This document shows, one piece after another, positions 1 through 20,000 of a stretch of 20,000 nucleotides of DNA. The stretch's first letter is position 1; each line of letters begins with the position of its first letter. Origin of the DNA: an uncultured virus (IMG/VR IMGVR_UViG_3300049571_000412) (taxonomy: Duplodnaviria > Heunggongvirae > Uroviricota > Caudoviricetes). A program made the translations under genes and the position numbers. The stretch lies in the IMG/VR virus record IMGVR_UViG_3300049571_000412; one strand, written 5' to 3'. The notes beneath the pieces are model-generated. The model saw only the letters and a program-made list of their open reading frames with translations. It ran no database searches and was not told the origin of the DNA.

Positions 1-251
1 TGCTCGCGCAGCTCGGCGACCTCGTCGGCCAGAGCTTTGGCCGACTCGACCAATGCGGCGTGCTCGGCCTTCAGGGCCTCGTAGGCCTCGGCCAACTCGG
101 CGTCGGACATCTCCTCGGCCTCTTTGACCTCAGCAATCTGGCCCAGACGGAGGAGGGACGCGTAGTTGCGCCCCTCCTCGTCCGGCACCGGCTCACCGGG
201 GGCGATCGTCCCGTCGCCCCACTTGAGGTGCTGTCGGGCGACGTAGCCCAT
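1..251 (-). CDS. Phage protein immediately after the major capsid gene, coiled-coil rich; truncated by the window edge
   Basis: Not in the ORF track. ATG at 251 overlaps the capsid stop (TGATG). Frame is open to the edge with high GC3: MGYVARQHLKWGDGTIAPGEPVPDEEGRNYASLLRLGQIAEVKEAEEMSDAELAEAYEALKAE... Confidence 0.75.
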   Translation of the reverse strand, partial: MGYVARQHLKWGDGTIAPGEPVPDEEGRNYASLLRLGQIAEVKEAEEMSDAELAEAYEALKAEHAALVESAKALADEVAELRE

Positions 252-1258
252 CAGGCGACAACGTCCTCGAAGAAGATGCCGAGCTCGGAGGCGACGACTT
301 TCTGGTCGGACGCCTCCTTGATCTGCATGACGTCGGAACTCGCGAGCCCGTCGCGGCCGCGCTGGATGGTCCCGCCGAACGCGTTGGTCTCGCCGGGGAT
401 CAGGCCAGTCCACGCGAACGTGTAGCCGCCCGAGGGCTGGTCGATCGCCGGGGCGGGCGCCGCGTAGACGAGGAGCATGTCCTTGCGGCCGACGATGAAG
501 TCGATGGCATCCGCGGCCCCCTCCTTCGCTTTGTTGATGACGCCACCCGGCACGAGGACGCGATCCACGCCGAAGAGCTCCGCGAGGAGCTCGGCGGTGA
601 CGATCCCCCGCTGGGTGTATTTGATGACGTCCTTCACCTCCGGGTGGTTTTTGATCTTCCGAAAGGTGTCGCGACCCAGGACCAGCGTGTTCGGCTCGTA
701 GCCGGTGGTGCTGGCGATTTCATCGCGGTTCTCGTCGATGAATTCGATCGGTTCCGAACCCGACTGGTCGAACTGCAGGAATTCGCCTTCGCCCGGTTCT
801 TTGGCCTTGCCTTTCAGGTCCAGGCCCCAGACCCCGGTCTTGAAGAACGCTTCGGTCCAGAGCCGGTCGTTGTGGATCATCACCTGCGTGGTGAGCAGGT
901 TGGCGGCGGCCTTGTCCGGGTCCATCGGCTGGTCCGCGTTTTTGCGCGTCCGGTCGTCGATGGTGGTCTCCAGGCCTTCCTCCTCGCAGAGATAAGTGCC
1001 CTCGGACTTATTCACCCCGGCGCTCGGCGGGCGGCCACCGAGCGGACGAGGGCCGACCTCGTCACGGAAGAAGGACCCCTTGTCCCAGATTCCGTATTTG
1101 TCCGAGGCGTTGTTGACGCCGACGATCGGGAAGACCTGTGGCGCAACGAATTTGCGCGGGTCCTGCGCCCAACCGACCGACATGTTCGTCAGCCAGCGGT
1201 CGACGTGGAGGTCCGCCGGGCCCGGCTGATCCTTGTTGATTTTCGTGACAGCGCTCAT
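251..1258 (-). CDS. Major capsid protein (335 aa)
   Basis: RBS AAGGAG. N-terminus DLHVDRWLTNMSVGW...FVAPQVFPIVGV...SDKY resembles a known siphophage capsid family. Lies after scaffold and cement genes. Confidence 0.9.
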   Translation of the reverse strand: MSAVTKINKDQPGPADLHVDRWLTNMSVGWAQDPRKFVAPQVFPIVGVNNASDKYGIWDKGSFFRDEVGPRPLGGRPPSAGVNKSEGTYLCEEEGLETTIDDRTRKNADQPMDPDKAAANLLTTQVMIHNDRLWTEAFFKTGVWGLDLKGKAKEPGEGEFLQFDQSGSEPIEFIDENRDEIASTTGYEPNTLVLGRDTFRKIKNHPEVKDVIKYTQRGIVTAELLAELFGVDRVLVPGGVINKAKEGAADAIDFIVGRKDMLLVYAAPAPAIDQPSGGYTFAWTGLIPGETNAFGGTIQRGRDGLASSDVMQIKEASDQKVVASELGIFFEDVVA

Positions 1259-1289
1259 GAGCGTTATCTCCTTCTGGGGTCAGCCGGGG

Positions 1290-1691
1290 CTACGCGCGCC
1301 CGGCGGTCGGGGTGGAGAGGAAACGGGCGAGCTCGCCGGCGGCGGCCTCCTCGACAGCGAGTCCGATCACGCGGGAGCCGAGGGCTTCGACTTTTTCTTC
1401 CTCGATGACGGTCGCGGTGGCGGCGACGAGCTTGCCTTCCGCACCCGCCGAGACGAGTTGTCCGGCTTTGATGTTCCCGCCGGCGACTGCCTTCGGTTCA
1501 CCGCCGTTGGCATAGGTCGCCTGCGCACCTTCGGGGGCGTTCTCCTGGAGGGAGAACGCGATGTCTCCGGCTCCGGCGAGGACGAGCTTTCCGGCTTCGT
1601 TCAGCTTGACCAGGCGGAACTGCTTCGTCGACAGGTCGGCACCCGCCGGGGCGGTCGCGAGGTGATGGGAGGCTAGGCGCTGGGTGGCCAT
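1290..1691 (-). CDS. Capsid cement/decoration protein (DUF2190-like, 133 aa)
   Basis: RBS AAGGAG. Motifs AGADLS..QFRLVKL, AGGNIKAGQLV and IGLAVEEAAAGE. Lies between scaffold and capsid. Confidence 0.8.
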   Translation of the reverse strand: MATQRLASHHLATAPAGADLSTKQFRLVKLNEAGKLVLAGAGDIAFSLQENAPEGAQATYANGGEPKAVAGGNIKAGQLVSAGAEGKLVAATATVIEEEKVEALGSRVIGLAVEEAAAGELARFLSTPTAGRA

Positions 1692-1724
1692 TTGAGGTTC
1701 TCCTTCTGGGTTGGCCGGGGCCGC

Positions 1725-2690
1725 CTAACGGCGGACCTCGGCGAGGTAGGCGGCCTGCAGCTCGGGGTTTTCGTCCCCGGCCTTTTCGAGGGCCTGCTCC
1801 GGGGTGAGCGAGGAGTCGGACTTGCGGATCTCCTCGGCCTTCTGCTTGAGCTGGGCGAAGGCGTCCGCACCCGGCTCGGTGACGCCGTCGGCGCCGGCGG
1901 TCGAGAAGAGCTCGCCCTTCTCGATGCCCTCGTTGGTGGCCTTGAGCAGCGTCTCCAGGGCCTCGTAGGACTCCTTGGGCAGCTTCTCGCTGGCTTCCTT
2001 CAGGATCGGTCCGAGGTCGTCGGCTTTGGTCGGGAGCGAGTCGAAGGCCTCGGCCTTGGCGACGAACTCCTTATCGAGGCGCGCGTCGCGCTCGGCGTCT
2101 GCCTTCGCGATCGCTTCGTCCGCCTTCTTCTGGGCGGCAGCGGTGGCGTCTTCGGCCTTCTTGAGGGCGGCCTTGGCGGCCGGCGACAGGTCGGCCTTCT
2201 CCAGCTCGGCCTTCTCGGTGGCCTTCTCGATCGCGGCCTCGACCTCGGCGACGGCGTCCTTGGAGACGCCCGCCTTCTTGAGGGCGGCGACGAGCTCGGA
2301 GGCGTTCTTGGCCTCCAGCGACGGGCCCTCGGCCTCGGGCAGCTCCAGCCCTGCGGCCTTGACGACATCGGCGACGATCTCCGGGGTCAGGTCGCCCTTG
2401 TGGGTGGCGAGCAGGCGGGCGACGCCGTCCAGCGCGAGCGCGGCCTGCTCGGAGTCGGCGGCCTTCTCGACGAGGGCAGGTAGCGTGTCGGCCTTCTCGA
2501 CGGCGTCGCCGAGCTGGTCGATCAGCTCCTTGGTCAGTTTCGACATGCGGTGTCCTCCTTCGGACGGGTGATCGGAGTCGCGCTTCCACAGGTAGAAGCG
2601 CATGGGTTCGGACTGCTCGACGGCGTCACGACAGGCGGCCCTGTCGACCAGCGACACGAACTCGACGTCGAGACTCTTGAGTTGGGGCAT
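1725..2690 (-). CDS. Scaffolding protein with an N-terminal XkdF-like protease strand (321 aa; nested 273-aa form from ATG 2546)
   Basis: AAGGAGG-ATG at 2690 and a second in-frame AAGGAGG-ATG at 2546. Ala/Glu/Lys helical body with a scaffold-like C-terminus (LTPEQALEKAGDENPELQAAY). The track extension to 3095 is an Arg-rich shadow frame. Confidence 0.8.
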   Translation of the reverse strand: MPQLKSLDVEFVSLVDRAACRDAVEQSEPMRFYLWKRDSDHPSEGGHRMSKLTKELIDQLGDAVEKADTLPALVEKAADSEQAALALDGVARLLATHKGDLTPEIVADVVKAAGLELPEAEGPSLEAKNASELVAALKKAGVSKDAVAEVEAAIEKATEKAELEKADLSPAAKAALKKAEDATAAAQKKADEAIAKADAERDARLDKEFVAKAEAFDSLPTKADDLGPILKEASEKLPKESYEALETLLKATNEGIEKGELFSTAGADGVTEPGADAFAQLKQKAEEIRKSDSSLTPEQALEKAGDENPELQAAYLAEVRR

Positions 2691-2746
2691 GGGGCCTCCT
2701 TGGCTCGCGAGCGAGCCGACGGGAGTGGGATGAAGTGCATGGCGGG

Positions 2747-3721
2747 CTAGGCCGCGTCGACCCGTTCGGCGGTGCCGCCGATCGAGTAGCCGGTCAGTTC
2801 GCCCTTGACGATCTGCTGCCAGATGTCGGCGTCGGCGACGTGGCTGGCCATCACCCAGGAGCCCTTCAGGACCGGGCGGCCGTGGTATTCCATGTCGGAC
2901 GGGGCGATGAAGCTCTCGACCGGGACGGCGCCTGCGGCCTCCTCGGAATGCTGCACGTCCTGTAGGCGCGACTCGGCGAGGTAGCGGTGGGCGGCCTGTT
3001 CGATTTCCGCCGCGGTGACGATGTCGCCCTGTGAGTCGGCGACGTCCGGCTGCATAACGACGCCGTAGACGATCTGCGCCGCGTCGTCCTTCCACAGCTC
3101 GGTCGTGAAGGCCTTGTCGACCTTCTCGGTCTTCGTGGCTTTCGACGGCGCCGCGGCGGACCCGGCGTCGGCGCGCTTCTGGAAGAGGGTCTTGAGGCTG
3201 GGCATGTCGCTCCTGTCGTGGGCCTTCTTGCCGATGAGGGGGAAGTCGAGTCGTTCGCCGGCGACCACCAGGGAGAGCGCGTTGAAGGCCAGCGCCAGAT
3301 TCGGCACCTGCGGCTCGGTGTGGTCGTAGGCGAGCGTGATGTGCGGGGTGAAGCCGTGGTCGGTCGACGGCCGGAAGCCGGCGCCGGTGATCGCCTCACA
3401 CACGCACTGGCGGAACTCGGGCAGCCCGGGCACGTCGGGCGACACGTAGGTGACCGGTTCGGGCCCGGCCGTGAAGTGGCCGATCCCTGCGATCTCGCCG
3501 GTGAGCGGCGGCAGCGACGCAGCGCACCCGGCGACGACGGTGGCCAGCGCTTCGACATTGCCGAGGTCAACGGCCGCGCCGAGGAAGGCGAGCGTCAGGT
3601 GTAGCTCCTCGGCCGGTTCGCCGCCGGGCTGGGCGATCGCCTCGGCGACCTCGCGCGGCGGGTAGAGCGCGACCATCGCGCCCGTCTGCTGCTCGGCCTT
3701 GGTGAGGAAGGCCACGGTCAT
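2747..3721 (-). CDS. 2H phosphoesterase (LigT/Acb1-like fold) fused to XkdF-type (peptidase S78_2) prohead protease, 324 aa
   Basis: ATG at 3721 overlaps the upstream stop (ATGA). Two HxT motifs (LHLTLAFLG, FTPHITLAY), then XkdF motifs IVYGVVMQPD..DSQGD, DVQH, VESFIAP, KGSW and GELTGYSIGG. Confidence 0.88.
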   Translation of the reverse strand: MTVAFLTKAEQQTGAMVALYPPREVAEAIAQPGGEPAEELHLTLAFLGAAVDLGNVEALATVVAGCAASLPPLTGEIAGIGHFTAGPEPVTYVSPDVPGLPEFRQCVCEAITGAGFRPSTDHGFTPHITLAYDHTEPQVPNLALAFNALSLVVAGERLDFPLIGKKAHDRSDMPSLKTLFQKRADAGSAAAPSKATKTEKVDKAFTTELWKDDAAQIVYGVVMQPDVADSQGDIVTAAEIEQAAHRYLAESRLQDVQHSEEAAGAVPVESFIAPSDMEYHGRPVLKGSWVMASHVADADIWQQIVKGELTGYSIGGTAERVDAA

Positions 3722-4173
3722 CCGATCAGCAGCGCCAGCGCCGCGACGACCGCGATATGCCACACCTGGTCGTTCCAGATCCGCACGTCGGCGCCGATGT
3801 CCATCAGAGGGAGGTGGCTCGGGTCCGGTTGCGTCTGCCGGATCAGCTTCGACCACGCCTGCACCGGCCAGCGCGTGTCGATGATCAGGTGGGTGATGCC
3901 TATGGCGAGAGCCCCGTACCAGGGGAAGACGAGGAGCTGGGCGGCGCCGTGGATTCCGGCGTGGACATATGCCGCCGGGTGGCGATCCCACCACGGCCCT
4001 TCGCCGCGCATTGGCAGGAGGTATTCGTCGCCCGTCAGCGAGTTTTCGCTGTACACCGTGACGGCACGCGGGCGGCGCTTCATCTTGTTCACCGCCATCC
4101 ACTCGTTCTGGCCGAGCCAGTCGAAGACAAGGTGGACGACGACGCCCCAGATCAGCAGATCAGTCGCGCTCAT
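3718..4173 (-). CDS. DUF3307-family membrane protein (151 aa)
   Basis: Motifs HLVFDWLGQNEWMAVNK, HAGIH, HLIID and DQVWH with hydrophobic segments. ATGA overlaps on both sides. Confidence 0.8.
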   Translation of the reverse strand: MSATDLLIWGVVVHLVFDWLGQNEWMAVNKMKRRPRAVTVYSENSLTGDEYLLPMRGEGPWWDRHPAAYVHAGIHGAAQLLVFPWYGALAIGITHLIIDTRWPVQAWSKLIRQTQPDPSHLPLMDIGADVRIWNDQVWHIAVVAALALLIG

Positions 4174-6266
4174 GCGCCGCCTCCGAACACCGGGAGGAGC
4201 TGAAGCGTCCCCTGCGGGTGCTCCTTCGCCGCGATCTCCCGCGCCTCCTCGAAGCTGACCTTCTTGCCGTTCCGCGCTTTGCACTCGGCATCGGAGGTCG
4301 CCAACAGACCGTCCATCAGCTCAACGCCGGTCACTTCCGGGTGGGCTTCGTAGGCCGCCAGCGAGGTCAGCCGCTGCGCATTCGCCGTCTCGGTGCGGGC
4401 GATCAACTGCGACCGGTAGGCCGACCCTGCCTTGTGGAACTTCCCGGCCGGGACGTAGCTGCGGATCCGGTCGGCGGCTTCCTTCCATCCCTCCTTGGCC
4501 TCCCGCGCGTCGGCGAGGGCCTTGAAGATGGAGTCCTGCAACTGGTCTTCGATGTCGAGCATGCCGACCCGCAGGCCCCCGTCGCGGAGGATCTGCGCGC
4601 GCTTGGCGGCGGTCAGCTCCACCTCGGTCGAGCGCCCCTCGGCGCCGAGTGAGTCCTTGAAGGTGGAGATGACGCGTTCGGCGACCTTTCCGTAGTGGCC
4701 GAACCATTCACGGGCCAGCTTGCGGGCGAAGCCTGCGAGGCCGACCTGCGCGATGACGCTGCGCGCCGTGGTCCGGTCGTCGTCGGTTACCTCCTTGCGG
4801 ACGGTCTGTTCATAGGCCCGCGCCGCCTCCTCGCCGAACTCGCGCAGGGCCTCCGATGAGGTCCGCGCCAACGATCGCTCCAGCAGGTGCCCGTCGGCGA
4901 CATAGGCCCTGCCGAGCGCGGGCATGTCATCCACACCCGGCCCGGTGTCCGCCTTCTCCGCCTCCACGGCCGCCGGCGTCGGCAGGCCCGCTTCGCGGAA
5001 GAGCGCGGCGAGCAGGTCGTTGTCGGGCCAGATGACGGCACCCGAGAGCGCCATTCGTTCGAGCATCAGCGTCACCGCGTCGAGGTCCATCCGGCGGGTG
5101 GTGCCGTGGACCAGCTTGGGCGGATCCTCCACGCTGAACCCGTTCAGCTTCAGCAGGCGTGGGATCGCGTAGTTGTTCATCACCGCGGCGATGCCGTCGA
5201 GCCAGGCGTCCACGGCGGCGCCGAAGATCTGCGACTTCACATCGAGCATCGAGTAGCTGCCGACCTTGTCCTGGCCGATCAGCAGCATGTCGGCGAGGAT
5301 CGTGGTGGCGATGTCGAGTTTGTAGCGGCGGATCACCTGGTCGGTGTCGATCTGCCGTGACCCACCGGTGGTGGCGAGTTCGAACTCCCACCCCGCCGGG
5401 ATCAGCAGGCCCTCGTCCTCGTCGCGCTTCACCGTGGTGACGAGATCCTGCGCCGCATCGACGATCGCTTTGTTCGCCTCGGCCTGGAAGTCGAAGCCAT
5501 CGGGGGCCTTCAACGTCGGGATACCCGCGAGGTCGCGCTCGATCCCGATCGCCTCGATCTCTTCGATCGTCTTCTTGCGGTACCACGCGACGTAGGCGTT
5601 GCGGAGCATGGAGCGGCCTTCGGGATTGCCCTTGGTCGTCTCGGTGCGGAACAGCAGCGCCTTCTCCATCGGGATGGTCCGCAGCCCGCCGGTGGGCGGT
5701 AGTTGCTCCATCCCTTCGATGCCGCCGGTCTCATCGATCAGCCAGCGCGAGAGCGTCTCCTGCGCGCGGATCGGGAGCTTGCGCCAGCCGATCTTGCCGT
5801 CGTTGAACTTCGAGGTCGGGAGGGGGCGGCCGTCAGGGCCTTTGCCCCTGGGTTCGGGCCCTTGGCGCTTCTTGTAGACGATCTCCGACAGCTCCCAGCC
5901 GTACTGGAGCATCGTCATGACCTCGGAGATGAAGTCCTCCCAGGTGCCGGACATGTCGTCCATGCACTCCTCGACGAACTCGGCGGCGGCGGGATCGGCT
6001 CCCTCCTCCACCGTCCATTCGACGCCGCGGGCGAGCATCTTCACCGCGAAGAGCAGCGCGCCGACCGTCGCGTCGTTGTCGGCCATCTCGCGCCAGACCC
6101 TGGCGGCGCGGCCCTGGCCGGCGAGCTGGCGCAGCCACTCCTCGGCGACGAAGCCGCCGTACTGGCGCAGGCCGGTGACGCCGAGCTCGGCGAAGGCCTC
6201 AGACGGCGCCTTGTAGACCGCCTGGCGCCGCTTCTGGACGAGGGACGGCATCACGCCGTCAGCCAC
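4170..6266 (-). CDS. Portal protein (DUF935/Mu gp29-like) fused to a C-terminal MuF head-morphogenesis domain (~698 aa)
   Basis: GAGGAGG RBS before GTG 6266 (alternative ATG 6251). Portal motifs YGWELSEIVYK, GNPEGRSMLRNAY, IGIERDLAGIP. MuF motifs RSQLIARTETANA, C..RNG and EHPQG. Confidence 0.88.
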   Translation of the reverse strand: MADGVMPSLVQKRRQAVYKAPSEAFAELGVTGLRQYGGFVAEEWLRQLAGQGRAARVWREMADNDATVGALLFAVKMLARGVEWTVEEGADPAAAEFVEECMDDMSGTWEDFISEVMTMLQYGWELSEIVYKKRQGPEPRGKGPDGRPLPTSKFNDGKIGWRKLPIRAQETLSRWLIDETGGIEGMEQLPPTGGLRTIPMEKALLFRTETTKGNPEGRSMLRNAYVAWYRKKTIEEIEAIGIERDLAGIPTLKAPDGFDFQAEANKAIVDAAQDLVTTVKRDEDEGLLIPAGWEFELATTGGSRQIDTDQVIRRYKLDIATTILADMLLIGQDKVGSYSMLDVKSQIFGAAVDAWLDGIAAVMNNYAIPRLLKLNGFSVEDPPKLVHGTTRRMDLDAVTLMLERMALSGAVIWPDNDLLAALFREAGLPTPAAVEAEKADTGPGVDDMPALGRAYVADGHLLERSLARTSSEALREFGEEAARAYEQTVRKEVTDDDRTTARSVIAQVGLAGFARKLAREWFGHYGKVAERVISTFKDSLGAEGRSTEVELTAAKRAQILRDGGLRVGMLDIEDQLQDSIFKALADAREAKEGWKEAADRIRSYVPAGKFHKAGSAYRSQLIARTETANAQRLTSLAAYEAHPEVTGVELMDGLLATSDAECKARNGKKVSFEEAREIAAKEHPQGTLQLLPVFGGGA

Positions 6267-6384
6267 GTCGGGCCTCCTCGCGCTCACGTCGCGCGAGCCG
6301 CGTCCGCCGGCGCGCAGCCTTGGCCTCGTCGCGCTGATGGCGCGTGCGGTTGTCGGCGCGGGTGCGCTTGGCGTGGCGGGACAT
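6259..6384 (-). CDS. Small arginine-rich protein (41 aa, 15 Arg)
   Basis: GGAGG RBS before ATG 6384, high-GC3 codons. Sequence MSRHAKRTRADNRTRHQRDEAKAARRRTRLARREREEARRG. Confidence 0.6.
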   Translation of the reverse strand: MSRHAKRTRADNRTRHQRDEAKAARRRTRLARREREEARRG

Positions 6385-6407
6385 GGTCCTCCGGTCGGTG
6401 TGGGGGT

Positions 6408-6614
6408 CTAGTGGCCGGGCGCCCGCTGGTGGCGGAGCGCTTCGGCCCACTCGGGGGAGATGCGGCGCGGCGGTGCGGGCTCGGTCCTCGCGGGCCCGGG
6501 CTTCGCCGCGGCGGCCCGGTCCATCTCGTCGATCAGGCGGCGGGTGCAGGCGCGGCACGAGCAGTTCGGGATCGCGAGGCCGGTGTGCAGGCACATCAGC
6601 CCGACCGCCATCAC
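6408..6614 (-). CDS. Small Cys-rich hypothetical protein (possible Zn-binding)
   Basis: CLH...CSCRAC motif. GTGA overlap with the upstream gene. Confidence 0.6.
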   Translation of the reverse strand: MMAVGLMCLHTGLAIPNCSCRACTRRLIDEMDRAAAAKPGPARTEPAPPRRISPEWAEALRHQRAPGH

Positions 6615-6877
6615 GCCCCCACGTACTCGCGACGCTTCTCGGCCACCATCTCGGCGATGGGCGGCGTCTTCGAGTGGTCGCCGTCGCAGACGAGGCGGAA
6701 CCGCCCGGTCGGCAGTGAATCGTCCGGGCGGATAGGCACACCCCGGAAGTCATCCCAACCCAGGCGCTCGACCTCGAAGGGGTTCAGGAGGATCGCGGTC
6801 AGGGGCGAGCCGCAGTTCCCGTTGTGCTGCACGACCGCCGCCTGGAGGGCGGCGAGGTTCTTGGCGGCGGCGCTCAC
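6611..6877 (-). CDS. Hypothetical phage protein (88 aa)
   Basis: Normal composition and GTGA overlaps at both ends. Confidence 0.7.
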   Translation of the reverse strand: MSAAAKNLAALQAAVVQHNGNCGSPLTAILLNPFEVERLGWDDFRGVPIRPDDSLPTGRFRLVCDGDHSKTPPIAEMVAEKRREYVGA

Positions 6878-6972
6878 GCGGGCACCGGCGCCAGCGGGCC
6901 GCCGAAGTGGTGACGGGCGCGGTCGAGCAGGCGCCCGAGCGCTCCGCCGATTCGCCTGCGTGCTCCGTGCAT
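6874..6972 (-). CDS. Possible 32-aa peptide (MHGARRRIGG...)
   Basis: GAGGGAGG before ATG 6972. Its stop overlaps the next start. Confidence 0.4.
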   Translation of the reverse strand: MHGARRRIGGALGRLLDRARHHFGGPLAPVPA

Positions 6973-7112
6973 CTCACCCTCCCTCGGGTCGAAGTATTCG
7001 CCGGGCGCCCTGACCCGCGGCTCCAGCAGGTCGCGCGCGCATGGAGTGGGTCGCTTCGTCCGCTGGCGCTCCACGCCGCGGCCCGGCCTGTGTGGGTATC
7101 TCGGTGAAGTTG

Positions 7113-8759
7113 TCAGCCCACCCCGCGGTGACGGCTCGCGCGCTTGCCGACTATCGGCGCGGTCACCGGTGGCCCCTGCAGGTAGGACATCGCCTGGCTC
7201 ATCGCGTCCACCTGGTCGTCGTGCGCGCCGTTGGGGAAGACCGCATGCTCGTGCATCCATTCGTCGACGCGCGTCGGCTCGAACTCCAGGCGGCGGTGGT
7301 TGCCGGCGTCGTCGGTCCACTCGATCGGCGGCGGGCACGGGATGAACTCGGCGTCGGGCAGGTAGATGTTCCCGGCCTCGGCGATCGGTTCGGCGGCCGC
7401 GGCGCGGACCTCCTTGCCGCCTTCGGGCTCGACCGGGATGAGGCCGGTGATGGTCGCGCTCAGCGTGTCGATGACGGCCTTGCCGTTGGCCTTGGCCTCG
7501 ACCAGCTTCGCGCCGGTGGTGATGAAGGAGTCGAGCGCCTGCACGGCGCGCAGCGATTCGGTGAAGCTGAGGCGTGCCCGCACCTGCGCCAGCAGGTAGC
7601 GGTCGGCGCCCTTCGCCGCCCACACCTGGCCGACGACGTAGGAGGACGACTCCGACTGCGACTCGCCGAAGCGCATGTCCCACGAGGCGATCGTCTTCTC
7701 CAGGCGCATCGGCAGCGTCTCCTCGCGCCAGCGCTTCCACCAGTGCCGCTTGAACATCCCGCCTTCGGCCGGGGCCGGGCGCTGCTGTAGCTGCCCGGCG
7801 TAGCCGTAGGAGCCCTGTTCCTTCAGGAGCTCGGCAAGTTTCTCGTGGCCGAGGCGCACCGGCTCGAGCAGCTCGCCCTCGCCCTTGCGCCGGTCGCCCG
7901 CCAGCTCCCACCCGCTCGGCAGGGTGACGCTCTCGGGGTAGACGAACGGGTGCGACGGCTCGTAGGTGGCCGGAAGGCAGAGGTGGTGCCAGTCCCCGCG
8001 CTCCAGCAGGTAGCCGGTCAGGTCCTCCTCATGGAGGCGCTGCATCACGATCACCGCGGCGGCCCGGTCGTTGTTGAAGCGGGTGGACATCGTCCCCGAC
8101 CACCAGGTGTTCGCGTGCTCGCGCTTCGCGTCAGAGCGGGACTGGTCGGCGGAGAGGGCGTCGTCGACGACGATCCGGTCGCCACCCTCACCGGTGGCCA
8201 TCGCGTCGACCGAGGTGGCGAGGCGGAATCCCGTCTCGGTGTTCTCGTATTTCCCCTTCGCGTTCTGGTCGGAGGTCAGCGTCCACGGCTCCGGCTGCAG
8301 CAGGCGCAGGACGCCCTGGTAGCCGATGCGCTGGAAGATCGTCCCCTCCTCGCGCCCGCCCTTCGATTCGATCAGGCGCCGCATCTTCAGCGAGTCGCGG
8401 AGACTCAGTTCCGAAGCGTAGGTGGCGAAGAGCCAGCGGAGCGAGGGGTGCTTCAGCCAGTCCCATGAGGGCCAGAAGACCGCGGTCGTCAGGCTCTTCA
8501 TCGCCCGCGGCGGGATGTTGATGATCAGGCGGCGCAGCTCCCCGGCCGAGACGGCTTCGAGATGCTCGGCCATCACGTCCACATGCCAGCCGTCCACGAA
8601 GGGGGTGGCGGGCTCCAGGATCGGCCACGCCTCGCGGATGCAGGTGCCGAGGTTGGCGGCACAGGCCTGCGCCAGCGCGCGGTCCTCGTCGGGCGGCGGG
8701 TCGAAGATGTCGGCCGCGACGGCGAACGCGTCGGGCGGCTCAGTTCCTCCCAGCAGCAT
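7113..8759 (-). CDS. terL: Terminase large subunit (548 aa)
   Basis: Walker A NIPPRAMKS, Walker B IVVDD, VIVMQRLHEEDL, YAGQLQQRP. Nuclease motifs SWD, VEAKANG and FPNGAHDDQVDA. Confidence 0.95.
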   Translation of the reverse strand: MLLGGTEPPDAFAVAADIFDPPPDEDRALAQACAANLGTCIREAWPILEPATPFVDGWHVDVMAEHLEAVSAGELRRLIINIPPRAMKSLTTAVFWPSWDWLKHPSLRWLFATYASELSLRDSLKMRRLIESKGGREEGTIFQRIGYQGVLRLLQPEPWTLTSDQNAKGKYENTETGFRLATSVDAMATGEGGDRIVVDDALSADQSRSDAKREHANTWWSGTMSTRFNNDRAAAVIVMQRLHEEDLTGYLLERGDWHHLCLPATYEPSHPFVYPESVTLPSGWELAGDRRKGEGELLEPVRLGHEKLAELLKEQGSYGYAGQLQQRPAPAEGGMFKRHWWKRWREETLPMRLEKTIASWDMRFGESQSESSSYVVGQVWAAKGADRYLLAQVRARLSFTESLRAVQALDSFITTGAKLVEAKANGKAVIDTLSATITGLIPVEPEGGKEVRAAAAEPIAEAGNIYLPDAEFIPCPPPIEWTDDAGNHRRLEFEPTRVDEWMHEHAVFPNGAHDDQVDAMSQAMSYLQGPPVTAPIVGKRASRHRGVG

Positions 8760-9054
8760 CGCGGGCCTCTTGACGTTCGGCGTGTTCGATCATCTCGACG
8801 GCCTCGCGCATCTCGGTGGTCCAGGGCACGAGCGTGAACGTGCCATCGTCGTCCGGCTCAGCGGCGCCGGTCCCGAGTCCTTCGACCTGCGCGGTCCGCC
8901 AGCGTCCGCCTTTGCGAGAGGGCTTGACGGAGAGGACAAGCCAGCACGATCCGGTCGTCTCCCGGATGACGATGTCGCCCTCTTCGGGAAATGCCTCATC
9001 GGGCCATTCGAACCAGAGCCAGCGGTGGACGAGGCCCGGGATGCAGCCCCTCAT
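8740..9054 (-). CDS. Hypothetical protein (104 aa) between the terminase subunits
   Basis: ATG at 9054 overlaps the TerS stop (ATGA). Sequence MRGCIPGLVHRWLWFEWPDEAFPEEGDIVIRE... Confidence 0.65.
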   Translation of the reverse strand: MRGCIPGLVHRWLWFEWPDEAFPEEGDIVIRETTGSCWLVLSVKPSRKGGRWRTAQVEGLGTGAAEPDDDGTFTLVPWTTEMREAVEMIEHAERQEARDAAGRN

Positions 9055-9698
9055 GCCGTCAGTTCCCGCCCCGCACTCGACATGCGCATCAGGTGCTTGC
9101 GGACGACTTCGGGGGCACGAGGGTCGTCGGCGACGTCGAGGTCGACGAGGATGCCCTTGACCGCCTCGGCCATGAGGCTGCCCTGCGCTTCGGCCACCCG
9201 CACCCGTCGCTCCTCGAGGCCGGCGGCGATCGCCACCTTGGAGTAGCTGACGAGGCGGTCCATCGCCTTGGCGCGGACTTCGATCCAGATGTGGAGGGCG
9301 GGCGGTCCCTTGGTGGTCTCGACGACGCGCTCGCTCAGGGACTCGGCGCCCTTTTCTTCCTTCAGCGGGCGGTCGACGACGGTCGTCACGGGCCCGACCG
9401 CGTCCTCGGGCTGGAGTTCGGCGATGCGCTCGGAGGCGTAGGCGACTTCGCCGCCGGTGATGCGGATGCACTCCAGCAGGGCGACTTCCGGGGTCAGGTT
9501 CTCCAGCGGGGCGCCCATCACCGCGGCCTCGCGGCGGGCGAGCTGGACGGCGCCGGTGACTTCGGCCTGCGGGGAGGCGCCGCCGTGCTGACGGCAACGG
9601 CCGATGCCCTTATGGCTCGTGCCCCAGCCTGCCGTCCTGCCACAGGGCTCGCCCTGACGGTTCTCGGCGCCGCAGTACTTGGGGTCGGCCGGTTCCAT
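9051..9698 (-). CDS. Probable terminase small subunit (HGGxSTG-type Zn motif, 215 aa)
   Basis: CGAENRQGEPC...GRCRQHGGASP followed by a helical region. Upstream of terL. Confidence 0.75.
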   Translation of the reverse strand: MEPADPKYCGAENRQGEPCGRTAGWGTSHKGIGRCRQHGGASPQAEVTGAVQLARREAAVMGAPLENLTPEVALLECIRITGGEVAYASERIAELQPEDAVGPVTTVVDRPLKEEKGAESLSERVVETTKGPPALHIWIEVRAKAMDRLVSYSKVAIAAGLEERRVRVAEAQGSLMAEAVKGILVDLDVADDPRAPEVVRKHLMRMSSAGRELTA

Positions 9699-9703
9699 GA
9701 GGT

Positions 9704-10141
9704 TCAGCCGTGCTGCCGGATGACGGCGGTCCCTTTCGGCAGGGTCGCCAACCCGGGGCCGTCGGGGCCAGCGACGATGCCGCCTCTCGCGTAGTCCCCA
9801 TCCAGCCCACGCCGACTAGGCGTCAGCGCCCGACCGGTGTTGGCCTCCACGGCTACGGCCCTGTCGTCCCAGAGCTCGACCATGTCGAAGTCCTTGACGC
9901 ACGTCGCGGGGAGTGGGGTGCCGATGTGCTCGCGGGTCCACTCCCGGATCGCGTCGGCCACCTCGTCCCCGCCCTCGAACATCCTGGCGGTGAAGATGCG
10001 CACCTGTCGACCTTCGTCCAGCCAGCGCCTGACGCGGTCGACCATGGCGGGGATGGGGGCGCCGATGGTGGTCGGTCCCTCCCACTGGTCGTACTCGGCG
10101 AGGGTGCCGTCGAGGTCCACTCCGATCCAGCCGGGGTTCAT
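9704..10141 (-). CDS. Phage HAD-family phosphatase-like protein (145 aa)
   Basis: HAD motifs IGVDLDGTLA, IFTAR, K and WDDRA. Confidence 0.85.
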   Translation of the reverse strand: MNPGWIGVDLDGTLAEYDQWEGPTTIGAPIPAMVDRVRRWLDEGRQVRIFTARMFEGGDEVADAIREWTREHIGTPLPATCVKDFDMVELWDDRAVAVEANTGRALTPSRRGLDGDYARGGIVAGPDGPGLATLPKGTAVIRQHG

Positions 10142-10371
10142 CCGTCAGCCCCGCGCGCCAAGTCGAGCACTGCCTTGACCTCGGCAAGCGCCTCGCCGTC
10201 GACCTCGATGCTCTGCGGCATCAGCGTCAGGACGGTCGAGTTGATCTCGCCGACCCCCACTGCCAACTCCACCTTGGTGGTGAAGTCCGAGATGTCGTGG
10301 CCGTCGAGGATGACCTGCGCTCCTTCGCCGGTCGGGCCGTTCGTCTTGATCTCCAGCTTGCCGAGGCTCAT
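10138..10371 (-). CDS. Hypothetical phage protein (77 aa)
   Basis: ATGA-coupled at both ends. Sequence MSLGKLEIKTNG...VILDGHDIS. Confidence 0.7.
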   Translation of the reverse strand: MSLGKLEIKTNGPTGEGAQVILDGHDISDFTTKVELAVGVGEINSTVLTLMPQSIEVDGEALAEVKAVLDLARGADG

Positions 10372-10595
10372 GCGAAGCTCCAGCGCGCCACCCACGGGCC
10401 GTCTTTCGGGCCGGGCGTGGAGCGCACCACCACGCCTTCGCCGCGCAGCCGGTTGAGGATCCGGACCACCCGTGAGCAGTCGGTGCGTCCGGTCTTGCCC
10501 TGGGGCTCGCCGAGGCGTTCGGCGATGTCGTGGGCGGTCTCGTTGGGGCGGAGTGCTTCTAGCACCCGCTCCGGGGTGAGGTCGAGGTATTGCAT
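10368..10595 (-). CDS. Small winged-HTH DNA-binding protein (75 aa)
   Basis: AGGAGG RBS before ATG 10595. ERVLEAL..TAHDIAERLG...VVRILNRLRGEGVV fits a wHTH. Confidence 0.7.
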   Translation of the reverse strand: MQYLDLTPERVLEALRPNETAHDIAERLGEPQGKTGRTDCSRVVRILNRLRGEGVVVRSTPGPKDGPWVARWSFA

Positions 10596-10619
10596 TGGGA
10601 GCCTCCTGCGCCTGGAGCG

Positions 10620-11010
10620 GCGCTGGTTGTGAATCGAAGATGTCCCAGCGGATGGGCGCCGGGATGTCCGGCGGTTCTGCGCTCTACGAAGCGCTTGACA
10701 GCCGCCGTGGGTCGCGCGATGTCCGGGGCGATGTCCCAAGCGGCGGGCGCGGAGAAGTCGGGCCGCCGCGGTCCGTGCCCTTCGAGCGCGGCGGATGCTT
10801 ATGTCGGCGGGCGTCCGGCTGCCACCGGGACCGATCTGTCGAGGGCACGACCGATACGCAGCCACCGGGCACCCGCTGTGGGCGTGCCGAGCAGAGGGCT
10901 GCGTCGAACGGTCCGCCGAGCCGGGTGAAGAGGGCCGGTGGCTCAAGGCGGACCGAGAGGGCGGACGCGCTCGCCTCCGGGCTGGCAGGAGTTGACGAGG
11001 CTGCGCGTCC
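10620..11010 (-). ncRNA. Candidate structured non-coding RNA downstream of the tRNA
   Basis: No credible ORF. Consecutive stems 10963-10970/11003-11010, 10909-10922/10940-10955, 10856-10863/10897-10904 and 10769-10785/10839-10853. Four GGACATC copies. Confidence 0.45.
10639..10736 (-). repeat. Four direct repeats of GGACATC
   Basis: gatgtcc on the + strand at 10639, 10663, 10718 and 10730. Confidence 0.8.
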
Positions 11011-11012
11011 TA

Positions 11013-11084
11013 TGGCGACGGCGGGACTCGAACCCGCGATCTCCTGGTTATGAGCCAGGCGAGATGCCGCTTCTCCACGTCGCG
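11013..11084 (-). tRNA. tRNA-Met(CAT), initiator (fMet)-like; CCA not encoded
   Basis: CGCGACG-TG-GAGA AGCGGCA TCTC-G-CCTGG CTCATAA CCAGG-AGATC-GCGGG TTCGAGT CCCGC-CGTCGCC-A gives a full cloverleaf with unpaired C1:C72 and A11:U24. Confidence 0.95.
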
Positions 11085-11238
11085 TCGATGTATGCCAAGC
11101 GTCTCGCCTTCGACCACGCAGAAGTGGTCGGCATCGCTTGGGCTTACGCCTCTTCTCTCGTCCCTGTCAGAGCGAGTCGGCGCTTACTCGGATGAGGATC
11201 GATCCCGGTTGCGGACGTAGCTGTCCTACCTGCGGGAA

Positions 11239-11265
11239 CGGGTGCAACGATAGCCATTGCACCCG
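11239..11265. promoter_or_regulatory. Perfect 9-bp inverted repeat overlapping a putative minus-strand -10 box
   Basis: CGGGTGCAA-N9-TTGCACCCG. Minus-strand TATCGT at 11247-11252, at the head of the tRNA/packaging region. Confidence 0.5.
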
Positions 11266-11307
11266 GACGACTCAGTGGTTCTGGGCGCGATCTTGCAGGC
11301 CGAGCAG

Positions 11308-11586
11308 CTACAGGCTTCCGTAGAGCTTGCGCCGTTGGGTGCCCGTCATGGCGAGCAGCATCCCTGCGAGGCGCGCCCCATCGACGTCGGCCTCGTCGAT
11401 CGCCGCGTGGGCGCAGAAGACGATGCTGCCCTCCTCCAGGTTGCCGTCGCCGAGCGCGATATGGAGCGGTCCCCAGACGTAGGAGCCGCGTTGTTCGAGT
11501 GCCGCGTTGTAGGCCTGGGCGAACTCCAGCACCTGCGGGACCGTCGGGCGGTCGCGGGGCTTGTCGGGGATCGGGCCGCGCGCCAT
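11308..11586 (-). CDS. Hypothetical phage protein (92 aa)
   Basis: TGATG coupling. Sequence MARGPIPDKP...WGPLHIALGDGNLE. Confidence 0.7.
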   Translation of the reverse strand: MARGPIPDKPRDRPTVPQVLEFAQAYNAALEQRGSYVWGPLHIALGDGNLEEGSIVFCAHAAIDEADVDGARLAGMLLAMTGTQRRKLYGSL

Positions 11587-11792
11587 CAGCGTGATGCGAG
11601 GCGCCCACGGACATGGCCTTTGAGCGCCACGCGGGTGCCCCCCATCGCCCTCAGCGAGGCTGCAAGGTTCGAGGCAATGCGCCTTTCGGCATCCTGGACG
11701 CTCTGCTCGGTGGCGAGGCGCGCCTGCTCCATCTTGAGGCGGTCGTTGGCGCGCCGGACCGTCTCGGCGTTGGGGAAGTCGGCGAGGGACAT
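11586..11792 (-). CDS. Hypothetical protein (68 aa)
   Basis: TGATG coupling at both ends. Confidence 0.65.
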   Translation of the reverse strand: MSLADFPNAETVRRANDRLKMEQARLATEQSVQDAERRIASNLAASLRAMGGTRVALKGHVRGRLASR

Positions 11793-12112
11793 CAGGTTGC
11801 CTCGGCCGGCGCCCGGTACCGCTCGCGGATCTCCTCCAGAGTGGCTTCTGCCTCGCCCTCCCCGGCGCGGTTGTAGCGCACGAACTCCGCCGCAGAGTCA
11901 TCGTCTCGGGCGCCGGGCCAGAGCGCGCTGTGCCCGCGTTGCTCGCACCGCTCCAGACGTTCGGGGGTCTCGTGCTCTCGGGCGCGGCCGTACTCATCGC
12001 GGAGGTAGGCGATCATCTCCTCGCGGGTCAGGATCCAGGTCACGGGCGCATCGACGACCGTTGACCACTCGACATACTCTTCGTCGGCGAGCTTGACTAG
12101 GCAGCGACCCAT
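11792..12112 (-). CDS. Hypothetical phage protein (106 aa)
   Basis: TGATG coupling. Sequence MGRCLVKLADEEYVEWSTVVDAP...NRAGEGE. Confidence 0.75.
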   Translation of the reverse strand: MGRCLVKLADEEYVEWSTVVDAPVTWILTREEMIAYLRDEYGRAREHETPERLERCEQRGHSALWPGARDDDSAAEFVRYNRAGEGEAEATLEEIRERYRAPAEAT

Positions 12113-12423
12113 CAGCGCCGTGCCTTCCACCGCGCCAACTCGACACGTAGGCGCTTGATGGGTTCGCGGTGCCAGCGATAGGGAGGCTTCCACGGGGCGT
12201 GGCGGGTTGACCCGTCCGGCAGCAGCAGGACATCGCTCATCCAGTAGCCGGTGTTCGGGTCGAAGGTTGCGCCCGTGAGTCGGGAGTCGGTGCTCACCGT
12301 CGCCACGCCGAATGCCGGGGAATTGACCTCGTCGGCGGTGAACTCCTTGCCCCAGACTGACGGCTCGTGCGGGATCGTGGTCGACAATTCGGGAAGGCCG
12401 CCGGAGTCGTCGAGGGGGGTCAT
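12112..12423 (-). CDS. Hypothetical protein (103 aa)
   Basis: GAGG before ATG 12423. Its stop overlaps the next start. Confidence 0.6.
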   Translation of the reverse strand: MTPLDDSGGLPELSTTIPHEPSVWGKEFTADEVNSPAFGVATVSTDSRLTGATFDPNTGYWMSDVLLLPDGSTRHAPWKPPYRWHREPIKRLRVELARWKARR

Positions 12424-12433
12424 CGCCCTCAGC

Positions 12434-13099
12434 CTACGCCGCCACCGAGACGGCCTCAACCTGCTTCGGCAGGTAGCGCCGCACCGTGTTCACCGACACC
12501 CCAAGCTCCGTGGCGATCGCCGTCGGTCCCATCTCGCGTCCGGCCATCATCTGCACCTCATGGCGACGACGGTCCTCATCCCAGCCGTAGAACTCGGGCA
12601 GGGGCTTGCCGGTCTCCGGGTCGCGCTCGTTCCACTTCCGGGCCTTCTTGACCCACTGGACGGTGCAGCGCTCCAGGACGGCGACGAAGTGCGCGGGTTT
12701 GCCCTCGTAGAGGTCGACGATGCGCACCGCGGCGCGTTCCTCGACCTTGATCGGGTCTTCCGCGTCCCGGTCGTCCAACTTGCCTTCGCGGAGCGACACC
12801 CGGTGGGGAACGCGGAAACGGAAATCGAGGTACTCGACCTGCGCGAGCAGATAGAGGCTGCGCAGCTTGCCCTCGTCGCCGTCGGCTTTGGCCCGGGCGA
12901 AGTGCCAGGAGTACCACTCGAAGAGGGAGACGCGGTCTTTGTCGGGGGGCTTGGTCGGGTCGCCTCGGAGACCCACCCCCGCCGGCGCCTTGGACTTCGT
13001 CGCAGATTCGTGGACGCGGTTGGGGTCAAGGTTCTGCGTCGGGGCGTCGGCGAGCATCTCCAACTTGCCGAGGATCTCGTGGATCAGGTCGTCGATCAC
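12434..13099 (-). CDS. HTH regulator, candidate late-gene activator (221 aa)
   Basis: GGAGG before GTG 13099. C-terminal HTH GPTAIATELGVSVNTVRRYL and a second HTH-like segment KPAHFVAVLERCTVQWVKK. Lies upstream of the packaging genes. Confidence 0.75.
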   Translation of the reverse strand: MIDDLIHEILGKLEMLADAPTQNLDPNRVHESATKSKAPAGVGLRGDPTKPPDKDRVSLFEWYSWHFARAKADGDEGKLRSLYLLAQVEYLDFRFRVPHRVSLREGKLDDRDAEDPIKVEERAAVRIVDLYEGKPAHFVAVLERCTVQWVKKARKWNERDPETGKPLPEFYGWDEDRRRHEVQMMAGREMGPTAIATELGVSVNTVRRYLPKQVEAVSVAA

Positions 13100-13305
13100 C
13101 GGCCCTCCCTCATCGCGCTCTCGACCTCCTCGACCAGGCGCCCCGCCCATCGCTGGTAGGCGCCGTCGAGATTCGCCGCAAAGGCGCGCAGGTCGCCGTG
13201 CTCTACCTCGAAGGCTCGGGCTACCTCGCGCTCGAACCGAAGCTGGCGCCACCACAGGGGCAGGGCGATGCCGACGGCCAGTGCGAGAGCACGCGCCAGC
13301 CTCAC
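13096..13305 (-). CDS. Small protein with an N-terminal hydrophobic segment (69 aa)
   Basis: GTGA coupling to the sigma gene. Contains LARALALAVGIALPLWW. Confidence 0.6.
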   Translation of the reverse strand: MRLARALALAVGIALPLWWRQLRFEREVARAFEVEHGDLRAFAANLDGAYQRWAGRLVEEVESAMREGR

Positions 13306-13901
13306 GCTGCGGCCTCCAGCCCCTCGCGGATCTTCCGCTTCGCGCGCTGCGCCGCGTTGTCGATCGTCTTGAACCCTCGGCCGGTGTCCTCGGCGACCTG
13401 CTCGTAGCTGAGGCCGGAGGCGATGCCGCCGACCGCCTGGCGCTCGAGGGCGGACAGCCGGCAGAAGGTCGCTCGCACCGCCTCGAATTCTTCCTTCGCC
13501 TCCAACGCAGAGACCGGGTCGGGACGCCGTTCGTCGGCCAGCACCTCTTCGAGCATCGGATCTTCGATGTCGCTGCTGCCGCTGACGGTGCCCCGGAGCG
13601 ACAAGGCCTCGTTCAGCGGTGAGTGCTTGCGGCGTGATGCGGCCTTCGCCGCGGTGATGACCTGGCGCCGGACACACAAATCGAGGAAGTTCCTGAAGCC
13701 GGATCCGTTGCCGGGGCGGAAGTCCCTCACGGCCTTGAAGGCACCCACCCGGCCTTCCTGCCGGAGGTCTTCGGCATCGGCGCCGAGCATGAAGTAGGCG
13801 GACGCGATCATCCGGATCAGGCCCTCATGGCGGTGGAGGATCCGGCGCATCGCCAGTTCGTCGCCCTGCTGGGCGCGGGCGACCAGGGCCTCGTCGGTCA
13901 T
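13302..13901 (-). CDS. sigH: Phage-borne sigma-70 factor of the Spo0H/SigH (Bacillus-type) family, 199 aa
   Basis: YFMLGADAEDLRQEGRVGAFKAVRDF, LCVRRQVITAAKAASRRKHSPLN, LSALER and SYEQVA..GRGFKTIDNAAQRAKRKI match Spo0H signatures. Confidence 0.88.
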   Translation of the reverse strand: MTDEALVARAQQGDELAMRRILHRHEGLIRMIASAYFMLGADAEDLRQEGRVGAFKAVRDFRPGNGSGFRNFLDLCVRRQVITAAKAASRRKHSPLNEALSLRGTVSGSSDIEDPMLEEVLADERRPDPVSALEAKEEFEAVRATFCRLSALERQAVGGIASGLSYEQVAEDTGRGFKTIDNAAQRAKRKIREGLEAAA

Positions 13902-14083
13902 CCCAGCCTCCGCCCGAACGTCATCCCTCGACGGGCGCCGCCGCCGACCCCGACCATGCGCTTGCCTCCGGTGCTGCCGATCTCCGCGCCGTCGTTCTTG
14001 CCGTTGGCTCCGCTGCCCCCGCGGTGTGACCGGGTGGCGCGGTCGAGGGCGATGCGGTGGCGGCTTGCGGCGGGGGTGTTCAC
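13898..14083 (-). CDS. Gly/Arg-rich hypothetical protein (61 aa)
   Basis: GTGA and ATGA overlaps fill the gap exactly. Confidence 0.5.
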   Translation of the reverse strand: MNTPAASRHRIALDRATRSHRGGSGANGKNDGAEIGSTGGKRMVGVGGGARRGMTFGRRLG

Positions 14084-14298
14084 AGCGCCACCAACTTGAA
14101 GCGTTCTGGACGGTTCAGCTCGACATAGCGGGCACAGTCCCCACAGAAGATTACGAGCTTGCCGCTCTCCAGATCCCGGTACATGTAGGCGCCCTTCTCT
14201 TCGTCGAGCGCGGGCGCCTTGCAGATGTCGGCAGCACAGTTCTCGATGCCTCCGTAGGGGGCGAGAACGCGTCCGAACTCCGGCGACCCCTCGATCAA
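14080..14298 (-). CDS. Small Zn-finger-like protein (72 aa)
   Basis: CAADIC...FCGDC motif. TTG start coupled to the upstream stop. Confidence 0.7.
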   Translation of the reverse strand: MIEGSPEFGRVLAPYGGIENCAADICKAPALDEEKGAYMYRDLESGKLVIFCGDCARYVELNRPERFKLVAL

Positions 14299-14636
14299 CC
14301 GTCCACCTTCGCCGTGTGGACGCGCTCCATGATCGTCGCCTCTTTGGTGACGTGCTTCTTGAAGCCGACCCCGATCTCGGCCGTGCCGGTGGCGATGACC
14401 TGCCCGTCGGCATCGGCGAAGCTCACCGAGACGATGTCGCAGTTGCGGAGCGCGTCCTCCAGCCGGAGCGACCCCGTCAGCTTGACGGTGTGGATGTAGG
14501 AGTCGACCCGTTCCCGGCGGCGGTCCGGGGTCGTGTTGTAGAAGGCTTCGCGCGCGTCCTTTTCGGACTGCGACTCGGGGAAGAGCGCGATCGTCTCCCC
14601 GTCGCCGTCGAGGTCGAAGGCGTCGTGTTCGCTCAT
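14295..14636 (-). CDS. Hypothetical phage protein (113 aa)
   Basis: AAAGGA RBS before ATG 14636 (MSEHDAFDLDG...). Confidence 0.7.
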   Translation of the reverse strand: MSEHDAFDLDGDGETIALFPESQSEKDAREAFYNTTPDRRRERVDSYIHTVKLTGSLRLEDALRNCDIVSVSFADADGQVIATGTAEIGVGFKKHVTKEATIMERVHTAKVDG

Positions 14637-14878
14637 CGGCGTCCTTTCGTCGGGAGGGGGAGTAGGCAGAGACTGCGGGAGCCGACGACGAGGAAGACGC
14701 CGGGCTCGTTGAAGATCCGTGGCGAGCGGTAGCGGAACCTCACGCGGCGATCGGCTCCCGTGCGGGCAGTTCCCCGCCGCGGCGGACCAGTTCGGCCAGT
14801 GCCGACTCGTCACCCTCGGCGGTGCGGCGCATCAGCTCCTGCTCGGAGGCTGCGCGGTGGGTCAGGTCGGTGACCTGC

Positions 14879-14914
14879 CGCTGGTCCGTTCGCTGGTCCG
14901 AACGTGGACCAACG
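14879..14914. repeat. Putative integrase arm-type sites, prophage side
   Basis: CGCTGGTCCG at 14879 and 14891 (12-bp period), plus an inverted 8/10 copy at 14905-14914. Confidence 0.65.
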
Positions 14915-15007
14915 GAGCCGTGCGGAGCCGCACCGGTCGGGCCGTTGCATCCGCTCTGCGCTGGGGAATCCGCAGTCTGACGCGAAGCCGCCGGAGTCTG
15001 CCCTCCT

Positions 15008-15051
15008 GCTTCACACGCGAGAGGTCGCTGGTTCGAAACCAGCCGTGCCCA
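15008..15051 (+). mobile_element. att core: 3' half of tRNA-Val(CAC), marking the right prophage boundary
   Basis: GC-TTCACAC-GCGAG-AGGTC-GCTGG TTCGAAA CCAGC-CGTGCCC-A. Anticodon loop, T arm and 3' acceptor strand are present. The 5' acceptor strand (GGGCACG) and D arm are absent. Confidence 0.88.
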
Positions 15052-15059
15052 TGGCCCAC

Positions 15060-15115
15060 AAACCGCATGAGAGCTGGCGATGCGCGGTTTCGAGGCTCGA
15101 CGCGGGAAGAGCCTC
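15060..15115 (+). terminator. Two hairpins just after the tRNA 3' end
   Basis: AAACCGC/GCGGTTT (15060-15066/15084-15090) and GAGGCTC/GAGCCTC (15092-15098/15109-15115). Confidence 0.4.
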
Positions 15116-15117
15116 AC

Positions 15118-15147
15118 TTGACCCCATGGGGTCATTCGTGGGGTCAA
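15118..15147. repeat. Putative integrase arm-type sites of a second element
   Basis: TGGGGTCA at 15127 and 15139 (12-bp period), plus inverted TGACCCCA at 15119. Confidence 0.6.
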
Positions 15148-15417
15148 TCAAAGGCGCAATGGCCCAGGCGAGCAGATCGCGGCCCGCTTCGACGCCGCTC
15201 AGAGAGCCAAATCCGTGACGCCGAAGTCGATCCTTCTCGGTGATGCGTCGACACGAATGCGAGAGGTCTCTGACTCGAGATCCCCAGCCAAATGCAGGCG
15301 CGAGAGCAACAGCACCCGGCGACGACCCGGCTGATCGCTTCGGCGACGCAGACCGGCCCTGGCCGCCCTCGCACTCGGGCAGAATCAGATGCGGACCCCG
15401 GTGCAAACGGTTTTCCG

Positions 15418-18400
15418 TCAGGGTAGGGAGGCGTCGATCACAGACGCCCGGATGTCGAGTCCACCGTCGTCACTGAGCTCGCCCGCCTGAGCGTCGAAGA
15501 AGGAGCGCGCCGAGGAGACAGTGGGAAAGGTGGACTGATGACGTCGAGAGTCGCTCTCGGCCCAGTCCTCGCGGGGGAACCAGAAGACCAGGTAGACGGC
15601 ATGGTCGATTCCGGTCTCCGGCATATACCCCTCCGCCAGCTGGGACTTCATTTTCGTTTTTATCTGCGGCTCCCAGGAGCCCTTCACCTCGATCAAGACC
15701 CGGAGGCGCTCGGCTCCTTGAGTCGGGGACGAGGCGCTGACGAGAAGGTCGGCGCTCTTCCCGCGCCCTTTTCCGCCACCCCTGACCAGGTTCTCCCGCG
15801 TCACCTCATAGGCGGGGCCGAGCACATTTCTGAGTTGACCGACGAGCCAGTTGCTGAGATGGCCCTCGTCTTTCGGCGTGTTCTCGGGCCGGGTATTCCA
15901 GAGCTCGGCGGCAAGCGGCGGAAGTCCGATCTGGACGAGACGGCCGACTTCCCCGAGAGCCGTCTTCACCCGCCCCACGAGATCTGCCGAGGTCCTCGGC
16001 CGGGCATCGCTGCCGGACACGATCCGCACCACGTCGGCGGGACTCGGCGCCGGGGTCCGCGATCGACGGGCGTCCTTGGCATTGCGGAGTGCGAAACGCA
16101 GGGAGATCGTCTCGAAGGTGGCATAAAGGTCTTCGATCGCCTCGACTGCGATGGAGGTCCCGCGTGCGGCCAGGACACTCAAGATGCCGTTGCGGAGCTG
16201 GCGCCCGCTCTCGAGGGGGGAGACGAAATGGGCCCCGGCCTGGAGCGGCGGATCGCTCGCCTCGGGGAGCGTTCGGAATACCCAGTTCGCGAACTCGGCA
16301 AGGTCCTCGTCGGGCATCTCGGAGGCAATGTTGTTCCGTTCGCGGTGGGCGAGCTCCAAGAACGCCTCTTTGCCGATCTCAGGCGAGCGATCGAATAGGT
16401 CGGAGAGCTCCGGCCAGGCCAAGCCGGGTCGATCGGCCAGCAGACGGGAGGCGACCGCCACCACGACCTTCTCCACCTCCTCGTCCGGTGGGTCCACGTC
16501 GGAACGTCGGAGCCAGTCCCGGGCGACGGCGAGGGCGGCCTCCGTGTCCTGGGCGAGCAGGAACCCGAGGAGATCATTCGCGGATGTCGCCTTGATGGCG
16601 GGATCCGCGAAGCGGCCCGAGATCCGATCGATCAACTCGCGCGGCGTCGAGCTTCCCAGCCGGCGGACGAACCAGATCCCGCCCTCTCCATCGGCCGCTT
16701 CGGAGGTGATCTTTCGGTCCACCCAGTCGGTGAAGGCGCCGGGCGCGGCCTTCATCGCGGCGTCGAGGAGCACGGCGTGAAGGCGATCCTCGCTCGGATA
16801 TGCGATGGGAAAAGCCACCACGATCGACATCCAGCGCCGCCAGGTCCCGGCCGAGATGACCGAAGTTCCCTCTGGCTCGATCTTCGCCAGCAGATGGAGA
16901 GCGCGGTAGCCGGCGAAGGGCTGGCGGTCGATCGCGCGCGCATCGAACCAGCTCTCGGGATCGGTCGGCTCCCCCTCTAGATAGGTCTTCGCCGCCGCAA
17001 GCATGCGCGCCCGTTGAGCGGCCGAGCTTCGCTGCCAGCCCGGGGTCAGCGTAAGATCGGCCTCGAGTTCGCCACCGGAGAAGGCGTGCCCGTACTCGTC
17101 GAACTGGAGGACGACGTTGAGGCGCCACCAGGCGTCCCGGTCGCCCGACTCGGCAGCGTCGAGGTAGCCCTCGATCTCCTCGTCTATCTCGGAGCGTTGA
17201 TCGCGAAGTTCAGGGTCGATCCCCGCGTTGGCGCGTTCGTTTTCTCGCAGGCTGTCTGCAAGCTTGGAATCGAGCTCGATGGGCTCGAACCAATAGCCAA
17301 TTCGATGTCGCAGCCCCTCGCTGAGTCCACAGATGCGGTCCAGCGCCTCGAGCTGATCGTTCGCGAGGGGCGTGGAGAATGCGAAGCGGACGATGTCGGC
17401 CCAGGGGGCCTCAGCATCGGTGCCCAGTGCTGCCTCAAGACGTGTGAGTGCCCATGTCAGATCGTCAGAGCGCAGGAGCTTGGGATCGGTGGTCACGAGG
17501 CAGACCGCGGCGCCTTCCTCGGTGCCTAGATCGGGAACCAGCGCTTCGATCAAGCGTCGCCTGGCGGCAGGATCGTCGAGCGCGCCACACGGATCTTCGT
17601 TCGCGTCGGAGCTGAGTAGACCGACATGTGATTTCAGGCGCCCCGAAACGACGACCGCTACCAGCGACGCGATCTCGTCGTAGTCGGGGATGAGAGGCCA
17701 CGCGCGACAGAGGATCGCGTCGGAGAGCGAGTAGAGGTTGTCGGTCGGACGGTGTAGCGGCGCCAACGTCGCGCACCATCGAAGTGCCGTCGGCAGATCC
17801 TCGTCGCTCAGGGCTCGGGGTAGTTCGCGATGCAGGAAGCTCGAATAGGCGCCGATCAGATGGCGATTTCTGGGAGGGGTGAGCACGTCGAAGACCTGGT
17901 CGGCCGAGACGAGGTCAGGGAAGACGGCGCCGAGGGCAGTGCCCTTTATCTCGTCGTCATCGTCGTCCTCGATCCTCTCCAGCGCCAAGGGCACAAGGTG
18001 GCGGCGGCTGGCGAGGGAGCCGTAGTCGCGCAGCGCCCAGACGCCGTCGTCTCGGACCCATGCCGGTTGGGTGTCGTCCTGCGCGAGTCGGAGTAGAACG
18101 GGTTCGCAACCGCGGACCTCACAGACGCGGGCGATCGTGATCGCCAGACGACGGAGCGCCCAGTTCGTGTCGACGTCCGAGATCAAAGGGTTCAGTTGCT
18201 CTGCGATCGAAGGGTGATCGAGAGCGCCGAGGTTCCGCCAGATGCGCCGATCCCAACGCTCCAGTCGCTCGGCCGACTCGACGTTCAGGATCGCCGCGAT
18301 GACCTCGGCGCGTTGATCGTCGTCGAGTTCGAGTCGATCGACCCGTAGGAGCACCTCGGGCTCGGCGGCCAGAAGCTTCTTCAATATCGGACCGCTCAGC

Positions 18401-19635
18401 GCCGCCGCCCAGGCCGCCACCTCCCGGAACTCGGGCACCAGACGACCGTCTTGGTCACCGCTCGCGAAAAGGAGCCTCGAGAGCCCTTCGTCCGTCAGAT
18501 CCGCATTGGCGAGACATGCACCGGCGCAGTAGTCGGAGAGACTTCGGTGGGCAAAGCTCGCGACCCCGGGGACGGTCTGCGTGAAGAGCGCCGTGCGAAG
18601 CGTCTCGAGGAGCTTGTTCTCGGTCACCTCGAAAGATCTGGCCGCCCCACCGAGACGGTCGCGCGCATCGAAGCCGCGCAATTCGAGGGGGTCGACCTCG
18701 GTGGGTCCCGTGCGTCCGCTCACGAGTGCCACGCCTGAACGGCGGGACAGCAAGGTGGACGAGGCGATCCGCTCGGCCAGCGCCTGACGCTCGCCGAGGC
18801 CGGCGAGCTGGGCATGCTCGCTGGCGCGCCTCGAGCGATCGGGCTCTTCGAGAAGCTGAAGGACGCCCTTCTCATAGAGCGCGGCGCGGGTCGGTGGGAG
18901 CGAATCGTCTTCAATGGCGGCGGCGAGGAGCATCTTCAACGTCAGGGGCAGGGAGGCGAGGCCCTCGAGATCACGATCCCGGACTTCGGCGATGAAGCGA
19001 TCTGCGTCGAGACCCTCGCACCGGGCGGCCAACCGCACATCGAGCTCCCGCAACGGCGCGAGGCTCAACTCCTTCACCACCGAGTCCCCCGTCGTCGGCC
19101 AGATCTCGTGGAGGCCGGCGGTCAGCTCCGGTAGCCAGTCGGCGCTCCGACAGGCGATGCGCAGTCTCAACCGGTTGAGGGAGTCGGAAACCTCTTCGAA
19201 CTCGGAGAGGAGGAACTTGTGGATGCCGGGAAAGTGCAGCATCGCCTCGTCGAGACTGTCGAGAAATAGGTGGAAGCTCCTGCCCTCGGCGACCCAAGCG
19301 CGCCACTTCTCCCCTTCGATCAGTTTTGCGCGCAGGGAACCGGCGTCTGGGTAGCCGCCTAGATCGACGCGCTGAAGCAGAGGATGTTCGGGCGCGTCGG
19401 CGGAGTCCGTGACCATGTCCCGGATCGACTGGCTCTTGCCCAAGCCGGGCTCTCCGAGAAGTACGAGGCATGGCTCGTCACCCAGTTCACCCAGCTGGCT
19501 CGCCTCGATAGACGGGCGCATCCAGGTCACGTCGGCGGTCGGGTCGGGGAAGAATTCATCGGTGCCCAACCTCAGTCGCGCGTCTGGGGTGATCCAGAAG
19601 CGCTTCCAGTCGTAGTGGGCGGGGCCTTCCGTCAT
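15418..19635 (-). CDS. STAND/NACHT NTPase with helical-repeat region and C-terminal PD-(D/E)xK nuclease (Avs/bacterial NLR-like defence protein, ~1405 aa)
   Basis: Walker A LLGEPGLGKS, Walker B LFLDSLDE, IACR, PLTLKML and FAHRS, then a long HEAT-like region. C-terminal E...ADLLV...IEVKGSW...QL...Y...YLVFWF. Confidence 0.85.
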   Translation of the reverse strand: MTEGPAHYDWKRFWITPDARLRLGTDEFFPDPTADVTWMRPSIEASQLGELGDEPCLVLLGEPGLGKSQSIRDMVTDSADAPEHPLLQRVDLGGYPDAGSLRAKLIEGEKWRAWVAEGRSFHLFLDSLDEAMLHFPGIHKFLLSEFEEVSDSLNRLRLRIACRSADWLPELTAGLHEIWPTTGDSVVKELSLAPLRELDVRLAARCEGLDADRFIAEVRDRDLEGLASLPLTLKMLLAAAIEDDSLPPTRAALYEKGVLQLLEEPDRSRRASEHAQLAGLGERQALAERIASSTLLSRRSGVALVSGRTGPTEVDPLELRGFDARDRLGGAARSFEVTENKLLETLRTALFTQTVPGVASFAHRSLSDYCAGACLANADLTDEGLSRLLFASGDQDGRLVPEFREVAAWAAALSGPILKKLLAAEPEVLLRVDRLELDDDQRAEVIAAILNVESAERLERWDRRIWRNLGALDHPSIAEQLNPLISDVDTNWALRRLAITIARVCEVRGCEPVLLRLAQDDTQPAWVRDDGVWALRDYGSLASRRHLVPLALERIEDDDDDEIKGTALGAVFPDLVSADQVFDVLTPPRNRHLIGAYSSFLHRELPRALSDEDLPTALRWCATLAPLHRPTDNLYSLSDAILCRAWPLIPDYDEIASLVAVVVSGRLKSHVGLLSSDANEDPCGALDDPAARRRLIEALVPDLGTEEGAAVCLVTTDPKLLRSDDLTWALTRLEAALGTDAEAPWADIVRFAFSTPLANDQLEALDRICGLSEGLRHRIGYWFEPIELDSKLADSLRENERANAGIDPELRDQRSEIDEEIEGYLDAAESGDRDAWWRLNVVLQFDEYGHAFSGGELEADLTLTPGWQRSSAAQRARMLAAAKTYLEGEPTDPESWFDARAIDRQPFAGYRALHLLAKIEPEGTSVISAGTWRRWMSIVVAFPIAYPSEDRLHAVLLDAAMKAAPGAFTDWVDRKITSEAADGEGGIWFVRRLGSSTPRELIDRISGRFADPAIKATSANDLLGFLLAQDTEAALAVARDWLRRSDVDPPDEEVEKVVVAVASRLLADRPGLAWPELSDLFDRSPEIGKEAFLELAHRERNNIASEMPDEDLAEFANWVFRTLPEASDPPLQAGAHFVSPLESGRQLRNGILSVLAARGTSIAVEAIEDLYATFETISLRFALRNAKDARRSRTPAPSPADVVRIVSGSDARPRTSADLVGRVKTALGEVGRLVQIGLPPLAAELWNTRPENTPKDEGHLSNWLVGQLRNVLGPAYEVTRENLVRGGGKGRGKSADLLVSASSPTQGAERLRVLIEVKGSWEPQIKTKMKSQLAEGYMPETGIDHAVYLVFWFPREDWAESDSRRHQSTFPTVSSARSFFDAQAGELSDDGGLDIRASVIDASLP

Positions 19636-19642
19636 CGTGCCG

Positions 19643-19648
19643 AGACTA
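19643..19648 (-). promoter_or_regulatory. Putative -10 box for leaderless transcription of the STAND gene
   Basis: TAGTCT lies 7 nt before ATG 19635, with no SD sequence. Confidence 0.5.
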
Positions 19649-19874
19649 AGCCAGTACCTAGACGCCCGTCGCGGAGGATGGAAAGGGTCGGGGCCCCAGT
19701 CGAACTCCGCCGATCCACCCGGGACGATCGGCAAACGCTCTGCGCGATGACCAGGCAACCACACCGCCTCTTCTGGATGCGCTCGGCCTGGTAGTGCCAG
19801 GACTAGGCGCAGAAGATCGAGTCGTGCCGCGACGAAGGCGGATGTCCCTTGGCAGCCGAGGTACTGGACTGCGA

Positions 19875-20000
19875 CTAGTGACCTGAGTCGTTAATCCGCA
19901 GGCATCGGGCCTCCCGTGTCGAAGTCGTCGCCATCGCAAGCGACGATGGGAGGCCTGATGCCCCGACGTGTGGACGTGACGCTGAGCGAGGAGGACCGGG
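19875..20000 (+). mobile_element. Probable left end of an IS630-family element; transposase starts at ATG 19958
   Basis: CTAG/TA followed by GTGACCTGAGTCGTTAAT. GGGAGG RBS. N-terminus MPRRVDVTLSEEDR resembles IS630 transposases. Only 14 codons are visible. Confidence 0.55.

Follow-up and report, generated by a model that had tools for sequence, protein, structure and literature searches.

The question raised by this locus is where a phage prohead protease whose chain stops shortly after its catalytic serine obtains the strand and loop that ought to follow that serine. The locus lies in an uncultured virus from rhizosphere metagenomes (IMG/VR record IMGVR_UViG_3300049571_000412), and the window analysed here is the final 20 kb (20,000 nucleotides) of the 73.5-kb record, which may be incomplete. 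Nearest genome-borne relatives occur in Solirubrobacterales assemblies, which is a host hint only. The first-pass annotation of this DNA proposed that the missing strand is the N-terminus of the longer of two scaffold forms encoded by the next gene, and that the protease is thereby completed in trans, which would limit its activity to the assembled prohead.

The head module on the minus strand comprises, in order, the large terminase, a portal fused to a MuF-like domain (4170..6287; PF06074 E 5e-33, PF04233 weak, PHROG 113 and 115), a DUF3307-like membrane protein, the protease ORF, the scaffold, a cement/decoration-like protein (1290..1691; PF09956 E 0.0048, PHROG 673 E 7e-13) and the major capsid protein (251..1258; PHROG 1005 E 1.9e-78). 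The protease frame opens at ATG 3721, which overlaps the upstream stop, and encodes a 324-aa fusion of a 2H phosphoesterase domain (3206..3721, minus; PF13563 E 1.3e-13, PF02834), with the codons of its two HxT motifs at 3601 and 3343, and a downstream XkdF-type prohead protease core of 152 aa (2747..3205, minus; PF14550) that begins at an internal Shine-Dalgarno site and ATG 3205. The earlier placement of the protease start at 3205 is thus right in that this ATG has an AGGAG of its own and wrong in that it is internal to a frame open from ATG 3721; the in-frame 2H domain had been overlooked. No promoter- or terminator-like site was found in 2400-3900, and RNA folding around the split was unremarkable (z from -0.62 to +1.16).

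Family membership of the core is clear from its match to PF14550 (E 1.3e-35; 122.5 bits against a cut-off of 24; profile positions 8-125 of 126), and its gene is placed between the portal and major capsid genes. The protease activity of PF14550 carries the label 'putative' in Pfam. His86 (codon 2950-2948, minus) and Ser141 (codon 2785-2783, minus) are invariant across 82 aligned cores. The core had no match at E 0.1 to the HK97-type S78 family PF04586, a search of the PDB by sequence returned no family member for either core or peptide, and no other prohead protease was found in the 73.5-kb record.

Modelled alone, the core is predicted to fold largely unaided (mean pLDDT 87), and comparison of this model with 48,161 chains placed T4 gp21 closest (5jbl; Z 10.8, rmsd 2.5 over 114 residues), with 1vzv (Z 5.8) and 8j3s (Z 4.3) among the other top rows. 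It superposes on residues 11-125 of the VZV protease and 12-137 of the HCMV protease (rank 4) and ends there. Foldseek likewise put 5jbl on top (probability 0.99, E 0.023), with no match for either model at E 0.001. The beta-barrel assemblin/prohead-protease fold is present in the core, and the post-serine strand and oxyanion loop are absent from the chain; the earlier claim of a prohead-protease fold that ends after the serine strand is borne out by this search. No strand was assigned beyond residue 107 in the core-alone model, so the serine segment is left unpaired there, and the model of a natural fused XkdF (L088) has long strands at both 3-16 and 146-157. Passages of one paper call XkdF unrelated to the SH-superfamily prohead peptidases (PMC7824862), a view, as worded there, that the fold search contradicts; T4 gp21 is described in part of another as sharing structural and catalytic elements with the assemblins (PMC5694885).

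At the junction itself, the protease frame closes with GYSIGGTAERVDAA-TAG at 2747, 11 residues past Ser141. A 56-nt gap (2691..2746) containing the AAGGAGG ribosome-binding site of the long scaffold form follows, and the scaffold ORF (2690-1725, minus, 321 aa) then begins in a different frame. Its first 48 residues (2547..2690), unique to the long form, include the presumptive donated strand and following loop (residues 3-21, 2684-2628), with EFVSLVDRAA at residues 10-19, and a second conserved strand with an invariant Lys at its end (residues 30-36, 2603-2583), with RFYLWK at residues 31-36. An internal AAGGAGG with ATG 2546 (2544..2560) starts a short form of 273 aa, consisting of the Ala/Lys/Glu-rich scaffold body (1725..2546). 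AAGGAGG stands 4 nt ahead of ATG 2690 and 7 nt ahead of ATG 2546, and the two starts are 144 nt, or 48 codons, apart. The truncated protease, the strand at the head of the next gene in another frame and the two strong starts that differ by 48 residues were all described in the first-pass annotation and can be read directly from the ORFs. A scaffold role is suggested by the gene's position between the protease and the decoration and major capsid genes; its PHROG matches are families of unknown function.

An assembly error was ruled out by the identity of the junction in four IMG/VR contigs and three public runs. The four IMG/VR contigs, probably of one sample series, are identical to the window over 6.5 kb, and contigs from three of four public runs (X17, X18 and X19; X16 being without coverage there) show 0 differences at the junction, although X18 may itself be the source of the record. 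Among the five IMG/VR copies, L005 lacks 1 nt within the 2H part.

With a strand profile built solely from the N-termini of 26 fused XkdF proteins and run on all six frames, the window peptide was the best match in the 73.5-kb genome (10.4 bits, E 0.028; next best 1.8 bits), and this fused-only profile detected no strand hidden at the start of the core ORF and none at any other site of the genome. This upholds the proposal that the peptide is homologous to the strand that opens XkdF. A tblastn search of cultured phages with the 48-aa peptide, too insensitive for this purpose, gave three records at E 8-10.

The same arrangement was sought among relatives. A total of 256 loci were gathered, ten of them annotated phages picked by hand, the alignment-based scans that fed the set contributing the best 80 each of 556, 111 and 263 hits; dereplication at 80% core identity gave 89 representatives, window included, which are related, so that the counts below are not independent draws. 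Among the 61 loci in which the core ends its ORF, the fused-only profile placed the strand (at least 10 bits) downstream in 38, the window being one of them, in cis in 2 and elsewhere in 0, a count that is non-circular on account of the profile's make-up. One iteration of the profile (threshold 15 bits; circular for the loci added) divided the 89 into 45 with the strand in a downstream ORF, 29 with it N-terminal in cis and 15 with no match. Two copies at 15 bits occurred nowhere, except in one cut fragment matched twice on the same peptide.

Several of the 15 unmatched loci could be assigned by other means. A diverged motif is visible by eye in four, in cis in HHTV-2 and on the next scaffold gene in PPSC2, P26059A and MSTV1, and in two more (L047 and L022) a strand-scaffold gene lies further downstream, at 4.3 and 7.6 kb, with unrelated genes in between (E 6e-14 and 2e-16); this search for displaced scaffolds was positive in two of three viral records, the third being an 11.8-kb fragment. 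Counting cis and trans arrangements together, 80 of 89 loci have both strand and core, and the strand was not located in the other nine, some of which are short fragments and the rest of which have unrelated neighbours. In the Curvibacter phage P26059A an endonuclease gene separates the core from the strand gene, and where other genes intervene the strand is required to act in trans. In database proteins the strand is missing from all 54 short homologues and precedes the core in 117 of the 120 long homologues listed. Judged from these comparisons, the split layout is common and conserved across diverse phages and is not special to the window phage.

In 44 of the 45 split loci a start codon belonging to the strand ORF itself stands 10-27 codons ahead of the motif. 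A second start, defined as a start codon with a Shine-Dalgarno match of at least 6 nt and located at most 30 codons past the hairpin, was present in 21 of 40 split loci (5 of the 45 were dropped as cut or unanchored) and in 13 of 265 control windows further downstream; the loci being related, a formal p-value for this difference would overstate it. Both scaffold starts hence recur in relatives.

Split pairs are also present in cultured phages, namely Pakpunavirus LCK69 gp170/gp169, Otagovirus PPSC2 orf4/orf5, Delepquintavirus DLP5 gp3/gp5 and Vequintavirus Bas53 gp5/gp6, and in the annotated genomes of Rhizobium phage RHph_TM16, Vibrio phage V-YDF132 and the archaeal virus MSTV1. These resemble the window in having a stand-alone core and a following scaffold-like gene that opens with the strand motif, and differ from it in a greater divergence of the motif and in showing no 2H passenger. 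The strand profile matched strongly in DLP5, RHph_TM16 and V-YDF132 and weakly in LCK69 (E 6e-4) and Bas53 (E 0.01), and in PPSC2 and MSTV1 the motif was seen by eye. Their records label the two genes as protease, methyltransferase or hypothetical protein and leave the split unmentioned, as do the passages found in a paper on MSTV1 (PMC11375127). In virions of DLP3, a relative of the phage DLP5 in which the split layout was seen, the proteomic data given in part of one report include traces of protease gp3 (3 spectra) and of gp5 in the scaffold position (4 spectra) next to 2709 spectra of the capsid protein (PMC7326821).

Single-chain XkdF proteins (PF14550, PHROG 3017) of Bacillus phages (PBP180 ORF10, BMBtp14 gp58 and 0105phi7-2 gp5) and of a Lactococcus phage (28201 gp33) share with the window a core of 45-49% identity, the same strand motif and a scaffold-like tail. 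Unlike the window, they carry the strand at the N-terminus in the circularly permuted order strand-core-scaffold, whereas in the window a gene of its own encodes the strand and the 2H domain occupies the N-terminus of the core that is thereby freed. A third arrangement is seen in ORF12 of the Methanothermobacter prophage psiM100, which also has a PF14550-like core (91.6 bits), the strand (24.1 bits) and a scaffold-like tail, but as a collinear single chain (core 124-229, strand 252-293, then the tail). HK97 gp4 (PF04586), T4 gp21 and the herpes assemblins have the same fold and the same His-Ser order as the window core and, in contrast to it, keep the post-serine strand within the protease chain. 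In herpesviruses, nested in-frame starts yield a protease-scaffold and the scaffold alone (UL26/UL26.5), as outlined in part of one account (PMC4498786); the long scaffold of the window carries only the strand, where herpes UL26 carries the whole enzyme. By analogy, the split layout is the apparent two-gene equivalent of both UL26/UL26.5 and single-chain XkdF.

A functional parallel to the predicted arrangement is offered by viral serine proteases completed by a beta-strand of a partner that also anchors them, namely HCV NS3/NS4A and flavivirus NS2B/NS3, which have a chymotrypsin fold and a polyprotein origin and are unrelated in sequence and fold to the prohead protease.

Co-modelling of the core with the 48-aa peptide in ESMFold2 gave a score of 0.70, against 0.01 for the best of three controls; the mark used for this score was reached by 116 of 157 solved pairs and by 2 of 215 mismatched pairs. 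Runs agreed in 77% or more of their contacts, and the partner pLDDT was 55 or higher. The lowest-error contacts join peptide residues 8-14 to core residues 55-58 and 114-119, which in the model belong to the strand leading to His86 and the strand holding Ser141. Confident contact is confined to peptide residues 1-21, and the RFYLWK strand was not confidently placed. The docking anticipated in the first-pass annotation is thus found in the model, within the active-site sheet between the His and Ser strands. Through likeness to the solved T4 gp21 or herpes folds, the two halves of a split gene can score well in such a comparison, so the score measures fit and not binding. We consider it very probable that the peptide binds the core, and probable that it binds and that protease activity needs it.

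When aligned to HK97 gp4, the end of the core corresponds to residues 99-118 and the peptide to 134-152, and XkdF shows the swapped order, neither alignment being significant. A peptide profile matched HK97-type proteases in the right register at E 0.06-0.23, with a template of only 4 sequences (a scan for diverse HK97 relatives yielded near-copies), and PF04586 was matched at E 0.07 by 2 of 42 peptide relatives. Of the two families named in the first-pass annotation, homology of the peptide is thus found for XkdF, and for HK97 gp4 the agreement extends to register without significance. The third-triad column, as set by the weak HK97 gp4 alignment, holds Phe11 in the window, E in 23 of 44 split loci and H in 20 of 29 fused loci. 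In the window's clade an 8-residue insertion stands in place of the Asn that normally ends the AAN motif, so that the usual E and N of the strand motif are both changed. A variable third-triad column occupied by Phe and the replaced Asn together indicate that the strand supplies no conserved catalytic side chain. In PrV assemblin, according to the passages available, both the third triad residue, His128 on strand beta6, and the oxyanion hole, formed by the beta6-beta7 loop, come later in the chain than the serine strand (PMC4498786).

The main rival reading is that the peptide is a tether only, carrying into the prohead, together with its passenger, a core that is already active or is activated by other means such as oligomerisation or capsid contact. 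It is the main rival because the model of the isolated core is well folded (pLDDT 87, from which it may be stable without the strand) and because the strand bears no conserved catalytic side chain, the third-triad position being Phe in the window. Proposed routes of activation add to it, namely self-cleavage together with contact with the vertex for T4 gp21, in part of one source (PMC9958956), and dimerisation for PrV assemblin, in the passages cited above (PMC4498786); many split cores bear N-terminal enzymes, for which a hook would be useful in itself. A bare tether is nonetheless unlikely, as the strand is predicted inside the sheet between the catalytic strands and not at an edge, and the serine segment of the models has no strand partner when the peptide is absent.

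Much less probable is that the peptide serves the scaffold itself, in self-association or portal binding, and that the core is a dead or independent relic. The changed E and N of the motif in the window's clade and the 'putative' label of PF14550 would agree with this, but His and Ser are invariant in the 82 cores, the 73.5-kb record, which may be incomplete, is without another prohead protease, 80 of the 89 loci pair a strand with a core, and a candidate cleavage motif is abundant in the scaffold (below). The least probable reading is a -1 ribosomal frameshift that joins core, strand and scaffold into one collinear chain like psiM100 ORF12. A scaffold frame without a stop back to 3395, an offset that equals the -1 frame and the existence of natural collinear forms make it feasible on paper in the window, but a conserved frameshift or readthrough was ruled out by offsets that differ among the 45 split loci (21, 14 and 10 over the three frames), by a scaffold frame open back into the core in only 14 of 45 and by the lack of a slippery heptamer in the last 60 nt of the window's protease gene, with the strand ORF having its own start in 44 of 45 loci, a strong Shine-Dalgarno site in the window and, in places, other genes between the two.

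The reading that we prefer is of strand donation. The core and scaffold genes would be translated separately, the long scaffold form would offer its N-terminal strand, and the core would insert it between its own catalytic strands. The insertion would probably anchor the enzyme to the scaffold and, at the same time, complete the active site, the loop after the donated strand possibly forming the oxyanion hole. This pair would co-assemble with the short form into the prohead, the long form presumably being the minority and the short form building most of the scaffold shell. The completed enzyme would then cut after Lys in hydrophobic-x-K-A/S sites, degrade the scaffold and free the 2H passenger.

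The candidate cleavage motif, [LIVF]-x-K-[AS], occurs 243 times over 40 scaffolds against 45 +/- 6 in shuffles, and the mirrored pattern taken as a control 60 times against 45. The window's scaffold has 12 copies where 1.6 are expected, all in the scaffold body, the terminase has 0, and one copy, VDK/A, lies directly ahead of the core. Hydrophobic-x-K-A/S is accordingly a predicted cut site, though part of its enrichment may come from helical periodicity and common ancestry. Residues 101-104 of the HK97 capsid protein, its cleavage site, read FNKS. For the fused form, part of one paper proposes that the scaffold is released from its C-terminus (PMC10219371).

The 2H domain is likely a passenger carried into the head. 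The same 2H-core fusion recurs in three further loci (L018, L021 and L190) and in PHROG 14859, and the domain scored 14.1 bits against the anti-CBASS Acb1 family (PF23474), below the cut-off of 27. Scanning of 42 N-terminal extensions of non-fused cores (Pfam matches at or over cut-off) returned, among others, 2H domains in 3, uracil-DNA glycosylase in 6, ChaB in 5, methyltransferases in 3, and a ligase and a NUDIX domain in 1 each. The fused XkdF forms have 43-72 residues ahead of the core in all but one of 29.

The first-pass annotation also suggested that the split is an intermediate of circular permutation. Three strand orders do exist, collinear (psiM100), split and permuted (XkdF), and the split and fused cores cluster apart. 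In a quick tree of 39 rows (23 split, 15 fused and psiM100), from which the 9 no-match loci, long-branch rows and a further subset were left out, rooting on the long outgroup psiM100 nested the fused forms inside the split ones with no starred branch among those involved. Such nesting would be expected if fission had preceded a re-fusion; the hypothesis that the fused form arose once was not rejected (p-AU 0.71). The idea thus fits the three forms, on a tree too weak for their order.

Overall, the arrangement is a real, conserved variant of a known enzyme family and apparently an undescribed one, no description of the split or the permutation having been found in the full-text literature searched, with subscription papers and supplements outside its reach. 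We give a probability of roughly one half to the full reading, in which an undescribed and widespread two-gene class of prohead proteases is inactive until a minority scaffold isoform donates a strand, and in which the split is a permutation intermediate. How a prohead protease enters the head and is kept harmless outside it is settled for few phages, and a split enzyme with an active-site strand on the scaffold is a simple, directly testable answer: if true, one interaction both targets the enzyme and keeps proteolysis within the prohead, the enzyme's copy number follows from the relative strength of the two ribosome-binding sites, and passengers such as 2H phosphoesterase, uracil-DNA glycosylase, ligase, methylase and NUDIX proteins are loaded via the freed N-terminus of the core. 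The layout reaches cultured groups used in phage therapy and an archaeal virus, offers a natural fission-fusion series for a circular permutation, and may provide a route for loading foreign proteins into heads and a peptide-switchable protease.

Among the gathered homologues, one locus, L234, was found to encode a permuted single chain, in which an EVS-type strand lies at the N-terminus of the protease itself, and was placed among the split forms in both trees. It may represent an independent re-fusion, albeit one without statistical support. In six further loci (L022, L028, L047, L182, L257 and L258), which constitute one related clade of actinobacterial type, the protease and scaffold genes are separated by clusters of glycosyltransferase and sugar-epimerase genes.

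Elsewhere in the window, a portal and a MuF-like minor head domain are combined in a single 705-aa ORF (6287-4170, minus strand). A SigH-like sigma factor gene (13901-13302, minus strand; E 3e-45, below the cut-off) sits upstream of the packaging genes and is a candidate late-gene regulator. The region at about 15020-15100, adjoining phage genes, translates like a tRNA remnant (a tRNA-like arm among the ORFs near 15011-15406) and may mark an attachment site. A 1448-aa protein encoded where the virus record ends (19764-15418, minus strand) resembles the NACHT anti-phage proteins EruA (E 9e-59) and HyoA, below both cut-offs; its gene is possibly host flank or a prophage defence gene.

Varied enzymes, including uracil-DNA glycosylase, ATP-dependent ligase, adenine methylase, NUDIX and ChaB, were observed N-terminal to split cores, with enzyme-type extensions upstream of the core in L021, L024, L029, L096, L216, L220, L229, L243 and L247. 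Such fusions may account for the "DNA methyltransferase" label carried by many stand-alone cores. In the window, a 2H phosphoesterase and the protease core share one frame (3721-2747, minus strand), and a second start inside that frame, at 3205, allows the core to be translated either alone or together with its passenger. The fusion is broken in one of five IMG/VR copies by a 1-nt deletion (L005:3078; window about 3226), either an assembly error or a variant. The likeness of the 2H domain to the anti-CBASS protein Acb1 is weak and below the cut-off. One possible role for the passenger is that of an enzyme delivered with the virion and acting against host defences or in RNA repair.
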